The notes under the pieces: model-generated | Database searches by the model: none | What the model was told of the DNA's origin: nothing | Seen by the model: only the letters and a program-made list of their open reading frames with translations | Part shown: positions 1-64,000 of the stretch, piece after piece | Position numbering within the stretch: the first letter of the stretch is position 1 | How the letters are laid out: each line of letters starts with the position of its first letter | Program-made: the position numbers and the translations under genes | DNA from: a virus | DNA length: 64,000 bases | IMG/VR virus record: IMGVR_UViG_3300036985_002246 | Span: 64,001 to 128,000 of that record | Strand: one strand, 5' to 3'

Positions 1-8
1 AGGAGGCC

Positions 9-893
9 ATGAGTTGGTCGGACGCCTCTGAGGCCCTCGAAGGGCTGATTGGGGTGAACGCCGCTTTCCGGCTCATGCGTATGTGGCAGTCCGTGAAGAG
101 CATGGGCACGCAGTACGACCGGACAATGGACCCCGAGAAGTACTCCCAGGTCAACGCCTTCATTTCCAAGGCCCGGAAGGAACGTATCCCCAACGAGGCC
201 ATTGCCCTCTACGTGGTGGAAGTCCAGGGGCAGAAGCTGCCGAAGGGGTGGAGCCGCATGGCCGCGACAGACAAGGAAGCCATGCGAGGGCAGTTCTCCA
301 TGCCCCGTGGCAGCTACCTCCCGAAGGACAACCCCACGCTCCTGGAGCGGAAGGGCACCCCGGAGGGTCTTCAGATCTGGACCTGGGAGTCCCTGGGCCG
401 CAACGGGGACACGCACTACGTCGCCGGAGCCTGGGCAGGCAAGGCCGACAAGCCGCTCTGGCTCTACCGGTACGGCAACGTCAACAACCAGGAACGCGAG
501 ATCCAGGACACGATCAAGAACTACCTGGCCCTCGTCGAGGCCAAGCGCAAGCGGCTGGAGGAGCGCAAGAACTTCGCGCACGGCCTCCAGGTCGGGGACA
601 TTCTCGTCGCCTCCTGGGGCTACGACCAGACGAATATCAACTACTACCAGGTGACCAAGCTCATTGGGAAGGCGATCGGGCTCCGTGAGATCGCCTCCAA
701 GCTCCTCAAGTCCGACGGCTACGGCTCGGACCTGGTCACACCGTCCCCGAACCACTGGGCGGGTCCGGAAATGAAGAAGATCCCGCAGACCTACGGCAGC
801 GGGAGCGTCTACGTCAAGATCGACTCGTCGAGGTCCGCCCACAAGTGGGACGGGAAGCCCGACCGCGAGACCTCCTCCGGTTGGGGTCACTGA
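9..893 (+). CDS. hypothetical phage protein
   Basis: 294-aa ORF, AGGAGG directly upstream, GC-rich codon usage; no family recognised. Confidence 0.75.
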   Translation: MSWSDASEALEGLIGVNAAFRLMRMWQSVKSMGTQYDRTMDPEKYSQVNAFISKARKERIPNEAIALYVVEVQGQKLPKGWSRMAATDKEAMRGQFSMPRGSYLPKDNPTLLERKGTPEGLQIWTWESLGRNGDTHYVAGAWAGKADKPLWLYRYGNVNNQEREIQDTIKNYLALVEAKRKRLEERKNFAHGLQVGDILVASWGYDQTNINYYQVTKLIGKAIGLREIASKLLKSDGYGSDLVTPSPNHWAGPEMKKIPQTYGSGSVYVKIDSSRSAHKWDGKPDRETSSGWGH

Positions 894-918
894 CCCTCAA
901 TCTTCGCACCTCAGGAAA

Positions 919-1821
919 GTGACCATGACCAATCTTCGCTCCTCGCTGATCCGTCTCGCCCACGCCAACCCGGAACTGCGCGCTCAGATCCTCCCGCTCC
1001 TCACGGAGAAGTCCGCGAGCCCGACGCCGGAGACACGCCTCGCGTCGCTCACGGTGAAGCTCGCGAGCAGGCCCATGCTTCAGCCGCTCGGGCTCAACGA
1101 GCGTGCGGTCCGCGAGGGCATGGCTTCCATGCTCTACTTCATTGACGGCTCGCGAAACCACTCGAAGTTCTACGAAATGCTGATCGTGCCGAGCACGACC
1201 GGCACCTACACGCTGATCAAGAAGTGGGGCGCTCTGACGGACTCCCCGCTGACCGGCAACACCCCGGAGAAGATCGAGGACTTCGTGAGCCTCCAGAAGG
1301 CTCAGGCCATGCTCTCGAAGACCTACCGCGAGAAGGTCGGCAAGGGCTACGTGGACGCCTTCAACCCGCGAATGCACGTCTCGCCCATGAACGGGGAGAA
1401 GCTGCCTGAGGGGCAGTACCCGGTCGGCCTGAAGCGGAGCGTCGGGTTCGGTTGGGGCACCCAGTCCGCGACCCAGTGTATCCCGTCCCTCCGCAATCTC
1501 GCGGAGAAGATCGACGCGGCGCTCAACGAAATGGGTGAGGGGAGCGACCTGCTCATGCTCCTCGCCGACCTGGAAGACGCGCAGAACCTGATCAAGAGGC
1601 TCATGACGAACCCGGACGCGGTCGCCTCGGGTACGAACGACTCCCTCGGGGACATTCTCAACAAGGCGCTCAGCACCCCGATCAAGCGGGTCCGCCTCCT
1701 GGAGAAGCTGCCCGTCATGGGCGGAGCAGGTCGGCTCCCCCGAGAGGACCGGGAAGTGCTCACCTCGGAACTCAAGACGATCCGCAACTACGTCCTCAAG
1801 CAGCTTTCGCACTGCGCCTAA
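919..1821 (+). CDS. WGR-domain protein
   Basis: YFIDGSRNHSKFYEMLIV..KWGAL..AQAMLSKTYREKVGKGY matches the WGR-domain pattern; N-terminal LRSSLIRLAHANPELR motif. Confidence 0.65.
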   Translation: MTMTNLRSSLIRLAHANPELRAQILPLLTEKSASPTPETRLASLTVKLASRPMLQPLGLNERAVREGMASMLYFIDGSRNHSKFYEMLIVPSTTGTYTLIKKWGALTDSPLTGNTPEKIEDFVSLQKAQAMLSKTYREKVGKGYVDAFNPRMHVSPMNGEKLPEGQYPVGLKRSVGFGWGTQSATQCIPSLRNLAEKIDAALNEMGEGSDLLMLLADLEDAQNLIKRLMTNPDAVASGTNDSLGDILNKALSTPIKRVRLLEKLPVMGGAGRLPREDREVLTSELKTIRNYVLKQLSHCA

Positions 1822-1823
1822 CC

Positions 1824-2765
1824 ATGAAGCTCACACTTCAGAACTTGCGGCAGGGGCCGGGAGACGAGACGCCTGAGTTCGAGGCACTCCTCCTAGCGGA
1901 CGGTGTGGAGGCCGCAGTCGTGAAGTCTGACGGTCGTGGGGGGAGTGCGATCCTCCACTGGCTCCACCGGAGCGAGGACGAGGGAGCCCCGGCGATCGAC
2001 CGCAAGGCCGTCCTCGCAGAGGTCGTGAAGCGCGTTCTGAAGTCCGAGAAGGACCCAGCCGTCGCGAGAATGCTGAAGCAGTACCCGGAAGAGGCCCTCC
2101 TTTTCCTGCCTGAGGTGATTCCCGTGGGAAAGAAGTCAGCGGCTGGTCGGTCGGTGCAGGCACGCGAGGACGACAAGGAACTCAATCAGATCCTTGGCGC
2201 TCTCTTCGGCGAGTTGAAGCGCAGCAAGCAGGTTCAATCTGCGCTGCTGGGGGTCGCCGCCGACGTTGTTGAGGACATTGACTGCGAAGAAGTCATGGAC
2301 TTGGACGTGGACCCCGACGGCAGCCGCGTCATAAAGCTCAACCCTGAGGTCGAAATGGAGCGGGTCTACGAGGCCCGCGAAGGCAAGTGGGCGGACACCT
2401 TCTCCAAGGTGGACCCGAAGGTCCGCAAGCTCGTCCAGCAGTACCTCACCCGCTCCACCCTCGTCTACGGGGACAGTGAGCGGGACAGCAAGGAGAGGCT
2501 GGAGGAGGCTATCGCAGAGACCTTCTTCGATCGGATCCTCCCTTCCGAGATCGACGGGGACAAGCTCGAAGACGTGTACGACGACATTCGGTTCAACTGT
2601 GCCGACTCGGAGTCCTACTCGCGTGACCCCTACGCCTACTACGGCGTGAGCCGCCGCGACTTCATGGCCTCGGCCAAGAGGGTCGCAGCCAGGTTCCAGA
2701 CGAGGTCCGTCCCAAGCGCCCTCGCCGTGGCCACTGCCTACTCGAAGAACCACGGTTCTCGCTAG
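1824..2765 (+). CDS. hypothetical acidic protein, possibly virion-internal
   Basis: 313-aa ORF tightly coupled to the upstream gene; C-terminal KRVAARF motif. Confidence 0.7.
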   Translation: MKLTLQNLRQGPGDETPEFEALLLADGVEAAVVKSDGRGGSAILHWLHRSEDEGAPAIDRKAVLAEVVKRVLKSEKDPAVARMLKQYPEEALLFLPEVIPVGKKSAAGRSVQAREDDKELNQILGALFGELKRSKQVQSALLGVAADVVEDIDCEEVMDLDVDPDGSRVIKLNPEVEMERVYEAREGKWADTFSKVDPKVRKLVQQYLTRSTLVYGDSERDSKERLEEAIAETFFDRILPSEIDGDKLEDVYDDIRFNCADSESYSRDPYAYYGVSRRDFMASAKRVAARFQTRSVPSALAVATAYSKNHGSR

Positions 2766-2812
2766 CTCTGCAATGAGAAGACCTAACTGAGGGCTGAGCC
2801 CCAGGAGATCAC

Positions 2813-5800
2813 ATGGCTGTCATTCCGCTGAAGGTCATTACCTCGGGCTCGACCAACCAGTTTGGCGTCTCAGACGAACTCGGTGTGCTCGGGGTTGACG
2901 CCCGTGTGGCGGGACCCCTCACGATCGGCAGCACCGTCGCGACCTCACTCGTCGTGAATGGAGCGGCAGTCACCCAGGTGAGCGTGGGCGTTGGCGGGGG
3001 CACCGTCCTCAACATTCCCTCGGACAGTGCCTTCAACGTCACGGCGGGCAACAACGGCACGGCTGGCAGCCAAGTCAATCTCGTGGCCGGTGACGGCGTC
3101 TCGGGTGCCGGTGGCACTGTTTTCGTCACGGCGGGCGCGGGCGCGGGCGCGGGGAACGGCGGCGGTATCAACCTGGCGGCTGGCCTCGCCTTGACAGGTT
3201 CTCCGGGCTCTGTGGTGGCTGGCGCAGGCAGCACACTGGCAGGAACACAGCCTGGCGGCAATATCCAGTTGTCTGGTGGTGCAAGCGTGGGCGGTGCAGG
3301 TGGTCCGGTCACTCTGACGGGTGGCCTCACGACTGCTGGAGCCTCTGCGGCAGGAGCGGTCAGTCTGACCGGCGGGTCCAACAACGGAGTCTACTCCGCC
3401 GACTTCGGCAGCAGCCTCGCCTTCTCTTCTCCGACGGTCACGCTGACACGAGCGACTGGAACATGGACCGGCGCTGACGTAGGTCGCACGATCCGTATCT
3501 CTGGTGCTGCTGCACCCGGCAACAACGGCGACTTCGTGATCTTGACGAACCCCGCAGGCAACCAGGTCACCTGGGACAACCTCGCTGGCGGCGCTTCCGA
3601 GCCAGGGTACGCTGGGTACTGGGAAGTTCTGGGCACAGGGGCCGCAGGCAACGTCACTCTCACGGGCGGTGGCACCACCCGCCTCGGCAACGGTGGCAGC
3701 GTCCTGCTGACAGGCGGTACCTCGACGATCAGCAACGGAGGGCCGATCACGCTCACTGCGGGCCTTGGTGGCTCGGCTGGTGTTGGCGGCGACATCAGCC
3801 TCACTGCTGGTGCGACTACCACCGAAGACAACGACGGCGGGTATGTCAATATCTACGGCGGGAATTCCACCAATGCAATCTCGGCCTACGGCGGCGGGAT
3901 TGGGCTCTATGCTGGTGAGCAGACGGACCCAGCCGCCACAGGTAGCGGTGGCCCTGTATCCATTCAGGGTGGGACTGCTCAAGGTGTGGGTGGGACCGGC
4001 GGCGGTATCACACTGATTGCCGGATCGGGTTCCATCGGCGGGGGTCTCTCTGTCACGGGAGGCTACGCTACCGAAGGTGTTGGTGGGCCTATCAGTCTGG
4101 AAGGTGGTGTCGGTGGTTTCACCCCAGGCAGCAATGGCGGTGCAATCACTTTGGTGTCTGGTCAGGCTGTCAATGGCACTGGTGTTAGTGGTGCCATTTC
4201 GCTGACTGGAGGTACCAACAACGGCTATTTCTCCAGCGGAACCGCTGGGATTGCCTCGGTGCTTGGAACGACCACGCTGACAAGTGACGCTGGGACGCCC
4301 TTCTCAGGGCTCGACGTGGGCCGCCGGATTCGCATTCAGGGCGCAACTGACGTGCTCAACAACGGCGACTTCGTGATTCTCACGGTGGACGGCGGTGGGG
4401 CATGGGTCACATACGCCAACGCCTCGGCTGGAGCCGACCAGGCTTCAGGGGCACCATGGTACGTTCTGGGTCAGGGTGCCGCCGGGTCAGTCAATATCGG
4501 GGGTGGCGCGCACGCCGCCAACGGTAACGGTGGTGGTGTTTCCCTGTCGGGTGGTGACTCGCTGCATAAGCTGCCTGGTGCCACAACGATCACAACCCCG
4601 CGAAGTGCCGACACCAGTGCAATCACTGCGGGTCCGGCCCTCACGCTCACCCAGTCAGGGGCGAATGGCGCAACCACGAGCCTCTTCTCGGGGACTGTCG
4701 ATCCGACCGCAAGCGGTGGCGTCGTCGCGAACGCAGGCTCCCTCTACCTGCGGAGCGCAGGCGAACTCTGGGTCAAGACGGCAGGGACCTGGGTCAAGGC
4801 GGCCACTGGGGCTGCTGCCGACCTCCAGGCTACCTACGTCGTAGGCAACACGATCTCGGTGACCGACGCAGAGGGAATCGTAGCCCTCACTGCTGCGGCA
4901 GCTTCGACCGTGAGCGTGCTCTCGGTCACCTCGGCGTCCTCCTCGACCTCTGCTGCACTCCTCGTCAACGGATTGGGGACCAGCGCAGGCGGCAACGCCC
5001 TCCAGGTGCAGAACAAGAGCGCCGACGTACTCAGGATCGACCACAGCGGCAACTTCGTCGTTGCGGGAACGGCTGGCACGGGAGCAGTTGACGGAAGCTA
5101 CGTCCAGATCGCAGGCGGGACCGGCTACACGAATATCACCGACACGGGAGCCGGTGGTGGCGTCACTATCCAGGGAGGTTCAACCCTCCTTGGAACCTTC
5201 GGTGGCTCCGTTCAGATCAGTGGTGGCCCTCAGATCGGTGGCACTGGCGTTGGCACGGGCGGGAATGTCACCCTCACGGGTGGCAACACCGGCAACACGG
5301 GCCTTCCCGGTGGGATCACGCTCAACTCTCCGCGCAACGCCACGACGAACCTCGGGTCGCGTGTTGGCCCGGCACTCACGCTCTCACAGAGCGGAACTGG
5401 TGGCACCACGATCCATGTGTTTGCAGGCTCCGCAGACCCCCGCACGGGCTCCGGAATCGTCGCCAACGCGGGCTCCCTGTTCCACCGGATCGTCAGCAGC
5501 ACGACCGGCGAACTGTACCTCAAGACCACGCAAGGCACGGCCACGGCTTGGAGCCCGCTCTCGATCCCGACGACCGTTCCGGTCACGGCCTTCACGACGA
5601 GCACCGCGACCACTGGTCAGGTCGTGAAGGTCACCGCAGCCGACACGCTGGCTGCGGCCTTCGCAACCAGTGGTGAGATCTCGACGATCGGGATCCAGAT
5701 CAACAGTGCCACCCCGTACCAGGTCGTCTGCTCCGGTCGCGTCACGGGGCTCCTCGACGACCTCGGTGCAGCACTGACCCCAGGTGCTCGGTACTACCTG

Positions 5801-5932
5801 AGCGAGACGGTGGCGGGCAAGATCACCTCTGTCATGCCGGTCCTGCCGGGCTCGCTCGTTCGTCGTATTGGCTGGGCTGACTCGGCTTCGAGCCTGATCG
5901 TCTCGATCGGCGAGGGCACGGTTCTCTCCTGA
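2813..5932 (+). CDS. Gly/Thr-rich fibre-like structural protein (paralog 1)
   Basis: 1039 aa, repeated GxVxLxGG units, two copies of a ~100-aa DVGR.IRI.GA...NNGDFVIL module, AGGAG SD; N- and C-termini shared with 6019..9057. Confidence 0.7.
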   Translation: MAVIPLKVITSGSTNQFGVSDELGVLGVDARVAGPLTIGSTVATSLVVNGAAVTQVSVGVGGGTVLNIPSDSAFNVTAGNNGTAGSQVNLVAGDGVSGAGGTVFVTAGAGAGAGNGGGINLAAGLALTGSPGSVVAGAGSTLAGTQPGGNIQLSGGASVGGAGGPVTLTGGLTTAGASAAGAVSLTGGSNNGVYSADFGSSLAFSSPTVTLTRATGTWTGADVGRTIRISGAAAPGNNGDFVILTNPAGNQVTWDNLAGGASEPGYAGYWEVLGTGAAGNVTLTGGGTTRLGNGGSVLLTGGTSTISNGGPITLTAGLGGSAGVGGDISLTAGATTTEDNDGGYVNIYGGNSTNAISAYGGGIGLYAGEQTDPAATGSGGPVSIQGGTAQGVGGTGGGITLIAGSGSIGGGLSVTGGYATEGVGGPISLEGGVGGFTPGSNGGAITLVSGQAVNGTGVSGAISLTGGTNNGYFSSGTAGIASVLGTTTLTSDAGTPFSGLDVGRRIRIQGATDVLNNGDFVILTVDGGGAWVTYANASAGADQASGAPWYVLGQGAAGSVNIGGGAHAANGNGGGVSLSGGDSLHKLPGATTITTPRSADTSAITAGPALTLTQSGANGATTSLFSGTVDPTASGGVVANAGSLYLRSAGELWVKTAGTWVKAATGAAADLQATYVVGNTISVTDAEGIVALTAAAASTVSVLSVTSASSSTSAALLVNGLGTSAGGNALQVQNKSADVLRIDHSGNFVVAGTAGTGAVDGSYVQIAGGTGYTNITDTGAGGGVTIQGGSTLLGTFGGSVQISGGPQIGGTGVGTGGNVTLTGGNTGNTGLPGGITLNSPRNATTNLGSRVGPALTLSQSGTGGTTIHVFAGSADPRTGSGIVANAGSLFHRIVSSTTGELYLKTTQGTATAWSPLSIPTTVPVTAFTTSTATTGQVVKVTAADTLAAAFATSGEISTIGIQINSATPYQVVCSGRVTGLLDDLGAALTPGARYYLSETVAGKITSVMPVLPGSLVRRIGWADSASSLIVSIGEGTVLS

Positions 5933-6018
5933 GCCTAAGGGGGCTCTCTCTCTCTTCCTCTCTCTGAAGTGGCAATGAAGTGACTCAGTCAAGAGGCTGA
6001 GTCACAGGAGATCTCCCC

Positions 6019-9000
6019 ATGGCTGTCGTACCGCTGAAAATCGTCACTGCTGGCTCAACGCAGCAGTTTGGCACCTCCGACGAGCTTGCAGTCCTCGGGG
6101 TTGACGCCCGAGCGGCTGGGGCTCTCACGCTAGGTGGCACCACTGCGACCTCGGTCGTCCTTGGCAACGCCTCTGCCACGCAGGTCGAGATCGTTCCTGG
6201 TGTGCTGAGCTTCCGGGAGGCGGTCGCTCACGACATTCGGATCGGTGACGCCGCCACGCTCAACGCCTCGGCCTCGACGCTCTCGGTCACGGGTGGCGCG
6301 GGCAACGGTTCTGGGGCGGGCGGCACGCTTGCCCTGGCGGGTGGTGCAGCCCCAGGTGCTGGACTTGGTGGCTCGATCACCCTCACGGGCGGGACCTCGT
6401 CTACGGGGACGGGGGGCGGGGTCATGGTCTCGTCGCCACGCTCTCCGACGAACACGGGGGCAGCAACCGGCAACGGTCCGGCTCTGACGATCGCGCAGAC
6501 GGGGACAAGCCCTGCCTCGGTCTCAGTCTTCGCGGGCTCTGTAGCCCCCTCGGGTGGTACGGGCGTCGTCGCCAGTGAGGGCTCGCTGTACCTCAGGAGC
6601 ACGGGTGGTGCTGGTGCCCTCTACGTCAAGACCGGGGCGGGGGACACGTCGTGGTTCCAGGCGTCCACGTCTCTTCAGACGGCATATGACGGCGGGGCTA
6701 CGATTGCAGCGACGGTCGGCAGGGCCATTGCTTTCTCGAACGCAGTCGTCGGTGACAACACTGACCTGCTGTCTGTGACGCGCACCGCGTCGAGCACGAG
6801 GCCGGGACTCAACGTCCAGATGATCGCCGCCTCGCAGTCTGGCGCGGGCGTGCTGATCAACCGCACGGGGGCAAGTTCAGGGCACGGGTTGGAGATCACC
6901 ACGGACGCTAGCGCGACCGGCAATGGTATCTCAGTAACAACGTCAGCTAACAACGTCACAGGGCTCTCTGTCACGAACAGTGCGGCTTCCACGGTCGCCA
7001 CGTTCACGAACAATCAGGCTAGCAGCACGAAGCCTGGTGTGACGATCACCAACAACTCGGCGTCGGCCTCAGGCACCCCCCATGCCCTCATGGTCACTCA
7101 GGTCGGCGGGACCGTGTCGCACGGTATCTACGCAACGTCTACAGCAACCTCTGCGAACTATGCAGCCGTGCTTGCAGAGACCACGCACGCAGTCGGGTCT
7201 GCCTTCATTGCCCGCACCGTCAGCACGGTCACGGGCGGCCTGATCCAACTGACGGGTGCTGGACACGTCTACCTGACGGCGGGCACCTCGTCGGGGGCCT
7301 CGGGCGAGACAGTCAGCATTGCGGGTGGTGCGGGGTCTGCCAACACGGGCGGAATCGTAGACATTGCGGGCGGCACCGGCACAACGGGCGGTGAGGCTCG
7401 GCTCAAGGGTGGTGCGGGCACAGCTTCCGGAAACGCTGGCGGTGTTGCCTCGGTCACAGGCGGTGCCGGAAACGCCACGGGCGCAGGCGGTGCTGTCACG
7501 ATCACGGGTGGTGCCTCACCCTCTGGGACGACCATTGGCGGCGCAGTCACTATCACGGGCGGAGCAAACACCTCTCAAACGGGCGACGCCGGACTGGTCA
7601 CTATCAAGGGCGGTAGGCCACGAGGCGGCGTGTCAGGCAGCCTCGACGACGGCAAGGTCATTGTCTCCGGTGGCGATTCGACCGCTGGCGTCGGGTCCAA
7701 GGGCGGAGACGTTGAGATCAAGGGTGGTGCCAACGCGACGAACAGTGGTGCCATTGCAGCCGGTGGTGTGACCGTCAACGGCGCAGACATAACAGCCAAC
7801 TCCGCAAGCATTGGAGGCCCTGTAACTGTCAGAGGCGGCGACGTTGGTGCAACCACCAGCACTGGAAACGGAGGTGCCCTTACCCTGAGGGGTGGAAACT
7901 TCGCCCCGTCCGGTGGTACCCCTACGGGTATTGGAGGGGACGTTACACTCTCTGGAGGCAACGTATCCAGGGGCACTGGCCGTTCAGGAAACGTGAGTAT
8001 CACGGGCGGGTCGCCCTCCACGGGCCTCACGGCGGCAAACGCTGGAACCGTTACGATCTCCGGTGGTATCGCCCCAGGTCTCACCAACACAGGGTCGGGC
8101 GGCGCACTCAGCCTGAGCGGCGGGTGGTCGAACTTCGGCGTCGGCGGTGCTGCCAGCCTCACAGCGGGGTATGGGACAACGGGCGGCAGCCTCACCCTGG
8201 AGGCCGGTAGTGCTGGGGGCACCGGAACAGGCGGGACGATTGGTATCACCGCTGGCGGCGGCGGCTCTACCTCAACCGGCGCGGGTGCGATCACGATCAC
8301 GGCTGGAAACTCGACGAACAACACGGGTACAGCCCCCGGAGCGCCTGTCTCGGTCACAGCCGGTGGGACGACCTCTTCCAACGTCCTGGCCGTCGGCGGC
8401 GACATTACCCTCACGGGTGGCACAGCCAGCAACGTAGCGGTCAAGCCCGGCACCGTGAACGTCGTCACGACCCGCACCGCCACGACGGGTGCGGGGGCGA
8501 AGGACGGGCCGGTTCTCACGCTCCAGCAGTCGTCGCAGACGATCAGTGTGTTCGCGGGCACTGCTGCACCCTCGGCGGGGTCCGGCGTCGTGGCTGGCAA
8601 CGGCTCGATCTACCACCGCAACAGTGGCACCACGACCGGCGAGCTTTGGCTCAAGACCGGGACCGGGAACACGTCGTGGGAACAACTCGTCGTGTCGTCC
8701 TCGCTCGGCGTGGTCACCTTCGGGACCAGCACGGCAACCACCGGTCAGGTGGTTACGATCTCCGGCTCGGACGCGCTGGCTGCTGCAATCGCGACCTCAG
8801 GCAACGTGCCCACGATCGGTATCCAGACCAACGCTGCTACTCCCTACAAGGTCGCTCAGACAGGCCGCGTGACGGTGGCCACGGACGACCTCGGTGCCGC
8901 ACTGGTGGTGGGCACGACCTACTACCTGAGCGCGACGGTGGCAGGGAAGGTCACGGCCAATCCCCCGGCCACGGTGGGCGTGCTTGTGCGCCGCGTCGGC

Positions 9001-9057
9001 TGGGCTGACACGACCACGAGCCTCGTCGTCTCGATCGACAGCGGCGTCGTCAACTGA
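6019..9057 (+). CDS. Gly/Thr-rich fibre-like structural protein (paralog 2)
   Basis: 1012 aa, MAVVPLKIVTAGSTQQFG N-terminus and RRVGWAD..SLVVSI C-terminus near-identical to 2813..5932. Confidence 0.7.
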   Translation: MAVVPLKIVTAGSTQQFGTSDELAVLGVDARAAGALTLGGTTATSVVLGNASATQVEIVPGVLSFREAVAHDIRIGDAATLNASASTLSVTGGAGNGSGAGGTLALAGGAAPGAGLGGSITLTGGTSSTGTGGGVMVSSPRSPTNTGAATGNGPALTIAQTGTSPASVSVFAGSVAPSGGTGVVASEGSLYLRSTGGAGALYVKTGAGDTSWFQASTSLQTAYDGGATIAATVGRAIAFSNAVVGDNTDLLSVTRTASSTRPGLNVQMIAASQSGAGVLINRTGASSGHGLEITTDASATGNGISVTTSANNVTGLSVTNSAASTVATFTNNQASSTKPGVTITNNSASASGTPHALMVTQVGGTVSHGIYATSTATSANYAAVLAETTHAVGSAFIARTVSTVTGGLIQLTGAGHVYLTAGTSSGASGETVSIAGGAGSANTGGIVDIAGGTGTTGGEARLKGGAGTASGNAGGVASVTGGAGNATGAGGAVTITGGASPSGTTIGGAVTITGGANTSQTGDAGLVTIKGGRPRGGVSGSLDDGKVIVSGGDSTAGVGSKGGDVEIKGGANATNSGAIAAGGVTVNGADITANSASIGGPVTVRGGDVGATTSTGNGGALTLRGGNFAPSGGTPTGIGGDVTLSGGNVSRGTGRSGNVSITGGSPSTGLTAANAGTVTISGGIAPGLTNTGSGGALSLSGGWSNFGVGGAASLTAGYGTTGGSLTLEAGSAGGTGTGGTIGITAGGGGSTSTGAGAITITAGNSTNNTGTAPGAPVSVTAGGTTSSNVLAVGGDITLTGGTASNVAVKPGTVNVVTTRTATTGAGAKDGPVLTLQQSSQTISVFAGTAAPSAGSGVVAGNGSIYHRNSGTTTGELWLKTGTGNTSWEQLVVSSSLGVVTFGTSTATTGQVVTISGSDALAAAIATSGNVPTIGIQTNAATPYKVAQTGRVTVATDDLGAALVVGTTYYLSATVAGKVTANPPATVGVLVRRVGWADTTTSLVVSIDSGVVN

Positions 9058-9063
9058 GTCTAG

Positions 9064-9093
9064 GTCGGGGGTGCCCGCAAGAGCACCCCCGAC
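9064..9093. terminator. hairpin between convergent genes, probable terminator
   Basis: GTCGGGGGTGC-CCGCAAGA-GCACCCCCGAC 11-bp stem; no clear U tract. Confidence 0.5.
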
Positions 9094-9098
9094 AGAGA

Positions 9099-10037
9099 TC
9101 AGGACGCCGAGAGCGTGTCGTCGTCGCGGAGGACTTCTCGGATCCGCGAGAGCATGGACGCCATGCGGTTCCGGGACACGCCTGCCTCGGAAGCGAGCGT
9201 GGCCCGCTTGCCCCCGTCCACGAGAGCGTCGAACAGTGCGGCGTAGCGGGGGCCTGCCCCTGCAATCTTCCGGAGGACGACCTCCCGTGCCCGCTCCAAC
9301 GTCTCGGCGGAGACGAGCGCGTCCTCTGCGTCCTCTGCGTGGGGGTCGAAGAGGTCACTGACGACCTCACCGTTCTCGACCTCGTAGCGGCGCTCGACGG
9401 CGCTCTCGGTCGAATGGATCGCGACCACCGGGAGCTTCCCAGCGTCTGCCTGACGGTCACGGTGGGTCTTGGCACCACGGCTCTGCCGGAGGGAGGCGTC
9501 CACGCCCCACCCACGGATCTCGGTGCAGGCGGACTGGTACGCCCAGACGCGCAGGACACCCGGCTGGATCGGCTTCCCAAGCTCCAGGTAGGGGGCAAGC
9601 TGGTCCTTCTCGACGAGGCGGCACAGGAACGTCTGGACGTGGTCCTCGACCACGTCGATCTGCCGCGAAGTCTGGAGCTTCTGCCCCAGGTAATCGACGA
9701 GCATTCGCCGCGTCTTCGTCCCGTTGGACGCGAGCCACTGAGCCGTGAGGTTGACCTTCCGGGGCTTGGGAGCCTCCAGGGTCTTGACCACCTTGGGCTT
9801 GTGCTCCTCCGGGAGGGGCGTGTTGTCCACCATGGCGACCAGAGCCTGGCCGAGTGGGTTGGTCGTGTGCCGACCGCCGAAGGCAGCGATAGCGGACTCG
9901 TGGATCTCCTGCTCCACCTCGTCCGCAATCGCGACTAGCTCCTGGCAGAAGCCGCTGGCCGCGTGTCGTCCGCCGAGCGTCTGAATGACAGCCCGCAGAT
10001 CGTCCAAAAACGAGAGTTCCCCGTGCTCTTGTGACAT
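9099..10037 (-). CDS. sigma-70/ECF-like factor
   Basis: ATG 10037 with GGAG SD; region-2-like VEDHVQTFLCRL..AYQSAC and C-terminal HTH RATLASEAGVSRNRMASMLSRIREVL. Confidence 0.5.
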   Translation of the reverse strand: MSQEHGELSFLDDLRAVIQTLGGRHAASGFCQELVAIADEVEQEIHESAIAAFGGRHTTNPLGQALVAMVDNTPLPEEHKPKVVKTLEAPKPRKVNLTAQWLASNGTKTRRMLVDYLGQKLQTSRQIDVVEDHVQTFLCRLVEKDQLAPYLELGKPIQPGVLRVWAYQSACTEIRGWGVDASLRQSRGAKTHRDRQADAGKLPVVAIHSTESAVERRYEVENGEVVSDLFDPHAEDAEDALVSAETLERAREVVLRKIAGAGPRYAALFDALVDGGKRATLASEAGVSRNRMASMLSRIREVLRDDDTLSAS

Positions 10038-10257
10038 TGAAGACTCCGTGTTCGTGGCCCTGAAGTCAGTGACTTTCGGGCTAATTGGGTCCTCACGAGA
10101 CGCTGAGTCGTGTGAGGTGCTGACAGGATAACCGACCCCCCGACGACCTGTAAAGCGGAATTCGCCAACCCAATGCGTTTTCTCTGTGGCCCTGCTCCGG
10201 TAAAGGGACAATGGGAACGCAGAGGTGCGCCCCCCACCTCTCGGAGCCTCGCCTCAC

Positions 10258-11568
10258 ATGATCCCCAACCTCAAGTTCGCTGGCCTCTGGGACGAAATGG
10301 ACGTGCTCGCTCGGGCGCAGTTCTTCGAGGGCTACCTGCACGTCCCGCCGTTCAAGAAGATCCGTGGGACCACAGGGAAGCCTGGCCTCCTGAAGGTGAT
10401 CCGGGAAGCCCTCGCTGAGATCGGCGGCACGCCCAATCCCGAGTGGGGTTCCTCAGGGGACACCCGGCTCTACCGGTCGGCGTGGGTCGTCACCAACCGC
10501 GTGATCGAGTCCCAGAAGGCGGAGCGGACGACCGAAGCCGTGGACGTGCTCCAAGCGATGATGGGCCTCTCCGGCTGGACCGACGACGCAGGCGACCTGA
10601 TTGAACTCGGCGACAAGCCCCCCTTCTGGAAGGCCGGGAAGCATATCGCTGAGCACCTCTCCGAGAAGTTCACCTCCGGGAAGCTGGCCCCTGCGGACGT
10701 TTCAGGGCTGATCGTCAAGCCCGTCCGTGACCGGGCCATGGACGCGGTCCTCCAGGAGAAGGCTCGCGCCAAGAAGCGCCAAGAGAACCAGGAACTGATC
10801 GAGGACGAGTCCCTGGGCACGACGGGTGAGGAGGAAGAAGATTGGGGTCAGGTGATCGACGCTATCTTCGCGAACCCCGAGAACCCGATCTCCAAGAGGT
10901 TCTTCTCCTGGCTCGTCCGGCAACTCCCGAGCGTCATGCGCAAGGGCGAGGGCTCCCGGCTGATCACCAACTACCTCGACCTGCTGAAGGCGGGCCTCGT
11001 CAAGAGCGACACCGAAGCCGCTGAAGCACTCGGGACGAGCCCGTCCGGCCTCTCGAACACCAAGAAGGTGTTCACCGAGTCCATGGCCGGGTATATCAAG
11101 CACAACCCCAACGTCGAGGAGGAACTGGAGGATATGTTCTCCGACGCCCACTTCCTCCGCAATCTGCTCCGTGGTCGCGTGCGTGGCGACAAGGTTGCGA
11201 CCCTCGCCCAGAAGATTGCGGCCCGCCACCTGGCCCGCCTGGAGAAGTCCGCCAAGAGCTTCAAGTTCAAGCGGGACGTGAAGCTCAAGAGCGGCACGGT
11301 CATTCCGAAGGGCGCTGAGGCTCAGGTCAAGTACAACCAGTCGGTCGTCGCGGACGTGACGGTCGAGGGGGTTGAGAAGCCCGTGAAGATCTCGGTCGCG
11401 GCCCTGACCAGGCTGCTGGACGGGTACCCGAAAATGCCCACCGTGGCGCGGCTGGAGAAGATGTCCAACGACGGGATCGCGGCCACGCCCATGGGCGAGA
11501 GGGTCGAACCCGACGGTTATGGACCCTCTGGAGCGCCGTCGTGGCTGCTCGTCGCTGGCGTGATCTGA
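10258..11568 (+). CDS. hypothetical protein with HTH-like segment and C-terminal VEPDG..PSWLL domain
   Basis: long ORF with GC-rich codon bias; DTEAAEALGTSPSGLSNTKK HTH-like; QKIAARHL motif. Confidence 0.65.
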   Translation: MIPNLKFAGLWDEMDVLARAQFFEGYLHVPPFKKIRGTTGKPGLLKVIREALAEIGGTPNPEWGSSGDTRLYRSAWVVTNRVIESQKAERTTEAVDVLQAMMGLSGWTDDAGDLIELGDKPPFWKAGKHIAEHLSEKFTSGKLAPADVSGLIVKPVRDRAMDAVLQEKARAKKRQENQELIEDESLGTTGEEEEDWGQVIDAIFANPENPISKRFFSWLVRQLPSVMRKGEGSRLITNYLDLLKAGLVKSDTEAAEALGTSPSGLSNTKKVFTESMAGYIKHNPNVEEELEDMFSDAHFLRNLLRGRVRGDKVATLAQKIAARHLARLEKSAKSFKFKRDVKLKSGTVIPKGAEAQVKYNQSVVADVTVEGVEKPVKISVAALTRLLDGYPKMPTVARLEKMSNDGIAATPMGERVEPDGYGPSGAPSWLLVAGVI

Positions 11569-11590
11569 CCCTCCCAGAAAGATTGAACCC

Positions 11591-12094
11591 ATGTCCCTGC
11601 GCTCGAAGGTCATTCGCCTCGCCTCGTCCCTCCCCCCAGGTCCCAATCGGAACGCACTGCTGCGCGTTCTGACGGGTGCCTCGAAGCACCTCCCGCTCAC
11701 CGGGATCATTGCCGGGTACCAGGAGGGCGAGGGCCGGGAACTCAATATGCTCGGGCCGTTCGTCACCGCCGCGAAGTGGTACGACACCATGAAGAAGGCG
11801 TTGGAGTGGTCCGAGGGCGGCTACAACAACTTCGAGGTCAAGAAGGCGGCGGCCATGCTGAAGCGCATGGAGAAGGCCGACCCGACCCTGACGTTCGCGC
11901 CGGGCCGAGAGGGCTCCCCCGTCCTGTACGTCTCGGGCAGCCGTGAGGCTCTGCTCAAGGTGTGGCCGATCGCCAAGCGGTCCGGGGCGGACGAGATTCA
12001 CCTCGCAGCGAACCCGACCCCCCACGGCCCGTTCTTCAACCCGAAGAGCCCAGACCTCCCTGAACAGGCGTTCCTCCGGCTCTGGTGGGACTGA
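11591..12094 (+). CDS. hypothetical protein
   Basis: 167 aa; N-terminal MSLRSKVIRLAS resembles the N-terminus of 919..1821. Confidence 0.7.
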   Translation: MSLRSKVIRLASSLPPGPNRNALLRVLTGASKHLPLTGIIAGYQEGEGRELNMLGPFVTAAKWYDTMKKALEWSEGGYNNFEVKKAAAMLKRMEKADPTLTFAPGREGSPVLYVSGSREALLKVWPIAKRSGADEIHLAANPTPHGPFFNPKSPDLPEQAFLRLWWD

Positions 12095-12822
12095 CCCAGC
12101 AGAGCCAGTCGAGAACCCTGCCGCCCCGGCAGCCAGACAGCCCCAGGAGCCCTCGCGGCCCTGGGGCTGTCCCTTTCGTCCTCCGAGACGCCTGGAGGCT
12201 CCTGCGGGCGGCCAGGAGGCCGCCTGGACCACTTTCCGTCTGGACAGCCGCTGGGCGCTCCTGTATAGCTCGGACGGTTCTTTCGCCCGGTCCTTCCACA
12301 AGGGGACCGGGACGCGAAATTCCCTCCCGGTCTGGCACCTTCCCCCCGTCCCCCGCAAGGAGGCCGAGGAAACGAATAGCCTGGGGTCAGAGGGGCTCCC
12401 CACCAACAAGGGGCTCCATGGGGTTCGGACCCGAGAGGGTTGCAGAGGTCAGTACCAACCCTGACCAGGCGCTGCCGAAAGAACTCCCGCTCAGAGGAAT
12501 CCTCCTCCAGAAGGAACCAACAAGGACCACTGCACGAGTCAGCCTACGCAATGAGGCTCTCAGAGGTAGTTCCCAGTGAACATACCTCCTCAGACAGACT
12601 ACCTCCCAATCCCGATGGCGGTTTGAACCCTCCCCGACAGGGTTCAGACCAGAAGGACAAGGATCTCACCGTAAGGGAGATCTGACTACCTGACTCCCTC
12701 CCAACCAGGAGGACCAAGTCAAGTAGAAGGGAACCTGGGTAGCTGACTGATCGTGGAACCAATCACCACCTGAACCTGAACCACCCAAGTACCTGCTCCT
12801 CTGCTGCTTCTCGTTCCTGCTC

Positions 12823-12918
12823 TGCTTCTGGTTCCCCTGCCTACTGCTCCTGTTCTGCTGCTGCTTCTGGTTCCCCTGCCTACTGCTCCTGTTCTGCTGC
12901 TGCTTCTGGTTCCCCTGC
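12823..12918. repeat. 39-bp tandem repeat, about 2.5 copies
   Basis: TGCTTCTGGTTCCCCTGCCTACTGCTCCTGTTCTGCTGC at 12823 and 12862, partial copy at 12901. Confidence 0.85.
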
Positions 12919-13131
12919 TGGTTCCTGCTCTGGTCACTGTTCCCGTAGTCATAGTGGTAGTGGTCCCTGTCCGTGTAGGAAGAACACTCGCTGGTCAGTA
13001 GGATTGGGTGAGGTAGACCTGGAATGAGGTCTGCCATGGCACCTCATTGGTTCCTGCTTGGGATTGGAGCCCTATAGGGTTCTCCCAGGTAGAAGAGTCC
13101 TGTTTGGCAGAGGCTCCTCACGAGAGAACTC

Positions 13132-13461
13132 ATGACAAGTCCCTATCGGTCGAACGTCTCGTTCACTAGGTTGGTGGACGACTGCTGGGAGACCCTCCAG
13201 GGGAAGCGGAGCGTCTCGTTCCCTCTGGGCAGTCGAGCAGCACCCTCCAACGTCGTCTTCGTGTTCCCGAGGTTCGACGTGGGGTACTACTGGGAACTCT
13301 GGGACCAGGTGATCGCTCCGACCCTACTTGCCCTGAGCTTGCAGCCACCGACCTGCTTGGGGGGCTGGAACAACCTGAGCACCAGGACGACCGTGGAGGC
13401 CGCCCTGCTTGCGGCCCTGAACGCCTCAGATTGGGCGGCCAAGGTCGATTTCACGTCCTGA
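13132..13461 (+). CDS. hypothetical protein
   Basis: 109-aa ORF with GAGAG upstream and plausible composition. Confidence 0.55.
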   Translation: MTSPYRSNVSFTRLVDDCWETLQGKRSVSFPLGSRAAPSNVVFVFPRFDVGYYWELWDQVIAPTLLALSLQPPTCLGGWNNLSTRTTVEAALLAALNASDWAAKVDFTS

Positions 13462-13485
13462 GGGGGGGTCACCCCGCTCCGACCT

Positions 13486-13494
13486 GGCGTAAGG
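13486..13494 (+). promoter_or_regulatory. GGCGTAAGG candidate phage promoter -10 element
   Basis: recurrent motif; here 14 nt upstream of the first Y-like RNA with no ORF start nearby. Confidence 0.4.
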
Positions 13495-13507
13495 TACTTC
13501 GGCCCTT

Positions 13508-13568
13508 GGTTGAATGCTCGCAGGGACTACAATCCAAAACGTGCCGTCCCTGCAAACTCTCGTCAGCC
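13508..13568 (+). ncRNA. Y-RNA-like scaffold copy 1 (minimal)
   Basis: GGTTGA/TCAGCC terminal stem, GAATGC, CAGGGAC/GTCCCTG inner stem, TACA, CTCGTC. Confidence 0.65.
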
Positions 13569-13614
13569 CATGGCCCCTCTTCCCCTGAGAATTCCGGCCT
13601 GAAACCGGCCCTAG

Positions 13615-13645
13615 AAAAAAAAGATCGACCCCATGTCGATTTTCT
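13615..13645. terminator. possible bidirectional intrinsic terminator
   Basis: A8 run, GATCGAC-CCCAT-GTCGATT hairpin, then TTTCT. Confidence 0.4.
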
Positions 13646-13968
13646 CTGGACAGGTCACGGGACTTCGTTCACCCTCACCACTCTAGCTCCCTACCCACAA
13701 CCGAACCGGCCATGACTTCCAGAATCCAACCCACAACGCCTTCACACAGGTATCCGGCCTCCAAGCCGAATATGGTGTGGTGCGCCTTGTCCGTCGGAAG
13801 CTCGGATCTGTTCGAGAACCTCCGTCAGGCGGGTACCACCGGGTGACCTAGATCTACATCCTCACTGAGGACGCGACTAGGGCCACCCAGGGAAACCGGG
13901 GTGGCCCTTCTCGTTTCTGGACCTTCAACTTCTCAAGGAACACGCGGCGACTGGTCGGAGAACACAAC

Positions 13969-14051
13969 GGAGACGATGCGAGTGGTCTCGCAAGCGGACT
14001 GTAACCCCGCTCCCCTTCGGGGGATTTCAGGTTCGATTCCTGGCGGCTCCA
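13969..14051 (+). tRNA. tRNA-Tyr(GTA)
   Basis: cloverleaf with long variable arm, loop CT-GTA-AC. Confidence 0.85.
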
Positions 14052-14119
14052 CTACTCGAACGAGTGAGGTGCGAATGTTCAGAACACAACTCAAACCCGC
14101 CGACGCCCAGCACACGCTT

Positions 14120-14195
14120 GGGGTCGTAGCTCAGTAGGCAGAGCAGCGGGCTTTTACCCCGACGGTCGAGGGTTCGACGCCCTCCGGCCCCACCA
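14120..14195 (+). tRNA. tRNA-Lys(TTT)
   Basis: cloverleaf, loop CT-TTT-AC, CCA encoded. Confidence 0.9.
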
Positions 14196-14211
14196 AGTTC
14201 AGTTCGCTCAT

Positions 14212-14246
14212 ACCGTCGTAGCTCAGTTGGGAGAGCAGCCGGTTCT
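14212..14246 (+). pseudogene. orphan tRNA 5' half, broken at the anticodon loop
   Basis: acceptor 5' strand, D arm GCTC-AGTTGGGA-GAGC and GCCGG-TTCT, with no 3' half. Confidence 0.7.
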
Positions 14247-14299
14247 CCGTATGCTCTTTGGCTCTTACCCTCAGTGTGCATTCAGAGTATGCTGTGGGC

Positions 14300-14725
14300 A
14301 TGGATCAGAAACTGTGCTCTAGGTGCAAGACGCGAAAGCCCGCAGAGGCATTTGCCAGAAACAGTGCGAAGAAGGACGGGAGGCAGCAACACTGTAGGGA
14401 GTGCAAGTCGAAGATAGACGCTGCCTACTACAAGGAGAACCCAGGCAGGATCCGCGACGGGAAGAAGCGTTCTGTGGAGCGCGCAAAGAAGATGGTCGAG
14501 GACTTCTTGCGCAAGTCCAAATGCGTTGTCTGCGGCAACGACGATTGGGTTGTTCTGGAGTTCGACCACCTGGGGGACAAGCTCTACGACGTTTCAACCA
14601 TGGTGCAGGACGGGCTGGGGTTGGAAACCATAATGAGGGAGATCGAGAAGTGTGAGGTAGTCTGCGCGAATTGCCATAGGCGCAGGACCTACCAAAGAGG
14701 GAAGACGTGGCGTTTGGGACGATAG
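14300..14725 (+). CDS. HNH endonuclease, homing type
   Basis: CSRC/CREC zinc pairs, CVVCG..LEFDHL..KCEVVCANCHRRRT; stop codon lies inside tRNA-Lys(CTT). Confidence 0.85.
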   Translation: MDQKLCSRCKTRKPAEAFARNSAKKDGRQQHCRECKSKIDAAYYKENPGRIRDGKKRSVERAKKMVEDFLRKSKCVVCGNDDWVVLEFDHLGDKLYDVSTMVQDGLGLETIMREIEKCEVVCANCHRRRTYQRGKTWRLGR

Positions 14726-14786
14726 CTCAGTGGTAGAGCAACCGGTTCTTACCCGGTCGATCAGAGTTCGATTCTCTGCCGTCCCA
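14716..14786 (+). tRNA. tRNA-Lys(CTT)
   Basis: ACCGG-TT-CTT-AC-CCGGT arm, full cloverleaf. Confidence 0.85.
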
Positions 14787-14793
14787 CTCTTGA

Positions 14794-14864
14794 TCCGGGT
14801 TCGTCCAATGGCAGGACAGTCGCCTCTGGAGCGGCATATCGGGGTTCGAGTCCCTGACCCGGAA
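14794..14864 (+). tRNA. tRNA-Gln(CTG)
   Basis: GTCGC-CT-CTG-GA-GCGGC arm, cloverleaf. Confidence 0.9.
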
Positions 14865-14873
14865 CTGGTTCTG

Positions 14874-14894
14874 TGCTCTCTGACAACTGAATAG
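14874..14894 (+). promoter_or_regulatory. boxA-like antitermination sequence
   Basis: TGCTCTCTGACAACTGAATAG resembles rrn boxA (TGCTCTTTAACA) and the GAAAACTGAATA-type spacer context. Confidence 0.4.
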
Positions 14895-14990
14895 GACTTC
14901 TTCGAGGCGCTCCCCAAGAGCGCAGAGCGAGGACTCCCGTGCCCGGACGGCCCCCAAGGGCGGCGGACACGGGAGGGCCTCACTCACCAT

Positions 14991-15062
14991 TCCAGGATAG
15001 CTCAGTGGAAGAGCGCCCGGCTGTTAACCGGGTGGTCGCAGGTTCGACCCCTGCTCCTGGAG
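14991..15062 (+). tRNA. tRNA-Asn(GTT)
   Basis: CCCGG-CT-GTT-AA-CCGGG arm. Confidence 0.9.
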
Positions 15063-15065
15063 CTA

Positions 15066-15133
15066 GGACGAATGCAAGCTGGGAGTACATTCTACTTTCA
15101 AGAAACCCACTCTCAGCGAACACCTTGTCGTCC
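15066..15133 (+). ncRNA. Y-RNA-like scaffold copy 2
   Basis: GGACGA/TCGTCC stem, GAATGC, CTGGGAGT/ACTCTCAG stem, TACAT, CTTGTC. Confidence 0.7.
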
Positions 15134-15146
15134 GACTACTTCCCAT

Positions 15147-15218
15147 AGGTCACGGTCAGGGTAACCGGGCGAGACTCCAAATCTTGCCGTCTGCGGGGTT
15201 CGAGTCCTCGGTGGCCTG
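15147..15218 (+). tRNA. tRNA-Trp(CCA), short D arm
   Basis: AGGTCAC/GTGGCCT acceptor, loop CT-CCA-AA. Confidence 0.8.
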
Positions 15219-15221
15219 CTA

Positions 15222-15356
15222 GGGCGAATGCTCGTGGGGACTACATCTCCAATCTGAAGGGGCTGCCGGAAGGCAGTCTCTCCAATCTGAAGGGGCTGCC
15301 GGAAGGTAGCCCTGGTCGTCGCAAGACGGCTCAGGTCCCCACACCTCTCGTCGCCT
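15222..15356 (+). ncRNA. Y-RNA-like scaffold copy 3, with tandem GNRA hairpins
   Basis: GGGCGA/TCGCCT stem, GAATGC, GACTACAT, 33-nt-period duplication, CTCGTC. Confidence 0.7.
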
Positions 15357-15362
15357 GACTCT

Positions 15363-15433
15363 GCCGCGTGATGCGCTTGGAGCGCAGCCTCTCTGTCTAA
15401 GAGGTGAAAGGGGTTCGATTCCCCTACGTGGCG
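15363..15433 (+). tRNA. tRNA-Asp(GTC)
   Basis: CCTCT-CT-GTC-TA-AGAGG arm. Confidence 0.85.
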
Positions 15434-15443
15434 CTGATCCCAT

Positions 15444-15517
15444 GCAACGGTAGCTCAGTTGGTAGAGCACTTGGCTGAAGACCAGGGTGTCGTCGGTTCG
15501 ACTCCGACCCGTTTGCA
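15444..15517 (+). tRNA. tRNA-Phe(GAA)
   Basis: loop CT-GAA-GA; one extra T bulged in the acceptor 3' strand. Confidence 0.8.
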
Positions 15518-15520
15518 CTA

Positions 15521-15620
15521 CGACGAATGCAGCCGAGACTACAAGCACTTGGTTGACTTCCTCGCCGCAAGGTGAGGTGGCCCGTTCGACTCGGGCAACG
15601 TCTCGGCGCTCTTGTCGTCG
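15521..15620 (+). ncRNA. Y-RNA-like scaffold copy 4, with T arm
   Basis: CGACGA/TCGTCG stem, GAATGC, GACTACA, GCAA-capped hairpin, GCCCG-TTCGACT-CGGGC, CTTGTC. Confidence 0.7.
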
Positions 15621-15624
15621 TTCT

Positions 15625-15696
15625 CAGGGTGTAGCTCAGTGGAAGAGTGCCGCGTTTGGGGCGCGGAAGTCGCGGGTTCGACCCCCGCCACCCTGA
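15625..15696 (+). tRNA. tRNA-Pro(TGG)
   Basis: CCGCG-TT-TGG-GG-CGCGG arm. Confidence 0.9.
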
Positions 15697-15698
15697 CT

Positions 15699-15823
15699 CG
15701 TGTGAATGCTCGATTGGGACTACATCAACTCATACATGATCATGCTGGGTTCGATTCCCAGACGCGCCTACTATGGCGCGTGCAAGGAAGCCTGAAAAAC
15801 GTCTCTTTCACTCTCGTCACACG
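15699..15823 (+). ncRNA. Y-RNA-like scaffold copy 5, degenerate permuted tRNA module
   Basis: CGTGTGA/TCACACG stem, GAATGC, GACTACAT, T arm CTGGG-TTCGATT-CCCAG, then capped 7-bp stem ACGCGCC/GGCGCGT. Confidence 0.7.
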
Positions 15824-15832
15824 TTCAATTTC

Positions 15833-15905
15833 GGGGCAGTAGCTCAGTTGGGAGAGTGTCCGCTTCGCACGCGGAAGGTCGGAGGTTCAACCCCTCTCTG
15901 CTCCA
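15833..15905 (+). tRNA. tRNA-Ala(CGC)
   Basis: TCCGC-TT-CGC-AC-GCGGA arm, G3:U70. Confidence 0.9.
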
Positions 15906-15907
15906 CT

Positions 15908-15988
15908 GGTGGGAATACTCGACGGGGATTACATCTACTGAAACGGAACTGGGGCTCACGCCCCAATCTCTGTCACCCTTGTCCCACC
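15908..15988 (+). ncRNA. Y-RNA-like scaffold copy 6
   Basis: GGTGGGA/TCCCACC stem, GAATAC, GATTACAT, CTTGTC. Confidence 0.65.
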
Positions 15989-15991
15989 TAT

Positions 15992-16064
15992 GTCCCTGTC
16001 GGCTAGTTGGCTAGGCCGCTGCCCTCTCAAGGCGGAAACCGGGGTTCAAATCCCCGCAGGGACG
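15992..16064 (+). tRNA. tRNA-Glu(CTC)
   Basis: CTGCC-CT-CTC-AA-GGCGG arm. Confidence 0.9.
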
Positions 16065-16074
16065 CTCAGTTCAT

Positions 16075-16147
16075 GTCTTCGTAGCTCAGTGGATAGAGCA
16101 GGCGTTTCCTAAACGCAAGATCGGAGGTTCGAGTCCTCCCGGAGACG
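16075..16147 (+). tRNA. tRNA-Arg(CCT)
   Basis: loop TT-CCT-AA, cloverleaf. Confidence 0.9.
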
Positions 16148-16150
16148 CTA

Positions 16151-16281
16151 GGGCGAATACTCGTGGGGACTACATCAACCAGTGGGTCGGTGGTTCGAGT
16201 CCACCTCCTCGTCGAAAGGCGAGGGTAGCTCAGTTGGTAGAGCAACCGGCAACCAAACGGTCTCCACACTTCTCGTCGCCC
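16151..16281 (+). ncRNA. YrlA-like Y RNA (scaffold copy 7) with circularly permuted tRNA domain
   Basis: GGGCGA/TCGCCC stem; T arm GGTGG-TTCGAGT-CCACC, then GAAA-capped acceptor-like stem, then D arm TA-GCTC-AGTTGGTA-GAGC; near a Ro60 gene. Confidence 0.8.
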
Positions 16282-16290
16282 GACTTCTAT

Positions 16291-16366
16291 GGTGGCTGTA
16301 GCTCAACGGAAGAGCGCCCGGCTGTGAACCGGGTTACGGAGGGTTCAACTCCCCCCAGTCACCCCA
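16291..16366 (+). tRNA. tRNA-His(GTG)
   Basis: G-1, C73, loop CT-GTG-AA, CCA encoded. Confidence 0.9.
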
Positions 16367-16373
16367 ATCTCCC

Positions 16374-16447
16374 CGGCGCGTAGCTCAATGGTCTGAGCAC
16401 TCGGCTGATAACCGAGAGAGTGGTAGGTTCGATTCCTCCCGCGCCGA
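16374..16447 (+). tRNA. tRNA-Ile(GAT)
   Basis: CTCGG-CT-GAT-AA-CCGAG arm. Confidence 0.9.
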
Positions 16448-16453
16448 CTGATT

Positions 16454-16525
16454 CGTCCAGTAGCTCAGCGGGAGAGCGCCGTCTCGACAAGGCGGAGGCC
16501 GTGGGTTCGACACCCACCTGGACGA
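16454..16525 (+). tRNA. tRNA-Val(GAC)
   Basis: loop TC-GAC-AA (C33). Confidence 0.85.
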
Positions 16526-16541
16526 CTGCTAGAGTACTGAT

Positions 16542-16616
16542 TGCGGGATGGGGGAGTCTGGTCTACCCCGTCGGCCTCATAAGCCGGAGACACAGGTTCA
16601 AATCCTGTTCCCGCAC
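16542..16616 (+). tRNA. tRNA-Met(CAT), initiator-like
   Basis: TGCGGGA/TCCCGCA acceptor, loop CT-CAT-AA, TTCAAAT T loop; initiator status uncertain. Confidence 0.75.
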
Positions 16617-16620
16617 CTAC

Positions 16621-16682
16621 GCCGGATTCCCACCTCCAGGGTGCCCAGGGAATGGGAGCACCACCCTGGGGGTCCGGCACCA
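16621..16682 (+). ncRNA. minihelix-like hairpin ending in ACCA
   Basis: GCCGGAT/GTCCGGC stem plus 11-bp upper stem, followed directly by A-CCA. Confidence 0.45.
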
Positions 16683-16778
16683 CTTCACCGTCACCTGTCC
16701 GAGACGCCTCCACAGCGGGCGGTAAGGTAGACGAGTCTGGTCTCCGGTTCGAGTCCGGCGCGCAGGTGGTGGTGAAGT
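16682..16778 (+). ncRNA. T-arm-containing RNA closed by a 16-bp stem
   Basis: ACTTCACCGTCACCTG/CAGGTGGTGGTGAAGT and CCGG-TTCGAGT-CCGG. Confidence 0.45.
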
Positions 16779-16780
16779 TC

Positions 16781-16853
16781 GGGCTGGTAGCTCAGTTGGG
16801 AGAGCGCCTCCATGGCATGGAGGAGGTCAGGGGTTCGATTCCCCTCCGGTCCA
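16781..16853 (+). tRNA. tRNA-Ala(GGC)
   Basis: CCTCC-AT-GGC-AT-GGAGG arm. Confidence 0.9.
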
Positions 16854-16862
16854 CTGGTTCAT

Positions 16863-16938
16863 GGGGACGTAGCTCAGTTGGGAGAGCGCGGGCTTTGCAA
16901 GCCTGAGGTCGCAGGTTCAATCCCTGTCGTCTCCACCA
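16863..16938 (+). tRNA. tRNA-Ala(TGC)
   Basis: loop TT-TGC-AA, CCA encoded. Confidence 0.9.
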
Positions 16939-16939
16939 T

Positions 16940-17012
16940 GCCTTCGTAGCTCAGTTGGAAGAGCACTCCCCCGGTACGGGAGAGGTCGTCGGTTCGACCC
17001 CGACCGAAGGCT
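16940..17012 (+). tRNA. tRNA-Thr(GGT)
   Basis: CTCCC-CC-GGT-AC-GGGAG arm (C33). Confidence 0.85.
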
Positions 17013-17021
17013 CTAGTTCAT

Positions 17022-17092
17022 GCGGGCATGGTCAAGTGGCTTGGCCTCGGGCTTCCAACCCGAAGACGCGAGTTCGATTCTCGCTGCCCGCT
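17022..17092 (+). tRNA. tRNA-Gly(TCC)
   Basis: TCGGG-CT-TCC-AA-CCCGA arm. Confidence 0.9.
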
Positions 17093-17106
17093 CTCAGATT
17101 GGTCTT

Positions 17107-17178
17107 GCGGGTGTGGCTCAGTGGTAGAGCATCAGCTTCCCATGCTGAACGTCGTGGGTTCGACTCCCATCACCCGCT
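17107..17178 (+). tRNA. tRNA-Gly(CCC)
   Basis: TCAGC-TT-CCC-AT-GCTGA arm. Confidence 0.9.
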
Positions 17179-17187
17179 CTGATTCGT

Positions 17188-17253
17188 GAGCCGAATACTC
17201 GGTCGGGAGTACATCTTTTGGTGATACCCCTCTCGATCAATCCTCGTCGGCTC
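17188..17253 (+). ncRNA. Y-RNA-like scaffold copy 8 (minimal)
   Basis: GAGCCGA/TCGGCTC stem, GAATAC, GAGTACAT, CTCGTC. Confidence 0.7.
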
Positions 17254-17256
17254 TTT

Positions 17257-17328
17257 GACGCGGTCCTCCCGGCTGGAGGCAACAGATTGCAACCCTGTTT
17301 GAGGTGAGTTCAACTCTCACCCGCGTCT
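17257..17328 (+). tRNA. tRNA-Cys(GCA)
   Basis: GACGCGG/CCGCGTC acceptor, U73, GCA anticodon. Confidence 0.85.
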
Positions 17329-17332
17329 CTAT

Positions 17333-17405
17333 GTCCCCGTAGCTCAGTCGGAAGAGCGGTGGCCTTCTAAGCCGCTGGTCGGGGGTTCAACTCCCTCCGG
17401 GGACG
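17333..17405 (+). tRNA. tRNA-Arg(TCT)
   Basis: GTGGC-CT-TCT-AA-GCCGC arm. Confidence 0.9.
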
Positions 17406-17408
17406 CTG

Positions 17409-17529
17409 AGTCGGTTGAGAGGTGGGGCGGCGAGTACGCCGAAGTCATGTCGCGATAGGCAGGCGAGTAGGGACGATGCGGTGCGCGATCTGCGTCCATC
17501 CCGTTCTCGCCCTCACCTCTGAGCCGATT
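17409..17529 (+). ncRNA. unidentified structured RNA with ~20-bp closing stem
   Basis: AGTCGGTT..AGAGGTGGGGC pairs with GCCCTCACCTCT..AGCCGATT; internal branches. Confidence 0.4.
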
Positions 17530-17540
17530 GGGTTTGTCAC

Positions 17541-17613
17541 GTCCGCGTAGTGAAACTGGATATCACGCATCTCTACGAAAGATGTAATGGGGGTTCGAGT
17601 CCCTCCGTGGACG
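17541..17613 (+). tRNA. tRNA-Arg(ACG)
   Basis: CATCT-CT-ACG-AA-AGATG arm. Confidence 0.9.
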
Positions 17614-17619
17614 CTATCT

Positions 17620-17692
17620 GTCTCCATAGTGAAATTGGACATCACGCTTCCCTCCGAAGGAAGTGATGGAGGTTCGAGTCCTCCTGGAGACG
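17620..17692 (+). tRNA. tRNA-Arg(CCG)
   Basis: CTTCC-CT-CCG-AA-GGAAG arm. Confidence 0.9.
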
Positions 17693-17699
17693 CTATCTT

Positions 17700-17771
17700 C
17701 CCACCGACCAGCGGGTCTGGAGACGCGCCTCATAAGCGTGCTCGCGTGCGGTTCGAGTCCGCCCGGTGGGA
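17700..17771 (+). tRNA. tRNA-Met/Ile2(CAT), short D arm
   Basis: CCCACCG/CGGTGGG acceptor, loop CT-CAT-AA. Confidence 0.75.
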
Positions 17772-17779
17772 CTGTTTCT

Positions 17780-17853
17780 CGGGGTGTAGCTCAGTCTGGC
17801 AGAGCGCCCGGTTCGGGACCGGGAGGCCGCAGGTTCAAATCCTGTCACCCCGA
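17780..17853 (+). tRNA. tRNA-Pro(CGG)
   Basis: CCCGG-TT-CGG-GA-CCGGG arm. Confidence 0.9.
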
Positions 17854-17862
17854 CTACGACAT

Positions 17863-17936
17863 GGGACGGTAGTTCAATCGGTCAGAACTCCCGGCTCATA
17901 ACCGGGCCGGTGGGGGTTCAAATCCCTCCCGTCCTA
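17863..17936 (+). tRNA. tRNA-Met/Ile2(CAT)
   Basis: CCCGG-CT-CAT-AA-CCGGG arm. Confidence 0.85.
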
Positions 17937-17945
17937 CTGCAACTT

Positions 17946-18017
17946 GCCCGGTTAGCTCAGCGGCAGAGCGGCGGCCTTACAAGCCGTAGGTCGAGGTCTC
18001 GGAATCCTCACCGGGCA
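17946..18017 (+). tRNA. tRNA-Val(TAC), atypical T loop
   Basis: GCGGC-CT-TAC-AA-GCCGT arm; T arm GAGG-TCTCGGAAT-CCTC. Confidence 0.8.
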
Positions 18018-18085
18018 CTACCGGACGGGGTCTGCCCTGGGAACTCCTCAGGGCAGACCTCGATCTTGGACTCAGGTTCGTTCTC

Positions 18086-18168
18086 GGGGGTGTGGCGGAA
18101 TGGCAGACGCGCCAGACTAAGGATCTGGTGGTAGAAATACCGTGGGGGTTCGACTCCCCCCACCCCCA
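18086..18168 (+). tRNA. tRNA-Leu(AAG)
   Basis: CCAGA-CT-AAG-GA-TCTGG arm, long variable arm. Confidence 0.85.
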
Positions 18169-18184
18169 CAACTTTGCAGCCCCT

Positions 18185-18271
18185 GCCGGGGTGGTGGAAC
18201 TAGGCAGACACACTGGACTCAGAATCCAGCGGCCCTTCGTGGCCATGAGGGTTCGATTCCCTCTCCCGGCA
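18185..18271 (+). tRNA. tRNA-Leu(CAG)
   Basis: CTGGA-CT-CAG-AA-TCCAG arm, long variable arm. Confidence 0.9.
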
Positions 18272-18287
18272 CTCAGTTTCGTGGTAT

Positions 18288-18373
18288 GCGGGTGTGGCGG
18301 AATGGCAGACGCACCGGCTTCAAACCCCGGCGGGGTAACACCCATGAGGGTTCGACTCCCTCCGCCCGCACCA
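18288..18373 (+). tRNA. tRNA-Leu(CAA)
   Basis: loop TT-CAA-AC, long variable arm, CCA encoded. Confidence 0.9.
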
Positions 18374-18436
18374 ATCTTTCGCTGTCAGCTTCCCAACCCT
18401 CCAACGTCTTCAACCCAAAGGAAAGGCAGGTAGACC

Positions 18437-18967
18437 GTGTTGCAAACACTCGTTCTGGACCAGGGCTACCAGCCTCACCGCATTGTGAGTTGGCAGCGTG
18501 CGGTGTGTATGTGGTGGGAGGGGAAGTGCGAGGTCGTCGAGGAGTACGACGACGACATTCGCAGCGTGACCCTCACGATCAAGATGCCCGCCGTCGTCCG
18601 CCTCCTCCACCGGGTTCGGGGGAAGAAGCAGGCCGTCAAGTTCTCCCGGATCAACGTCGCGACCAGGGACAAGTTCACCTGTCAGTACTGCGGGCTGAAG
18701 CTCCCCCTCTCGAAGCTCACCTACGACCACGTCGTGCCTCGCTCTCACGGAGGCCGGACGGTCTGGGAGAACATTGTCATGGCGTGCTACCCTTGCAACG
18801 AGGCGAAGGCCAACCGCACCCCGGCTCAGGCAAAGATGCCCCTCCGCAAGGTGCCGGTGAAGCCTGAGCACCTCCCAGTCGTGACCATGCGGTTCTCGGT
18901 CGCGAGCGTCCCCGACGCCTGGGTCTCGTATATCTACTGGAATGGTGCCCTCGACGAGGGCTCCTGA
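18437..18967 (+). CDS. McrA-like HNH endonuclease
   Basis: LVLDQGYQP..FSRINVATRDKFTCQYCG..TYDHVVPRSHGG..WENIVMACYPCNEAK. Confidence 0.85.
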   Translation: MLQTLVLDQGYQPHRIVSWQRAVCMWWEGKCEVVEEYDDDIRSVTLTIKMPAVVRLLHRVRGKKQAVKFSRINVATRDKFTCQYCGLKLPLSKLTYDHVVPRSHGGRTVWENIVMACYPCNEAKANRTPAQAKMPLRKVPVKPEHLPVVTMRFSVASVPDAWVSYIYWNGALDEGS

Positions 18968-19131
18968 TCCGGTAGGGAAATCCCCGCCGACGCTGGACGC
19001 CGAACTTCCGGCGTCGGCGGGGACTCCAACTCAATCTTCCGGACGACCTCTGGGTCGGCAAATGCACGGGCGGGGCGGCGTCCGTGGGAAGAAACGATCG
19101 CCAGGTGACTGGTGGTCCGACCCGCCCTCTC

Positions 19132-19644
19132 TCATGTCCCGCGTCTCTTCGTTCGCTTGCGGTGACAGTTGGAGCAAACCAGTTCGCACTTCGCGAGTTC
19201 TTCGCAGATGCGTTCCCAGCTTCTCTTCATCATGATCGACCAATCCATCTTCTTGTCATAGAGGTGGTCGAAGTCGTAGATGACCGGATCATCCACACGG
19301 TCGCAATCGGTGCATTTCCCTCCGAGGTGGGCGACGGCGCGGATCTTGACGGCTCGGTTCTTCTCGTTGCCAAGTTCGTTTTGGCAAGGCTTGCAGTAAG
19401 ATTGCAGTTCTGTGCGTGTCTTGTTCCGCCAACGGAAGCTCTGACTTTCCTTGACGGTTTTGCACTTGCTGCATTGTTTGGGTGGGAAGTTCTGGTACTC
19501 CGACGCCATTCGTACCAGTCGATTCCGGTAGCACGTTGCCCCACAGAACCTAGACCCAGCGGATCGATTCCGGTTTTTCTTGGCGCGGAGATCAAAAGGC
19601 AGCAAGCACGTCTCGCAGACATGACTCTCGTTAGGTGTGCCCAT
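19132..19644 (-). CDS. HNH endonuclease, same family as 14300..14725
   Basis: CSKC/CKPC pairs, GGKCTDC..YDFDHL..KCELVCSNCHRKRT. Confidence 0.85.
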   Translation of the reverse strand: MGTPNESHVCETCLLPFDLRAKKNRNRSAGSRFCGATCYRNRLVRMASEYQNFPPKQCSKCKTVKESQSFRWRNKTRTELQSYCKPCQNELGNEKNRAVKIRAVAHLGGKCTDCDRVDDPVIYDFDHLYDKKMDWSIMMKRSWERICEELAKCELVCSNCHRKRTKRRGT

Positions 19645-19657
19645 ACCCTAACGAGAG
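19625..19657 (-). promoter_or_regulatory. 11-bp inverted repeat enclosing the HNH start codon
   Basis: CTCTCGTTAGG-N11-CCTAACGAGAG with ATG in the loop; TTGACC-N18-TATACC on the - strand just upstream (19657-19686). Confidence 0.55.
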
Positions 19658-19711
19658 GTATAGACTGAAAGTGGACTTCTGGTCAATCTTCGGGTTGGCT
19701 CACGGGCGGCA

Positions 19712-19794
19712 CCGAGCAGCGCCCGTACTGCGAACGGACCGGTCCGTTCGGAGGAGAGACAGTGGGGAGGACGCTCCCCTCAGTTCTGCTCGGA
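19712..19794 (+). ncRNA. acceptor-stem-closed RNA containing a 20-bp perfect palindrome
   Basis: CCGAGCAG/CTGCTCGG plus A-CT; CGAACGGACCGGTCCGTTCG. Confidence 0.35.
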
Positions 19795-19798
19795 CTAT

Positions 19799-19873
19799 CG
19801 GGGTGTGGCTCAACCTGGTTAGAGCACTCGCCTGGGGGGCGAGGGACTGCTGGTTCAAATCCAGTCACCCCGA
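19799..19873 (+). tRNA. tRNA-Pro(GGG)
   Basis: CTCGC-CT-GGG-GG-GCGAG arm. Confidence 0.9.
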
Positions 19874-19939
19874 CTAGGGCCATGGCCCGAAGGTTCGTGA
19901 GGCTTGGAGTCCGTGGCTAGGAGGCCACGCTTCGTTGCC

Positions 19940-20006
19940 GTCGTGAGAGTGCGTGGAGCACGCCTGGCAAGATCCAGGAGGTCTGGTTCAACTCCGGATA
20001 GCGACG
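19940..20006 (+). ncRNA. tRNA-shaped RNA with 6-nt anticodon loop (pseudo-tRNA)
   Basis: D arm GTGC/GCAC, CCTGG-CAAGAT-CCAGG, T arm TCTGG-TTCAACT-CCGGA. Confidence 0.55.
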
Positions 20007-20053
20007 AACGACGTTGAGGTGTGTGCAACACGCCAGGCTGAGCGAACTGTCTT

Positions 20054-20138
20054 GGAAGGTGACCCGGTCAGGGACCGGCCTCGGTTGCTAACCGAAGGGC
20101 ACCCGCAAGGGTGTGGGGATCGATACCTCCTCCTTCCG
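20054..20138 (+). tRNA. tRNA-Ser(GCT)
   Basis: loop TT-GCT-AA, long variable arm, G73, T loop ATCGATA. Confidence 0.85.
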
Positions 20139-20146
20139 CTGTGAAT

Positions 20147-20232
20147 GGAAGCTGAATCGGTGACGGCACCGAGCCTGCCTCGAAAGCAGTGCGCGCCTGC
20201 AAGGGCGTGGGGGTCGGGTCCTCCTGCTTCCG
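20147..20232 (+). tRNA. tRNA-Ser(CGA)
   Basis: loop CT-CGA-AA, long variable arm, T loop GTCGGGT. Confidence 0.8.
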
Positions 20233-20236
20233 CTAT

Positions 20237-20360
20237 GAGTCGTGCTTGGTGCTGGGGAAGCTAGCTCCCGCCTTCGGGTTCGATTCCCGACGGGTGTGAC
20301 GAATGGGGTCATGCCTAGAACTGGCAAGGAAGAGGGTTCGATCCCCTCGCGACTCACCCA
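20237..20360 (+). ncRNA. tRNA-like RNA with two T arms
   Basis: GAGTCGT/GCGACTC acceptor; TCGGG-TTCGATT-CCCGA and GAGGG-TTCGATC-CCCTC. Confidence 0.55.
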
Positions 20361-20364
20361 ACTT

Positions 20365-20447
20365 GGAAGACGAATCAGCCAGGGGCTGAGCCCGCCTTGA
20401 AAGCGGTGCGGTCCGAAAGGACTGGGGATCGGGACCTCCGTCTTCCG
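20365..20447 (+). tRNA. tRNA-Ser(TGA)
   Basis: loop CT-TGA-AA, long variable arm, T loop ATCGGGA. Confidence 0.8.
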
Positions 20448-20460
20448 CTGCGGTCTGCTT

Positions 20461-20545
20461 GGAAGGTGAACCGGTCCGGGATCGGCCCCGCTTGGAAAGC
20501 GGTGGGTGCCTGCAAGGGCATGGGGTTCAACTCCCTCTCCTTCCG
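20461..20545 (+). tRNA. tRNA-Ser(GGA)
   Basis: loop TT-GGA-AA, long variable arm. Confidence 0.9.
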
Positions 20546-20547
20546 CT

Positions 20548-20707
20548 ACACGAGACTCAGGCGGGTTGCTGTCGAGCCTCTACGTCGGTGCGGCGGGAAC
20601 TGATCAGCCTGCGGAGCCGTCGCGGACAACGCTTCTAAGCAAGGCGTTTGGCACTGGTTCGCAAACAGACCCATGGGTTCATGGCCTGTGGTGCTGGGGT
20701 CTCGTGT
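20548..20707 (+). ncRNA. unidentified ~160-nt structured RNA
   Basis: ACACGAGACTC/GGGTCTCGTGT terminal stem fills the whole gap between two tRNAs. Confidence 0.4.
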
Positions 20708-20710
20708 TTT

Positions 20711-20782
20711 GCGGGTGTAGCTCAGTGGTAGAGCAGTGCGTTGCCAACGCAAAGATCGCTGGTTCGATCCCAGTCACCCGCT
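20711..20782 (+). tRNA. tRNA-Gly(GCC)
   Basis: loop TT-GCC-AA. Confidence 0.9.
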
Positions 20783-20843
20783 CTCAATCTCGAAGGAGTC
20801 CCGCTCAGTTTTCAGAGCCCAGAGCGTAAGGGAGGGTATCACC

Positions 20844-22475
20844 ATGGCAAACAAGAGTCTGTTCGCGTCCGCTTCGGCGGGTCGGTCCGCACCGGCAGCC
20901 GACACTGTCAACTCCGCAGGGGGCCTCGCCTACAAGGCTGGCTCGAAGGAGGCGCTCGCCCAGTACGTCGCGACTGGCTGCCTCGGCGCGACCTTCTACG
21001 CCTCGGCGGAGGAGCAGTTGGACGAGATCCTGAAGCTCGCTTCAGGGGTCGATCCCGAGTTCGTCGCGAAGGCGGCGGTCTACGGGCGTCGGTCGGCCTT
21101 CATGAAGGACGCCCCGGCGCTCCTGCTCGCTCACCTGACCATGCGTGGTCCGGAGGGTCTGGCTGCGCTCAAGGCGGCCTTCCCGCGAGTGATCGACAAC
21201 CCGAAGATGCTCCGGACCTTCGTCCAGATCATGCGCTCGGGGCGTGTCGGTCGGAAGTCCCTCGGCACCGCCCCGAAGAAGCTGATCGAGGCGTGGTTCG
21301 AGGCTCGCACCGACGTGCAGCTTTTCCGGGCAACCGGAGACAAGCCGTCGCTGGCCGACGTAGTAAAGATGGTCCACCCAAAGCCCTCGAACGAGGCTCG
21401 GAAGGCCCTCTACGCCCTGCTGATCGGCAGGAAGTACGACCTCGACGCCTGCGACGCTCTCGTGCAGGAGTTCGCGGCATGGAAGAAGGACCCGTCGCGT
21501 CCGGTCCCGGACGTGCCGTTCCTCATGCTCACGAGCGCGGAACTCTCGAAGTCCCAGTGGGCGTCGATCGCCCGGTCGGCCAACTGGCAGACGGCTCGCA
21601 TGAACCTCAACACGTTCCTGCGGCACGGGGTCTTCGAGGACAAGAGCATGGTCAAGCTGATCGCAGCGAAGCTCCGTGACGAGTCCGAGATCGCTCGGGC
21701 GCGGGTCTTCCCGTACCAGCTTCTGATCGCGTACCGGCACACGTCGGGTGTCCCGGTCGAGATCTCCAATGCGTTGCAGGACGCCATGGAGATCGCGACC
21801 AAGAACGTCCCGGCGATCGAGGGTGACGTGGCTGTGTTCCCGGACGTGTCCGGGTCCATGGCGAGCCCGGTCACGGGTCAGCGCGGCTCGGCAACCACCC
21901 AGGTGGCTTGCCGTGACGTGGCAGCCCTGGTCGCGGCAACGATCCTTCGGCGCAACCCGTCGGCTCGGGTCATTCCCTTCAAGGAGGAAGTGGTCAAGCT
22001 GCGGCTCAACCCGAAGGACTCGATCGTCACGATCGCGGACCAGATTGCGAAGATTGGACCCGGCGGCACCAACTGCTCGGCCCCGCTCCGCTCCCTGAAC
22101 CACGAGAAGGCGAAGGCCGACCTGATCGTCTACGTCTCGGACAACGAGTCGTGGATGGACCCCAACGTCCGGCACAACCCGTACACCTCCGGCCACACGT
22201 CGTCCCCGACGGCCACAATGACCGAGTGGGAGGCGTTCCGCACCAGGAGCCCGAAGGCGAAAATGGTCTGTATCGATCTCGCCCCGAACGGCTCACGTCA
22301 GGCCCCGACCCGCGAGGACATTCTCAACGTCGGAGGCTTCTCCGACGAGGTCTTCACCCTCATGAACGAGTTCCACAAGGGATCCGGTCGTGACCACTGG
22401 GTGAGGAAGATCGAGTCAGCTTCGTTCGACCGTGCTCCGGTACCGGTCGTGGTCGAGGCGGCTCAGGCTCTGTAA
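20844..22475 (+). CDS. rsr: Ro60/Rsr (TROVE + vWA domain) RNA-binding protein
   Basis: DTVNSAGGLAY, EALAQYVATG, MKDAPALLLAHL, SLADVVKMVHPKP, RMNLNTF, RVFPYQ and MIDAS-like DVSGSM..GGTNC..SDNESW motifs. Confidence 0.9.
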   Translation: MANKSLFASASAGRSAPAADTVNSAGGLAYKAGSKEALAQYVATGCLGATFYASAEEQLDEILKLASGVDPEFVAKAAVYGRRSAFMKDAPALLLAHLTMRGPEGLAALKAAFPRVIDNPKMLRTFVQIMRSGRVGRKSLGTAPKKLIEAWFEARTDVQLFRATGDKPSLADVVKMVHPKPSNEARKALYALLIGRKYDLDACDALVQEFAAWKKDPSRPVPDVPFLMLTSAELSKSQWASIARSANWQTARMNLNTFLRHGVFEDKSMVKLIAAKLRDESEIARARVFPYQLLIAYRHTSGVPVEISNALQDAMEIATKNVPAIEGDVAVFPDVSGSMASPVTGQRGSATTQVACRDVAALVAATILRRNPSARVIPFKEEVVKLRLNPKDSIVTIADQIAKIGPGGTNCSAPLRSLNHEKAKADLIVYVSDNESWMDPNVRHNPYTSGHTSSPTATMTEWEAFRTRSPKAKMVCIDLAPNGSRQAPTREDILNVGGFSDEVFTLMNEFHKGSGRDHWVRKIESASFDRAPVPVVVEAAQAL

Positions 22476-22510
22476 CCGGACGGGGTGGGCAACCACCCCG
22501 GACCGTCTCT

Positions 22511-22582
22511 GCCGGTGATGCTCAATGGCCGAGCACCTGTTTCGTAAGCAGGACCCTGCGGGTTCGATTCCCGCCACCGGCT
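22511..22582 (+). tRNA. tRNA-Thr(CGT)
   Basis: CCTGT-TT-CGT-AA-GCAGG arm. Confidence 0.9.
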
Positions 22583-22623
22583 CTCAGATTTCTGCTCTAC
22601 TGCAACCTGTTCCGGAACCGTCT

Positions 22624-22695
22624 GCCTCCATAGCTCAGTGGTAGAGCACCTGCCTTGTAAGCAGGGGGTCGTGGGTTCAATTCCCATCGGAGGCT
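22624..22695 (+). tRNA. tRNA-Thr(TGT)
   Basis: CCTGC-CT-TGT-AA-GCAGG arm. Confidence 0.9.
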
Positions 22696-22702
22696 CTGAT
22701 TT

Positions 22703-22774
22703 GGCCCGTTCGTCTATCGGTCAGGATGCTGGACCTTCACTCCGGCGAGGCGGGTTCAACTCCCGCACGGGTCA
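22703..22774 (+). tRNA. tRNA-Glu(TTC)
   Basis: CTGGA-CC-TTC-AC-TCCGG arm (C33). Confidence 0.85.
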
Positions 22775-22778
22775 CTAC

Positions 22779-22849
22779 TCGGGGATCGTCCAAAGGCAGG
22801 ACAGCGGCCTTTGAAGCCGTGAATCCGGGTTCGAGTCCCGGTCCCCGAA
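22779..22849 (+). tRNA. tRNA-Gln(TTG)
   Basis: GCGGC-CT-TTG-AA-GCCGT arm. Confidence 0.9.
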
Positions 22850-22900
22850 CTACGTTTTCTCCGGGCACCGGGCAGGGGTCGTCGGCGTAAGGTTCCGACC

Positions 22901-23530
22901 ATGGGCTCTGTCGTTATCTTCCACGGTCCTGGTGCTGAGGGCGCAGCACACGACGCAGCCCGCAATCATGGGCTCGTCGTGCCCTTCAGGAACTCCGGGG
23001 AGGCCCTGAAGAAGGACGACGCCCGAGACCTGGTGGAACTGCTCAGCCAGACGCCTGTGGGCTCGAAGGCTTGGGCGGTGGCGGTAGGCCCGCTCGACGA
23101 GATCTCCGCAGCCGTCTCTGACGTGCTCCTCAAGACGCTGGAGGAGTTCAATCCGAGCGGGACCCGCCCCTTCCTGTGGGCTCGCGACCTGGGGGGTGTC
23201 TCCTCCACGATCAAGTCCCGGTGCCTGAACGAGTTCGTGCCGGGGGTGGACGAGCGGATCGAGTCGAGCCGCTACCAGGCTGAGAAGCTCCTCTCCGCGT
23301 ACATTCAGAAGAACTGGACCGACCTCGTCACCGAGTTGAAGGAGTCCAAGGGCGACGAGGAGTTCGTCCTCCTCGCTGTCGTGGAGGTGCTCCAATCTCG
23401 TCTCGGGGAGGACGCGATCCGAGACGACCTCCTCGACCTGTGGGCTTCCCTTCGGAGCCTCTTCCAGGTGCGCGACGCACCCCTCACTCCGGCGCGTGTC
23501 CTCGCCGCGTTCCTCAGGCGGGCAGCATGA
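22901..23530 (+). CDS. holB: DNA polymerase III delta'-like clamp loader subunit (short)
   Basis: VIFHGP, DDARDL, LDEISAAVSDVLLKTLEE, STIKSRC resemble HolB. Confidence 0.6.
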   Translation: MGSVVIFHGPGAEGAAHDAARNHGLVVPFRNSGEALKKDDARDLVELLSQTPVGSKAWAVAVGPLDEISAAVSDVLLKTLEEFNPSGTRPFLWARDLGGVSSTIKSRCLNEFVPGVDERIESSRYQAEKLLSAYIQKNWTDLVTELKESKGDEEFVLLAVVEVLQSRLGEDAIRDDLLDLWASLRSLFQVRDAPLTPARVLAAFLRRAA

Positions 23531-24489
23531 GCACTGAGAAGAAGGGCAACCCTCCCGTGCTCGTCGTCGGCGGCTCCGACGTGTACCAGCGCCGCAGGCT
23601 GATCAGCAAGATCACGGAGACTCGTCGAGGCCAGGGTTGGAACGTCCTCCCAATCGACGGGAAGGAGCCCGACGCACTCGACTCCGTGTTCGCAATGTCT
23701 GCAATGTTCGAGGCACCAACACTGTGTGTTGTGGTCAATCCAGAGAAGCTATCTCCGGCTGTCGTGATTGACCACCTCCAATCCCCCGACCCCAAGGTCG
23801 TACTGCTGCTGGTCACCGAGAGTGACAAGCCCTCTGGACCGTTCTTTGATCTGGCTCAGAAGAAGGTGTTCACACTCCCACCCTTCTACAAGCTCGAAGA
23901 GCACGCAGCCGCGTTCGTTCAATCGGAGGTCACTGCTCTTGGTGGCTCGTTTGATCCACCCTCACTGGCAACCTCGCTGGTCCGGCGGGTTGGCACTGAC
24001 CTCGGTGTGCTCTCGTTCGAGGCGCAGAAGGCAGTGCTGTTCGCCGGTACAGGTACACCAATCACGGCTACCCACCTGAGGGAGACGCTCGCCCCGCTTG
24101 CTGAGACTGACGGCTCCTCAATCATTGAGGCGCTCGGGACGAAGAACCAGAAGAAGCTCGCGGCGGAGTTGCAGCGGTACCAATCCACGCGGGGGGGCGA
24201 CCCAACGATTGAACTGTGTGGTCGTATCCTCACCCCTGCGCTGACTCGGTGGTTGCAGGCCGCGCACTTGGCTGAGGCGGGTATGTCTGCCTCGGGTGCT
24301 GCTGGAAGTGTGGGGGCAAATCCCTGGTACTGGGAGCACAAGATCCTTCCGCACGCTCTGCGCTGGAAGGTGTCTGGCTGTGCTCGTCTGATCGGTATCG
24401 TGGCGGACGCGCAGACCTTGGTCTTCCGTGGGGGGCTTGCGCCATTCACCTATCTCGAAGCCTCTTTCCTAGCGTTTCTCCGAGACTGA
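23527..24489 (+). CDS. holA: DNA polymerase III delta-like clamp loader subunit
   Basis: VLVVGGSDVYQRRR, RRVGTDLGVLSFEAQKAVLF..IT pattern of HolA; translationally coupled to holB-like gene. Confidence 0.6.
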   Translation: MSTEKKGNPPVLVVGGSDVYQRRRLISKITETRRGQGWNVLPIDGKEPDALDSVFAMSAMFEAPTLCVVVNPEKLSPAVVIDHLQSPDPKVVLLLVTESDKPSGPFFDLAQKKVFTLPPFYKLEEHAAAFVQSEVTALGGSFDPPSLATSLVRRVGTDLGVLSFEAQKAVLFAGTGTPITATHLRETLAPLAETDGSSIIEALGTKNQKKLAAELQRYQSTRGGDPTIELCGRILTPALTRWLQAAHLAEAGMSASGAAGSVGANPWYWEHKILPHALRWKVSGCARLIGIVADAQTLVFRGGLAPFTYLEASFLAFLRD

Positions 24490-24662
24490 CACGGCCCTTT
24501 TTTCTCCTTCGATAGGCAGCACTTCTTACGAGCGGGGCGTGCTGTTCGGGCACCCCTTCCCGAGTCCCAGACCGGTGTCCGATCCCTCAACGGCTGGGGG
24601 CTCGACGGCTGAGATTGTCCGCAACAAACAGCCGGAACCAATTCCGTGTGCTGGGGGTACCC

Positions 24663-26594
24663 ATGAGCGACGAGGGTTTTTCTTTCCCGAATTTGCTGAG
24701 CGAGTTCGTTTGCACTCGAACCTACACTCGGTGGCTCGACGCGGAGAAGCGCCGTGAAAGCTGGCCGGAGACTGTCACTCGCTACACGGACTTCATCTTC
24801 GCGGGGAAGAACGTACCCTCTGGTCTGCGTGAGCGTGCCCGCACCGCGATCCTGAACTTCGAGGTGCTCCCCTCCATGCGTGCGCTGTGGTGCGCTGGGG
24901 ACGCCATGACCCGCGACAACACCTGTGGGTACAACTGCTCGTTCCTGCCGATCGACAACCTCAAGGCGTTCAGTGAGGCGCTCTACATTCTCATGCAGGG
25001 CACCGGGGTCGGCTTCTCGGTCGAGTCCACCTTCGTGGACAACCTCCCCGTCGTGGCAGAGTCCACGGGCGACGAGGTGGACTACCTGATCGCCGACTCG
25101 ACTGAGGGCTGGGCGGACGCCGTCTACTTCGGCGTGACCGCGTTTCACCGTGGTCAGGGCGTCAAGTTCCACTACGACAAGATCCGCCCGAAGGGCTCAC
25201 GCCTCAAGACCAAGGGTGGTCGGGCCTCGGGTCCGGAGCCGCTGAAGCGCGTGCTCGACTTCGCCCAGGAGACGATCTCGAAGGCAGCGGGTCGCCGCCT
25301 CAAGCCGATCGAGGCGCACGACATCATGTGCATGATCGCCGAGATCGTCATGGTCGGCGGCTTCCGTCGGGCGAGCCTGATCTCGTTCTCGGACCCGGAC
25401 GACACGGAAATGCGCCACGCGAAGGACTGGAGCAAGGGCGAGTTCCCCTCGATCCGGTACATGGCGAACATTTCCGCCTACTACAGCGAGAAGCCCACCC
25501 AGGAGGTGTTCTGGCGTGAGTGGGACGCTCTGGTCAAGTCCGAAGCCGGGGAACGTGGCTTCTCGATCGGCAACTGGCACAACCGGTCCGACCGCCCTGC
25601 GGGTGAGATCCGCAGCAACCCCTGCCACGAGATTGGGCTCCGCTTCAAGCGTGCCCTCGACCCGTGGACCGGTGAGGGCGGCGGAGGCCAGTTCTGCAAC
25701 CTTGCAGCCGCGATCATGCGTCCGCACGACACGCTGGAGACAATGGCCGAGAAGGTCAAGCTCGCGACCTGGATCGGGGCAGTCCAGTCCAGCTACACCC
25801 ACTTCCCGTACCTCCGCCCGGCGTGGGCAGAACTCTGCGAGGAGGACCGTCTGCTCGGCGTGGACATTACCGGGCAGTGCGACCACCCGGCGCTCTCGGG
25901 CGACGAGGACGCCATGAGCTTCCTGAACGCGACGGCTCGGGCAACCGCAATCATTGCGGCGGACTCCCTCGGTATCCGCCGTCCGGCTGCGGTCACCTGT
26001 GGCAAGCCCAGCGGCAACTCCTCGCAGCTTGTGGACTGCTCCAGCGGGTTCCATGCGCGCCACGCGAAGTTCTACTTCCGGCACGTTCGGATCTCGGGGA
26101 AGGACCCCCTCTTCCACCTCGTCCGGGACGCGGGCGTCCCCGTGTTCAAGGAGAACGGGCAGGAGGAGTTGCCCGACCATGCCGTGGACGTGTGGGTGGC
26201 GAGGTTCCCGGTGAAGGCACCGGAGACGGCCATGACCCGGCACGACGAGAAGACGCTCGACCAACTCGAACGCTACCTGAAGATCATGCGCTCCTGGTGC
26301 GGGGAGAAGGGCCACAACCAGTCGGCCACGATCTACGTCCGCGAGGGCGAGTGGACCCAGGTGGGTGAGTGGCTCTGGGAGCACTTCGACGAGGTCACCG
26401 GCCTGAGCTTCCTGCCCTACCACGGCGGGAACTACCGGCTCTCCCCCTACGTCGAACTCACGGAGGAGGGGTACGAGGAGGCTGCTCGTGCCATGCCGAC
26501 CGTGAACTTCGAGGAACTCTCGTTCTACGAGACGCGGGACGAGGGTCACGGCAGTTCTGAACCCGCTTGCGCGGGCGGCCTGTGCGACCTGTGA
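24663..26594 (+). CDS. nrdJ: class II (AdoCbl) ribonucleotide reductase, monomeric type
   Basis: RTYTRW..RRESWPETV, YNCSF, LMQGTGVGFS, SNPCHEI, TCGKPSG, C-terminal CAGGLCDL. Confidence 0.92.
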   Translation: MSDEGFSFPNLLSEFVCTRTYTRWLDAEKRRESWPETVTRYTDFIFAGKNVPSGLRERARTAILNFEVLPSMRALWCAGDAMTRDNTCGYNCSFLPIDNLKAFSEALYILMQGTGVGFSVESTFVDNLPVVAESTGDEVDYLIADSTEGWADAVYFGVTAFHRGQGVKFHYDKIRPKGSRLKTKGGRASGPEPLKRVLDFAQETISKAAGRRLKPIEAHDIMCMIAEIVMVGGFRRASLISFSDPDDTEMRHAKDWSKGEFPSIRYMANISAYYSEKPTQEVFWREWDALVKSEAGERGFSIGNWHNRSDRPAGEIRSNPCHEIGLRFKRALDPWTGEGGGGQFCNLAAAIMRPHDTLETMAEKVKLATWIGAVQSSYTHFPYLRPAWAELCEEDRLLGVDITGQCDHPALSGDEDAMSFLNATARATAIIAADSLGIRRPAAVTCGKPSGNSSQLVDCSSGFHARHAKFYFRHVRISGKDPLFHLVRDAGVPVFKENGQEELPDHAVDVWVARFPVKAPETAMTRHDEKTLDQLERYLKIMRSWCGEKGHNQSATIYVREGEWTQVGEWLWEHFDEVTGLSFLPYHGGNYRLSPYVELTEEGYEEAARAMPTVNFEELSFYETRDEGHGSSEPACAGGLCDL

Positions 26595-26620
26595 CCTCCT
26601 GATCGCTCGTGGATCCAGGC

Positions 26621-26658
26621 AGAAGGGCCAGGCGTGAAGCCTGGCCCTTCTGTTTTCT
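26621..26658 (+). terminator. intrinsic terminator after nrdJ
   Basis: AGAAGGGCCAGG-CGTGAAG-CCTGGCCCTTCT followed by GTTTT. Confidence 0.75.
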
Positions 26659-26757
26659 GCGGGGGTTGCAACCGTCCGGTCGTGTTTCTAGGGCGTAAGG
26701 TAGGGGTCTACCTGCAACTTCGAGGTGCTGCCAGTCTGGCAGCACCTAGAAATCCCA

Positions 26758-29082
26758 ATGAATTACTACTCAGGCCGTGTTCACAGCGTCGTCTTCGAGA
26801 ACGAATCCAAGGCGTTCTACATTGTCCGCATGATCCTCGACGAGGCGTCGGACAGCATTCCCGACGGGGGTGCCGACAAGGTGAATGGCTCGGTCACCGT
26901 TCGGGGGGACATTCCTGGACTTCAGGTTGGGGTTGGCACCTGGTTCGGCTTCGAGGGGGTCTGGGACAACCACCCCCAGTTCGGTCGGCAGCTTCGGATC
27001 ATTCGCGCCCCGGTCATGAAGAAGGATTGGGACTCGGACACGTCCGAGAAGATCCTCTTGTCTCAGGGGATTGGTCCCACCGTCGCGGCCAAGCTCCGGG
27101 CTCACTTCGGGGAGGGCATGGCTGAAGCCCTCATGGACCCGGAGAAGGTCAGCGCCGTCCCAGGCATGACGAAGTTCACGGCGCTCCACGTCACGAACCG
27201 GTGGCAGGCAGCGCGTGCTCACTTCCTGGCCCTGGAGTTTCTGAACGACCTGGGGTTGCCACAGGGGAGGATCCGGCAGATCTGGGCAACCTTCGGCGAC
27301 TCCGCCCAGGAGAAGCTATCCTCCAACCCCTGGGCACTCGTTCAGATTGAGGGCGTCACGTTCCACGACGCAGACACGGTGGCCATGAGGCTCCACCTCG
27401 ACACCTCACCCACGAACAAGCTCCGTATCGCTGGAGCAGTGCTTCACGCCTGTCGGTCAGGTCGGGGCTTCGGCCACCTGTACTCGTCGAGCGGGGATAT
27501 GCTCGGGACCGTTCGGGCGATCGACTCAGGCTTCGCCGACAAGGACGTGGCGGAGGCCGTGAAGGCGCTGGCCGAGACAGACCTCCTGATCATTGACCGC
27601 TCCACTCAGCCAGGTGTGGTCGCAATCTACGACCCCTGGTCGTTCAGGATCGAGTCCGAGTCTGCGGAGATCTTGCTGGAGCGAGCTACCAACGCCCGGC
27701 TCTCGTCAGCAGCAGAGGCAACCTATGTGCGTGCCCTCATTGGTGAGGGTGAGGTTGCCTTGTCTCTCCTGGACGCGGTGAACCTCGCCCTCGACCGGCT
27801 GAGCGCGTCCGGGTCCACCACGCTCTCGGCGGCTCAGGCTCAGGGCGTCCGCAACGCTCTGTGTGAACCCGTCTCGATCATTTCGGGCCTCCCAGGCACG
27901 GGCAAGACCACCAGCTTGCGGGTGGCTGTGACGCTCATGCAGGAGGCGAGCATTCCGTTCTTGCTGGTCGCCCCCACGGGCATTGCGGCCAAGCGAGTGT
28001 CGTCCGTGACTGGGGCGACCGCTTCCACGATCCACCGGGCGTTCAAGGCCAAGGGCAGTTCGGACAACTCTCGGGAGACTACCTACGCCGGGATCGTGGG
28101 CGAGGGTGATGGTCTCTCGGGTCTGGACGGCTCGTCTGAGGCGTGGGGCTACTCGGAGGCAGAGCCACACCCGGCGGACGTGGTGATCGTGGACGAGTCC
28201 TCAATGGTGGACCAACACCTCCTCTACCGGATCCTGACCTGCACGAAGAAGGAAGCCCGCCTCGTGTTCGTCGGCGACGCTGCTCAGCTTCCCTCAGTGG
28301 GTCCAGGGAACGTGCTTCGGGACATGATCGCGTCGAAGCTCTTCCCGACCGTCTCCATGACCGAGATCTTCCGGCAGGCAGACACCTCCTCGATCGTGCG
28401 GGCGGCTCACGCGATCCACCGGGGAGACGTGCCCGACGCTCCTGCTGGGGGTGACTTCTCTCTCGTCGAGTGCTCCGACGACGACAAGGTCGCCGACATT
28501 ATCGTCTCGGCGGCGGAGAAGCTCTACCTGGCCCGGCGGAACTTCCAGGTGCTCTCGCCCAGGCACGGTGGCCCGGTGGGTGTCACGACCCTCAACTCCA
28601 GGTTGAGGGAACTGCTCAACCCGAAGCAGGCGAGCCTGCACGAAATGCGGATTGGGTCGGACGTTCTCCGAGAGGAGGACCGGATCATGGTGATCCGCAA
28701 CGACTACAAGCTGGGCATTTACAACGGCGACGTGGGCAAGATCTGCACAATCGACAAGAAAAACAAGGAGGTCAAGATCAAGATCCATGGCCCGCCGGTC
28801 ATGGAACTCATGGTCCCCTTCGCGAAGGCACCCGCACTTCTGCGGCTGGCCTACGCCGTCACGGTCCACAAGAGCCAGGGCCAAGAGTACGACGTGATCG
28901 TCATGCCCGTCGTCTCGTTCTCCCACCAACTCCAGCGCAATCTCCTCTACACGGCGGTCACTCGCGCCCGCAAGAAGGTCGTCCTGGTGGGGACCAAGTC
29001 CGCCCTGATTCGAGCCGTCGCCAATGAGCGCGAGTCTGCGCGAAACACGCTCCTCCGGCAAAGATTGCTGTCGGAGTCATAG
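26758..29082 (+). CDS. recD2: RecD2-like SF1B helicase
   Basis: HhH repeats, SGLPGTGKTT, VIVDESSM, GDAAQLPSVGPG, AYAVTVHKSQGQEY, LLYTAVTRAR. Confidence 0.92.
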   Translation: MNYYSGRVHSVVFENESKAFYIVRMILDEASDSIPDGGADKVNGSVTVRGDIPGLQVGVGTWFGFEGVWDNHPQFGRQLRIIRAPVMKKDWDSDTSEKILLSQGIGPTVAAKLRAHFGEGMAEALMDPEKVSAVPGMTKFTALHVTNRWQAARAHFLALEFLNDLGLPQGRIRQIWATFGDSAQEKLSSNPWALVQIEGVTFHDADTVAMRLHLDTSPTNKLRIAGAVLHACRSGRGFGHLYSSSGDMLGTVRAIDSGFADKDVAEAVKALAETDLLIIDRSTQPGVVAIYDPWSFRIESESAEILLERATNARLSSAAEATYVRALIGEGEVALSLLDAVNLALDRLSASGSTTLSAAQAQGVRNALCEPVSIISGLPGTGKTTSLRVAVTLMQEASIPFLLVAPTGIAAKRVSSVTGATASTIHRAFKAKGSSDNSRETTYAGIVGEGDGLSGLDGSSEAWGYSEAEPHPADVVIVDESSMVDQHLLYRILTCTKKEARLVFVGDAAQLPSVGPGNVLRDMIASKLFPTVSMTEIFRQADTSSIVRAAHAIHRGDVPDAPAGGDFSLVECSDDDKVADIIVSAAEKLYLARRNFQVLSPRHGGPVGVTTLNSRLRELLNPKQASLHEMRIGSDVLREEDRIMVIRNDYKLGIYNGDVGKICTIDKKNKEVKIKIHGPPVMELMVPFAKAPALLRLAYAVTVHKSQGQEYDVIVMPVVSFSHQLQRNLLYTAVTRARKKVVLVGTKSALIRAVANERESARNTLLRQRLLSES

Positions 29083-29138
29083 GGGTCTACCTCGCCTCGC
29101 GAGGCGTAAAGCTCAGACCGCCCGGAGGGCTGGACACT

Positions 29139-29546
29139 ATGAGCAACGACGAGATCCGTGAAATGGTGAAGCGAGTGAAGGCAGGGCTTCGGATCACGAA
29201 GGTGGTCGCGACCCGTTCGGTCAAGGGGTCGAGGGGCGACACCTACGTCGGCTTCTCTGCTGCCTGGAACACCGTTCAGGAAGACGGTGGCCAGGACCTC
29301 GTCCACACGGGTGAGGACAGTGACCAAGCGGAGAGCCTCGGCTCAATGACCGTGCAGGAGGCGATCGTCGCTTCCTGCCTTCTGGCTCGCGAGGCGGACC
29401 TCGCGGCTCACCGGAATGCCATGGCCGGTGGTAACATTTCCCAGCAGCACTGCGCTGACGCCATTCAGGCGATCAAGGGCAACTACGCCAAGCTGCTCGT
29501 ACAGGCGCTCAGCGAGACGAACGGCGGAGACAAGGCGAAGGAATGA
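29139..29546 (+). CDS. hypothetical protein
   Basis: 135-aa ORF within the operon. Confidence 0.7.
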   Translation: MSNDEIREMVKRVKAGLRITKVVATRSVKGSRGDTYVGFSAAWNTVQEDGGQDLVHTGEDSDQAESLGSMTVQEAIVASCLLAREADLAAHRNAMAGGNISQQHCADAIQAIKGNYAKLLVQALSETNGGDKAKE

Positions 29547-30400
29547 GCAACGCTCCCTCTGTAGACCCGGCCCGGATTGAGAGCTTCTATCAGGAACTCG
29601 CCGGTATGCAGGTGGAACTCGACGCCGACCCGCTCGCGCTTGGTCCGAAGCGGATCAACGCGAAGACGGCGGCGTGTCGAGCGTTGCTCTCTCGCACCGA
29701 GCGCATTTTCCTGGAGATCTCGCAGGACCTCTACTGGTACAAGCGGGAGCACCGCATGGCGTTGGCGGACTTCGAGTTGGCCGTGCAGGAACTCATGTCC
29801 AACGACCCTGAGGTCCGCGCAGGCCGGAATATCACCGACCGTGAGGCTATCGCCCACACCAAGCTCCGTGCTGACCGGGAGCGGATCAGCGTCCTCCAGT
29901 TCGCCTGCGAGGACCTGGACGCCGTGCTGTCGGTCGTGAAGGTGAAGCGCAACGACCTCAAGGACATTGCCTCCCGCCTCCGCGACCAACTCAAGATCTG
30001 CCAGGAGGAGATCGGGCTCGGGGCTCGCTGGGGCCTGAAGAAGCGGCTCCCCAGGGCTGAGGAGGCGGCTCAATCTTCCAGGTCCACCGACGGGGTGGTC
30101 GCGCTCATGGACGAGATCCTCGCCAAGTCCGACGACGAGGACGAAGAGGCGTCCGACGAGGACGACGAGGACGTGCTCCCGGCAGAGATTGAGGGGAGCC
30201 AGGTTCCCCCCACCTCCGTCATGGACACAATCTTCGACGGGATTGGGACACCTGGGCCGCTGCCTGAGGGTCAGCCTACGTCCGAGACAGACGCTGAGAT
30301 TGACGCCCACCTCGAAGGGCTCAATGTCCCCACTCAGCCCTCTATTGAGGCCGATCCAGGAATCGACATGAGCCTCGACGAAATACTAGACTCGTTCTAG
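29543..30400 (+). CDS. coiled-coil protein with acidic tail, possibly UvsY-like mediator
   Basis: helical N-terminal half, D/E-rich tail, recombination-gene context; family is a guess. Confidence 0.5.
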   Translation: MSNAPSVDPARIESFYQELAGMQVELDADPLALGPKRINAKTAACRALLSRTERIFLEISQDLYWYKREHRMALADFELAVQELMSNDPEVRAGRNITDREAIAHTKLRADRERISVLQFACEDLDAVLSVVKVKRNDLKDIASRLRDQLKICQEEIGLGARWGLKKRLPRAEEAAQSSRSTDGVVALMDEILAKSDDEDEEASDEDDEDVLPAEIEGSQVPPTSVMDTIFDGIGTPGPLPEGQPTSETDAEIDAHLEGLNVPTQPSIEADPGIDMSLDEILDSF

Positions 30401-30481
30401 CCCGGTTGGGCGTAAGTCACTTGCAGGGGTCACGTCTCTCATCAACGGAACGACCCGCCCCTGCAACACAGGAGATCGATC

Positions 30482-31213
30482 ATGAACAGTGGATTCCAGG
30501 AGTTCGGCTACGGTGAGGGCGACGACAAGGTCGGAGCCAAGAGCAAGCGGTTCAAGGCGAAGGAGGGCGAGAAGTACCGCGTCAGCTTCGTCTGGTGGCC
30601 CGGCATGGAGGAGGGCAAGCCCAACCTCGACGCCGCGACGCCGAAGTTCATTGGCTGCAAGCGCCTCTACCTCGCGGGCGTCGGCTACTTCATCGACAAG
30701 GGGCCGGAGTTCGCGAAGATCGCCGGGGCGTCCTCGAAGATGCAAGTCGCCACGCTGATCTGCGTGTGGCCGACCGACTCGAAGGGCAATCTCGACAAGG
30801 GCCGGTTCCAGAGCGGTGACTTCACGGTCATGCCGTGGATCATCAGCACCGACAAGTACCGGAATATCGAGCAGAACCACAAGGAGTTCCCGCTCGGCCA
30901 GCACGACCTGTCGCTGACCTGCACGGACACCCAGTACCAGAAGATCACGATCTCGCCGTGCCGGGAGAACCTCTTCCGCAAGCTCTACGAGAAGGACCCG
31001 GCGAAGGCGGCGGACATCATCGCGCAAGCCAGGGAGGGTATCGCCGCGATCCACGGCGAACTCGCTCAGGACCTGACGATCGACCAGATCAAGGAGAAGC
31101 TCGGTCGCCAGTCGTCCGGCCCCGGTGGCGGCGGCAACGGCGGCGGGGGCGCGGGGATCGCAGCGTCGGACAGCAAGCAGTTCGACACCATGCTCGACGA
31201 CATTCTCGGCTGA
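30482..31213 (+). CDS. probable single-stranded DNA-binding protein
   Basis: strong SD, Gly linker and acidic hydrophobic tail FDTMLDDILG, position next to recA and ruvC. Confidence 0.55.
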   Translation: MNSGFQEFGYGEGDDKVGAKSKRFKAKEGEKYRVSFVWWPGMEEGKPNLDAATPKFIGCKRLYLAGVGYFIDKGPEFAKIAGASSKMQVATLICVWPTDSKGNLDKGRFQSGDFTVMPWIISTDKYRNIEQNHKEFPLGQHDLSLTCTDTQYQKITISPCRENLFRKLYEKDPAKAADIIAQAREGIAAIHGELAQDLTIDQIKEKLGRQSSGPGGGGNGGGGAGIAASDSKQFDTMLDDILG

Positions 31214-31292
31214 GCACTTCCCGCTGCGGGTTGCAGCGGTCCCGCTTCGCGGCGGGAGAAGAGGGCACTCCCCTCAACAGCCCGGCCATACC

Positions 31293-31345
31293 ACTGACCC
31301 CCGACTCGGCTTCCCACAAGGCTGGGCCGGGGGTCAGTCTTTTGC
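31293..31345 (+). terminator. long hairpin plus TTTT after the SSB-like gene
   Basis: ACTGACCCCCG..CGGGGGTCAGT-CTTTT. Confidence 0.55.
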
Positions 31346-31358
31346 CCCTCCGGAGCCC

Positions 31359-32030
31359 ATGCTCGTACTCGGATTGGACCCCAGCCTCACGAATTTCGGG
31401 TGGGCGCTACACGACTCGCTCGCTACGGGTGCAGGCCGGTGTGTCAGCCGTGGGAGGTTTGCGACGAAGGCCAGCATGACCTTCGTGGACCGCTATGTGT
31501 TCATGCGGGAGTCGCTCCGGCAACTGCTTCAGGACACCAAGCCTGACAGGGTCGGGATTGAGTCCCCCGTCTTCAACGACCTGTTCTCGGAGGGAATGTA
31601 CGGGCTGTTCCTGTACTCCAACGAGGCACTCAGGATCGAGCAGAAGGACGTGGTGTACTTCTCCCCAGGGCAGGGGAAGGCGCACGCCCGAGAGACTCTC
31701 GGTCGCCCGGACAAGTGGAAAATGCTCAAGGCAGACATGGTTGCTGCTGCCAGGCATGACACGGGTGGCGGGACCTGGAACCACAACGAGGCAGACGCCT
31801 ACCTGATTGCAAGGCTGGCGGCCCGCTTCTGGGACTTCTTCGAGGGCAATCTCGACGAGGCCGCACTCACCCCTGTAGAGCGTAAGCAGTTTCTCCTGAT
31901 CCACACCTTCCAACGAGGGAAGCGTGCAGGACACACGGTCAAGAAGGGGCTCCTCTATCGAGAGGAGGACCGCTTCTTCCGTTGGTCCCAAGTATCACCC
32001 GACCCCGACATTCCGACGAAGAGGCCCTGA
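31359..32030 (+). CDS. ruvC: RuvC-like Holliday junction resolvase
   Basis: VLGLDPSLTNFGWA, VGIESP, HNEADAYLIA. Confidence 0.75.
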   Translation: MLVLGLDPSLTNFGWALHDSLATGAGRCVSRGRFATKASMTFVDRYVFMRESLRQLLQDTKPDRVGIESPVFNDLFSEGMYGLFLYSNEALRIEQKDVVYFSPGQGKAHARETLGRPDKWKMLKADMVAAARHDTGGGTWNHNEADAYLIARLAARFWDFFEGNLDEAALTPVERKQFLLIHTFQRGKRAGHTVKKGLLYREEDRFFRWSQVSPDPDIPTKRP

Positions 32031-33353
32031 ATGACGAAGAAGAAGCCCGACGAAGCTCCCGCTCCTGCTCCCAAGAAGTCCGCCAAGGCTGCTGTCCCCG
32101 CCAAGAACCTCAGCCCGCTCGTTCGAGCACGGGCTGCGCTCAAGACGATCCTGAAGGAGGACCACGTCACACCGCTGTCGGACAGCACGCTCAAGTCCTC
32201 CCTCCCGCATATCCCGACGGGCTCGATCGTCCTCGACTTCCTGATCGGTGGCCGCCCCAATCAGTACGGGGTCGCCCCGTGCCCCGGTATCCCCCGAGCG
32301 AAGATCTTCAACCTCTACGGCAACGCGGGTGCGGGCAAGACGACTCTCGCCCTCACGACGGCAGCGTCGATCTGCAACGCGGGCGGAACCTGCGTCTATA
32401 TCGACTGGGAGAACGAGATTGAGCCCCGCTACGCGGCTCGTCTCGGGGTGCCCGTTCAGGACGGCAGCAGGTTCCTCCTCATGCAGCCGAACACGCTGGA
32501 GGAGGGCATGAAGATCATGGTCCAAATGGCGAGCGAGGGTGTGGACCTGATCGTCGTGGACTCGGTCGGAGCAGGCGTTCCGGAAGACCTCTACAACCGT
32601 TCGGTGGACGAGGAGGGGGCGCAGACTCGGATCGGCCTCAACGCCGCGAAGTGGTCGCAGTTCCTCCCGAAGTTCAAGAGCATTGTCGCCAAGAGCAACA
32701 CGGCGGTGATCGGTATCTCCCAGCTTCGCAAGACGATCGACAAGAGCGGCCACGGACCCGACTCCGCTGCTCAGGGCGGCGAGGCGTGGAAGTACTACTC
32801 GGCTGTCCGCATGAGCCTCCGGGTCTACCAGAAGGAGAAGGCCAAGCAGTTCAACGCCCTTCTCGGCAAGTCTGAGGACACGATCGTCGGCACGTCGGTC
32901 CTGGCCAAGCTCGACAAGTGCAAGGTCAGCGACTCGGTCCACCACGAGGCCAAGTTCTTCCTGCGGAGCGGCTTCGGAATCGACAACACCCGCTCGGTGA
33001 TCGACCTCGCCGCCACCTACAAGATCATTGACAAGAGCGGCTCCTGGTTCGAGTGGGAGACGGCCCCCGGCGGGAAGATCCGCGCTCAGGGCATGGACGG
33101 CATGATCAGGCTCGTCACCGAGCAGAAGGGTGCTCTCAAGGCGCTCTTCGCCCAGGTCGTCCCCAAGCTCACTGCCGTTCAGAAGCTCGACCCCACGACG
33201 ATCGAGGACGAGGAGGAGGAGGTGATCGGCGAGGACCTCTTCGACGAGATCGTCCCCGTCTCGGACGCTGAAGCCGCCCGTCGTGCAAAGGCGTCTGGCG
33301 GTGAGCCCCCCGCCGGGTTCCTGGCGGACCTCGACGAGTCCGAATCCGACTGA
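32031..33353 (+). CDS. recA: RecA/UvsX recombinase
   Basis: IPTGSIVLDFLIGG, YGNAGAGKTT, LIVVDSV, ISQLR, GGEAWKYYSAVR. Confidence 0.92.
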   Translation: MTKKKPDEAPAPAPKKSAKAAVPAKNLSPLVRARAALKTILKEDHVTPLSDSTLKSSLPHIPTGSIVLDFLIGGRPNQYGVAPCPGIPRAKIFNLYGNAGAGKTTLALTTAASICNAGGTCVYIDWENEIEPRYAARLGVPVQDGSRFLLMQPNTLEEGMKIMVQMASEGVDLIVVDSVGAGVPEDLYNRSVDEEGAQTRIGLNAAKWSQFLPKFKSIVAKSNTAVIGISQLRKTIDKSGHGPDSAAQGGEAWKYYSAVRMSLRVYQKEKAKQFNALLGKSEDTIVGTSVLAKLDKCKVSDSVHHEAKFFLRSGFGIDNTRSVIDLAATYKIIDKSGSWFEWETAPGGKIRAQGMDGMIRLVTEQKGALKALFAQVVPKLTAVQKLDPTTIEDEEEEVIGEDLFDEIVPVSDAEAARRAKASGGEPPAGFLADLDESESD

Positions 33354-33383
33354 CCGTAGTGAGGGAATGGGGTACTCTCCACC

Positions 33384-34496
33384 ATGTCCTTTCGCGTCCG
33401 AGTCAGGGATTTCCAGTCGATCGAGGACGCCACCATTGAGGTAGACGGCCTCACGGTGATCACTGGTCCGAACAACTCCGGTAAGACAGCCCTCATGCGG
33501 GCTGTCTCCGGGGCGTTCACCAATGCGCGTGGGACCAAGTTCGTTCGTCACGGGAAGGATAGCGCGAAGGTCGAGCTATCCTTCTCTGACGGGCGGACCC
33601 TTCTCTGGGAGAAGGGTGAGAAGGTCAACCGCTACGAACTCGACGGCAAGGCCCTCAATCGGGTTGGGCACGGTGCCCCGCCCGAGACGGCCACGCTCGG
33701 GATACTGCCGGTCGAGGCCGCAGGTCGGGAGCTTTGGCCGCAGTTCGCCCACCAGTTCGTCGGCCAGGTGTTCCTCCTCGACGAGCCCGGCTCTGTCCTC
33801 GCAGAGGCCGTCGCCAACGTGGACAAGGTGGGCGTCCTGAACGAGTCCCTGCGGCTCTCCCAATCTGACCGCAGGGGTGCTGCCTCTGAACTCAAGGTCC
33901 GCGTCGAGGACGTGGCCAAGCATGAGGCGGCGCTCCTCCTGTTCGACGGGCTCGACGTGGCGGTGGCTCAGGTCAAGAAGGCTGAGAAGCTGCGCGTCGA
34001 GGTCGCTGACCAGGGGAAGTCGCTCGACCAGGTGCGGGGCCTCCAATCTCGGCTGAGCACTGCGGTTGGGACCGTGAAGTCCCTCGCCCCGGTCAGGACT
34101 CTCCCGACCGTGGACAGTGCTTTGGTCGAGAAGGTGAAGAAGATCCAGTCCGCCCTCGACTGGTCAGTCCAGACCTCTGCCCGGCTGGTTCAAGCCAAGG
34201 CTGACCATGATCGGGCGCTCGACGCCGCCCAGTCTGTTCGAGACTGGGTGCTTCCTGACACCCAGCCGGTCCAGGACGCCCTCCACAGCCTGGAAGCCGC
34301 ACGCCGCAGCCTGGAGGCTGCCCGAGCCCTCACCGGTCGCCTGACCGCCCTGGAGGGCACGGTAACTGGGCTAAGAGCCACCCTGAGTGGAGTGGAGTCC
34401 GCATACGAGGCGGCGGCGTCCGACGTACAGGTCCTTTTCGAGGAGGCAGGCTCCTGCCCCTTCTGTGGAGTCGAGCATGAAGCAAGCTCTTGCTAG
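33384..34496 (+). CDS. sbcC: SbcC/Rad50-like ATPase, N-terminal half
   Basis: DFQSI, ITGPNNSGKT Walker A, Q-loop region, coiled coil, ends at a CPFCG zinc hook. Confidence 0.8.
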   Translation: MSFRVRVRDFQSIEDATIEVDGLTVITGPNNSGKTALMRAVSGAFTNARGTKFVRHGKDSAKVELSFSDGRTLLWEKGEKVNRYELDGKALNRVGHGAPPETATLGILPVEAAGRELWPQFAHQFVGQVFLLDEPGSVLAEAVANVDKVGVLNESLRLSQSDRRGAASELKVRVEDVAKHEAALLLFDGLDVAVAQVKKAEKLRVEVADQGKSLDQVRGLQSRLSTAVGTVKSLAPVRTLPTVDSALVEKVKKIQSALDWSVQTSARLVQAKADHDRALDAAQSVRDWVLPDTQPVQDALHSLEAARRSLEAARALTGRLTALEGTVTGLRATLSGVESAYEAAASDVQVLFEEAGSCPFCGVEHEASSC

Positions 34497-34722
34497 TCTG
34501 GTCCTGGCCCTCTGCATGAGTGGCTGCCCGCACCTCCCGCCCCCGAGCGGGTGTGCTCCCCGGTCCTCAATGTGCCAGGACGACCGGCCTTTCGTCTGCT
34601 CTGGAACGCAGCGGTGGACCCAGGTCGGCGACTCAACCTGTGCAGAGGTGGGTGGTGTCTGCTGCATGACGGCAGACGCGATCCACGCCTGCGTGCCCCA
34701 AACCGCCTGCACGGGGGAGTGA
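34477..34722 (+). CDS. small Cys-rich lipoprotein
   Basis: MKQ plus hydrophobic stretch plus lipobox-like CMSG-C; many further Cys. Confidence 0.6.
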   Translation: MKQALASLVLALCMSGCPHLPPPSGCAPRSSMCQDDRPFVCSGTQRWTQVGDSTCAEVGGVCCMTADAIHACVPQTACTGE

Positions 34723-34725
34723 CCC

Positions 34726-35328
34726 ATGACCGATCTCAAGACCGTGGCTGAGGACTTCTCGGTGTTCATGTGCTCGCACTTCGGAGCGACGGTCCTCCAC
34801 AAGGAGGACGCCGCCGAAATGAAGGCGATTGCCTGGGGCATGGACCTCGGTCGAGGCTTCGGGGCGACGGGGCTCGCGTCGGGCGCGAGCTTCATGTCCA
34901 ACTACACGACGACGCTCGGCACGAACGTCTATATGCCGAAGTCGCACCGGGAGGACCCCTTCAACTTCCTCACGATCCTCACCCACGAGTGCCAGCACGT
35001 CCTTCAGTTCAAGGAGTCTGGGGTCGAGTTCGCATGGCTCTACCTTGAGGAGCCTGAGGCTCGGGCCAGGTACGAGGCGGACGCCTACGCGGCAGGGCTC
35101 GCGCTCTGGAAGTGGCTGCGTGGCAGCCTGCCCGCAGACCCGGTCTCAGGGATCGTGGAGGGTCTGGTGAGGGGCTACAGCCTCCGCCAGGCAGACGCCG
35201 AACTCGCGGAGGATATGCTGAAGTCCCACTTCGTATCCCTGAAGAACGACATGGTCATGTCGAAGTCTGCACGCGAGGCGATCAAGTTCCTCGACGCGAA
35301 CTACCCGGAGCTTCGCGGGACGCTCTGA
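34726..35328 (+). CDS. HExxH metallopeptidase-like protein
   Basis: LTHECQHV..EADAY zincin-like motifs. Confidence 0.55.
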   Translation: MTDLKTVAEDFSVFMCSHFGATVLHKEDAAEMKAIAWGMDLGRGFGATGLASGASFMSNYTTTLGTNVYMPKSHREDPFNFLTILTHECQHVLQFKESGVEFAWLYLEEPEARARYEADAYAAGLALWKWLRGSLPADPVSGIVEGLVRGYSLRQADAELAEDMLKSHFVSLKNDMVMSKSAREAIKFLDANYPELRGTL

Positions 35329-35345
35329 CGGCGTAGCGTCCGCTC

Positions 35346-36309
35346 ATGAGCGACGAGTACACCTCGATCGACGACCTCCTGGCCCTCGAAGAGGGGGGCC
35401 GCACCCTCGACAAGAAGTCCCCGTACCAGAAGTCTGGTACGGGTCAGAACTCCTCGCTCAAAGCGATCCAAGCGGTCGAGGCCGAAATGGGCGAGAACCA
35501 TGTCCTCGACCGGTTTGGGTTCGTTCCGAAGTCGCTCCTCCGGTTTGAGAGGAGCCGGGAAATGCTCGAAGCGGTGAGTGACACCTCGAAGGTCAGGGGC
35601 CTTCTTCAGGGGCAGGGGTACGCCACCAATCTCCGCTTCTCAATCTACAACGTGGACGCGGCCAGGTTCTTCCTCGACTACTACCTGCCCCCGAGAGCAC
35701 TGGTGCTGGACCCGTTCATGGGTCGCTTCACGCGGGCGTTGTCCTCGCACTTGCTGGACATGACCTACGTTGGATTCGACACCTGTTCCGAGACAGTCGA
35801 GTTGAATCGCGAGTCACTCCTGCGGCACTTCAATCTGCCGGACCTCCCAGAGGGCTGGGAGTTGAACCACGGGGACGGGGTGGCACTCGCCCCCTACGCA
35901 GATCATGAGAGCGTGTTCGACGGGGTGTTCACCTGTCCCCCCCTACTACTCCACGGAGCAGTACAGCGGTGAGGCGGGCGACCTGTCCCACATGAAGGAG
36001 TCTGAGTTCAACGCGCAGATCGAGGTCCTGTTCAGGAACCTGTACCGGCTCGTGAAGCCCTCAGGCAAGCTCCGCCCCGACCTCCACCCAGTCGTCGTCA
36101 CAGTGGGCACCTTTCGGCAGGGAGAGCGGGGTCTGTTGGACATGGACTACCTCTTCCAACGGTGCGCCTACGACGCCGGGTTCGTCCTGCACGACAAGGT
36201 GGTCACGGAGAACTTCCCTCCGGGGGCTGGGTTCACGTTCCGCAGGAACTTCGGATTGGGGTTCGTGTGCAAGGCCCACGAGACCACCCTGGTCTTCCTC
36301 AAGCGGTGA
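35346..36309 (+). pseudogene. DNA methyltransferase split by a +1 frameshift in a C7 run
   Basis: VLDPFMG in the first ORF; FTCPP/PPYY motif split at 35937-35943 between ORFs 35346..35972 and 35905..36309. Confidence 0.75.
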
Positions 36310-36351
36310 AAGACCTGCTCGGCTTCGAGGGGTAGGGCGTAAAGTCCAGCC

Positions 36352-37323
36352 ATGACTGTCTCGCTCCTCTGGCGCACGGACGTACACCTGTCAGACCAAA
36401 CGCCCCGGTCTCGCAAGGACGATTGGACCGCGACCGTTCTGGGCAAGCTCGCTCAGATTGGTGACCTCGCCCGCAAGCTCAAGGTGGACGGCGTTCTGGA
36501 CGGCGGGGACTTCTTCGACCTGAAGAGCCCGACCCGGAACTCCCACGCGCTCATTCAGAGGGTGCTCTCGGTACACCGTGGCTACCCGTGCCCGGTCTAC
36601 GGGAACGTCGGGAACCACGACTGCGTCTACGGGGACTACTCGTTCCTGCCCCAGCAGCCGCTCGGGGTGCTCTACGAGTCGGGTGCCTTCCGGCGCTGCT
36701 ACGACGAGCACGAGGCGGTCTTCACCTCGAAGGGGGAGACAGTGAGGGTCGTGGGTGTGCCCTACCACGGGACCAAGTACGACCTCGACCGGTTCACTCG
36801 GATCAAGAAGGGCAGCGAGGACCACCTCGTGGTGGTCGCCCATGTGTTGGCGTCGCCGACCGGGGGCACGCTGTTCGAGTCGGAGGACGTGCTCAAGTAC
36901 GCCGACCTCGACACCTTCGACGGGGACGTATTCTGCTTCGGTCACTGGCACAAGGACCAGGGGATCACCGAGACTCCTGGGGGCAAGACGATCGTGAACG
37001 TCGGCTCCCTCACGCGGGGTTCGCTCTCGCAGGACGACCTCGACCGAGTCCCCTCAGCGGTGCTCCTCAAGTTCGACAAGGCGAAGGTCTCCGCCGAGAA
37101 GATCCCCCTCAGCTACACTGTGGCGTCGGAGGTGTTCGACCTGGAGTCGAGGGACACGGCGAAGTTGCGTGAGGGCATGATCGAGGAGTTCGTCGGGAAC
37201 ATTCAGACGATCCTCACCGCCAAGTCGAACCGCTCGATCCGCGACGCGATCCGCGACCTGCCCAACGTCCCCGACGAGGTGAAAGAGCAGACGCTCCTCT
37301 ATGTGGAGAAGGCGGGAGGGTAG
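36352..37323 (+). CDS. sbcD: SbcD/Mre11-like metallophosphoesterase nuclease
   Basis: TDVHL, GGDFFD, GNHD, VAH, FGHWH, NVGS. Confidence 0.85.
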   Translation: MTVSLLWRTDVHLSDQTPRSRKDDWTATVLGKLAQIGDLARKLKVDGVLDGGDFFDLKSPTRNSHALIQRVLSVHRGYPCPVYGNVGNHDCVYGDYSFLPQQPLGVLYESGAFRRCYDEHEAVFTSKGETVRVVGVPYHGTKYDLDRFTRIKKGSEDHLVVVAHVLASPTGGTLFESEDVLKYADLDTFDGDVFCFGHWHKDQGITETPGGKTIVNVGSLTRGSLSQDDLDRVPSAVLLKFDKAKVSAEKIPLSYTVASEVFDLESRDTAKLREGMIEEFVGNIQTILTAKSNRSIRDAIRDLPNVPDEVKEQTLLYVEKAGG

Positions 37324-37330
37324 GGTCAGC

Positions 37331-38323
37331 ATGGCGCGTGACCCGTCCCTCTGGTGGTCAAATTTGGCGGACTACGAGGAGTGCCCTCAGAAGCTCCTGT
37401 GGAAGCGCGGCCACGGCACGATCGACCTTGGGCGAGGCCCTGGACGTGGGAAGCTCCTGCCTGACACGAAGAAGTCCGCCCACCACGCAGTCATGGGCAA
37501 CGTGCTCTCGGCGGCGATCGAGGCGCTCTACAACGAGGAGTTGTGGCGTGACCCGGCCAATCTCTCGGCTCGGCTGGAGGAACTCACCCGCAAGGAGTTC
37601 AACCTTCAGATCCTGAAGAACCATATCGTCTGGTCCGAGACTCCCGACAGGCCCAAGTGGGACGAGGCAGCCCCGCGTGAGGTGCTGCTCAAGACCTGCC
37701 TGGACGGGATCCTGAACTACCTCAAGACCATGAAGCGGAACCGGCTGCTCGGCCCCTACGCCAAGTCTGAGGTCAATATTTTCGCCCGCGTGGGGGACAC
37801 ACCGATTGCAGGGCGACCTGACCTGATCATTCGTCGAGAGTCACCCAAGCTCTCAATCCTCGACGGGAAGAACTCCTCGACGCCGGGCAAGTACACCAAC
37901 CCGGACCAGCTACGCTGGTACGCGCTCTGCTACTTCCTGGCGCACGGGGAAATGCCTGACCGGCTGGCGTTCGTGTACTTCCGGTTCCCTGAGGGCTGCC
38001 CGCCCAAGGACTACGACGGCGACCCGGAGACGTGGACCGGCCTCGTGGAGGTCTCCTGCACCAAGGGGGACCTCAAGGACCTCTCCCACCGGGCGGTCGA
38101 GACGCACCAGGCGATCACGAAGGAACTCTTCGACCCAACCCCGAGCACGAAGTCCTGCCAGTTCTGCGACTTCCAGGAGGTTTGCCCCGCTCGCATTGAG
38201 CAGAAGGCGGCGAACATTCGCAAGAAGCCGCCGAAGTCGGAGGCAGAGGTGGCGCTCGACTCCTCTACGGGGATCATGGATCTCGGGTTCTTTGGGGGTC
38301 CAGAAGTGGACTCCAAGCCGTAA
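37331..38323 (+). CDS. PD-(D/E)XK RecB/Cas4-like nuclease
   Basis: YEECP, GRPDLII..ILDGKNS, QLRWYA, C-terminal CQFCDFQEVC. Confidence 0.8.
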   Translation: MARDPSLWWSNLADYEECPQKLLWKRGHGTIDLGRGPGRGKLLPDTKKSAHHAVMGNVLSAAIEALYNEELWRDPANLSARLEELTRKEFNLQILKNHIVWSETPDRPKWDEAAPREVLLKTCLDGILNYLKTMKRNRLLGPYAKSEVNIFARVGDTPIAGRPDLIIRRESPKLSILDGKNSSTPGKYTNPDQLRWYALCYFLAHGEMPDRLAFVYFRFPEGCPPKDYDGDPETWTGLVEVSCTKGDLKDLSHRAVETHQAITKELFDPTPSTKSCQFCDFQEVCPARIEQKAANIRKKPPKSEAEVALDSSTGIMDLGFFGGPEVDSKP

Positions 38324-38336
38324 AGTGAGCCGAGTC

Positions 38337-41315
38337 ATGGCTGCCCCCTGGATTCTCCACCACGAAGACTGCCTCAAGACCATGGCTGCCATGGAGGCTG
38401 ACTCTGTGGATTCCGTCGTCTGTGACCCGCCCTACGGCCTGGAGTTCATGGGCAAGGATTGGGACCACGGTGTCCCCGGTGTCGAGTTCTGGATCGAGGC
38501 GCTGCGCGTCGCGAAGCCTGGGGCCTACCTACTCGCGTTCGGCGGGACACGAATGTACCACCGGCTCGCGGTCGCGATCGAAGATGCGGGGTGGGAGATC
38601 CGCGACGCAATCTCGTGGCTCTACGGCTGCTTGAGCGAGGACACAGAGGTCCTCATCAACGGGGCGTGGGTCCACTACCGTAGCGCCATTGAAGGAAGTC
38701 TCGCATTGTGCTACGACGCGGAGAATGACACGTTCTCGCAGCAGCCAGTCGAGCAGCTTTTCGTCTACGACTACGACGACACAGCCTACCGAATCGAGTC
38801 AGATCGCACCGATCAAGTCGTCAGCCGAAATCACCGCTGCATCGTCTGGCGTGACGGACGCTGGGGGTTCGTCCTCGCAGAAGAGGTGGCACGGGAACAG
38901 GAAGCGAGAGTACCCGTTCTCGAAGCCGTGTCAGACGTGCTCGACGCCCTTTCTCTGCTTCAACCGAACGCAGGCAGTTCGCAACCGGCTCTGCGCCGGG
39001 TGTCTGACGAAGGTTCACCGGGGTCCGCGCAAGAAGCCGGTGGCGCTTCGGGAGGGCATGACCGAGATCGCGTGCTCTGTCTGCGGCAAGAGGGTGTGGA
39101 AGCCGCGATCAGCCTTGAAGGTGGTGAAGCTGCCCTCGTGCTCCCGGCGGTGCAACGGGAAGCTGCGCGGGGCGGAGTGGGCGAAGCACGGGCACAAGGG
39201 CTCGGCAGCGGTGAGCCCGGAGGGCCGAGCGTCTGCTGTTGCAAAGATGACCGGCCCGCTCAATCCAGCGTGGAAGGGCGGGGTCACAATCTTCAGGAAG
39301 CACGGGAGCTACAAGGGGGTGCGATACGTTCGGTGCCCGCTGGATTTCCTTCCAATGGCGCGGAAGGACGGCTATGTGATGGAGCACCGTCTGATCGTGG
39401 CGAAGGTGCTGGGTCGCCGTCTCCTTCGGACGGAGACGGTGCATCACGAGGATCACGACCCGACGAACAATGCTCTGTGCAACCTGTCGCTGTTCAAGTC
39501 GAATCGGGACCACAAGTTGTACGAGCATCACGGTTCACCACTTCCGATCTGGCGAGGATCACCCCCCTCCACCTGACCGGGAAGGTGTGGTGCGTGAAGG
39601 TGCCGACCGGAGCTTTCGTCGCTCGTCGTAACGGCAAGGTGTTCGTCACAGGCAACTCAGGCTTCCCGAAGTCGCTCGACGTGAGCAAGGCAATCGACAA
39701 GGCGGCTGGTGCAGAGCGGGAAGTGGTAGGCCAATACAATTTGCCGTCCGATAGTACATCAGGGCATGCCGGAAAGCCTATCCATTCACATGTTGCGGGG
39801 TCTTTTCCACTTGCTCCTACTCCAAACGGAAGAGATATTACAGCCCCCGCCACCGACGCCGCTCGTCAGTGGTCCGGCTGGGGCACCGCGCTCAAGCCCG
39901 CGTGGGAGCCGATCATCGTCGCACGCAAGCCCCTGGGTACACCTGGAACAAACGTCGTGGCCGTGGTAGAATCTGCTCTGAGACGGCAGGGCGTCGTAGG
40001 GGAGATCCTGTGGAAGCCAGACGATGCAAAGGCTGCGGAGAAGTCAAGGAGCACAAGGACTTCGTACTCAACCGAACAGCAGAAAACGGCGGTAACATCT
40101 GCCGCAAATGCCGTCGAGAGAGGGACGCAAAGCACCGATCCGCTAACCGCGACCTCTACAGAGAACGGTGGAATCAGTGGTCCGCCGCGAACCCAGGCAG
40201 GTCCAGAGAACTCGCTCGCGCAAGCGAACGAAAACTACGCAACGAAGTGCTCGACGCCTACGGAGGCGCGTGTGCTTGCTGTGGGGAGCAAGAACGGGAC
40301 TTCCTCACCCTCGACCACATCAACGGCGGGGGTACAGCGCACCGGAGAGCTACACACGGAAAGGTCTACGGGGCCGTCCGAAGAGCAGGATTTCCTCCCG
40401 ACTATCGAATCCTTTGCTGGAATTGCAACTGGGCTTACCGGCTCTATGGCTCATGTCCACATCAAACGAGACAGTGATGGCTTCTTCGTATGGCCTGCGG
40501 GGCTACCCAGGAGCGCAGCAGGGGGCTCGCTAACCGTCGCGGCGAACGTCCTGAAGCATGGCACGGGTGGGATCAATATCGACGGGTGCCGGATCGAAAC
40601 AGCAGACAAACTTCTCATCCATACTCGGGGTGATTCTGGCAAGCGGGATACACGTCTGACCTACTCAGGAGGTGATTTCCCTCTTATTATGGAGCGCAAG
40701 GCCACTGCTGGTCAGGCTTTGGGACGCTGGCCCGCGAACGTGATCCTCGACGAAGAGGCCGCTGCGCTACTGGACGAGCAGACGGGCACGCTCGCGAGTG
40801 GGAAGGCGGCGCGGGGGGGACACCGACGCAAGGATTCGATGGGTGCGACCGGAGGGGCTGCTCTTGGCGGAAACGCCGATGGTTCCCTCCGAGCGGACGA
40901 GAACGCAGGCACGCTGTACGGGGACTCCGGCGGTGCTTCGAGGTTCTTCTACACCGCCAAAGCGAGCCGCTCCGAGCGCACGCACGGCGGGGAAGTGGTC
41001 AATCTGCACCCCACGGTCAAGCCAATCTCCCTCATGCGCTACCTCGTGAGGTTGGTGACGCCTCCCGGCGGCGTGGTGCTCGACCCGTTCTGCGGTTCTG
41101 GCTCAACGGGCGTTGGGGCAATCCTGGAGGGTTTCAACTTCGTGGGTTGTGAGAGGGAACTGGCGTCGGTCGAGACTTCCAGAGCCAGGTTTGAACTCGC
41201 AGTTCTCGTCTCTGTCGGTGGTGTGAAGAACCCCTGGGTGGACGACCTAGAGGTGCCCCCTGACGAGGTTGAGCCCCCGGCTGTCTCCTCAATCGAAGAC
41301 CTGTTCGGCTTTTGA
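38337..41315 (+). CDS. beta-class DNA methyltransferase with an intein and a second in-frame insertion
   Basis: VCDPPYG motif IV and LDPFCGSGSTG motif I; WLYG|SGFPKS split by the intein; ARKPL|TVAANVL split by ~197 codons. Confidence 0.9.
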   Translation: MAAPWILHHEDCLKTMAAMEADSVDSVVCDPPYGLEFMGKDWDHGVPGVEFWIEALRVAKPGAYLLAFGGTRMYHRLAVAIEDAGWEIRDAISWLYGCLSEDTEVLINGAWVHYRSAIEGSLALCYDAENDTFSQQPVEQLFVYDYDDTAYRIESDRTDQVVSRNHRCIVWRDGRWGFVLAEEVAREQEARVPVLEAVSDVLDALSLLQPNAGSSQPALRRVSDEGSPGSAQEAGGASGGHDRDRVLCLRQEGVEAAISLEGGEAALVLPAVQREAARGGVGEARAQGLGSGEPGGPSVCCCKDDRPAQSSVEGRGHNLQEARELQGGAIRSVPAGFPSNGAEGRLCDGAPSDRGEGAGSPSPSDGDGASRGSRPDEQCSVQPVAVQVESGPQVVRASRFTTSDLARITPLHLTGKVWCVKVPTGAFVARRNGKVFVTGNSGFPKSLDVSKAIDKAAGAEREVVGQYNLPSDSTSGHAGKPIHSHVAGSFPLAPTPNGRDITAPATDAARQWSGWGTALKPAWEPIIVARKPLGTPGTNVVAVVESALRRQGVVGEILWKPDDAKAAEKSRSTRTSYSTEQQKTAVTSAANAVERGTQSTDPLTATSTENGGISGPPRTQAGPENSLAQANENYATKCSTPTEARVLAVGSKNGTSSPSTTSTAGVQRTGELHTERSTGPSEEQDFLPTIESFAGIATGLTGSMAHVHIKRDSDGFFVWPAGLPRSAAGGSLTVAANVLKHGTGGINIDGCRIETADKLLIHTRGDSGKRDTRLTYSGGDFPLIMERKATAGQALGRWPANVILDEEAAALLDEQTGTLASGKAARGGHRRKDSMGATGGAALGGNADGSLRADENAGTLYGDSGGASRFFYTAKASRSERTHGGEVVNLHPTVKPISLMRYLVRLVTPPGGVVLDPFCGSGSTGVGAILEGFNFVGCERELASVETSRARFELAVLVSVGGVKNPWVDDLEVPPDEVEPPAVSSIEDLFGF
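38628..39656 (+). mobile_element. intein (343 aa) in the methyltransferase
   Basis: starts CLSEDTEVL, block B SRNHR, block F VWCVKVP, ends VTGN followed by Ser+1. Confidence 0.9.
38851..39576 (+). CDS. HNH endonuclease encoded out of frame inside the intein (start uncertain)
   Basis: CQTC, CSVCG, CSRRC, NPAWKGG, DGYVMEHRLIV..ETVHHEDHDPTNNALCNL in a different frame from the intein. Confidence 0.8.
   Translation: MTDAGGSSSQKRWHGNRKREYPFSKPCQTCSTPFLCFNRTQAVRNRLCAGCLTKVHRGPRKKPVALREGMTEIACSVCGKRVWKPRSALKVVKLPSCSRRCNGKLRGAEWAKHGHKGSAAVSPEGRASAVAKMTGPLNPAWKGGVTIFRKHGSYKGVRYVRCPLDFLPMARKDGYVMEHRLIVAKVLGRRLLRTETVHHEDHDPTNNALCNLSLFKSNRDHKLYEHHGSPLPIWRGSPPST
40010..40477 (+). CDS. HNH endonuclease encoded out of frame inside the methyltransferase insertion
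   Basis: GGGGAG SD plus GTG; CKGC/CRKC, YGGACACCGE..FLTLDHINGGG..ILCWNCN. Confidence 0.85.
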   Translation: MEARRCKGCGEVKEHKDFVLNRTAENGGNICRKCRRERDAKHRSANRDLYRERWNQWSAANPGRSRELARASERKLRNEVLDAYGGACACCGEQERDFLTLDHINGGGTAHRRATHGKVYGAVRRAGFPPDYRILCWNCNWAYRLYGSCPHQTRQ

Positions 41316-41329
41316 GCGTAAGGAGTACC

Positions 41330-41593
41330 GTGGACGTGAAAGCTCGGATCGAAGCTGCAATCAAGCGGCGGGACGACCTCCGCTCTCAGAAGGAGCGGAC
41401 ATTGGGCCGCCTCGAAGAGGCAGAGAAGAATCTCGAAGCTCTCCGCGCCGAGTGCCGGGCGAAGAACCTCGACCCGGACGGTTTGGCCGACACCGTGGCC
41501 AAGCTGGAAAAGGGGCTCCAGACCTCAATCTCGGACCTGGAGACGCAGATCTCCGAGGCCGAGAGTGCCCTCAAACCCTATCTGCAACCGTGA
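41330..41593 (+). CDS. small coiled-coil protein
   Basis: TAAGGAG SD plus GTG; heptad pattern throughout. Confidence 0.75.
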   Translation: MDVKARIEAAIKRRDDLRSQKERTLGRLEEAEKNLEALRAECRAKNLDPDGLADTVAKLEKGLQTSISDLETQISEAESALKPYLQP

Positions 41594-41603
41594 GAGAGCC
41601 CGC

Positions 41604-42746
41604 ATGATCTTCAGCGTATCCAAGCGTGACCTGGAAGCCGCCCTCAAGGTGGTCAGCCACACCGTCTCCATGGGCGGCAGCGACATTTCCGCCCACTACC
41701 TCTTCCGGCAGACCCAGGCTGGGTCGAAGACCCTGGAGGTGCTTGCCTACAACGGGCGGGTGTTCGCGTCCTGCCCGGTGGTCGCCTCCTTCGAGGAGGA
41801 GGGCAAGTCCTTCACGGTCGAGGCGAAGCGGGTCCACTACCTGCTCGGTGCCGTGCCCGACGACGCTGTGCTCAAGGTGTCGAGCACGGGCGCGGGCGAG
41901 GCCACGATCAGCACCGGCAGGGGCAAGAACGTCTTCGCCAGTCTCGACCCCGACCTCTTTCCCTACTGGGACGAGCTTCTCGCGAACTCGACGGGGACGG
42001 CGGTGCTCCCGGCGGACCGGCTGCACGCTGCGCTCTCGCACGCCAAGTCGTTCATTTACGACCAGGAGGCGAAGGCCCCTCACCTCTGCGTGGCGGAGTT
42101 CCGCAAGGGCTGCCTCTACTCGACCGACCAAATGGCCGTGTCGATCGTCAAGGTGGACGGCATGGAGGGGGCTGCGATCCGCATTCTCGGCAAGGACGTG
42201 GGTGCCGTGACCTCCTTCCTGTCCTCCTTCAAGGAGGACCTCGTGGAGGTCTGGGAGTCCGACCGTGCCATGTTCCTCAAGCGTGGGGACGGGGCGGTGT
42301 TCGGCGAGAGCAAGTTCGCCAGCCGCTTCCCCGACATTGCCGTGGACTGGTCGATCGAGGACGACCACTGGATCGACCTCCCACGGGTGGAGATCGCCAA
42401 CGCGGTGAAGTTCCTCGCCTCTGGTGCTCGGTGGGAGGACACGCTGCTGCGAATGATCGTGGGGGACGGGTCCGTGACGCTCTCCATGATCGCGGCCAAC
42501 GGGAAGCCGATCACCCTCGACGTGAAGGCGGTGGCTCAGGGGACTCGGGACGGCGACGTGCCTGCCCTTCCGAAGGAGGGGTTCCCGATCTCCAACGCCT
42601 ACGTCTCGAACCTCCTGGCGAACTTCTCGGGTGAGACGGTCCGCTTCGGGATCTCGAAGAAGGGCAAGGGCGGTTGGGTCCGTGTGAAGGACGAGCGGGG
42701 TAAGGACACCTACCTCACGACCGTCGCATGGCTGAAGACCGCCTAA
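41604..42746 (+). CDS. dnaN: DNA polymerase III beta sliding clamp
   Basis: ~380 aa, three-domain pattern, DPDLFPYW, STDQ, SRFPD, NAYVSNLL. Confidence 0.8.
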   Translation: MIFSVSKRDLEAALKVVSHTVSMGGSDISAHYLFRQTQAGSKTLEVLAYNGRVFASCPVVASFEEEGKSFTVEAKRVHYLLGAVPDDAVLKVSSTGAGEATISTGRGKNVFASLDPDLFPYWDELLANSTGTAVLPADRLHAALSHAKSFIYDQEAKAPHLCVAEFRKGCLYSTDQMAVSIVKVDGMEGAAIRILGKDVGAVTSFLSSFKEDLVEVWESDRAMFLKRGDGAVFGESKFASRFPDIAVDWSIEDDHWIDLPRVEIANAVKFLASGARWEDTLLRMIVGDGSVTLSMIAANGKPITLDVKAVAQGTRDGDVPALPKEGFPISNAYVSNLLANFSGETVRFGISKKGKGGWVRVKDERGKDTYLTTVAWLKTA

Positions 42747-43360
42747 GACCGCTGATCGAGGAGACCGCAAGGATCCTTGGTCGCAGGGACGCTGTGCAAG
42801 ACGGGCTGAAGGCAGCCCGTGCTTCCGCACGCACGCTCACGGAGCGCGTCGATCTTCTCGACCTCGTGTCGGCGCTGATCCGGTCGCTGATCGACGCGGA
42901 GATCACCGAAGGCGTGAAGGCGATCGAGACGCTCCAGACGGAGGGCGTGCGAGCCGTCTTTGACGACCAGGAGATCCGAGTCCGGGCCGACATTGAGGTT
43001 CTCCGGGGCAAGGTGAACGTGTCCCTCGTCACCATGCAGACGAAGGAGAACGGGGACATGATCGAGGGCGTGAGCCTCGAAGGGTTCGGCGGGGCCGTCT
43101 CGACCGTGCAGTCGGTGCTCCTCAGGCTCGCCCTGATCTTCCGGCGTGGGCTGCGGCCCGTGCTGTTCCTCGACGAGAGTCTTCCGGCCTTCGACGAGCG
43201 GTACGTCCTCAACATGGCGTCGTTCCTCAAGACGCTCTGCGCTCGAATGGGCGTGGACATTCTCCTCGTCACGCACAACCCAATCCTGGTAGAGCAGGCT
43301 GACCGAGCCTACCGGATTCGGCGCGAGCACGGGCACTCGTCTTTCAACCGGATCCGCTGA
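42728..43360 (+). CDS. sbcC: SbcC/Rad50-like ATPase, C-terminal half
   Basis: signature-like FGGA, Walker B LFLDE, H-loop LLVTH, QADRAY. Confidence 0.8.
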   Translation: MAEDRLRPLIEETARILGRRDAVQDGLKAARASARTLTERVDLLDLVSALIRSLIDAEITEGVKAIETLQTEGVRAVFDDQEIRVRADIEVLRGKVNVSLVTMQTKENGDMIEGVSLEGFGGAVSTVQSVLLRLALIFRRGLRPVLFLDESLPAFDERYVLNMASFLKTLCARMGVDILLVTHNPILVEQADRAYRIRREHGHSSFNRIR

Positions 43361-43391
43361 GCAGGTCTGACCCACACGGTAAGGTGCCAGC

Positions 43392-44063
43392 TTGAAGCCC
43401 GAAGGACAGATCAAGCACAAGCTCGCCCAGGTCCGGTTCCGGCACCTGAAGCGTGAGACTCGCACGGGTCTGTCCAGGCGTTCAGGCAACTGCAAGTTCA
43501 ACGGCCTGATCGACCTCCCAGGACACGAGAACCTCGGGGTCTGCCTCCACAGTGCGGAAGACCCGGCCTGCTGGAACGGTGGCTCGTGCGACGACACGCT
43601 GGACGACCGGGCGTCTCGCTGCCCGCTCTTCGAGACGCTGAACACGAAGGAGTCGATCCGGGACGAGTTCGACTCCTTCCTGGAGAAGGCTGACCGGGCG
43701 CACATTGCCGAGAGGTACCCGGACATGGCGGCGCTCCTCTGGGTGCTCGACCTCGACAAGCCCGGCGACCTGCCTGAGGAGGACGAGAGCGAGCTTGAGG
43801 GCGTGCAACCCACGACCCCCCAGCCAGAGGCTGAGCCGACGCCAGAGGTGGCCCCACAGCCTCCGGCGGCTGAGCCTGCCCCCGCTGCTGCGGAACCGGT
43901 CCCCGAAGAGCTTGCTGAGCCTCAGGCTGCCGTCGAGCCCTGGTCGGCGATCCCTACCCCCGTGCCACCCCCGTCTGAAGACCTGCCCGTGCTCAGGTCA
44001 GGGCTCCTGGGGAGCCTGGTCACCCTTTGGGCGCTGGTCATGAGGTTCTTCCGTCATGGGTGA
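43392..44063 (+). CDS. hypothetical protein, Cys-containing with Pro/Glu-rich tail
   Basis: TTG start with TAAGG upstream; coupled to the next ORF. Confidence 0.65.
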   Translation: MKPEGQIKHKLAQVRFRHLKRETRTGLSRRSGNCKFNGLIDLPGHENLGVCLHSAEDPACWNGGSCDDTLDDRASRCPLFETLNTKESIRDEFDSFLEKADRAHIAERYPDMAALLWVLDLDKPGDLPEEDESELEGVQPTTPQPEAEPTPEVAPQPPAAEPAPAAAEPVPEELAEPQAAVEPWSAIPTPVPPPSEDLPVLRSGLLGSLVTLWALVMRFFRHG

Positions 44064-44580
44064 CCTCCTCCAACAGGTGCCCATGCTCCCGGCGGCGAAG
44101 AAGGTGCCGCTGCTGATTGAGATCCCCGTCAACGGGGAGGGCGCACCCTTCCTGATCAGCGGCCTGCGGGATTGGGTCTGGATCAAGGGCTCCAAGTCTG
44201 GGATCGTCCGGTCGGCGGTGCGCCCTGGGGGGATCCCAGCGGACATTTTCACCACCGTGACCCAGCAGGTCGCCGAGAAGGGGGCCTCCGCCAAGTGGGG
44301 AAACACCCTCCCGTTCTCCGACGAGGGCCTCAAGAAGGCTGCGGCGTACCTCAAATCCTACGGCCTCGACCAGGTTGAGGCGCTCGTTCCGGTGGGCTCC
44401 ACCCTTCAGGCACCGAAGGGCGTAAAGCTCTCCGAGTCAACATGGGTGTCGAGTGGCAGAGCAGTGGTAGTTCCATTGGACCGCACCTACCTGGGGCTGC
44501 TCGGGACGTTCGGCCCGGAGTACTACACCGTGGTGCTGCACAATCCGAGTCGCGGAATGGTGGTGTTGGGGGACTGGTGA
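44056..44580 (+). CDS. hypothetical protein
   Basis: 174-aa ORF overlapping both neighbours. Confidence 0.7.
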   Translation: MGDLLQQVPMLPAAKKVPLLIEIPVNGEGAPFLISGLRDWVWIKGSKSGIVRSAVRPGGIPADIFTTVTQQVAEKGASAKWGNTLPFSDEGLKKAAAYLKSYGLDQVEALVPVGSTLQAPKGVKLSESTWVSSGRAVVVPLDRTYLGLLGTFGPEYYTVVLHNPSRGMVVLGDW

Positions 44581-45302
44581 CACCGATCACTTCTTGGCTA
44601 GCAGAGCACCTCGCCTCCCTCTCACTCTCGGAAGAGGCTGAGGGGTACCTGCTAGGACGAGGCGCAACCCCGGAGGCGATCCAGCGGTTGGGGTTCGTGG
44701 AGTGGGAACCGGCCAAGACGGACTCCCCAAGCGCACAGTTCAGAACGAGGTACAAGCCTCGGGGTGACCTCCTGAAAGGGACGCTGGCGTACCCGCTCCG
44801 GTCCCCCACAGGGGACCTGATTGGGTTCGAGGCTCGCGGAATGAAGGAGAAGAAGATCTCCGAGTTCAGGACCCCCGAAGCCGAGTGGAACCCGGTGTTC
44901 GTCAACGCCCCAGAGGCGGCTCAGAAGCTCTGGAGCGGTGGGTCAATCTGGGTGACAGAGGGCGTGTTCGACGAACTCGCTCTGGAACTGGTCATTCCCG
45001 TCGAAGACGTGGCGATTGCGACGCTTCGGGCCGGTCTGTCGAAGCGCCATGTAGAGTTCATTTCCCGGCTCTGCCGAAATCGAGTCTACATGGTCTACGA
45101 CAACGACGAGACGGGGCGTAAGGCAACCCTGGGCTGGGAAGACGCGGTGACGGGGAAGTACAGGCCGGGGGCACTCAACCTGCTTCAGCGAGCAGGGCTC
45201 AGGGTCATTGACTTCCGGTATCGAGGCAAGGACCCCGGCGAGGTTTGGTCCTCGGGTGGGATCCATAAACTGCGGCAGGCGTTTCTAGGAGAGCAAAGAT
45301 GA
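44577..45302 (+). CDS. dnaG: DnaG-type primase, catalytic TOPRIM core only
   Basis: YPLRSPTGDLIGFEAR, WVTEGVFD, YDNDETG, KDPGE; no zinc-binding domain. Confidence 0.8.
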   Translation: MTPITSWLAEHLASLSLSEEAEGYLLGRGATPEAIQRLGFVEWEPAKTDSPSAQFRTRYKPRGDLLKGTLAYPLRSPTGDLIGFEARGMKEKKISEFRTPEAEWNPVFVNAPEAAQKLWSGGSIWVTEGVFDELALELVIPVEDVAIATLRAGLSKRHVEFISRLCRNRVYMVYDNDETGRKATLGWEDAVTGKYRPGALNLLQRAGLRVIDFRYRGKDPGEVWSSGGIHKLRQAFLGEQR

Positions 45303-45838
45303 GCAACGACGTGTGGGAAGCAGGCAAGGACGTGATGGACGTTGTCCGTCACTACATAGCGAACTACCACCCGACCCTCGCGTCGGTGGACAAGGACATT
45401 GCTGTCCTCTTCCGCACCAAGGCGTCGAAGAAGGGCGGCCAGGTCGTCCTCGGTTCGAGCCGGAAGGCCCCCTCGATCCTGGAAGTGCTCGGGAAGGACA
45501 CCTACAAGTTCATTCTGGAGATCGCCTCCGACGAGTGGGTGCTCCTCTCCAACACCCAGCAGGGTGCTCTGATCGACCACCTCCTCTGCGCCTGCAAGGT
45601 CGAGGAGGACGAGAAGTCGGGCGACCTGAAGTTCTCGATCGCCCCTCCCGACGTGCAGTTCTACTGGGGCGAACTGGAGCGGAACGGCGACTGGCGTCCG
45701 CGTCCTCAGCAGGAGGACGGGGCGAGCATGGACCTCGAAGAAATGATCGGGGGCAAGACCGAGAGCAAGCCCGGCGCGAAGAAGGGCAAGAAGGCCCCGG
45801 CGACGGCGGACTCGTCGGACGACCCGCTGGACGAGTGA
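45299..45838 (+). CDS. putative phage metallopeptidase family protein
   Basis: KFILEIASDEW..ALIDHLLC..PDVQ pattern; canonical HE is altered. Confidence 0.55.
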   Translation: MSNDVWEAGKDVMDVVRHYIANYHPTLASVDKDIAVLFRTKASKKGGQVVLGSSRKAPSILEVLGKDTYKFILEIASDEWVLLSNTQQGALIDHLLCACKVEEDEKSGDLKFSIAPPDVQFYWGELERNGDWRPRPQQEDGASMDLEEMIGGKTESKPGAKKGKKAPATADSSDDPLDE

Positions 45839-45847
45839 GCGCCCGCT

Positions 45848-47221
45848 GTGGCACTCGACACGAAGCACCGCCCCCTCACCTATGACGGGGTGCTGGGGCA
45901 GGCGAGCACTGTTCAGATCCTCCGCCAGTACGTGAAGACGGGCTCGGGGTTCCACCAGTCGTACTTGTTCGCGGGTCCATGGGGCTCGGGCAAGACCACC
46001 CTGGGGCGAATCCTGGCCCGGTCCCTTCTCTGTTCCGCGCCGGTTGAGGGTGTGGCGTGCGACGCCTGCCTCTCGTGTCAGTCGATCCTGATCGGTGGCT
46101 CCTCGGAGAACTTCTTCGAGATCGACGCCGCCACGAACAGCGGCAAGGACTCGATCCGCAAGATCGTCGAGGAGATCCAGTACGCGACCTTCTCCGGCAA
46201 GCGTCGGATCTACCTCTTCGACGAGAGCCACCGGCTCACGCTCGACGCGCTCGACGCGCTGCTGAAGCCCATGGAGGACTGCGTTCCTGGGACGCAGGAC
46301 AAGACCCTCGTCTGCGTCTTCTGCACGACCGAGCCGGAGAAAATGAGGGCGACGATCCTCTCCCGGTGCGCTCCGGCCTTCGTGATCAAGCCCGTCACCC
46401 CCGACCAGATCGCCGAGCGTCTCGCTGCTGTCTGCGACATGGAGGGGATCCCCTACGAGAAGGACGCCCTCAAGCTGATCGGGGAACTGACCGAGTGCCA
46501 TATCCGCGACGCCCTCAAGGCGATCGAGGGGGTATCCATGCTCGGCCAGGTGAACCGGCTGAACGTGGCCAAGTACCTTCACCTGGACTCCCACCTCACC
46601 GTCCTCGAAATCCTGTCCATGCTCTTCGACGACCTCCCAGGTGCCCTCCGCAAGACCTCGGAGCTTCTGGCTTCCACCAGCCCGACCACTTGCTACGAGG
46701 CTCTGGCTGAAATGGCAATGCTGGCGTACAGGGCGGGGCTTGGGGCGGGGACAGCACCGAGCTACCTGGACGCACAGGTGGTTCAGGAGCTTGGGACGCG
46801 GGCGGGCGCGCACTTGCTCTCCTATGCAAGCAGGTTGTCGTCCCGTCCGGGCAGGCCCACGGCGTCAATGCTCTTGTGTGACCTGGCTCAGCTTCACCAG
46901 GAAGCAGTCTCCCCTACGGTTCAGGTGCTCCCTCAGATTGCACCAAAGCCCCCAACTTCGGTGCAGCGAGGTAACGTAAAGGCTGAAGACCAGCCAAGGG
47001 AGGTGGATCATGTATGGGTCCACCCCAGGGCTGTCAAACCCAACGATGAGCTTGCAAAGCCTCAGCCCCCAGCCAACCCCCACGGACTCCCGCCTCTGGA
47101 GTTCTTCAAGCTCGTCAAGCGACGAGCAGACGAACTGAAGGCGCAGCGGGATGGACGCACGGGACAAGATGACTTGGGTGGCCCTGGAGCTAACCAAGGC
47201 GGGGGAGCAGAAGGCGATTGA
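45848..47221 (+). CDS. dnaX: DNA polymerase III gamma/tau clamp loader ATPase
   Basis: KHRP, LFAGPWGSGKTT, C4 zinc site, EIDAATNSG, LFDESH, LLKPMED, TILSRC, RDAL. Confidence 0.9.
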   Translation: MALDTKHRPLTYDGVLGQASTVQILRQYVKTGSGFHQSYLFAGPWGSGKTTLGRILARSLLCSAPVEGVACDACLSCQSILIGGSSENFFEIDAATNSGKDSIRKIVEEIQYATFSGKRRIYLFDESHRLTLDALDALLKPMEDCVPGTQDKTLVCVFCTTEPEKMRATILSRCAPAFVIKPVTPDQIAERLAAVCDMEGIPYEKDALKLIGELTECHIRDALKAIEGVSMLGQVNRLNVAKYLHLDSHLTVLEILSMLFDDLPGALRKTSELLASTSPTTCYEALAEMAMLAYRAGLGAGTAPSYLDAQVVQELGTRAGAHLLSYASRLSSRPGRPTASMLLCDLAQLHQEAVSPTVQVLPQIAPKPPTSVQRGNVKAEDQPREVDHVWVHPRAVKPNDELAKPQPPANPHGLPPLEFFKLVKRRADELKAQRDGRTGQDDLGGPGANQGGGAEGD

Positions 47222-47756
47222 GAGCACTCTCGCGAGTGCCCTCCGCTCTGCCCTCAGCGTCACCGACGCCCACCCCCTCTTCGTCCCCTACGCCTCCTAC
47301 TCGAAGGGTGGTCGGTCGGTCTCAGTCCGCCTCATTGAGGGCTACGCCTTCGTGGCCTCCGGGTTGGTCGAGACGCGGTACTTCTCGCTAGAGCGGGGTC
47401 CGTTCGTGGAGCGGGTCATGTCTGCCAAGGGCGCACACAATATGCGCGTCCTTCAGACCGTCCCGGACGCACGGGTGCGGGCGATGATGGCCCAGTTGAG
47501 AGAGCAGGTAGCCGCCGACCTGGAGGTTGGGGCAGCCGTCAAGATCACGGGCGGGAACTACCTTCACCTGGAGGGGGTGATCGTAGATTTGACCGACGAC
47601 CGGGCTGCCGTTAGGATCCGATTGAGGTCCCTCGACGTGGTTGCGTTCCTCCCCAAGATTTTCATTGACGTGATTGCAGAGGGCGAGGAGGATGACGCAG
47701 GTAAGATTGACGCGCTCGACGTGGCGGTCGGCCCTGAGTTCATCCCGGAGGATTGA
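47169..47756 (+). CDS. nusG: NusG-family transcription factor (NGN + KOW)
   Basis: FVP..LIEGYAFV NGN motif and VGAAVKITGGNYLHLEGVI KOW motif. Confidence 0.75.
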   Translation: MTWVALELTKAGEQKAIESTLASALRSALSVTDAHPLFVPYASYSKGGRSVSVRLIEGYAFVASGLVETRYFSLERGPFVERVMSAKGAHNMRVLQTVPDARVRAMMAQLREQVAADLEVGAAVKITGGNYLHLEGVIVDLTDDRAAVRIRLRSLDVVAFLPKIFIDVIAEGEEDDAGKIDALDVAVGPEFIPED

Positions 47757-47777
47757 GGGGCAATCTGAGGGGGTCCA

Positions 47778-48401
47778 ATGAAGAAGTCCAACCACAGCAC
47801 CGGTAGCCTCAGCAGCTTCCACAGGTCGTCGCTCGACCCGGACGCGGTCTTCTCTGAGGAGGACTCGCTCTCGTTCTTCGGCTCGGTCTTCACGGAGCCT
47901 GACGAGGACGACCTGAAGATGATGGAGAAGGTCCGCACCATGCTCGACCTGCTGCCTCCGGTGGAGGCCGACTTCGTCGAAATGTACTTCTTCCGCCATA
48001 TCAAGCAGACCGACATTGCCTCGATCTTCGGCGTCAGCCAGCCGACGGTCTGCTACCGGCTCTACCGGGCGATCGACCGGATCAAGTTCCTGCTGACCCT
48101 GCCAAAGGTGGACCTCGACGTAATGCGGGCGGACCTCTCGCGGTTCATGTCCGACCCCATGGACATTGACATTATGATGTTCATGTACGAGACGACCTGC
48201 CAATCCGAGTCCGCGAAGCGGCTGAAGGTCAGCCAGGGGCTGGTCCGGCACCGGTTCATTCGGTCGATCAAGAAGATGCAAGCGTTCGAGTCGATGCAGC
48301 TTTACAGCAACATTTTCTCAATGATTGCGAGCAACTTGAACATCATGCGCGAGGTCCGACGGCGGCGGACCTCCTCCCGCATAGATTGCGTGATCGACTG
48401 A
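47778..48401 (+). CDS. sigma region-4-like tandem HTH protein
   Basis: LPPVEADFVEMYFF..KQTDIASIFGVSQPTV and QSESAKRLKVSQGLV. Confidence 0.7.
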   Translation: MKKSNHSTGSLSSFHRSSLDPDAVFSEEDSLSFFGSVFTEPDEDDLKMMEKVRTMLDLLPPVEADFVEMYFFRHIKQTDIASIFGVSQPTVCYRLYRAIDRIKFLLTLPKVDLDVMRADLSRFMSDPMDIDIMMFMYETTCQSESAKRLKVSQGLVRHRFIRSIKKMQAFESMQLYSNIFSMIASNLNIMREVRRRRTSSRIDCVID

Positions 48402-48449
48402 CCCGGACGTTTTCCGCCCTATCCCTCGCAACGTGGGAGGGCTATCTGC

Positions 48450-48767
48450 GTGAAGTCTGAGGTCCGAATCGCCATGGTCCACACGGTCGCGAACCGGTGG
48501 CTCAACGAGGTCTCCCGTCAGGAGTACCGCTTCGCCGTCTTCCCAGGGTCTGGGAAGACAGAGGTGGACGTGCGCCTCCTCGCTGGGTGCCTTCGGTCGT
48601 GGAGGGACGGCAAGACGCGGATCGCGACCGTGAGCCCGATCCAGGACCTCGGGGTGAGCGAGTCCACCAACAACTCGATCGAGGTCTGGTCAACGGACTG
48701 CGACGGGCTCCGGAAGCTGTCCGCGTGGATGGAATCACGCGGCTTCGAGACGAACTTCATCTGGTAA
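48450..48767 (+). CDS. hypothetical protein
   Basis: 105-aa ORF. Confidence 0.65.
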   Translation: MKSEVRIAMVHTVANRWLNEVSRQEYRFAVFPGSGKTEVDVRLLAGCLRSWRDGKTRIATVSPIQDLGVSESTNNSIEVWSTDCDGLRKLSAWMESRGFETNFIW

Positions 48768-48776
48768 CCCCACGGC

Positions 48777-49205
48777 ATGGCACTCGAACGAGCCACTTTT
48801 GACTTCACCTACCGCTCCGGCTCAGCCGGGACGTACTACTACTTCACGATCTCGCAGGACCAGGCAGGCCGGATCTCCCTCAAGAATATCCAGACCCCCA
48901 CCGGTCGGATCATTGACTCCCAGACCGGCGTCCCCCAATCGGTCGTGGACGACATTGACCTCGCTATCCAGCAAGTGGAGAACTTCGTGGCCCAGACGAG
49001 CGCAGTGAACGGAAACCTCGCCTTCGTGGCCCAGACGAGCCTGAACGTCGCCTTCGCCGTCCCGTTCGCCGGGACGAACTACCGCGTCCAGCTTTCCCTC
49101 GCCGACTTCATTCCCGCTCGCGTGGTCAACAAGACCACGACCGGCTTCACCGTGGAGGTCGGGGTGACCTACACCGGGACCGTCGGGTACGACGTGTTCG
49201 TGTGA
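48777..49205 (+). CDS. structural protein with fibre-tip-like C-terminal beta domain
   Basis: AFAVPFAGTNYRVQL..NKTTTGFTV resembles the C-terminus of 49645..50832. Confidence 0.55.
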   Translation: MALERATFDFTYRSGSAGTYYYFTISQDQAGRISLKNIQTPTGRIIDSQTGVPQSVVDDIDLAIQQVENFVAQTSAVNGNLAFVAQTSLNVAFAVPFAGTNYRVQLSLADFIPARVVNKTTTGFTVEVGVTYTGTVGYDVFV

Positions 49206-49648
49206 CCCCTATGGACCTGACCTTCACATTCTTCCGGGGCTCAGTGATCGTCTCCTCACCTGTTGGTGAGGAGGCACAGGAGGTCGTCCATGCCGACATT
49301 CCCTCCATGGCTCGGGAGCTTGGCAAGCACCTGAGGTACCTCGTCGTCCCGACGAATGTCCCCAAGCCCAAGGGGACCAAGGGCTTCAGCTTCCACTGGT
49401 CAAATGCTCAGAGGGCATGGGACGTGATCCCTGCCAACGACCCCACCTGGCGAACCGACGGGGCAGAGTTCCTGGTGTACTTCACGAAGAGCGCCCTGTC
49501 CCCGCTCAAGAAGCCCTGGTCGCTCAAGGAAATGGAGTACGTCGCAATGTCGCTCCCGGAGCACCCTGGGTTCGCCCAATCGTTTGAGGCGTCCAGGGTT
49601 GCGAGTGTGGCCCGCGTCGCTGCGAAGTACCTCGGGAGGTCGCTGTGA
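49202..49648 (+). CDS. hypothetical protein
   Basis: ends with the ARVAAKYL motif. Confidence 0.65.
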   Translation: MTPMDLTFTFFRGSVIVSSPVGEEAQEVVHADIPSMARELGKHLRYLVVPTNVPKPKGTKGFSFHWSNAQRAWDVIPANDPTWRTDGAEFLVYFTKSALSPLKKPWSLKEMEYVAMSLPEHPGFAQSFEASRVASVARVAAKYLGRSL

Positions 49649-50832
49649 CCCAGGCTCCCTTCCAGGCGGACGCCCTTCAGGTCGAGCCGGGCTCTGGGCA
49701 GACGCTCAAGGTCACGAGGGACGCGGCTACGGGCTCCCTGCGGTTCTGGGACGCCATGATCCCGCTGGGGATCAACCTCTCGGACCTTGCGAGCCTCAAC
49801 GCGATCACGGGCGTCCTCGTGGTCGGGCGGGCGGGGTCAGGGGCCAAGTACCTGACGATCCAGTCCGCGATCAACGCGATCCCGTCCACGGCGAGCGTGA
49901 CGAACCCGTACATGATCCTGTGCTTTCCGGGGATCTACCTGGAGAACCTGGTCATTGACAAGGACGGCGTGTCGATCGTCGGGGTCGGACCGGCCTCGAT
50001 CGTCGCCGTCTCGTCCACCCCGACGGTCACGATCCGAGCGGGCCTCCTGACGACGCCGCTCACGACCCTCTTCCAGGGCATGAAGATCCAGACCTCGTTC
50101 GCGGGCCTGGAGTGCGTGCTGGTTCAGGGTGGGCCGGGTTCTGCTGTCGCCAACGGCGGGATCGTCTTCAAGGACTGCAACCTCGCGGCGCTCGGGGCGG
50201 GCGGCTACACCGTCCGGGCGGACACCGTGAACTCGGTGGCCCTCTACAACTGCCGCACGGACGAGAGCGTGCCTACCGCCACGCAGAAGGTCACCCAGTG
50301 CGCGTCCTACCTCGTGTCGGGCGGCACCGTCCCCCCGACGCAGTTGGACTACGACACGGCGCTGCCACCCCCAGCAACGGCAGGGTCCACCTACTCGATC
50401 GAGGACGGTCGGACGGTCGGGGTGGTGCTCTCGACCCTGACGAACGCAGGCTCACTGAAGATCCTGAACTGCCTTTCAGTGGGTAACGTCACTCTCAATG
50501 GGAACCGCACGGGGCTCATTCAGTCCTCGACGGTCGGGAACCTCTCAATCGGAGGCACCTCGGCCATGACCCTCGTGTCCTCGAAGCGCGGGACAGCGGC
50601 TGGGACCGGGACCCTGAACGAGTCCGGGGTCACCGGGTCAGTGGACTTCGTGGCGAGCCTCTCGGAGGTCGTGACCTTCCCGGTCCCCCGGCCCAACGCC
50701 AACTACGCGGTGTTCCTCGACACAGGGGTCGCGGCGGCCTCCGCAGTCACCCTGAAGACGGCTGCCGGGTTCACGATCGCGTTCGGGGCTATACAGACCA
50801 CAACGGTGTACTGGACAATTTCGGGGACGTGA
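49645..50832 (+). CDS. beta-helix (pectin-lyase-like) structural protein
   Basis: KYLTIQSAINAIP..ILCFPGIYLENL cap typical of parallel beta-helices. Confidence 0.65.
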   Translation: MTQAPFQADALQVEPGSGQTLKVTRDAATGSLRFWDAMIPLGINLSDLASLNAITGVLVVGRAGSGAKYLTIQSAINAIPSTASVTNPYMILCFPGIYLENLVIDKDGVSIVGVGPASIVAVSSTPTVTIRAGLLTTPLTTLFQGMKIQTSFAGLECVLVQGGPGSAVANGGIVFKDCNLAALGAGGYTVRADTVNSVALYNCRTDESVPTATQKVTQCASYLVSGGTVPPTQLDYDTALPPPATAGSTYSIEDGRTVGVVLSTLTNAGSLKILNCLSVGNVTLNGNRTGLIQSSTVGNLSIGGTSAMTLVSSKRGTAAGTGTLNESGVTGSVDFVASLSEVVTFPVPRPNANYAVFLDTGVAAASAVTLKTAAGFTIAFGAIQTTTVYWTISGT

Positions 50833-50839
50833 GGCTGAA

Positions 50840-51379
50840 GTGACTGACTTCTGGGACGAACTGACGCTCGGTATGCACAAGGAGGCTTCGCCTCTGGACC
50901 GCCACCTTGGCAGTCGTGTGCCCGCTGAGGGTGTTCGCAGCCTCACGGACAAGTTCCGGGCGGCCAACGCTCTGTCCCTGTCCCTGGCGGCTGGCACGAG
51001 GGTCACCTTCGCGAACAACCTCGGGGCAGTCCTCTCGTACCCGAACCCCCCAGACGGTGGGTCTGAGGGCACGATCGTCACCGTCCGGTGCGCGGCTGGG
51101 GACACGACCCACATGGACGGTCTCGTGTTCATGAAGTGGGACAGCGGGGCGTTCCTGCCGGTTCACCACGAGCACCTCCGACGCGCCTCGGACCGACGGA
51201 CGGCCTCCGCCTACACGATCCGAACCGCCTCCCTCGGCGACCTCACCGACTTCATGAAGTCGGCTGGTGACGACCTGATCCACAAGTCCACCAAGGACCT
51301 GTGGGCCGTGAAGCACGTCGGGAACGAGTACGTCATTGAGCGTCTCTTCGACGAGACCGGGACTCCGCTGAAGGTATGA
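50840..51379 (+). CDS. hypothetical head-region protein
   Basis: 179-aa ORF. Confidence 0.7.
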   Translation: MTDFWDELTLGMHKEASPLDRHLGSRVPAEGVRSLTDKFRAANALSLSLAAGTRVTFANNLGAVLSYPNPPDGGSEGTIVTVRCAAGDTTHMDGLVFMKWDSGAFLPVHHEHLRRASDRRTASAYTIRTASLGDLTDFMKSAGDDLIHKSTKDLWAVKHVGNEYVIERLFDETGTPLKV

Positions 51380-51966
51380 CCAACAAGCGCAACGCCAGTG
51401 CTGAGCGGGTAGCCCGACGTGCAATGATCCGCACGGCGGGCGAGGTCCGTTTCATCAAGGACAAGTCCAACGACGCCTCCCAGTGGGCGTGGAACGACTC
51501 GGGTCCGCAGGAGCGGAAGATCAACCCGGACTTCGCCTTCAACCCGAAGAACACGAAGCCGCTTGCGAAGGTCATGCGCTCCACGAACGCGGCGCTCGGG
51601 CACGCCATGGCGGCCTACGGGGTCTTCACGAAGCTCAAGTCGGCGGACATTTCCCCCGACGGTGCCCTCGGCGGCAAGGGCTACATTCAGAAGATCGCCG
51701 AAATGCGTCGGGCGTACATGAACCTCGTCGAGGCTCTGTCGGCGCTCTCGGACACGCTCTACGACGAGATCCGGGCTCCCCACTGGGCCGCAGTCTCCCG
51801 CCAGGAAGACCCTGAGGAGCGGGAGGAGGTCGAGCAGATCGTCGAGGACGCTCTCGACATAAAGTCCGACCCCGAAGGCTGGGCCGAAGACCAAGAAGAG
51901 CAAATGGACGAGGACAGCGCGATCCTCACCAAGCGAGCGTCGCTCAGGCGCAACAGGGGTCGATGA
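51376..51966 (+). CDS. hypothetical head-region protein
   Basis: 196-aa ORF, AERVARR motif. Confidence 0.7.
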   Translation: MTNKRNASAERVARRAMIRTAGEVRFIKDKSNDASQWAWNDSGPQERKINPDFAFNPKNTKPLAKVMRSTNAALGHAMAAYGVFTKLKSADISPDGALGGKGYIQKIAEMRRAYMNLVEALSALSDTLYDEIRAPHWAAVSRQEDPEEREEVEQIVEDALDIKSDPEGWAEDQEEQMDEDSAILTKRASLRRNRGR

Positions 51967-54155
51967 TGGCGAAGTCTTCACAGATGCCGGACGGCGGGTA
52001 CGACCCCCAGCTTGGCTCGAACTACATGATGGACGGGTTCGACTTCGACTCCGAGTACGGGGAAGGCGTGGACTCGGCTCGCAAGGACCCAAGCCCTGAG
52101 CTTCCTCGTTCGACTCGCGGCCTCGCAGCCCTTCCGGACGGCCTCATGGGCGTGGACCCAGGTGAGGAGTTCGACTTCTCGATCGTCGAGGGCGGGGACG
52201 AGCACGGTCTCGGGAACCTCGGGGAAATGTTCAAGGAGGCTGCGCCTCTCATGGACCTCAACTGGCTTGAGAGCGCCACGCAGGACCCTGAGCGGCTCCC
52301 TGAAGCCGTGAACCCGATCGAGCACAGCCTCAGCGACCTCTACCACCAGACGGAGTTCTCGGACGTTCCTGGGTCCGGCACACGCGCCGAACTGGAGCAG
52401 GCTTGGGGCGTGGACCGCCGCACCGACGGCCAGAACCTCGTCCCGAACGTGGAGTACCCACGCCCCGCCAAGCCCCTGACCTCGGCTCTCCCTGGAACGG
52501 ACCAGTGGCGTGCGGTCGTGGCCCACGCAATGCGGAAGTCGGCTTTCGGGGACGACCTCGACGGAGTCCTTCGTGAGGTCGTCGCGTTCCTCGGACCCGA
52601 CCTTTTGAGGGTTCAGGAGTCCCCTGAGTTCGCAAAGTTTGCCTCGGCCATTCGGTCGATCCGTGCTGAGCATGGCCTGGTCGGCAACGTGTACGTCCGT
52701 GACTCGGCCTTCCCTGGAATCCTCTCCGGGAAGTGGGACGCGGCGATCAAGCGTCGCTGTGCCTCGGCAGCGTACTTCCTGACGACGCCAGGCTCGAAGC
52801 TCGCGGCCTACGAGAACTACCTCGGCAAGAAGGTCGTGACCTCGGTCCCGTGGGGTGAGGCGCTCAACCACTACCGTCCAATCATTGAGGCGGGTGGCAA
52901 GCGGCTCGCTTCGGGGAGCCCTCAGCAGGTTCTTCAGGCGGCGTTCACCCAGCACGTCGCCAAGGTCCGGGCTGCAACGAACTTCCCGACCCACGAGGTT
53001 CCGACGGTCTCTGGTGTGGAGGCCCGCAAGGCGTTCGCAGAGGCACCAGCAACGACACGCGAGGTGGTCGCCCGGAACGAGCGGGTCAGCCTGGTGAAGC
53101 GGGCCGACGCTCGGCTGGAGCGGTGGGTGCGTGCAGGTCTGCTCACGGCGCTTCGGGTGAACCAGTTGCGGGCGCAGATCGGCGACCCGCACGACCTGCT
53201 TCGGACTGCGGCCCTGGAGATCTCCCCGGCGAAGCGTGCCGAGTACCTCGGGTCAGGCGTTGGTGCGAAGACCCGTGATTCGAGCACCAAGCGAGACGCA
53301 GCCTGGGCCTCGGGCAAGAACGCAGAGATCCAGAAGGCTTCGCTCGACCGGGCGAAGGTGACGATCGCCAAGCTCGTGAAGTCCGGCAGCCTCACCCCTG
53401 AGGAGGCTGGGCAACTGCTGACGAGTGGTCTGGAGCCGGAGATTCTGCTCCACAAGGCGACGGAGCTTGCCACCGCCCCCAAGGTCGCAATGCTCGCCAA
53501 GACCCCGGAGAAGTCCTACTCCGGCCCTGTCTACAAGACGGCCCTGACCTCGAAGCGCGCCCAGGACCTGACCCCCGTGCTCCCGCTGGAGGTCCGCAGG
53601 CTTCTTCGCTGGGCCTCGGTGCAAATGAGCGAGGGCATGGCGGGCAAGGACCTGGACTATATGCTGTCGGCCAGGTTCTCGGACGGCCTCCGCAAGCAGG
53701 CAGACGCACCTCTCACTCAGCTTCGCAAGAAGCACGAGGGGCTCGCGGGTCACCTGTACGTCGAGGCCAGCGCCTACGCGAGCCCGGCAGGGACAGACGG
53801 GTGCGAGAAGGGTGCGCTCATTCACCGGGCCAACCAGCTTCGCTCGGTCCTCGCCATGGACCGCTGCGCTACCTGCACCTCGAACGTCGGGAACCACTGC
53901 CAGAAGTACAGCAAGGCGATCGTGGACGCCGTTCCCGAGAAGCAGGCAGCCAAGTACCAGGCGGAAATGATCCGCCTCGCGAACTCGGACGACTCGGAGC
54001 GCACAGCCTCGCTCTTCGCCCCCTCCTTCGACGAGGGTGAGTACGAGCTTCAGAACGACAACCTCGACGACATTGAGTTCAGCAACGCCCCTCCGGTCGA
54101 AGACCTCGGTGGGATCCTCTTCGAGGGGCTGATTCTCGACACCGACGAGGAGTGA
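51963..54155 (+). CDS. hypothetical large head-region protein
   Basis: 730-aa ORF, acidic termini, Cys cluster near the C-terminus. Confidence 0.75.
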   Translation: MMAKSSQMPDGGYDPQLGSNYMMDGFDFDSEYGEGVDSARKDPSPELPRSTRGLAALPDGLMGVDPGEEFDFSIVEGGDEHGLGNLGEMFKEAAPLMDLNWLESATQDPERLPEAVNPIEHSLSDLYHQTEFSDVPGSGTRAELEQAWGVDRRTDGQNLVPNVEYPRPAKPLTSALPGTDQWRAVVAHAMRKSAFGDDLDGVLREVVAFLGPDLLRVQESPEFAKFASAIRSIRAEHGLVGNVYVRDSAFPGILSGKWDAAIKRRCASAAYFLTTPGSKLAAYENYLGKKVVTSVPWGEALNHYRPIIEAGGKRLASGSPQQVLQAAFTQHVAKVRAATNFPTHEVPTVSGVEARKAFAEAPATTREVVARNERVSLVKRADARLERWVRAGLLTALRVNQLRAQIGDPHDLLRTAALEISPAKRAEYLGSGVGAKTRDSSTKRDAAWASGKNAEIQKASLDRAKVTIAKLVKSGSLTPEEAGQLLTSGLEPEILLHKATELATAPKVAMLAKTPEKSYSGPVYKTALTSKRAQDLTPVLPLEVRRLLRWASVQMSEGMAGKDLDYMLSARFSDGLRKQADAPLTQLRKKHEGLAGHLYVEASAYASPAGTDGCEKGALIHRANQLRSVLAMDRCATCTSNVGNHCQKYSKAIVDAVPEKQAAKYQAEMIRLANSDDSERTASLFAPSFDEGEYELQNDNLDDIEFSNAPPVEDLGGILFEGLILDTDEE

Positions 54156-54159
54156 CCCC

Positions 54160-54786
54160 ATGAACCCCAGCACCCCCCGGAAGTTCAACATTCTCGTTGC
54201 CGCCCTCAAGACACCCTCTGACCCAAGCAGAGGGCCGAGCGGCAACCCGACCGTCTCCCGCACGGGGTTCACGCTTCAGCAGGTGGTTCTGCCGAACGGG
54301 ACGACCCGCATTGGCGGACCCACCGCCGTCATTCCGCCCCCGAGCGCCCTCGCCCACACGGCAGCAATTGTGTGCGGAAACGGGGAGTACTGGGACCCCA
54401 GTGTGACAGTGCCTGGGCCGTTCTACTACGAGGAGGAGGTCTCCCTCTTCGACCAGTACGTCACGGCCAGCGCAAACTTCGGCATCGGCATGGGCTCAGG
54501 CACCGGACCCGCCGCCGCGATTGCGACCTCGCTCGCCACCTCGCTCGGGTCTTACCCGGACATTGACGCCCTCGCTGTTGGCAGCACCGTCTACGTCACG
54601 TCCTTCCGCCCTGAAGCCACCCTCCCGATCAAGGCGACTGCCGACGAGTCCGCCACCTTCGGGGCTCCCCCCTTCCTGGTGTATGGTCCTGGTGGTGTTC
54701 TGCTGTCCGTTGGGCCAGAATACCGGCAGACGTTCTTCGTGACGAAGACCAACAAGACACAGACGCCTCCTGTCTCTCTCCCGTGA
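54160..54786 (+). CDS. hypothetical protein
   Basis: 208-aa ORF with GAGGAG upstream. Confidence 0.7.
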   Translation: MNPSTPRKFNILVAALKTPSDPSRGPSGNPTVSRTGFTLQQVVLPNGTTRIGGPTAVIPPPSALAHTAAIVCGNGEYWDPSVTVPGPFYYEEEVSLFDQYVTASANFGIGMGSGTGPAAAIATSLATSLGSYPDIDALAVGSTVYVTSFRPEATLPIKATADESATFGAPPFLVYGPGGVLLSVGPEYRQTFFVTKTNKTQTPPVSLP

Positions 54787-55544
54787 AGAGGTGGGGGCTG
54801 AACACGGCGGGGTTCAGAATGAGCAGCAGAGAGCTAGACGGTCTGGACGCTTCAAGCGGCACAGAGGTCGAGAACGACCCCGCAGTCGCCCGGATCATCA
54901 AAGGCTTCGTCGCCCCTGAGGGGGCGCTTCGAGTTCGAGTAGCAGACGAGAAGGGCAAGGTCTGCTGGCGCAGAATCGACGAGGTCCGTGCCACGGACGC
55001 GATCAATCTGACCACGCAGGGCCAGCCCCAGTGGATGTTCAACCCCGTGGGCCGCCCCCGTCAGAAGAACCTCGCGGAGGTTGCCCCTCCGGTCAACCAA
55101 CTCGTCGGGGACCTCCTGCTGATCAAGCAGGCCAACCTCCGGTCGGACCCGGTGATCCTCGCAGCAGAGGCCACACCTGAGTCGGCGGAGGTCCTCAATC
55201 AGGTGCTCCTTGCAATTGCGGAGGAGGCCGCCTCAATCCGGTTCGAGCGTCAGGAGGCCGAGCGCAACGGGGAGGAGACCTCCTCCCTCTCAATGCGCCG
55301 GGTCATGGCACTCAAGGCGATCGGCGACACCTGGATCAAGCGCAAGGAGCAGATCCAGCACGCCGCCGTGGACATGGACAGCGCCGCCTTCCAGGAACTC
55401 TTCAAGTTTATCAGCGAGACGTTCTCCCGCGCAATGACCGCAGCGGGCGTCCGCCAGGAACTGATCGACGCGGTCTTCTCGCAGTTCTCGAAAATGCTCG
55501 ACGACGAGTGGAAGCGCGAAGCCAACACCAGAATGACGGAGTGA
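54783..55544 (+). CDS. possible terminase small subunit
   Basis: helical protein directly upstream of the large subunit; call is positional only. Confidence 0.4.
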   Translation: MKRWGLNTAGFRMSSRELDGLDASSGTEVENDPAVARIIKGFVAPEGALRVRVADEKGKVCWRRIDEVRATDAINLTTQGQPQWMFNPVGRPRQKNLAEVAPPVNQLVGDLLLIKQANLRSDPVILAAEATPESAEVLNQVLLAIAEEAASIRFERQEAERNGEETSSLSMRRVMALKAIGDTWIKRKEQIQHAAVDMDSAAFQELFKFISETFSRAMTAAGVRQELIDAVFSQFSKMLDDEWKREANTRMTE

Positions 55545-55550
55545 TCCGTC

Positions 55551-57392
55551 GTGAGTCTGGGCAACCTAGCGATCTCGGGAGCACGAGCGGCTTCCCCTAG
55601 CTCGGCAAGTCGGGCCGTCGCCTCGATCACCGAGTTCATTGAGGAGCCCTGGGGGCTCCAAATGAAGCTCTTTCCGGTCCAGAAGGTGATCCTCAAGGCT
55701 CACTACGGGATCGAGCTAGACGACAAGACCCCGTTCCAGATCTCGGATTGGCGTCGGCAGAAGTTCATGTCGATGACCGAGAAGCAGTACCTGGAGTACC
55801 TCTTCAACGAGGGCCGGGCGAATATCAAGGAGGTCGTCCCCGGAGAGGACCGACGGGAAATGATCCTGTCGATCGGACGCCGAAGCGGCAAGACCACCCT
55901 GTCTGCCTGTGTCTCAGCCTACGAGACGTACAAGCTGATCAGCAAGGGCGACCCGCAGGGGTATTACGGCCTCCCGGCCTCGAACATGATCCAGTTGATC
56001 TCTGTCGCCACGGACAAGGACCAGGCTGGACTGCTCTACCAGGAGGTCTCCGGGCACTACAGAGGGTGCCCCTTCTTTGCCCCCTACATGGCGAACAACA
56101 CCATGTCCTATGCGCGCTTCCAGACGCCGAAGGACGTGGAAAAGTACGGGCAGTTCTCCGAGAACCCAGACGCGAAGGCGACGATCAAGGTCACGTTCCG
56201 GTCCTGTATCGCCAAGGGCTTGCGCGGTGCCGGTAACGTCGTCGTCATTCTCGACGAGGTCGCCCACTTCACCGACGCTGGGCAGTCGTCGGCGGACGCC
56301 GTGTACAACGCCGTCGTCCCGTCTACCTCAGCCTTCTCGCCGAAGGACCCCAAGGACGTTCGGATCCCCACCGGGCCGGTCGAGGCCCGCGTCATTCTGA
56401 TCTCGTCCCCGTTGGGGCGGCAGGGGCTGTTCTACAAGTTGTTCCAAATGGGCATGGGCGGAGGCAGCGTCTCCGCCAACATGCTGTGCATTCAAGCGCC
56501 CTCCTGGGAGGTGAACCCGACGATCCCCGCCTCGGAGTTCGAGAAGCACTACCTGAAGGACCCAGGCGTCTTCTTCACGGAGTACGGCGGCGAGTTCACC
56601 GACCGCACGAGGGGTTGGATTGAGCGCGAGGAGGACGTTGTCGCCTGTATCGACAAGAACCTCCGCCCTCTGATCCGTGGTATCCCACGCCGCCCCCACT
56701 TCCTCGGATTGGACTTGGGCCTCGTCGGCGACGGCACAGCTATCGCCATTGGCCACATTGACGAGACCGGGAAGATCCAAGCCGACCTGATCGACCAGGT
56801 CAAGGCGGGCGAGGGCAAGTACGTGGACAAGGAGCGTCTCGACTTCGACGACGTGGCCAACTGGATCAAGGAACTGAGCGAGCGGTTCTACATTGCGGAG
56901 GGCATTTTCGACCAGTGGGCAGGCATTCCCCTGGAGCAGGCGCTCGTGAAGCGTGGGCTCCAGCAAATGAAGGCCGTGCAAATGACGAAGGTGCTGACCT
57001 CGCAAATGTTCCAGAATTTCAAGGACATGCTCTGGGACAAGAAGCTCCTGCTCTACGACTTCCCCGTGGCCCCGCACGAGAGCCACTGCGGCTATATCAA
57101 GGAGCTTCTGGAGCTTCAGGCCCGCTACCACTCGAAGTACATAACCACCGTCGAGGCCCCCAATGTCGAGGGGAAGCACGACGACTTGTCCGACGCCCTG
57201 ATCCGAATGGTCTGGGTCGCCTCCAACCGACTCAGCAAGCAGCCACATATCGCCCGGTCAGGAATGTCCCTGAGCGGACAGGGCGGCCCGTTTGGTTCGC
57301 CTATGGGGACCGCTCGTAGAAGGCTCCACCAGAGTGGAAGCCACGAGTCGAGAATGGTCCCCAGGGGTCCGTCGAGAAGGCCAACACGGTGA
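55551..57392 (+). CDS. terL: terminase large subunit
   Basis: GRRSGKT Walker A, VILDE Walker B, ISSP, LGLDLG, IFDQW, HDDLSDA. Confidence 0.9.
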   Translation: MSLGNLAISGARAASPSSASRAVASITEFIEEPWGLQMKLFPVQKVILKAHYGIELDDKTPFQISDWRRQKFMSMTEKQYLEYLFNEGRANIKEVVPGEDRREMILSIGRRSGKTTLSACVSAYETYKLISKGDPQGYYGLPASNMIQLISVATDKDQAGLLYQEVSGHYRGCPFFAPYMANNTMSYARFQTPKDVEKYGQFSENPDAKATIKVTFRSCIAKGLRGAGNVVVILDEVAHFTDAGQSSADAVYNAVVPSTSAFSPKDPKDVRIPTGPVEARVILISSPLGRQGLFYKLFQMGMGGGSVSANMLCIQAPSWEVNPTIPASEFEKHYLKDPGVFFTEYGGEFTDRTRGWIEREEDVVACIDKNLRPLIRGIPRRPHFLGLDLGLVGDGTAIAIGHIDETGKIQADLIDQVKAGEGKYVDKERLDFDDVANWIKELSERFYIAEGIFDQWAGIPLEQALVKRGLQQMKAVQMTKVLTSQMFQNFKDMLWDKKLLLYDFPVAPHESHCGYIKELLELQARYHSKYITTVEAPNVEGKHDDLSDALIRMVWVASNRLSKQPHIARSGMSLSGQGGPFGSPMGTARRRLHQSGSHESRMVPRGPSRRPTR

Positions 57393-57652
57393 GTACACGA
57401 AACGCCAAGAGCGACCCGCTCAAGCCTTCGAGGGCAGACTACCGGATCCTGAAGAAGATCCTGGAGTCCTCCTCGATTGAGGTGGTCCACGTCCCCGCCG
57501 AGTACGACCTGGTTCTCGCTGTCTTCGAGAAGGCAGGCGGGAACTGGGAGCGCCTCTTCGACGGCTCCGCGAACGACCTCCACCTCCTCAAGAGGGTCGC
57601 GAAGCTCGCCTACAAGCACGAGTACCTGACCCATGCCCCTGCGTGGGATTGA
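57389..57652 (+). CDS. hypothetical protein
   Basis: 87-aa ORF coupled to terL. Confidence 0.65.
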   Translation: MSTRNAKSDPLKPSRADYRILKKILESSSIEVVHVPAEYDLVLAVFEKAGGNWERLFDGSANDLHLLKRVAKLAYKHEYLTHAPAWD

Positions 57653-57674
57653 ACTGCGGTAAGGTTCAGAGCAC

Positions 57675-57980
57675 ATGAGCCGCCTACGCGCCCAGCTATC
57701 CAGGTCCGAGATCGATCGGAAGGTGGCCACCGCCCTGTCAGGGGTGGAGCGCACGGTTCTGTCAACGCTCCAGGAGTGCCACCAGTACGCACGTTCAGTG
57801 GGGAACCCGTTGGAGGCTGCTCGAACCAAGCGTGTGGTCCGTGACCTGGAGAAGGTGCTGGGGGCGCTTTCCGGAGTGCGTCGTGTCAGTCCTGTCTACG
57901 ACGCCGACGACAAGGACCTTCAGTCGTCCGAGCCCACTCCGAAGCCGAAGCGCCCGGCCCCTCCCCCTCCCACGGCATGA
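57675..57980 (+). CDS. hypothetical protein
   Basis: 101-aa ORF. Confidence 0.6.
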   Translation: MSRLRAQLSRSEIDRKVATALSGVERTVLSTLQECHQYARSVGNPLEAARTKRVVRDLEKVLGALSGVRRVSPVYDADDKDLQSSEPTPKPKRPAPPPPTA

Positions 57981-57991
57981 AGTGAGCTTCC

Positions 57992-59695
57992 ATGAGAACC
58001 AACAAGCAGACACAGGACGCTGACGCCAAGGAGGTCAGGAAGATCTCCAAGCGGGCGAACGTCGAGACCGGTCGGCCTCGCCGTGTCGTTCTGAGTGCCA
58101 TGCGCTCGAAGGTCGCCTTCCCCTCGACAGGCGGAACGTCGTCGGCGACGGCGGGCAACTTCTACTCCCCGGAACTCTCCACCGATTTCCTCGAACTGCC
58201 CCAGTCGGCGGACGAGAAGCGGAACTACTACCGGTTCTTCTACGCGGCGGACCCCTTCGTCGGGCAGGCCGTGGACCTTCACACGGAGCTTCCGCTCTCG
58301 AAGATCCGGCTCAGCCAGCCGAAGGCGAAGAACAAGGACATTGCCGACGCTTCCCTCGCCTTCTGTACCGCATGGGCCAAGCGGATCGGTCTGCTGCACC
58401 GAATGATTGAGATCGTCCACGACTACAACCTCCTGGGGGAGGTGTTCGTGTTCTGCGAGGACGACTCCCCGGATATGCCCGAGGACGTTGAGTACGAACT
58501 CGTCCGGGAGATCGACGAGGAGAGCGGCCACCCCGTCGAGAACAAGAAGCAGCGGGCCGACTGGGCTGAGCGAGCCTCGAAGTGGCTCCTGAAGAACTAC
58601 AAGGGCTGGTCGGCGATCCGGGTCCTGCCCCCCGAGCAGATCCACATGGAGGGCTTCCCCTTCACGGACCAGAAGCTGATCGAACTGATCCCCGACAGCA
58701 AGACGAAGGACGTGATCTCCCGCGCCGACTCGGGCGACCCACACGCTCTGCGCGTCGTTCGGTCCATGCCCAACGAGGTCGTCGAGTCGATCCGCAACGG
58801 TGGGAATATCCCACTGAACACCGACCCGGACGCAGGCTCGTTCGTCTACTACATGGCTCGCAAGAAGAGCCAGTACGAGCCGCGTGGCCACTCAATCCTG
58901 GAGCGGTGCCTCCGCATTCTCGTCTACCGCGACAAGCTCCGCCAGGCGCAGACGAGCATTGCCTCCCGCCACATGACGCCGATCCGGCTGATCTGGGCAG
59001 AGGACGCTAGCGCCGCCGACGTGGACGCGATCCGCGAGCAGGTCGAACTGGCTCTCCAGGACCCCGACTACTCGATCGTCACGAACTTCCAGTTGAACTG
59101 GGAGGAAATGGGCAGCCAGCAGCGGCTCCTCGAACTGTCCGGGGAGTACGAAATGACCGACCGGCAGTTGTACGCCGGTCTGGGGGTCACCGAGTCACTC
59201 CTCTCGGGCGAGTCAAGCTACTCGGGCGACCGGATCAACCTGGAGGTGATCAACACCAGGTATATGCTCCTGCGGGAGATCCTCCAGGACATGATTGAGG
59301 ACAACTTCCTCCGGCCAATGTGCCGTCGAATGGGCTTCGTCGAGGTGGACGAGGCGGGCAACGAGACGGTGATCGTGCCTGCCCTTTCGTTCACCAGGCT
59401 GGCCCTCCGGGACAACGCCGACACGTTCGACGCGCTCTTCAATCTGTATCAGAAGGGCTCCCTCGACGTGGACATTATCCTGGAGCTTCTGAACATTGAC
59501 CCCCACACCACGAGCGAGAAGCTCAAGCGCGATATGTTCACGGTGAACGACTCGAAGTTCAACGACGTGCTCGGGGCGATCTACTCGGAGGCCGGGCGTG
59601 TCCTCGCTGAGAACAGCGACGTGATCACGAAGATCGCCCAGAACGTCGGGCTGAAGTACGTCAAGCCAGTCGAGAAGGAAGAGGGGAGGTTCTGA
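57992..59695 (+). CDS. probable portal protein
   Basis: 567 aa after terL; DPFVGQAVDLHTELPLS, RGHSILERC, LGVTESLLSG portal-like pattern. Confidence 0.7.
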   Translation: MRTNKQTQDADAKEVRKISKRANVETGRPRRVVLSAMRSKVAFPSTGGTSSATAGNFYSPELSTDFLELPQSADEKRNYYRFFYAADPFVGQAVDLHTELPLSKIRLSQPKAKNKDIADASLAFCTAWAKRIGLLHRMIEIVHDYNLLGEVFVFCEDDSPDMPEDVEYELVREIDEESGHPVENKKQRADWAERASKWLLKNYKGWSAIRVLPPEQIHMEGFPFTDQKLIELIPDSKTKDVISRADSGDPHALRVVRSMPNEVVESIRNGGNIPLNTDPDAGSFVYYMARKKSQYEPRGHSILERCLRILVYRDKLRQAQTSIASRHMTPIRLIWAEDASAADVDAIREQVELALQDPDYSIVTNFQLNWEEMGSQQRLLELSGEYEMTDRQLYAGLGVTESLLSGESSYSGDRINLEVINTRYMLLREILQDMIEDNFLRPMCRRMGFVEVDEAGNETVIVPALSFTRLALRDNADTFDALFNLYQKGSLDVDIILELLNIDPHTTSEKLKRDMFTVNDSKFNDVLGAIYSEAGRVLAENSDVITKIAQNVGLKYVKPVEKEEGRF

Positions 59696-59995
59696 ATGAA
59701 GCTCAAGATCACCCGCCCGGACGGGACAGTCCTCGAAGCTGAGGGCACCGTCGAGGAGTGCGAGCGCCTTGCGGGTGCGGGGCACCCGCTCCCGGTCCAG
59801 TACCCAATCTACGTCCATCTCCCCTACCAGCCGGTGACCGTCCCCGTCTACCCGACGTACCCGGTCCAGCCGTACCCGTACCCGTACTACGTCGGGGACC
59901 CGATCGGTGTGACACCGACATGGGGAGTGCTCCAAGGGGCGACGGTTGACGGGGTCACCTTCACGTACACAGAGCCTGCCCCGCTTCGGGCGTGA
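59696..59995 (+). CDS. small Pro/Tyr-rich protein
   Basis: 99-aa ORF abutting the portal stop codon. Confidence 0.6.
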   Translation: MKLKITRPDGTVLEAEGTVEECERLAGAGHPLPVQYPIYVHLPYQPVTVPVYPTYPVQPYPYPYYVGDPIGVTPTWGVLQGATVDGVTFTYTEPAPLRA

Positions 59996-60047
59996 CACGG
60001 GGCGTCGCGGTTCGCTTTCTATGGCGTGCCCAGGCTAGGAAGCTCCC

Positions 60048-60497
60048 GTGACACCTCGCAGGTCAGTTCTCGCGTCGGACCTACTTCCGATCATGCACCC
60101 CCTCTACAACCTGAGGGAGATCTGCAAGCAATCCGCTCTGCTGGAGGACCACCTCAACAACGAGCGGAAGCGGTGCGAGGACTGCATTCGGAAGCACTTC
60201 CTGACGATCGAGGCCCTCTACGAGGAGGCCCTCTCGCTCGATAACAAGCAGAAGTGGTCCAACCAGATCGTGGGCAAGGCTGACCTCGTTCGGTCGCTCC
60301 AGGAGCGGTGGATTGACGAGGGTGATCCCCTGGAGATCGCGCAGGAACTGCGTGAGATCCGCAAGGAGTTCGCCCCGCTCTGCTTCGACCTTCGCGGAAT
60401 GACCGAGGAGTCACGGCTCGCCTCAGGCAGGGTCTCTCTTGCCAGGCACGTCGCGGACGTACACCTCGCACGTCGTCCGAGGCACACGGGGTCCTGA
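60048..60497 (+). CDS. conserved-looking helical protein with CxxC..H
   Basis: LLPIMHPLYNLREICKQSALLEDHL..RCEDCIRKHFLTIE. Confidence 0.7.
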   Translation: MTPRRSVLASDLLPIMHPLYNLREICKQSALLEDHLNNERKRCEDCIRKHFLTIEALYEEALSLDNKQKWSNQIVGKADLVRSLQERWIDEGDPLEIAQELREIRKEFAPLCFDLRGMTEESRLASGRVSLARHVADVHLARRPRHTGS

Positions 60498-60498
60498 C

Positions 60499-63400
60499 GT
60501 GAGTCCGATCAAGCTGCACGTCTTCGATTTCGACGGCACCCTGTTCCGCAGCCCGGAGAAGCCGGTCTGGTGGAAGGGCGGCTGGTGGGGGAACCTGGAC
60601 TCCCTCTCGGACCCGTGCGTGCCGGAGCGCCCGCCCCCTGAGTGGTGGAACGAGTCTGTCGTCTCGGCGGCCAAGCAGGCGATCAGCAACCCAGACGTGC
60701 TGGCGGTCCTGCTCACGGGCAGGGTCTCGAAGTTCTCCCTCCGCCTCAAGGACCTCCTGAACCAGGCCGGTCTGCACTTCGACTCCGTTCAGTTGAACGG
60801 TGGCGGACCGACGGAAGCCTTCAAAATGAAGGCGATCAAGGCGATCCTCGAAGAGCACCCAGGGATCCGTGGGGTCGCGATCTGGGAGGACCGGGAGAAC
60901 CACCTCCGAATGCTCGCAGACTGGATCGAGTCCAACGGGCGGGCCTGCACACCGCACCTGGTCACCGTCTCTGCCCATGCGGCAGAGTGCCGCCCCCCGG
61001 AGGACGAGCCTTCAGCCACGAAGGTGGCTGCCAAGTACAAGTCCAAGAAGAAGGACGACGAGGGGAACGTCCACTACGAGTACAGCGAGCGCCAGGTCGC
61101 TAACCGCCACAATCAGAAGGCTGAGCGGGTCGAGAACCTCCGTGGGGACATTTCCAATCTCCGCGAGAAGGTCACCAACGACCTGTCGGCGAAGGACCCC
61201 AAGAAGTACCTCCCTGCGCTCGCGGTTGCCCTGATCGACGAGACGTATGAGCGGGTTGGGAACGCTGAGAGCGCCGCCGACGGTCACTACGGGGTGACCG
61301 GCTGGTTGGTGAAGCACCTGTCCTTCGAGGACGGGGAGGCGGTCTTCCGGTACGTCGGGAAGTCCGGGGTCAAGCACGAGAAGGTCGTGTCAAAGGCCCC
61401 GGTCGTGAAGCTCCTCAAGAAGCTCGTCAAGGGCAAGGGGAAGGGCGACCAGGTACTCGAACTGGACGACTTCTCGGTCAAGTCAGAGGACGTGAACGCC
61501 TACCTGAAGGACTTCAAGATCACCGCGAAGGACATTCGCGGGTACGGGGCGAACCAGGAAATGTGCAAGGCGTTGCGGGAGGTCCGCCGGGAGGGTCCAG
61601 ACCTCCCACGCGCCCGGAAGGAACGCGACAAGATCCTCAAGGAGGAGTTCAAGGACGCGCTGGAGGAGGTCGCGGAGATCGTGGGCCATGAGCCTGCCAC
61701 CCTTCGGTCGGACTACCTCGTGCCGGGCCTCGAAGACTCGTTCATGAAGGACGGGACGATCCTCGCCACGTTCAAGTCGTCCAAGGCGGCCACGAAGACC
61801 ACCTCCGAGAAGGAGGACGAGGCCGTGGACGCCCTGATCAAGCCGAGCCCCAAGCTGAAGCCGCCCCGCGACGACCTCAAGAAGCGCCGGATCGACCTGG
61901 GTGACGACGACCTGGACAGCGGGGACGACGACCTCTCGCTCAACTTCAAGGACGGGGCGGCTCGGGTCGCAATGGCCCTCCGGGTCGCTCAGGCGTTCCT
62001 GAAGGTCGCGATCGTCTTCTCCACCGAGGAAGCCAAGAAGAAGTACCTCGAAGAGCACCCTGACGCGGACGCCGACAGCCACACCGTGGAGGAGTCCGAG
62101 AAAGGCTCCCCAGCAGAGGGTGAGGGGAAGCCCAAGGAGAAGTCCAAGAAGGACGACTCGGCGGAGGCGAGGGATCTCGCGTCGGAGGAACTGGACGAGA
62201 AGGCCAAGAGCCTGGTGTCAGCCCCTTCGCTTGACAGGGGCACCGCTGCCCACGTTGACGGGGTGCTGAACTCGCTGCTCAGGTCAATGCCGGAGGGTCA
62301 CGCCAAGGAGTTCCTCGACGGGATCACCAAGGCGCGGGACTCCGACCGGGACGCCCTGGCGGCTGGCAGGCCGCCGAAGCGGACGCCCCCCGACAAGGCG
62401 AAGATTGACGACAGCAAGAAGAAGCTCGACGACCTGAACTCCAAGGTCAGTGGGCTCCAGAGGGAACTGGATTCCGGCAAGGGGAACGCCGCCGAGATCC
62501 AGGCTCACGTCAAAAAGCTCACTGAACTCCGGGACAAGGTTGGGGTGGAGCTTCAGGAGGACTTCAAGTCCTACTACGCGCACGAGGCGCTGAAGTCAGC
62601 AGCGCGGAACCCGCTGACCTTCATTGACTCCGACCCCAAGCCGCTCGGGAAGGGCGGGGCGAAGGACCGTGTCAAGGCCAGCCTGGAGCGGTTCAAGGGC
62701 ATGACGGCGGAGGACCGGGCAGCGACTGGGGCCGCCTTCAAGAAGACCGTGACCGAGGCCCAGAAGGAGCGCGCCAGCCTGGAGGAGAAGCTCTCCTCAG
62801 GGGACTCCTCTGACCCCAATCGTGCAGAGGACCAGAAGAAGCTGGAGTCGCTCAAGAGCCAGATCGAGCACCTCGACGCCGATTGGCGGTCCCTGGAGAT
62901 CTCCGCGCTCGTCAGCGGCGACAAGAACGCGGCCTCCCGGATTGGGAAGGGCACCCAGGCGCTCGTGAAGGCTCTTCACGAGAGCGGCCAGGACGTGGAG
63001 GACATTGTCGATTCCGGTATCGGGCTCCTAGGGTCTGACCCTGACCCGAAGGCGCTGGAAGACATGATGATGCGCCTCAAGCCCGAGCACATGGAGTCTG
63101 CCCTGCGGGAGATTGATCCCAAAATGGCGGACACCTGGAAGAAGCTCGTCGAGTCCGGGGAGCGCGGGAAGATTGAGAACGCCCAGTCGATCTTCGCGGC
63201 CCTGCTCACCGACGTGGCCCTCGAAGACGCTGACCCGGACCTGGCCGGTCGTGCCGTAGGGGAGCAGACCAAGAGCAAGACCAAGAGTGAGCCGAGCGAC
63301 CTCTCGGGTCCGGAGGACGAGGAGGAGGAGACGCCCCCCTATGAGTCCCCGCTCCAGGACGCGGTTGGGGATTTGGTCAAGCTCGACATTCCCGTCCCAG

Positions 63401-63555
63401 GCGAGGGTTCAAGCAAGGAACCGGCTCCAGAGGTGCCCCGCAGCCAGCAGAAGCAGGACTCCGTGGAGCGCGTCGCTGCTAGATTTACGTCGTCCCTGTT
63501 CCCAATCCGGGCGACTGGCTCGTTTAGTTCCTTATCCCATGACCCTTTAGGGTAG
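60499..63555 (+). CDS. HAD phosphatase - type IB topoisomerase - acidic coiled-coil fusion
   Basis: DFDGTLFRSP, LLTGR and WEDR HAD motifs; ERVG, GKSG, KDIR, GH and LRSDY TopIB catalytic set. Confidence 0.8.
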   Translation: MSPIKLHVFDFDGTLFRSPEKPVWWKGGWWGNLDSLSDPCVPERPPPEWWNESVVSAAKQAISNPDVLAVLLTGRVSKFSLRLKDLLNQAGLHFDSVQLNGGGPTEAFKMKAIKAILEEHPGIRGVAIWEDRENHLRMLADWIESNGRACTPHLVTVSAHAAECRPPEDEPSATKVAAKYKSKKKDDEGNVHYEYSERQVANRHNQKAERVENLRGDISNLREKVTNDLSAKDPKKYLPALAVALIDETYERVGNAESAADGHYGVTGWLVKHLSFEDGEAVFRYVGKSGVKHEKVVSKAPVVKLLKKLVKGKGKGDQVLELDDFSVKSEDVNAYLKDFKITAKDIRGYGANQEMCKALREVRREGPDLPRARKERDKILKEEFKDALEEVAEIVGHEPATLRSDYLVPGLEDSFMKDGTILATFKSSKAATKTTSEKEDEAVDALIKPSPKLKPPRDDLKKRRIDLGDDDLDSGDDDLSLNFKDGAARVAMALRVAQAFLKVAIVFSTEEAKKKYLEEHPDADADSHTVEESEKGSPAEGEGKPKEKSKKDDSAEARDLASEELDEKAKSLVSAPSLDRGTAAHVDGVLNSLLRSMPEGHAKEFLDGITKARDSDRDALAAGRPPKRTPPDKAKIDDSKKKLDDLNSKVSGLQRELDSGKGNAAEIQAHVKKLTELRDKVGVELQEDFKSYYAHEALKSAARNPLTFIDSDPKPLGKGGAKDRVKASLERFKGMTAEDRAATGAAFKKTVTEAQKERASLEEKLSSGDSSDPNRAEDQKKLESLKSQIEHLDADWRSLEISALVSGDKNAASRIGKGTQALVKALHESGQDVEDIVDSGIGLLGSDPDPKALEDMMMRLKPEHMESALREIDPKMADTWKKLVESGERGKIENAQSIFAALLTDVALEDADPDLAGRAVGEQTKSKTKSEPSDLSGPEDEEEETPPYESPLQDAVGDLVKLDIPVPGEGSSKEPAPEVPRSQQKQDSVERVAARFTSSLFPIRATGSFSSLSHDPLG

Positions 63556-63652
63556 GGTGCGCCGCATCCTTTCAAACCTGGTTCTGACAGACTCGGGACC
63601 GAGACAACGGATGCGTCGATCCCACCCCACGACGACACACAGGAGAGACTCC

Positions 63653-64000
63653 ATGACCGTTCGTAAGATGGCTACTGCACAGGGTGCGCGTCGGGTGACT
63701 TCGGGTCTCGACCGCTTCGCCTCGCTCTTCCAGGGCAACCACGAGTCCCTGGGCATTCCGAAGAAGGTCGCCATGGACTTCGCACTTCGGTGCGACATGC
63801 TCTCGGACGCGATCGACCGCCGGTTCAACACCAAGAACGCGGGCTACGTCGATCCCTCGACGATCGGCAAGGAAGTCCCCGGCCCCCTCGTCATGGACTC
63901 GAACAACCCGTTCATGTCGGGTGAGTTCACGCAGGAGAAGTTCTACGCGCTCGCCCAGAAGCAAATGAGCGGCGAACTCGCGGCGAACGCAGCGGCTCAC
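63653..64000 (+). CDS. partial ORF, head module
   Basis: AGGAG SD plus ATG, open to the window end (MTVRKMATAQG...). Confidence 0.65.
   Translation, partial: MTVRKMATAQGARRVTSGLDRFASLFQGNHESLGIPKKVAMDFALRCDMLSDAIDRRFNTKNAGYVDPSTIGKEVPGPLVMDSNNPFMSGEFTQEKFYALAQKQMSGELAANAAAH

What the first reader, a model, noticed from the sequence alone, without database searches (positions are those of the whole stretch)
13508..22475. Ro60 with a family of eight modular Y-RNA-like RNAs interleaved with the tRNA array
Seen: eight spacer elements (13508-13568, 15066-15133, 15222-15356, 15521-15620, 15699-15823, 15908-15988, 16151-16281, 17188-17253) share one scaffold. Each has paired 5'/3' ends, then GAAT(G/A)C, an inner stem ending in GA(C/G/T)TACA, a variable insert, and CT(C/T)GTC. 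Terminal stems differ in sequence but always pair, which is covariation. Inserts differ: none, tandem GNRA hairpins, a T arm, or a permuted tRNA. A TROVE/vWA gene (20844-22475) lies in the same array. Established: Ro60/Rsr binds the terminal stem of Y RNAs, whose other end acts as an effector or tether; as I recall, bacterial Y RNA 5' strands carry a GNCGAAN(0-1)G-like motif, which copies 2, 3 and 4 match. Inference: one Ro60 protein is programmed by eight interchangeable RNA adaptors, far more than the one or two usually described per locus, possibly to protect or triage phage tRNAs or to decoy host anti-tRNA defences.
Basis: partly seen in the sequence, partly recalled or inferred. Interest (0 to 1): 0.92.

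Follow-up and report, generated by a model that had tools for sequence, protein, structure and literature searches.

The report
Eight phage Y RNAs among tRNAs
A large uncultured phage carries eight small RNA genes wedged between its tRNA genes; they share the docking stem of bacterial Y RNAs, so they very probably partner the phage's own Ro60 protein, an enlarged form of a known RNA-protein system.

Summary
All eight elements exist at the stated coordinates and fold into one scaffold. A covariance model built here finds exactly these eight in the 199-kb contig, all on the + strand.

The scaffold is the handle of bacterial YrlA/YrlB Y RNAs. Rfam aligns Y7 end to end with YrlA (48.1 bits) and Y1 with YrlB (25.9 bits), both below the curated cut-offs. 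The gene at 20844-22475 is a full-length Ro60.

Two related phage contigs carry six copies each. Most sit in the same tRNA-to-tRNA slots as the window's copies, and their inserts are kept through compensatory changes. Seven of the eight window copies abut tRNAs (1-8 nt upstream, 3-12 nt downstream), so release by tRNA-processing enzymes is likely.

Phage Ro60 with one or two Y RNAs is already published. What is new is the copy number, the variety of inserts and the placement inside a tRNA operon. Unchecked notes from this scan report similar multi-copy phage Y-RNA arrays on other DNA.

A side result: at least 14 near-complete small phage genomes carry one minimal Y RNA but no detectable Ro60.

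Ro60 binding and function are untested. Verdict: a real feature, a new variant of a known kind, of moderate interest.

The parts
13508..13568 (+). Y1: minimal Y RNA (handle plus an 18-nt loop). It is the only copy not flanked by tRNAs and lies 47 nt after the ORF 13132-13461.
   Evidence: R1 52.1 bits, E 2.1e-11. Rfam YrlB 25.9 bits over the full model. Fold z -3.99.
15066..15133 (+). Y2: minimal Y RNA between tRNA-Asn and tRNA-Trp. Matches GNCGAAN0-1G.
   Evidence: R1 59.2 bits. Gaps to tRNAs 1 and 12 nt. Ortholog at L028:6981-7049. Motif.
15222..15356 (+). Y3: handle plus three GNRA-tetraloop hairpins (GGAA, GGAA, GCAA), between tRNA-Trp and tRNA-Asp. The first two hairpins are a 33-nt tandem duplication (15246-15309).
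   Evidence: Fold z -4.47. Repeat. R1 hit 27.4 bits with an alternative 3' end at 15313. Orthologs with two hairpins and one hairpin at L028:7177-7283 and L029:9429-9520(-).
15521..15620 (+). Y4: handle plus a GCAA hairpin plus a T-arm-like hairpin, between tRNA-Phe and tRNA-Pro. Matches GNCGAAN0-1G.
   Evidence: R1 35 bits, E 7e-7, not in training. Rfam YrlA 33.6 bits. Fold. Gaps 3 and 3 nt.
15699..15823 (+). Y5: handle plus small hairpin, T arm, closed acceptor-like helix and a reduced third hairpin, between tRNA-Pro and tRNA-Ala(CGC).
   Evidence: R1 37.4 bits, not in training. Same architecture with compensatory changes in L029:8971-9094(-) and L028:9413-9537.
15908..15988 (+). Y6: handle plus one G+C-rich hairpin, between tRNA-Ala(CGC) and tRNA-Glu.
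   Evidence: R1 50.5 bits. Fold z -4.79. Ortholog L029:8680-8755(-) with a GAAA-loop hairpin.
16151..16281 (+). Y7: YrlA-type Y RNA. The handle encloses a circularly permuted tRNA (T arm, closed acceptor helix with a GAAA loop, D arm). It lies between tRNA-Arg(CCT) and tRNA-His.
   Evidence: Rfam YrlA 48.1 bits, model positions 1-114, E 2.6e-10, below the gathering score of 69. R1 43.5 bits. Orthologs L028:7926-8059 and L029:7820-7951(-). T and acceptor helices covary.
17188..17253 (+). Y8: minimal Y RNA between tRNA-Gly(CCC) and tRNA-Cys. It is the copy nearest to Ro60, 3.6 kb upstream.
   Evidence: R1 58.2 bits. Orthologs in the same slot at L028:10590-10676, L029:5879-5944(-) and L012:6156-6222.
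20844..22475 (+). Ro60 (Rsr) gene, TROVE plus vWA with an intact MIDAS DxSxS motif. It is the only copy found in the 199-kb contig.
   Evidence: Pfam vWA_Ro60 1.8e-18 and TROVE 9e-6. The clade profile hits PDB 2NVO Rsr at 4.9e-37 over the full length, and also 1YVP and 9KOP. Invariant D334/S336/S338. Single hit in the contig.
13969..22850 (+). tRNA array on the + strand that holds Y2-Y8 and the Ro60 gene. ARAGORN tRNAs; a few more were seen only by eye or by Rfam. Most lack an encoded CCA.
   Evidence: CCA within the last or next few bases in only 4 of 37 tRNAs.

Best explanation
The eight elements are paralogous Y RNAs of the bacterial YrlA/YrlB type.

They share a 'handle': a terminal stem ending in G-A/U-C, an internal loop AAUGC(N) opposite (N)CUYG, and an inner stem carrying a conserved G.U and G-C pair followed by UACA. 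Between the handle strands each carries a different insert.

Most likely they are transcribed together with the phage tRNAs. They would then be cut free by the tRNA-processing machinery: RNase P at the 5' end of the next tRNA, and RNase Z-type cleavage or trimming at the 3' end of the previous one. They would be bound through the handle by the phage's own Ro60 ring.

The insert would decide what each particle does:
- tRNA-shaped inserts (Y7, Y5, Y4) would recruit tRNA-binding enzymes or exoribonucleases.
- Hairpin inserts (Y3, Y6) would recruit other partners.
- Handle-only copies (Y1, Y2, Y8) would simply occupy or gate Ro60.

By analogy with Rsr-Y RNA-PNPase machines, the net role is to steer RNA decay or quality control during infection, probably around the phage's large tRNA output.

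Shown here: the structure, the likeness of the handle to the YrlA/YrlB handles, conservation, linkage with Ro60, and abutment to tRNAs. Inferred: transcription, processing, Ro60 binding and every downstream function.
For: - Handle identity. Rfam's YrlA consensus carries CgaAUGC, a G-rich inner stem ending in CUAc, and cUuGucGcc. Its YrlB consensus carries GaAUGCU, GGGAUUA and UUUGuCgcgC. Both align over their full length to Y7 and Y1. Weaker YrlA hits fall on Y4 and Y3.
- Specificity. R1 finds the eight and nothing else in the window. In 18 related Ro60 loci all 35 hits are on the Ro60 strand.
- Covariation over 39 sequences: 95.9% of cells paired against 66.1% in shuffles; 176 double-sided changes against 50.8; covariation score 0.82 against 0.22 in shuffles and 0.07-0.12 for slid partners.
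- Partner protein. A full-length Ro60 is present.
- Orthologs. Two relatives whose Ro60 is 83% and 76% identical have six copies each. Most sit in the same tRNA slots as the window's copies, with the same insert types kept through compensatory changes.
- Spacing. Seven of eight window copies start 1-8 nt after a tRNA and end 3-12 nt before the next one. Only 4 of 37 tRNAs have CCA at or just after their 3' end. The contig encodes a CCA-adding-family enzyme and an Rnl2-type RNA ligase.
- Published precedent. Phage Ro60 binds phage Y-like RNAs and host PNPase in vitro (PMC12135203). YrlA is cut by RNase P and receives CCA in M. smegmatis (PMC4201824).
Against: - No expression or binding data.
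- No copy reaches Rfam's gathering score (48.1 against 69 for YrlA; 25.9 against 97 for YrlB).
- Only three of the eight match the published GNCGAAN0-1G motif strictly.
- Only Y8 lies within the 4 kb of Ro60 used as a criterion in PMC4201824. In some relatives the RNAs lie 25-80 kb from Ro60, so they track the tRNA array rather than the gene.
- Minimal copies of the same handle occur in near-complete phage genomes with no detectable Ro60. A phage-encoded Ro60 is therefore not always required.
- The promoter and terminator scan was uninformative.
Confidence: 0.78

Rival explanations
1. The RNAs are Y RNAs but act mainly on the host's Ro60 (Rsr) rather than the phage's. They would work as sponges or re-programmers of a host RNA-surveillance particle, and the phage Ro60 would be an optional extra.
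For: At least 14 phage genomes that are 90% or more complete (38-76 kb) carry one handle-only copy scoring 34-58 bits with R1. None has Ro60 by a clade profile, Pfam TROVE or Pfam vWA_Ro60, while the positive controls were found. The handle is the same as in bacterial YrlA/YrlB, so cross-binding to a host Rsr is plausible.
Against: The hosts are unknown, so it is not shown that they have Rsr. In every large or complete genome where the RNAs sit in tRNA arrays a phage Ro60 is present. Across distant relatives the RNAs often lie directly beside Ro60.
Confidence: 0.1
2. The elements are structured spacers of the tRNA operon, acting as processing or folding punctuation for RNase P, RNase Z or RNase E. 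Their function would not involve Ro60, and the likeness to Y RNA handles would be incidental.
For: Tight abutment to tRNAs: 7 of 8 in the window, and 32 of 44 copies across loci have at least one tRNA or Y neighbour within 20 nt. In some relatives the elements follow the tRNA array rather than the Ro60 gene.
Against: Y1 and many copies in relatives lie beside Ro60 without flanking tRNAs. The invariant loop nucleotides equal those of YrlA/YrlB, which lie in bacterial operons that are not tRNA operons. The orphan copies in small phages mostly have no tRNA within 20 nt, and many have none in the fetched stretch. Most tRNA junctions in the same array have no such element.
Confidence: 0.07
3. The elements are decayed tRNA genes or a mobile repeat family, with no function of their own.
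For: Some inserts contain tRNA parts (T arm, D arm). Homing HNH genes are present in the array.
Against: The paralogs share structure, not sequence (43% mean column identity). There are 176 compensatory cells. Orthologous slots and insert types are kept between phages whose Ro60 is 76-83% identical. The repeat searches run here found no terminal repeats around the elements.
Confidence: 0.02

Closest known systems
YrlA and YrlB Y RNAs with Rsr (Ro60) of Salmonella Typhimurium, Mycobacterium smegmatis and mycobacteriophages (Chen et al. 2014, PMC4201824; Rfam RF02553 and RF02565)
   Same: The handle has the same consensus nucleotides. Y7 has the same permuted tRNA module (T, closed acceptor, D). 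The minimal copies resemble YrlB. They lie on the same strand as a Ro60 gene.
   Different: There are eight paralogs rather than one or two. They are embedded in a tRNA array 3.6-7.3 kb from Ro60 instead of lying directly beside it. Some inserts have no tRNA parts (GNRA hairpins). Scores fall below Rfam's gathering cut-offs, and GNCGAAN0-1G is met strictly in only three of the eight.
Thermus phage phiLo Ro60 with Yrl1 and Yrl2 (PMC12135203, 2025)
   Same: A phage-encoded Ro60 with phage-encoded Y-like RNAs carrying a CGAA-type motif in a stem-bulge-stem. That work shows binding in vitro and assembly with host PNPase.
   Different: phiLo has two RNAs directly upstream of the gene. Here there are eight with varied inserts inside a tRNA operon, and nothing has been tested biochemically.
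Deinococcus radiodurans Rsr-Yrn1-PNPase (RYPER) machine (as described in PMC4201824)
   Same: The working model is the same: the handle binds Ro60 and the other end tethers an effector.
   Different: Yrn1 is evolutionarily distant from YrlA-type RNAs. No effector is identified for the phage RNAs.
Phage Bas63 gp130, a Ro60-like protein that counters the ppl defence system (PMC11482910, preprint)
   Same: A phage Ro60-type gene beside tRNA genes. The authors suspected that some of the neighbouring 'tRNAs' are Y RNAs. It gives a precedent for an anti-defence role.
   Different: It is a different protein lineage. Its RNAs were not defined in that paper, and no defence system is linked to the present phage.
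Myxococcus phage Mx1 (OR576727.2), the nearest cultured relative by Ro60 (45.8% identity)
   Same: Its Ro60 gene sits inside a tRNA array. It has at least two Y-type RNAs between tRNAs.
   Different: Fewer copies were detected. In the record, one Y RNA lies under an annotated 'hypothetical protein' CDS.

Membership tests
Y RNA (Ro60-binding noncoding RNA, general definition) | The 5' and 3' ends pair into a stem interrupted by a conserved loop or bulge that carries the Ro60-binding motif, with a variable module at the other end | tested here: met
   All eight fold this way. Covariation supports both helices. The loop nucleotides equal the YrlA/YrlB consensus.
Y RNA (Ro60-binding noncoding RNA, general definition) | Physically bound by Ro60 | not testable with these tools
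   Needs RIP or EMSA. Complex prediction does not take RNA.
Y RNA (Ro60-binding noncoding RNA, general definition) | A Ro60 gene is encoded in the same genome | tested here: met
   Ro60 at 20844-22475.
YrlA (Rfam RF02553) | Score at or above the curated gathering score (69 bits) | tested here: not met
   The best hit is Y7 at 48.1 bits. Y4 scores 33.6 and Y3 scores 22.3. No relative reaches the cut-off either.
YrlA (Chen et al. 2014 definition) | A tRNA-like domain with T arm, closed acceptor-like stem and D arm inside the handle | tested here: met
   Y7 aligns to all three arms. The T and acceptor helices covary in 12 sequences. Y5 and Y4 carry only parts of the domain.
YrlA (Chen et al. 2014 definition) | GNCGAAN0-1G motif near the 5' end | tested here: inconclusive
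   A strict match is found in Y2, Y3 and Y4 only. Y7 and Y8 have A in place of the last G. Y1, Y5 and Y6 lack the C.
YrlA (Chen et al. 2014 definition) | Within 4 kb of Ro60 on the same strand | tested here: not met
   All are on the same strand, but distances are 3.6-7.3 kb and only Y8 is under 4 kb.
YrlB (Rfam RF02565) | Score at or above the curated gathering score (97 bits) | tested here: not met
   Y1 scores 25.9 bits over the full model.
Ro60 / Rsr (TROVE plus vWA) | TROVE (HEAT-repeat ring) and Ro60-type vWA domains above the Pfam cut-offs, with full-length homology to solved Ro60 structures | tested here: met
   PF25045 scores 67.5 bits and PF05731 scores 25.6 bits. 2NVO at 4.9e-37 covers residues 14-517; 1YVP and 9KOP also match.
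Ro60 / Rsr (TROVE plus vWA) | MIDAS motif DxSxS in the vWA domain | tested here: met
   D334, S336 and S338 are invariant in 14 clade members.

The most novel reading that the evidence does not exclude
Phages use the Y-RNA handle as a general adaptor system. Large tRNA-rich phages would carry libraries of three to eight or more handle RNAs. These would be matured by the tRNA-processing machinery, and their different inserts would direct one Ro60 ring to different targets, for example tRNA-cutting defence nucleases or host exoribonucleases. Small phages without Ro60 would carry a single handle-only RNA that captures or blocks the host's own Rsr. That would make Ro60/Y RNA a widespread, so far unrecognised axis of phage-host conflict.
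Probability: 0.15. Interest if true: 0.8.

Novelty: new variant of a known kind. Interest (0 to 1): 0.55.

Why it matters
How Y RNAs diversify the work of Ro60 is still an open question. Most systems offer one to four Y RNAs to study. A single phage Ro60 with eight conserved partner RNAs is a natural experiment in 'one protein, many adaptors'. The inserts range from nothing, through hairpins, to a full inside-out tRNA, and related phages keep most of them in the same slots.

The tRNA-flanked layout suggests a simple, testable route of biogenesis through tRNA-processing enzymes.

The analysis also shows that curated Rfam thresholds and the 'within 4 kb of Ro60' rule miss these RNAs. One copy is annotated as a protein gene in the cultured phage Mx1. 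The same handle also occurs in phages that lack Ro60.

Mx1 with Myxococcus xanthus offers a culturable system in which to test binding, processing and function.

Tried and rejected
- MAFFT alignment of the eight full-length copies misaligned the 3' strands because of the inserts. I replaced it with a model-based alignment.
- R1 places the 3' end of Y3 at 15313. The MFE fold and the orthologs support 15356.
- Rfam at its gathering thresholds finds no Y RNA in the window or in seven relatives.
- A megablast search of the array against cultured phages found only a tRNA match.
- R1 finds nothing in Mycobacterium phage Catera or Streptomyces phage Samisti12. Rfam YrlA gives one sub-threshold hit in each. 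R1 is therefore clade-limited, and those two genomes serve only as a rough baseline of one copy.
- The promoter and terminator scan was no better than shuffles.
- Supplementary tables of PMC4201824 and the review PMC10870794 were not held.
- RtcB is absent from the contig.
- The genes next to the orphan Y RNAs are heterogeneous: exonuclease, portal, DNA ligase, terminase. They give no functional clue.
- I looked for anticodon-loop mimicry in the small hairpins of Y2, Y5 and Y8 by eye. It was not convincing, so I dropped it.
- I rejected readings as tRNA pseudogenes or mobile repeats; see the rival explanations.

Full report
**What is there**

The window is bases 64001-128000 of a 199,475-bp IMG/VR virus contig with 63.7% G+C, estimated about 45% complete. 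ARAGORN finds 37 tRNA genes, all on the + strand, between 14120 and 22850.

Folded alone, each gives the same picture:
- a 6-7 bp terminal stem;
- an asymmetric internal loop, AAUGCU or AAUACU on the 5' side;
- an 8-9 bp inner stem;
- a variable insert.

The z-scores against shuffles are -2.9 to -4.8.

**More than chance**

- A strict descriptor (motifs plus both helices) finds six of the eight copies and nothing else on either strand of the whole contig.
- I built covariance model R1 from 19 short copies, four from the window and 15 from related phages.
- R1 finds exactly eight hits in the 64-kb window, all on the + strand, at E 2.7e-13 to 7e-5. These include the four long copies that were not in the training set.
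- A less sensitive whole-contig search with R1 gave 7 matches at E <= 1, all at these elements and none elsewhere.

**What the scaffold is**

An E-value scan of Rfam gives sub-threshold YrlA hits on Y7 (48.1 bits), Y4 (33.6) and Y3 (22.3), and a YrlB hit on Y1 (25.9).

The printed alignments are the informative part. Rfam's YrlA consensus carries CgaAUGC, a G-rich inner stem ending in CUAc, and cUuGucGcc. Its YrlB consensus carries GaAUGCU, GGGAUUA and UUUGuCgcgC. Y7 also aligns through the T arm, the closed acceptor helix and the D arm of YrlA.

None of the eight reaches Rfam's gathering scores of 69 and 97 bits. Nothing in seven related loci does either. That explains why such RNAs go unannotated.

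**The protein**

- The ORF at 20844-22475 hits Pfam vWA_Ro60 (1.8e-18) and TROVE (9e-6).
- A profile of it and 13 relatives matches D. radiodurans Rsr (2NVO, 4.9e-37, nearly full length), Xenopus and human Ro60, and the phage phiLo Ro60.
- The MIDAS DxSxS residues are invariant.
- It is the only Ro60 in the contig.

**Relatives**

The Ro60 protein retrieves 18 viral contigs, at 94% to 43% identity; most are longer than 50 kb and the longest is 332 kb. The nearest cultured phage is Myxococcus phage Mx1, at 45.8%.

R1 finds 35 hits in these loci, all on the Ro60 strand. On a model-based alignment of 39 sequences:
- 95.9% of cells are standard pairs, against 66.1% in shuffles.
- There are 176 double-sided changes, against 50.8.
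- The covariation score is 0.82, against 0.22 in shuffles and 0.07-0.12 when partners are slid.
- One inner-stem pair is almost always G.U and its neighbour almost always G-C.

The alignment is fitted to the model, so it leans towards the structure. The slid controls still argue strongly that the helices are real.

**Orthologous slots**

I examined two relatives in full; their Ro60 is 83% and 76% identical to the window's. Each carries six copies. Most sit in the same tRNA slots as the window's copies:

| Slot | Window copy | Relatives holding a copy there |
|---|---|---|
| Asn / Trp | Y2 | one |
| Trp / Asp | Y3 | both |
| Pro / Ala | Y5 | one |
| Ala / Glu | Y6 | one |
| Arg(CCT) / His | Y7 | both |
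| Gly(CCC) / Cys | Y8 | both |

The insert type is kept in each slot while its helices change by compensation:
- The Arg/His copy has T, acceptor and D arms in all three phages.
- The Y5-type copy has a T arm plus a closed helix plus a small hairpin in all three phages, although one relative carries it after tRNA-Val rather than after tRNA-Pro.
- The Trp/Asp copy has three, two or one GNRA hairpins. In the window the extra hairpin is a fresh 33-nt tandem duplication.

Across 12 tRNA-mimic copies the T-arm pairs are never broken. In this unfitted MAFFT alignment 19 of the 24 predicted pairs show compensatory change. Each paralog is thus under its own selection, which fits distinct jobs.

**Layout and biogenesis**

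Seven of the eight window copies begin 1-8 nt after the end of a tRNA and end 3-12 nt before the next tRNA. The same holds for most copies in the close relatives. Only 4 of 37 tRNAs have CCA at or just after their 3' end. The contig encodes a CCA-adding-family nucleotidyltransferase and an Rnl2-type RNA ligase, but no RtcB.

My inference is that the RNAs are co-transcribed with the tRNAs and released by RNase P and by 3'-end tRNA processing. This is not shown.

A narrow pattern for the handle finds 83 stretches in IMG/VR, where my own rough estimate expects only a handful by chance. In 69 of the 90 pattern hits both helices pass my thresholds, and five hits look like chance. R1 gave no hit in those five.

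Many hits lie within 15 nt of a tRNA. Where such contigs are large or complete, Ro60 is on the contig, sometimes 25-80 kb away. The RNAs therefore follow the tRNA array, and the published 'within 4 kb of Ro60' rule would miss them.

At least 14 small phage genomes (38-76 kb) that are 90% or more complete carry one handle-only copy scoring 34-58 bits with R1. None has Ro60 by the clade profile, Pfam TROVE or Pfam vWA_Ro60, and the positive controls were detected. Five more lack it by the clade profile alone.

This does not refute the Ro60 link, because bacterial hosts can supply Rsr. It does show that a phage-encoded Ro60 is not obligatory.

**Comparison with what is known**

- Chen et al. 2014 (PMC4201824) reported 355 YrlA-like RNAs near Ro60 in 254 bacteria and 22 phages, with at least two Y RNAs in Salmonella and M. 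smegmatis.
- The phiLo study (PMC12135203) showed a phage Ro60 binding two phage Y-like RNAs and host PNPase.
- A preprint found that a Ro60-like protein of phage Bas63, encoded next to tRNA genes, counters a defence system (PMC11482910).
- With Rfam YrlA, a mycobacteriophage and a Streptomyces phage each give one sub-threshold hit.

The kind of system is therefore known. What is new here:
- eight paralogs;
- inserts without tRNA parts;
- placement in the same tRNA-operon slots in related phages;
- divergence below the curated thresholds.

Unchecked notes from this scan report similar multi-copy arrays in other phages. The phenomenon is therefore recurrent rather than unique to this contig.

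**Verdict**

The feature is real. I put the probability that these are Ro60-bound Y RNAs at about 0.78. Their downstream function is unknown and rests only on analogy. I class the finding as a new variant of a known kind, of moderate interest.

Noticed in passing
L033, L034, L046, L048, L055, L058, L065, L072, L076, L080, L087, L088, L092 and others (coordinates): Single handle-only Y RNAs (R1 34-58 bits, diverse covarying stems, mostly intergenic) occur in at least 14 small phage genomes that are 90% or more complete and have no Ro60 by three profiles. They may act on a host Rsr. The neighbouring genes are heterogeneous.
   Followed up: partly
L027:8607-8710 (OR576727.2:45521-45624) and OR576727.2:45169-45297: In cultured Myxococcus phage Mx1, a Y RNA between tRNA-Ile and tRNA-Asp lies under the annotated 'hypothetical protein' CDS WNM70101.1. 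A second YrlA-like hit (32 bits) lies between tRNA-Glu and tRNA-Ile.
   Followed up: partly
L028:9553-9693: A Y RNA in the closest long relative appears to carry a D arm like that of class II (Leu-type) tRNAs. If so, the tRNA mimic there copies a different tRNA class than Y7 does. This rests on my reading of the fold, not on an alignment.
   Followed up: no
window 20237-20360: A tRNA-like element closed by an acceptor-like stem, with two T arms and an internal GACGAATG. R1 does not detect it, and its fold z-score is only -1.7.
   Followed up: partly
window 17404-17542: A long, strongly folded spacer RNA between tRNA-Arg(TCT) and tRNA-Arg(ACG), at -72 kcal/mol and z -4.1. It has no Rfam match.
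   Followed up: no
window 13969-14050; about 20040-20455; 17699-17775: tRNA-like genes that ARAGORN missed. One looks like tRNA-Tyr(GTA): Rfam gives a tRNA-Sec-model hit of 39 bits. By eye there are three apparent tRNA-Ser genes (GCT, CGA, TGA) and an odd CAT-anticodon tRNA-like RNA.
   Followed up: no
window 14205-14787; 18437-18967; 19132-19644(-): Endonuclease-type inserts in the array. An ORF (14300-14713, no Pfam hit) sits between an orphan tRNA 5' half and tRNA-Lys(CTT). There is an HNH gene with Pfam E 8e-15, and a minus-strand ORF that is Cys-rich by eye and has no Pfam hit.
   Followed up: no
G000:C1:31299-31763(-) and G000:C1:164901-165374(+) (outside the window): The phage encodes a CCA-adding/poly(A)-polymerase-family enzyme and an Rnl2-type RNA ligase, but no RtcB. 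Most of its tRNAs lack an encoded CCA.
   Followed up: partly
L012:5436-5847, L022:12528-12902, L029:6184-6592(-): Related phages carry a tmRNA inside the same tRNA array. None is detected in this window.
   Followed up: no

Follow-up and report, generated by a model that had tools for sequence, protein, structure and literature searches.

Methylase gene with two inserts

The window analyzed here is a 64,000-nucleotide stretch of the viral record IMGVR_UViG_3300036985_002246 (positions 64,001 to 128,000), and it carries an N6/N4 DNA methyltransferase gene that is interrupted twice (Table 1). The main ORF in the methylase frame spans 38196..41315 and matches Pfam PF01555 (E 7.8e-24), and the gene probably starts at ATG 38337, which directly follows the preceding gene's stop codon. 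The original prediction of a 343-codon intein that splits the WLYG/SGFPKS motif was borne out exactly by this frame, which reads WLYG, then an insert starting with Cys and ending in VTGN, and then SGFPKS. The carrier of the methylase and its intein is a giant phage. Megablast of the whole methylase gene against 50,697 phage records retrieved no match. The sole match to the element among these records was an uncultured huge phage, and its known carriers are uncultured phages and MAG contigs only.

The second insert of the same methylase is intein-free and holds a nuclease ORF in the +2 frame, whose product is endonuclease VII/HNH-like (phrog_2255, E 7e-18; phrog_1035, endonuclease VII, E 4e-12). 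Its insertion region is that of the ShiLan domain in Mantra gp64 (PMC11855218), and it is an unspliced, ShiLan-type insert with a hidden HNH. The intein falls outside this type, since its hidden nuclease is flanked by Hint lobes.

Table 1. Features of the interrupted methylase gene (positions in the window)
Feature	Position	Strand	Basis
N6/N4 DNA methyltransferase gene, precursor with intein and second insert	38337..41315	+	Pfam PF01555
Intein, 343 codons, methylase frame, Cys1 ... Thr-Gly-Asn then Ser+1	38628..39656	+	ORF list, family profile, Foldseek
N-terminal splicing lobe, residues 1-110, blocks A and B	38628..38957	+	pLDDT 85-97, conservation
HNH homing-endonuclease ORF, +1 frame, 283 codons if it starts at ATG 38725 (candidate)	38725..39576	+	Pfam, PHROG, AF2
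Filler in the intein frame, ~residues 113-285	38964..39482	+	pLDDT <50, low column conservation
HNH catalytic core, +1 frame, VHHEDHDPTNN..CNL..SNRDH	39442..39513	+	Invariant columns, Pfam HNH_3
C-terminal splicing lobe, residues 290-343, blocks F and G	39495..39656	+	pLDDT 72-95, invariant columns
Second, intein-free insert with hidden nuclease ORF in +2 frame	39869..40477	+	ORF list, PHROG

Splicing lobes and the HNH frame between them

Pfam intein models gave no match to the intein frame of the window, and the assignment was therefore settled by a family-profile search of PDB sequences combined with a fold search. With hmmsearch, the family profile matched the solved intein 6zgq (E 3.7e-8), while Foldseek with the intein model retrieved hedgehog, BIL and intein structures at a probability of 1.0 and with TM to target of up to 0.59. 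The AlphaFold (AF2) model of the intein frame consists of two confident lobes (pLDDT >90 over residues 1-110 and 300-343) around a disordered centre, and residues 1-110 and 290-343 are confidently predicted to form a Hint fold. The nucleophile Cys1 is present in the window and in 85/85 relatives, all of which also have the C-terminal TGN followed by Ser+1. The block B motif reads Ser66-Arg-Asn-His69, with His69 and Arg70 invariant and Arg67 nearly so, and the family alignment revealed Cys322, Thr341, Gly342 and Asn343 as invariant residues of the C-terminal lobe. Gly342 occupies the penultimate position in place of the usual His. A penultimate His is common in inteins, but active inteins without it are known, so this residue does not exclude the sequence from the inteins. 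The family also includes mini-intein derivatives, 178 and 199 residues long, which show that the filler is dispensable.

The +1 frame is open from 38635 to 39576, entirely within the intein, and ends at the stop TGA 39574-39576. It contains the motifs by which an HNH protein with its stop at 39576 had been recognized in the original prediction, arranged as two zinc-knuckle modules followed by the HNH core. Catalytic His189, Asn202 and His212 (numbering of a 232-residue query) are invariant in 48 sequences, and His190 is nearly so. Profile searches of both frames, proposed as a check at the outset, matched the intein frame by the family profile only and gave both Pfam and PHROG matches for the +1 frame. 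The HNH of the window matched Pfam HNH_3 over residues 170-209 with E 3.9e-4 and a score of 20.4 bits, below the cut-off of 24.8; the same model matched 45/48 members (best E 1.7e-11), and PHROG HNH families matched the window's HNH with E 6e-15. AF2 gave a confident model for the +1 product (pLDDT 88.8), whose HNH fold is putative. A Foldseek search with this model returned nothing significant, and with VIA-align the top match, I-HmuI, was weak (Z 5.0, rmsd 4.3 over 79 residues) and was followed by I-PpoI (Z 3.7). No HNH paralogues were found in the same 199-kb record.

Purifying selection on two overlapping frames

Both overlapping frames are under purifying selection. In a plot of G+C by codon position, the coding signal leaves the methylase frame for that of the HNH at ~38870 and returns at ~39550. 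All 85 distinct relatives, which range from 32 to 67% G+C, have the HNH at +1, the splicing lobes in one frame and a stop-free intein frame, and in no relative is the HNH in frame. The original prediction carried the caveat that a frame at this offset is often open by chance in GC-rich DNA, and this caveat did not survive a stop test based on synonymous shuffling. For the HNH ORF of the window, a mean of 5.8 intein-frame stops was expected and none was seen (P(no stop) ~0.001), and across 52 relatives there were 0 stops against 482 expected, compared with 604 seen versus 567 expected in the control frame. Chance openness is thereby ruled out.

Substitutions between close pairs were counted by intein-frame codon position (1/2/3) and amounted to 96/72/178 in the N-terminal lobe, 609/271/209 in the centre and 39/13/151 in the C-terminal lobe. 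The N-terminal lobe is conserved in the methylase frame, where substitutions peak at the third codon position, and the counts for the centre show that it wobbles at the third position of the HNH frame. This per-frame comparison, another of the checks initially proposed, places both ends under the intein frame and the middle under the HNH frame, with conservation of both frames in the overlap zone at each junction. Relatives, substitutions, stop avoidance and structure predictions therefore agree with the view first taken from the window, i.e., a low-information centre overprinted by a separate HNH.

Two compensating indels could imitate this layout in one sequence, and degenerate copies do exist in the family (locus L086 has an extra frameshift, L083 is without the C-terminal lobe and L025 has a broken HNH). 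A pseudogene or an error of assembly, in which an in-frame HNH was moved out of frame by indel errors or recent frameshifts, is nevertheless an almost inconceivable explanation given the identical +1 offset in 85 distinct sequences from unrelated samples, the purifying selection on both frames and the fact that no relative has an in-frame HNH. Sequencing error with compensating indels was ruled out by the stop test, the substitution pattern and the 85 concordant relatives, and the indels that might have concealed an in-frame HNH, a concern raised in the original prediction, proved not to be the explanation. It is likewise extremely improbable that the filler is itself a functional domain, with both products of the overlap working. 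The intein frame is kept open and short motifs recur in it (e.g., ...LCDGA...), yet these lie beneath the most conserved HNH residues; the filler combines low pLDDT with low column conservation, its codon positions 1 and 2 are freely substituted, and the stretch is missing from the mini-intein derivatives.

Splicing of the intein and translation of the HNH

We consider it very likely that two genes overlap on one strand in this insert and together form a composite selfish element, namely a splicing intein and a separately translated HNH that homes. The methylase precursor would be translated straight through in its own frame, after which the two Hint lobes would fold together across the ~180-residue disordered filler and excise the intein, joining WLYG to SGFPKS; we infer that the methylase is restored in this way. 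Read one base later, the same DNA would encode a free-standing endonuclease of the HNH_3 type, equipped with two zinc knuckles, translated separately, likeliest from the ATG inside the N-terminal lobe (38725), and ending at its own stop within the C-terminal lobe.

Most likely the HNH has its own internal start. Between intein nucleotide ~137 and the first zinc knuckle, the +1 frame contains 0 stops against 63.5 expected, whereas before nucleotide ~137 stops are not avoided (100 versus 78 expected). An ATG lies within this open +1 stretch at 40/43 loci versus 14 expected, a ~3-fold enrichment. No universal start codon was found across the family, only hot spots at +139, +97, +88, +85 and +148. 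The hot spot at +139, the commonest in the family, occurs at 23 loci, in many cases preceded by AGGAG at a distance of 8-10 nt; the corresponding codon in the window is ACG. The hot spot at +97 comprises 14 loci, i.e., ATG 38725 of the window and its counterpart in 13 relatives. The start originally put forward at 38725 thereby gains comparative support for its position and keeps the status of a candidate. In agreement with the initial remark that no good Shine-Dalgarno sequence and start are visible in the window, all candidate starts are weak: a search before them yielded no convincing Shine-Dalgarno sequence, with GGAG 1 nt before ATG 38725, and no promoter-like site was found when an internal sigma-70-type promoter was sought in the window.

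The window's want of a clear Shine-Dalgarno sequence plus start, together with the conservation of the junction overlap zones in both frames, could also be accommodated by programmed ribosomal frameshifting, in which ribosomes slip into +1 close to the end of the N-terminal lobe and may slip back around the C-terminal lobe. The nuclease would then be part of a fusion without a start of its own, either a canonical intein-HNH or a product of N-extein, N-terminal lobe and HNH. We regard this as unlikely. A double shift needs no open intein frame, yet that frame is stop-free in 85/85 relatives, with 482 stops expected across 52 of them; at loci L034 and L052 the N-terminal lobe is separated from the HNH by +1 stops, after which comes an ATG; the position of the +1 stop varies across the family and in L026 lies past the end of the intein; and the enrichment of ATG in the open +1 stretch also argues against it, as does the N-junction of the window, where inspection by eye revealed no slippery motif or homopolymer. 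The frameshifting or translational coupling offered in the original prediction has accordingly become less likely, above all in view of the stops in L034 and L052 and the unconserved stop position. Less probable still, and by our estimate highly unlikely, is that the insert does not splice at all and that its 343 residues stay in the methylase as a tolerated loop, like the one suggested for the ShiLan domain, the conserved flanks serving some other role. This methylase family does tolerate unspliced read-through inserts, ~20 codons downstream and at the ARKP site (PMC11855218), and the penultimate His is absent. On the other side, the insert interrupts a motif that is nearly invariant among empty-site alleles, and every member retains Cys1, His69, Asn343 and Ser+1 together with strongly conserved Hint lobes, a combination that is hard to explain without splicing.

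A self-splicing group I or II intron was also considered and found no support. No Rfam match was obtained between 38000 and 41500 at E up to 1, and an intron is unnecessary because the host frame is open and Hint lobes are present.

Mobility, origin and related systems

The distribution of the intein is patchy. Among the 80 closest relatives of the N-extein (72-85% identity), three were too short to assess and none of the remaining 77 contained the intein; 67 of these 77 methylases showed a plain, uninterrupted WVYGSGFPKS site. The intein site is also empty in the Mantra gp64 methylase, and intein-bearing methylases share just 33-74% identity over the same stretch. Since the closest methylases have an empty site, the element is mobile. 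For the composite element proposed here, the HNH would cut or nick intein-less methylase alleles near the empty WVYG/SGFPKS site, its putative target, and repair would copy intein and nuclease together into the empty allele (homing).

According to the 'splicing first, nuclease later' model, inteins originate when homing-endonuclease genes that had been free-standing invade mini-inteins. We infer that a free-standing HNH gene was once captured by a mini-intein at this locus, which is consistent with the presence of homologous, intein-free HNH genes ~20 codons downstream in related methylases. The family thus represents a large natural data set for the invasion model, with 85 variants over a broad G+C range, mini-intein derivatives, empty sites and intein-less homologous nucleases at a neighbouring site. 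It also bears on annotation: gene callers predict a single long ORF for the methylase and overlook the nuclease, so counts of hidden overprinted nuclease genes from phage metagenomes are probably too low.

The original prediction held such inteins to be unknown, which is incorrect, as out-of-frame intein endonucleases have been published. The concept is known, and the methylase element constitutes a new family of it. Non-canonical inteins with the endonuclease in a separate reading frame were described in actinobacteriophages by Gosselin, Arsenault and Gogarten, who propose the same origin through invasion of an intein by a free-standing nuclease gene (bioRxiv 10.1101/2025.01.02.630785). Like the element described here, they have a same-strand nuclease ORF nested between the lobes in another frame and an unstructured in-frame centre, and are still mobile. 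They differ in their nuclease (endonuclease VII-like in frame 3, versus HNH_3-type with two zinc knuckles in frame 2, i.e., +1), in their host genes (DNA polymerase, minor capsid, terminase and thymidylate synthase, versus an N6/N4 methylase) and in their carriers, which are cultured actinophages. A cyanobacterial dnaX intein with an out-of-frame LAGLIDADG nuclease (Gorbalenya 1998, cited in Phillips, DeSimone and Gogarten, bioRxiv 10.64898/2026.09.14.751524) shares, as far as the citing preprint describes it, an overlapping +frame nuclease ORF under purifying selection, a sporadic distribution and a hypothesis of secondary invasion; according to the same account, it differs in nuclease type, in its +2 frame and in its cellular host gene. 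An intein plus HNH mobility module goes back to work from 1997, cited in bioRxiv 10.1101/2025.01.02.630785; as presented in that citation, the HNH forms one domain within the intein polypeptide, whereas here it is a separate overlapping gene.

A parallel in host gene is the ShiLan domain, or hidden HNH, of mycobacteriophage methylases (PMC9957025, PMC11855218). These belong to the same methylase family, and there, too, an out-of-frame HNH gene lies concealed in a methylase frame that remains open. The ShiLan insert, in contrast to the Hint-fold intein, has no splicing lobes, is thought to be retained in the protein and lies at a different site. ShiLan-like intein-less inserts hold homologues of the HNH in the window's intein. 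Tentatively, and at a little short of even confidence, we suggest that a single HNH lineage, always at +1, occupies two contexts in this methylase family, either inside the intein at YG/SGFPKS or as an unspliced read-through insert ~20 codons downstream. If so, the family would capture the step at which a free-standing nuclease gene colonises or escapes an intein, and the intein form of the HNH would start deep in the N-terminal lobe, leaving 140-200 nt of dual-coding sequence across block B. An intein of the ShiLan methylase family carries a LAGLIDADG domain in frame (PMC9957025).

An intein and an overlapping HNH gene in a DNA methylase

The source viral record spans 199 kb and is estimated to be 45% complete, which suggests a phage of roughly 450 kb. 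Re-reading both frames confirmed the coordinates and motifs originally proposed for an intein, whose host gene encodes an N6/N4 DNA methylase, and for an HNH homing endonuclease ORF over the same bases, shifted by one base relative to the methylase (+1 frame). The methylase likely starts at ATG 38337, directly past the stop codon of an upstream Cas4-like gene. The +1 product carries two Cys-x2-Cys zinc knuckles followed by the HNH core VHHEDHDPTNN...NL...DH.

Features of the methylase region in the window
Feature	Position	Strand	Details
N6/N4 DNA methylase ORF	38196..41315	+	Pfam PF01555, E 7.8e-24
Intein insert, 343 codons	38628-39656	+	methylase frame: WLYG, Cys first, ...VTGN last, then SGFPKS
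HNH ORF	ends at TGA 39574-39576	+	+1 frame, open over intein bases
Second insert, intein-free	39869-40477	+	methylase C-extein; endonuclease VII/HNH-like ORF in +2 frame, phrog_2255 E 7e-18

A 46-sequence profile of the intein frame matched the solved AceL NrdHF intein 6zgq (E 3.7e-8). AlphaFold2 applied to the intein alignment assigned pLDDT values of 85-97 to residues 1-110 and of 94-95 to residues 300-343, and nearly all residues from 113 to 280 had values <50. Foldseek searches with this model retrieved only Hint-fold proteins (the hedgehog autoprocessing domain, the BIL domain and many inteins) with probability 1.0. Cys1, His69 (block B), Cys322, Thr341, Gly342, and Asn343 are among the invariant residues, the penultimate Gly standing in place of the usual His. 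The best solved sequence match, 6zgq, is a class 3 intein, and Cys322 (block F position 4, 39591-39593) and Thr341 (block G position 5, 39648-39650) are invariant as in that class; counter to this assignment, Cys1 is invariant too and Cys, not Trp, predominates at block B position 12.

As for the +1 product, PHROG HNH families matched it (E 6e-15), Pfam HNH_3 matched 45 of 48 family members (best E 1.7e-11), and the catalytic His189, Asn202, and His212 were invariant in the family. Its predicted fold had a mean pLDDT of 88.8 and was structurally closest to the HNH homing endonuclease I-HmuI, although this match was weak (Z 5.0, rmsd 4.3 over 79 residues). The window HNH itself scored 20.4 bits against HNH_3, under the 24.8 cut-off. 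Protein splicing by the intein and target cleavage by the HNH are predicted functions.

Frame-specific selection among relatives

Relatives were retrieved from viral and MAG contigs by querying with the extein, the HNH product, or a profile of the intein, and dropping duplicates left 85 distinct intein DNAs (G+C 0.32-0.67). In all 85, one stop-free frame holds the two splicing lobes, the HNH is offset from it by +1, the intein begins with Cys and ends in TGN, and the C-extein starts with Ser. The original prediction had cautioned that this frame is often open by chance in GC-rich DNA. However, synonymous codon shuffling of the HNH ORF inside each of 52 distinct members yielded an expectation of 482 intein-frame stops, versus none observed; in the third-frame control the same shuffling gave 567 expected and 604 observed. 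For the window only, 5.8 stops were expected (P of none about 0.001), so GC richness does not explain the open intein frame. The two-frame layout exceeds chance.

Along the intein, G+C by codon position followed the methylase frame up to about 38870, the +1 frame from there to about 39550, and the methylase frame again thereafter. Likewise, column conservation was high in the methylase frame over 38613-38880 and 39543-39660, and in the +1 frame over 38913-39540. Among pairs of relatives with >70% nucleotide identity, substitutions at intein-frame codon positions 1/2/3 numbered 96/72/178 in the N-terminal lobe, 39/13/151 in the C-terminal lobe, and 609/271/209 in the centre, whose wobble position is therefore that of the HNH frame. 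Selection examined frame by frame, as proposed with the original prediction, follows the intein frame in the lobes and the HNH frame in the centre. This comparative evidence supports the interpretation first advanced, that of a filler intein overlapped by an HNH gene. In this well-supported, sequence-based model, the intein with its disordered filler centre would be spliced from the methylase precursor, and the HNH homing endonuclease would be translated independently.

Translation of the nuclease

Frameshifting from the intein frame had been raised as one route to the HNH. Over intein nucleotides 1-136 there was no shortage of +1 stops (100 observed vs 78 expected), whereas the stretch that begins at nucleotide 137 and ends at the first zinc knuckle (about +280) held none, vs 63.5 expected. 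Of 43 long-form loci, 40 have an ATG within this open +1 stretch, where shuffling synonymous codons of the intein frame predicted 14. Hot spots lie at intein nucleotides +139 (23 loci, in many of which AGGAG or GAGGAG precedes the ATG by 8-10 nt) and +97 (14 loci); no universal start codon was found across the family. Two loci (L034 and L052) have +1 stops past the N-terminal lobe and then an ATG, and the position of the terminal +1 stop varies among relatives, lying beyond the intein in L026. Taken together, the stop boundary, the ATG enrichment, the stops in L034 and L052, and the variable end make independent internal initiation more likely than frameshifting. If initiation is internal, 140-200 nt across block B would be truly dual-coding.

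The window has ACG at +139 and ATG at +97, the latter being position 38725, one of two candidate starts already named; there the intein frame uses AAT (Asn) in a gene with third-position G+C of about 0.8. No convincing Shine-Dalgarno was found in the window, as had been remarked earlier (GGAG stands merely 1 nt before ATG 38725), nor was an internal sigma-70-like promoter; we therefore only infer ATG 38725 as the start in this phage. Its translation signals may be unusual, which limits any prediction of starts from Shine-Dalgarno sequences. A (T/G)AAAGT(G/C)... string, not a classical Shine-Dalgarno, precedes several gene starts (38320-38336, 36335-36351, and 57975-57991).

Mobility, known systems and intein-less inserts

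We surveyed the 80 viral contigs with N-exteins nearest to that of the window (72-85% identity). The intein was absent from all 77 that were long enough to assess, with a plain uninterrupted ...WVYGSGFPKS... site in 67 and differences downstream of the site in the remainder. Over the same stretch, methylases that carry the intein share only 33-74% identity with the window, yet their intein C-terminal lobes are 53-85% identical. Two mini-inteins (L259:1501-2097, 199 residues; L261:1501-2034, 178 residues) retain Cys1 and TGN followed by Ser with HNH remnants only, and three further loci (L025, L083, and L086) hold degenerate copies. Such a distribution fits a homing element that invades, decays, and is lost.

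Gorbalenya's 1998 proposal that alternative ORFs of the dnaX intein contain nuclease homologues is related in a preprint (bioRxiv 10.64898/2026.09.14.751524) that now documents the out-of-frame LAGLIDADG gene of this intein. In the actinophage inteins described by Gosselin et al. (bioRxiv 10.1101/2025.01.02.630785), frame 3 encodes an endonuclease VII-like nuclease, and the host genes are those for DNA polymerase, minor capsid, terminase, and thymidylate synthase; an invasion model was put forward. The ShiLan methylase family intein of these authors has an in-frame LAGLIDADG domain (PMC9957025). The out-of-frame intein nuclease is already known as a kind, to which the present family is an addition, differing from the published cases in its HNH_3 nuclease with zinc knuckles, its +1 frame, its methylase host gene, and its restriction to uncultured phages. 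The single match among 50,697 phage records was LR756508, an uncultured huge phage.

In about 20 fetched loci, a shorter relative of the intein's HNH (45-58% identity, about 150-170 aa; e.g., L064:2971-3438 and L046:2971-3492) occurs without an intein. The YG-SGFPKS site is intact in these loci and the HNH lies about 10-25 codons downstream in the +1 frame. In 20 of 21 cases the methylase frame runs through it uninterrupted; in L063 a stop closes this frame, and the HNH forms an in-frame ORF of its own. Such +1 inserts correspond to the ShiLan-type hidden HNH of Arsenault, Gosselin and Gogarten (PMC11855218). The second insert of the window sits between ARKPLGTPG and SLTVAANVLKHGTGG, with the methylase frame open throughout. 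It is ShiLan-like and lies in the part of the methylase where mycobacteriophage Mantra gp64 carries its ShiLan domain, but its nuclease family differs from the ShiLan/Mantra HNH. In the Mantra gp64 methylase (L001:1431-3755), the intein site is empty and a LAGLIDADG block lies in frame near the N-terminus. Its ShiLan insert lies between the copies of a duplicated EP(V/I)VVARKP peptide and hides an HNH that shares about 30% identity with the HNH of the window's intein.

Follow-up and report, generated by a model that had tools for sequence, protein, structure and literature searches.

A probable overprinted homing endonuclease gene inside a phage DNA methyltransferase gene

To our knowledge, homing endonucleases are thought to persist in essential or otherwise useful genes only within self-splicing introns or inteins. 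A third way, in which nothing is spliced and the host reads through the parasite in another frame, has been proposed from the ShiLan domain found in gp65 of mycobacteriophage ShiLan and its relatives (Gosselin et al. 2023, PMC9957025; Arsenault et al. 2025, PMC11855218). These studies describe one close-knit element, with little evidence for use of the host frame, inserted in a methylase between ALK and PAFEP, with T or S replacing P in the invaded allele; no ribosome-binding site was found and leaderless initiation was proposed (PMC9957025; PMC11855218). A hidden HNH-like ORF has also been described in the Pacc40 gp60 methylase (PMC11855218, section 3.6). The original prediction for the locus analyzed here had named, as its precedent, an out-of-frame HNH gene in a methylase insertion of about 200 residues in actinobacteriophages, and the ShiLan domain is that precedent (PMC9957025; PMC11855218). 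This type of mechanism is therefore already published (2023-2025), and the locus in our window (the whole stretch of 64,000 nucleotides of viral DNA analyzed) is an independent second lineage of deep divergence. We propose that it holds an overprinted homing endonuclease, in which an HNH frame and a stop-free methylase frame share the same DNA, no splicing takes place, and spread occurs by homing, a reading that the sequence evidence presented below makes very probable.

The insert and its hidden HNH gene

The host gene encodes a predicted beta-class N6/N4 DNA methyltransferase (PF01555, Pfam E 7.8e-24) with motif IV N-terminal to motif I. It belongs to the family of mycobacteriophage Arib1 gp59, Cjw1 gp100/101, and ShiLan gp65, and its best phage matches are the methylases of Arib1, Cjw1, ShiLan, and Dorothy (46-57% identical). 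In Foldseek searches, the model of a homologue, L009, matched CcrM (6PBD), M.BceJIV, and M.MboIIA at E 5e-7 to 2e-5, with further matches to PvuII and RsrI. Two interruptions, an intein and an insert of 197 codons, are present in the window gene, whose features are as follows (a slash marks a junction):

38337..41315, + strand: host gene, beta-class N6/N4 DNA methyltransferase (ATG at 38337, stop at 41315)
38424-38435, + strand: motif IV, DPPY, at residue 30
38628-39656, + strand: intein, CLSEDTEV...FVTGN/S, with an N-terminal region like those of the Dorothy and ShiLan inteins
38689-39576, + strand: out-of-frame HNH ORF inside the intein
39834..40596, + strand: high-identity island shared with locus L004, comprising the insert with ~108 nt of left and 64 nt of right flank
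39921..39941, + strand: left flank, ARKPLGT, methylase-only coding, which adjoins TVAANVL in uninvaded homologues
39942..40532, + strand: candidate mobile insert, 591 nt, 197 codons, open in the methylase frame with 0 stops
39942..40009, + strand: insN, the part before the HNH start, PGTNVVAVVESALRRQGVVGEI, coding in the methylase frame only
39999..40004, + strand: Shine-Dalgarno-like GGGGAG, 5 nt upstream of the HNH start, within methylase codons G-E
40010..40477, + strand: HNH/endonuclease VII-like gene, putative homing endonuclease of 155 aa (GTG at 40010, TGA at 40475-40477)
40011..40400, + strand: the overlap as read in the methylase frame, a poorly conserved linker that is hydrophilic and rich in S and T
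40478..40532, + strand: insC, the part after the HNH stop, ...DGFFVWPAGLPRSAAGGSL, coding in the methylase frame only
40533..40592, + strand: right flank, TVAANVLKHGTGGINIDGCR, methylase-only coding, aa identity 0.75
41082-41111, + strand: motif I, DPFCGSGSTG, at residue 916

The original prediction had placed an interruption of 197 codons without splicing motifs after KPLGT, and its coordinates (39942-40532) proved exact, with neither intron nor intein features in the insert. The alignment with insertion-free homologues that it had called for confirms the boundaries: TVAANVL directly follows the insert (40533-40553), and both Arib1 gp59 (KPLAGTVAANVL) and the homologue L066 (KPLISTVAANVL) run across the junction with no break. 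The spacing from ALKP to NID is 229 residues in the window and 32-33 in 44 uninvaded homologues. The insN segment is a loose repeat of the downstream TVAANVL segment, and an AAC GTN NTG repeat is present in all loci. At the other end, insC and the codons preceding it from ~40455 on, which lie over the 3′ end of the HNH gene, are together predicted to form a beta-hairpin. Profile searches with the methylase frame of the insert gave no Pfam or PHROG match.

The out-of-frame ORF with its own GGGGAG motif and GTG start, predicted to be an HNH gene, encodes by sequence similarity a genuine HNH/endonuclease VII-like nuclease. Its product matches phrog_2255 (7.3e-18), phrog_1035 (endonuclease VII, 4e-12), and phrog_2633 (1.9e-7), with no Pfam-A match at E 0.01 or better, and tblastn matches to annotated HNH genes of phages range from 1e-22 (Streptomyces phage Galactica) to 1e-17. 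These nearest relatives are ordinary free-standing phage HNH genes. Residues C88, C90, C91, D102-H103, C136, N138, C139, and N140 are invariant across 18 homologues, and an N-terminal CxxC...CxxC is also found in the HNH proteins, the catalytic D-H...N and the zinc-binding CxxC pairs thus being conserved. The AF2 model of the product has a mean pLDDT of 88; when it was compared for a beta-beta-alpha-metal fold, its top Foldseek and VIA matches are mostly HNH nucleases, all below trust thresholds (Foldseek best E only 0.05, a weak match to solved HNH nucleases; VIA best Gme HNH 4H9D, Z 4.4, rmsd 4.0 over 66 residues), and other low-scoring ones include the HNH domains of Cas9 and Cas5 and T4 EndoVII (1E7L, Z 3.0). 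In every embedded copy the HNH start codon (ATG, GTG, or TTG) is preceded, at the same spacing, by a purine-rich motif of the GGAGA(T/A) type.

The gene had also been called a hotspot carrying two dual-coded parasites, which turns out to be an understatement. The intein, which shares 50-57% identity with the methylase inteins of Dorothy and ShiLan over its N-terminal region, indeed contains its own HNH ORF (phrog_15471, 2e-15), and across the methylase family unrelated hidden HNH genes occur at at least five different places, with up to three in one gene.

Selection in two frames and predicted structure of the insert

The HNH ORF lies one base out of the methylase frame, which is +1 relative to the HNH frame (frame offset 2), so that a stop arises in the methylase frame wherever an NTA or NTG HNH codon is followed by A or G; the junctions of NTG with A named in the original prediction are part of this rule and its frame logic was right. 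Taken by itself, the open frame of the window sequence is weakly unusual, the probability of 0 stops being 0.13-0.19 given the protein and codon usage, which is not significant, and 0.016 when the general rate of +1 stops across the genes of the window is used. The case for selection comes instead from the relatives of the insert. There are 0 methylase-frame stops in 10/10 embedded IMG/VR copies (GC 0.46-0.62), nor is there one in any of the twelve further insert loci, whereas the equivalent frame contains 1-9 stops in nearly all free-standing HNH homologues. This difference makes stop avoidance decisive: judging by these sequences, the methylase frame across the insert is kept open by selection, as had been suspected, although the relatives and not the single sequence carry this result. 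NTA/NTG codons are depleted in the embedded HNH genes (0-6 observed versus 5.6-11.5 expected), and under codon-usage nulls P(0) at individual loci is 0.002-0.19. The embedded copies are mutually related, so that counts over loci do not represent independent events.

These data also bear on the idea that the methylase is a dead gene split by the HNH gene, its frame being open by chance at high G+C. The window alone, with its G+C of ~60% and the probabilities given above, would fit such a view, but copies at 46-48% G+C are equally stop-free while their third frame contains 3-13 stops (1-13 over the 10 embedded IMG/VR copies). Moreover, the exteins on both sides are under strong purifying selection, the catalytic motifs are intact, the insert length is constant, and the HNH identity of 49-65% among embedded loci excludes assembly copies of one sequence. 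We thus give this explanation practically no credence.

Codon-position patterns point to the frame that is read in each part of the locus. In the overlap, HNH codon position 3 varies most (0.54 vs 0.31 and 0.38), aa identity is 0.55 in the HNH frame versus 0.28-0.35 in the methylase frame, and 19/30 nucleotide differences between the window and L004 are HNH-synonymous, so that purifying selection in the HNH frame, whose absence would have counted against the original prediction, is seen. On both sides of the overlap it is methylase codon position 3 that varies most, in the left flank (0.66 vs 0.30 and 0.22), insN (0.66 vs 0.45 and 0.38), insC (0.70 vs 0.44 and 0.43), and the right flank (0.60 vs 0.22 and 0.13). 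Since position-3 variation in the insert ends (0.66 and 0.70) is extein-like and these ends are folded in the AF2 model, they are, on this combined evidence, probably translated in the methylase frame. The composition of the linker also appears shaped in the embedded copies: its hydrophobic fraction is 0.17 vs 0.30 in GC-matched free-standing copies (p 0.013, for 9 vs 9 sequences), and T at HNH position 3 amounts to 0.15 in embedded vs 0.24 in GC-matched copies.

The AF2 model of the L009 methylase predicts a folded insN equivalent (residues 191-220, pLDDT 82-87, with a helix at 195-205), a disordered overlap equivalent (residues 221-360, pLDDT 27-50), and a folded insC equivalent (residues 361-387, pLDDT 87-90, with strands at 363-366 and 372-374), followed by a helix at 389-396 in the right flank. 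A conserved folded domain in the methylase frame, the outcome that would have spoken against a parasite, thus describes the ends (~23 and ~19 codons), which are conserved and predicted to be folded, and not the middle of ~140 residues.

Removal of the insert by an unrecognized RNA intron or an atypical protein-splicing element, with the open frame needed transiently or incidental, is a quite improbable alternative. A Thr, a possible splicing nucleophile, invariably occupies position +1 behind the insert, but this Thr is equally conserved in uninvaded genes, and the first and last insert residues vary (P/L/E/A/S and L/P/N, respectively) with no His-Asn. Pfam searches of the methylase frame gave neither a Hint nor an intein match, and the true intein of the same gene is easily recognized. 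We rejected the insert as an intein: it has no consistent N-terminal Cys, Ser, or Ala nucleophile and no C-terminal His-Asn, and in place of a Hint fold the model shows disorder over the 140 residues of its middle part. As regards RNA splicing, phage group I introns often carry HNH genes, and the insert begins with a sequence similar to that of the downstream exon, which is sometimes a group I intron trait and is likewise seen in ShiLan (PMC11855218). However, no Rfam family matched 38000-41500 even when E values up to 1 were admitted, only ~123 nt of the insert lie outside the HNH ORF, and an intron would need neither 0 stops in 10/10 copies, nor a fixed 3n length, nor the position-3 pattern on the ends. 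Identity as a group I or group II intron was rejected on the lack of an Rfam match, the open host frame in every copy, and the codon-phase selection on the ends.

Distribution and mobility

The same insert, 193-197 codons long, occupies the same site in 12 further loci (L004-L013, L152, and L153) carried by IMG/VR contigs, a Kribbella genome, and a PVC-group MAG; it is absent from 44 methylase homologues, and most family members are without any insert. Within the set, the closest relative is uninvaded for 7/9 of the invaded methylases compared. On the extein tree (53 rows), the 8 invaded genes need 7 changes, the sister of the window methylase is the uninvaded L066 (support 99), and an AU test rejects a single invaded clade (delta lnL 343, p 5e-85), although the uninvaded set consists of the best matches to the window, which possibly exaggerates this scatter. 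HNH identity exceeds extein identity both between the window and L004 (0.93 vs 0.66 at the aa level) and between L010 and L013 (1.00 vs 0.75). The high-identity island shared by the window and L004 (blastn 89.8% over 763 nt; 92% nt identity in the insert) covers the insert and its immediate flanks, whereas the remainder of the gene aligns only in patches at 70-83%, so that the island looks like a co-conversion tract. Because of the scattered tree placement, the excess of HNH over extein identity, and the island over the insert, the comparison of these loci indicates that the insert is a real, mobile element.

Alternatively, the HNH enzyme could be a working partner of the methylase, as in restriction-like or phage-exclusion systems, nested within its gene and benefiting the phage as a pair, with no role in homing. 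Nesting would ensure that nuclease and methylase are inherited together, and both the purifying selection on the HNH gene and the conservation of the insert ends in the methylase frame could be read in this way; possible co-option has in fact been raised in the literature (PMC11855218). Nevertheless, the occurrence of unrelated hidden HNH genes in at least five places within the family fits repeated parasitic invasion better, and the scattered distribution, the restriction of the island to the insert and its flanks, the free-standing phage genes as closest HNH relatives, and the lack of any insert in most family members all speak against partnership, which we consider unlikely.

Proposed mechanism and comparison with known systems

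Under the preferred reading of an overprinted homing endonuclease, the HNH protein would be translated from its own Shine-Dalgarno motif and GTG by internal initiation within the methylase mRNA. The most likely target of this nuclease is the KPLxG/TVAANVL coding sequence of insert-free alleles, which it would cut or nick, and recombinational repair would then copy the insert and short flanks into these empty alleles, namely homing. With no stop in the methylase frame, ribosomes would pass through the insert, producing a methylase with an internal insertion of 197 residues laid out as a conserved helix at its start, a hydrophilic disordered linker of ~140 residues that would be a by-product of the HNH codons, and, at its end, a beta-hairpin that is likewise conserved. 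Both folded segments, presumably in contact, probably keep the loop aside, in the region that separates the catalytic core from the target-recognition part; the methylase would stay functional and the cost of the parasite to its host would be small. Splicing of the insert would be wholly absent. Whether read-through without splicing is a general third vehicle for homing endonuclease genes, with the helix and hairpin ends as a travelling clasp and the family colonized independently at at least five positions, is a more tentative generalization, to which we give slightly less than an even chance.

The divergence among loci offers direct evolutionary evidence of selection on both frames, based on stop avoidance down to 46% G+C, codon-position patterns, hydrophobic depletion, and folded conserved ends. 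Hidden HNH genes of this kind occur broadly, both among uncultured phages and in the prophages that distantly related bacteria carry, and cluster in a single methylase family. In annotations, the invaded genes pass for oversized methylases, and gene callers overlook the nucleases within them. The hidden HNH enzymes are candidate new site-specific nucleases, and the locus provides a clean natural case of an overprinted gene in which to study dual-frame constraint.

Free-standing homing endonucleases that split or adjoin their target, such as mobE in nrdA of Aeromonas phage Aeh1 or seg and mob of T4, resemble the window element in placing an HNH or GIY-YIG enzyme at a conserved phage gene site without intron or intein; they spread through cleavage followed by a repair that co-converts the flanks, as is proposed for the window element. 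They differ in that the host gene lies intact beside them or is split into two polypeptides, whereas in the window there is a single predicted host polypeptide and the parasite is overprinted by the open host frame. Intein-borne hidden HNH genes, exemplified by the window's own intein (38628-39656) in the same gene as the insert, likewise place an endonuclease VII-like or HNH enzyme in frame 3 over uninformative host codons that stay open, but true inteins splice out while the window insert has no splicing domain. The Pacc40 ORF, of ~160 aa, is also an out-of-frame nuclease-like ORF in an in-frame insert of a phage methylase and has free-standing relatives in Arthrobacter phages; its host methylase is different and poorly alignable, and tblastn of the window HNH and insert against the Pacc40 locus gave no significant similarity (best E 0.16-0.4).

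The closest likeness is to the ShiLan domain. Both elements sit in the same host methylase family, the ShiLan, Dorothy, Arib1, and Cjw1 enzymes being the window's best phage matches, and both are stop-free in-frame inserts of ~200 codons without intron or intein motifs, with a 5′ end that echoes the downstream flank, a scattered distribution on the methylase tree, and the possibility of an intein in the same gene. However, the ShiLan site is ALK/PAFEP (in gp65, ALK/PSYEP...GGRN/TAFEPIVVARKPLAGTVAANVL), and the window element lies 14 codons downstream, at KPLxx/TVAANVL (ALKPAWEPIIVARKPLGT/.../TVAANVL in the window). The HNH proteins are unrelated (BLASTP E 1.2 against the 195-aa ShiLan HNH, nothing significant by tblastn) and fall in disjoint PHROG families (20891/14913/1271 for ShiLan, 2255/1035/2633 for the window). 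The ShiLan HNH gene nearly fills its insert, with a start 18 nt from the 5′ end and a stop within the final 4 nt, whereas 68 nt and 55 nt of methylase-only coding sequence, predicted to be folded, flank that of the window, and the Shine-Dalgarno motif is conserved in the window element in contrast with the lack of a reported ribosome-binding site in ShiLan. A single Kribbella qitaiheensis gene (L152) carries the two types in tandem, which shows them to be separate elements. On these sequence comparisons, the window element is a different element from the published ShiLan domain, at a neighboring site and with an unrelated HNH gene.

A twice-interrupted methylase gene and the nuclease inside it

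The window, which belongs to an IMG/VR virus record of 199 kb, encodes a beta-class N6/N4 DNA methyltransferase whose gene is interrupted by two insertions, an intein and a 197-codon insert. The latter is very probably a homing element: mobile, coding in two frames, not spliced out, and translated straight through in the host frame. The features concerned are the following:

38337-41315: methyltransferase, ATG at 38337 to stop at 41315, 993 codons (PF01555 at 7.8e-24)
38628-39656: intein at WLYG/S, with its own out-of-frame HNH ORF (offset 1) at 38689-39576
39942-40532 (+): insert of 197 codons between KPLGT and TVAANVL
39999-40004: Shine-Dalgarno (SD)-like GGGGAG, preceding the GTG at 40010
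40010-40477: HNH ORF of 155 codons, GTG at 40010 to TGA at 40475-40477, one base out of phase with the methylase

Methylase motifs IV (DPPY) and I (DPFCGSGSTG) lie at residues 30 and 916, respectively. Among phages, its best relatives are the mycobacteriophage methylases of Arib1, Cjw1, ShiLan, and Dorothy; a megablast search with the complete gene found no match in 50,697 phage records. In insertion-free homologues the junction is uninterrupted (KPLAGTVAANVL in Arib1, KPLISTVAANVL in locus L066). The original prediction of a 197-codon insertion hiding an HNH gene is thus confirmed, its coordinates matching the sequence exactly, and relatives support its interpretation. Some tblastn matches to the junction (Elite2014, Batiatus, and Caulobacter phage DMCA) seemed to continue into the insert for 35 residues; these are insert-free genes whose TVAANVL segment aligns with the look-alike start of the insert. 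Judging from ORF translations, the genes upstream and downstream (36352-38323 and 41565-42746) probably encode an SbcD/Mre11-type phosphoesterase, a PD-(D/E)XK Cas4-like nuclease, and a DNA polymerase III beta-clamp homologue, neighbours that would place the methylase in a replication and recombination module; the candidate Cas4-like gene stops just ahead of the methylase.

The HNH product matches the PHROG families phrog_2255 (HNH, 7e-18) and, as endonuclease VII, phrog_1035 (4e-12) and phrog_2633 (2e-7), and in Streptomyces and Arthrobacter phages, free-standing genes annotated as HNH match it at 1e-22 to 1e-17. The CxCCGE, DH, and CxNCN residues are invariant in an 18-sequence HNH alignment, where an N-terminal pair of CxxC motifs is also present. 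Its AlphaFold2 model has a mean pLDDT of 88, and solved HNH nucleases top the Foldseek and VIA lists, all below trust thresholds and none significant. A profile of the HNH alignment searched against PDB sequences gave a best E of only 0.27, and Pfam returned no family at E 0.01 or better for the HNH ORF or the methylase-frame insert. In every embedded copy (HNH gene inside a methylase), an SD-like, purine-rich motif precedes an ATG, GTG, or TTG start at constant spacing, an arrangement for which internal initiation on the methylase mRNA would be the simplest reading.

Several observations argue against splicing. Only about 123 nt of the insert lie outside the HNH ORF, and Rfam at permissive thresholds (E up to 1) gave no match. 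In the methylase frame the insert has no PHROG match either, its first and last residues are variable, and His-Asn is absent. The Thr that follows it is conserved equally in empty alleles.

Selection on two overlapping frames

Scanning IMG/VR with the window HNH as query yielded ten embedded loci (L004-L013), with HNH identities from 92% to 49%, each with the HNH gene within a methylase ORF of 629-939 codons, the methylase in frame +1 of the HNH, and the common site KPLxx/TVAxNVL. Two bacterial assemblies, a Kribbella qitaiheensis contig (L152) and a PVC-group MAG (L153), also carry the insert, which spans 193-197 codons in all invaded loci. HNH homologues at or below 37% identity are free-standing genes.

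The original prediction took the open host frame as a sign of selection. That conclusion stands on the relatives, but the argument from the single sequence was weak: for the window copy by itself, zero stops have a probability of 0.13-0.19 once the protein is taken into account, which is not significant, and of 0.016 under generic +1 stop rates. The methylase-equivalent frame has no stops in any embedded copy, including those of 46-48% G+C, which have 3-13 stops in the third frame; in nearly all free-standing homologues, by comparison, the methylase-equivalent frame contains 1-9. Shuffling synonymous codons within genes gave zero-stop probabilities of 0.03 to 1.0, with one locus incapable of any stop, and is a poor null because these genes are already purged of risky codons; it was replaced by a codon-usage null, with the free-standing homologues as controls. 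Under this null the probability falls to 0.002-0.017 in AT-richer loci, and NTA and NTG codons are depleted.

Codon-phase variation, measured on a gapless codon alignment of eight loci (the near-identical L004 being left out of pairwise counts), indicates which frame is selected where. In the exteins (methylase parts outside the inserts) on both sides, variation at methylase codon position 3 is 0.60-0.66, versus 0.13-0.30 at the other positions. Within the overlap it is HNH position 3 that varies most (0.54 versus 0.31 and 0.38), and identity is 0.55 in the HNH frame and 0.35 in the methylase frame. The 23 insert codons ahead of the HNH start and the 19 past its stop return to the methylase pattern (position-3 variation 0.66 and 0.70). 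Of the 30 substitutions that separate the window from L004 in the overlap, 19 are synonymous for the HNH and 25 alter the methylase-frame residue. T at HNH position 3 is rarer in embedded copies, and the linker that the methylase frame encodes is therefore less hydrophobic (hydrophobic fraction 0.17, versus 0.30 in GC-matched free-standing genes, p 0.013) and richer in S/T.

We modelled the intein-free invaded methylase L009 (662 aa) with AlphaFold2 from a 54-row alignment. Its methylase core is modelled with confidence and has structural matches in CcrM, M.BceJIV, MboIIA, and others. The first ~30 residues of the insert, which include a helix at L009 residues 195-205, reach pLDDT 82-87, and the last ~27, with pLDDT 87-90, form a beta-hairpin; the ~140 residues between them, corresponding to the HNH overlap, drop to pLDDT 27-50. 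The two insert ends probably touch each other. In all invaded loci the first codons of the insert mimic the downstream exon (x-x-x-N-V-L versus T-V-A-A-N-V-L, AAC GTN NTG in both; window 39939-39962 versus 40530-40553), and both segments are modelled as helices. This mimicry might be a target duplication, a structural stand-in, or a protection against self-cleavage.

Mobility of the insert

A tree built from the exteins alone of 53 methylases needs seven changes to explain its eight invaded genes, the same number that random labels would need, and in it the nearest sister of the window methylase is the uninvaded L066 (99* support). Grouping all invaded genes in one clade is rejected by the AU test (delta lnL 343, p 5e-85). 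HNH identity exceeds extein identity both between the window and L004 (0.93 versus 0.66) and between L010 and L013 (1.00 versus 0.75). An island of 763 nt, 89.8% identical between the window and L004, covers the insert together with about 108 nt of flank on its left and 64 nt on its right; outside this island, alignment of the gene is limited to patches at 70-83%. Such high identity confined to the insert and its flanks, together with HNH identity above that of the exteins, is what homing accompanied by co-conversion should produce. Flank identity was taken from blastn; a gapless comparison of the 300-nt flanks gave ~45%, an indel artefact.

A methylase hotspot and its published elements

The suggestion that this locus is a hotspot is supported by IMG/VR, where HNH ORFs lie hidden at no fewer than five positions of this methylase family: the present site, the ShiLan site, the intein site, the loop that follows GFPKS, and a position downstream of ARFF. 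One methylase ORF, L005, contains three of them. Hiding by read-through thus appears common in this family. Third-frame HNH ORFs at the two further places, after GFPKS..D and after ARFF, are:

L116, 3232-3867: phrog_1271, 5e-22
L005, 4856-5377: phrog_2340, 3e-14
L153, 3946-4389: phrog_1271, 4e-11

Another locus (L122, 1356-2201) has an intein with an HNH in another frame, arranged as in the window intein. A homologue of the window intein's HNH (phrog_20891 at 4e-15) occurs in an in-frame insert of L005 (3289-3870) with no surrounding intein; this nuclease type therefore travels with and without a splicing vehicle. The methylase of mycobacteriophage Cjw1 (L002, 1903-3169) is annotated as two genes, gp100 and gp101, with the frameshift exactly between ALK and VVARKPL, within the 14-codon stretch bounded by the ShiLan site and the present one; the break might be a scar left by repair, a gene that is truly split, or an error in early sequencing. 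An extra in-frame insert of ~90 residues lies between KAxDK and AEREV (...GKSRGQIDDECGF..., ...TGLKQQQINNIIGKSDVGSHYLRLDQP...) in L004, L007, L008, and L010, with no long alternate-frame ORF beneath it in L004 and L008.

The underlying principle has already been published, between 2023 and 2025. The precedent named in the original prediction, an out-of-frame HNH in a methylase insertion of ~200 residues, is the ShiLan domain, a 202-codon, stop-free, non-splicing insert in the same methylase family (PMC9957025) whose third frame was later found to conceal an HNH of 195 aa (PMC11855218). We rejected identity of the present element with it: the ShiLan gp65 site, ALK/PAFEP, is 14 codons upstream, and the two HNH proteins are unrelated (BLASTP E 1.2, disjoint PHROG families). 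The ShiLan HNH occupies its insert almost end to end, and its authors found no ribosome-binding site (PMC11855218); the start of the ShiLan insert is likewise reported to echo the downstream exon. The second published case, the insert of Pacc40 gp60, is unrelated and was also rejected, and none of 45 phage-genome records matching the window HNH has it within a methylase.

ShiLan-type inserts also occur in uncultured viral contigs (L139, L136, L095, L131, L098, and L073), at ALK/P and with a third-frame HNH bearing the motif ...GRFVRSDGYV...EHR...HH.N, so that the ShiLan element is not limited to mycobacteriophages. The Kribbella methylase (NZ_JBHSKE010000077.1, 1613-4153) has two inserts in tandem, one of the ShiLan type and the other the present element, each with a third-frame HNH (2371-2883 and 3001-3489). 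This gene, with its two inserts 14 codons apart in a cultured actinobacterium and probably on a prophage, is a candidate experimental system. Given the different site, the unrelated HNH, and this tandem arrangement, the present element is distinct from the ShiLan domain itself; its value lies in providing an independent lineage with strong evolutionary evidence for dual-frame selection and, further, in the tandem and multi-site occurrences.
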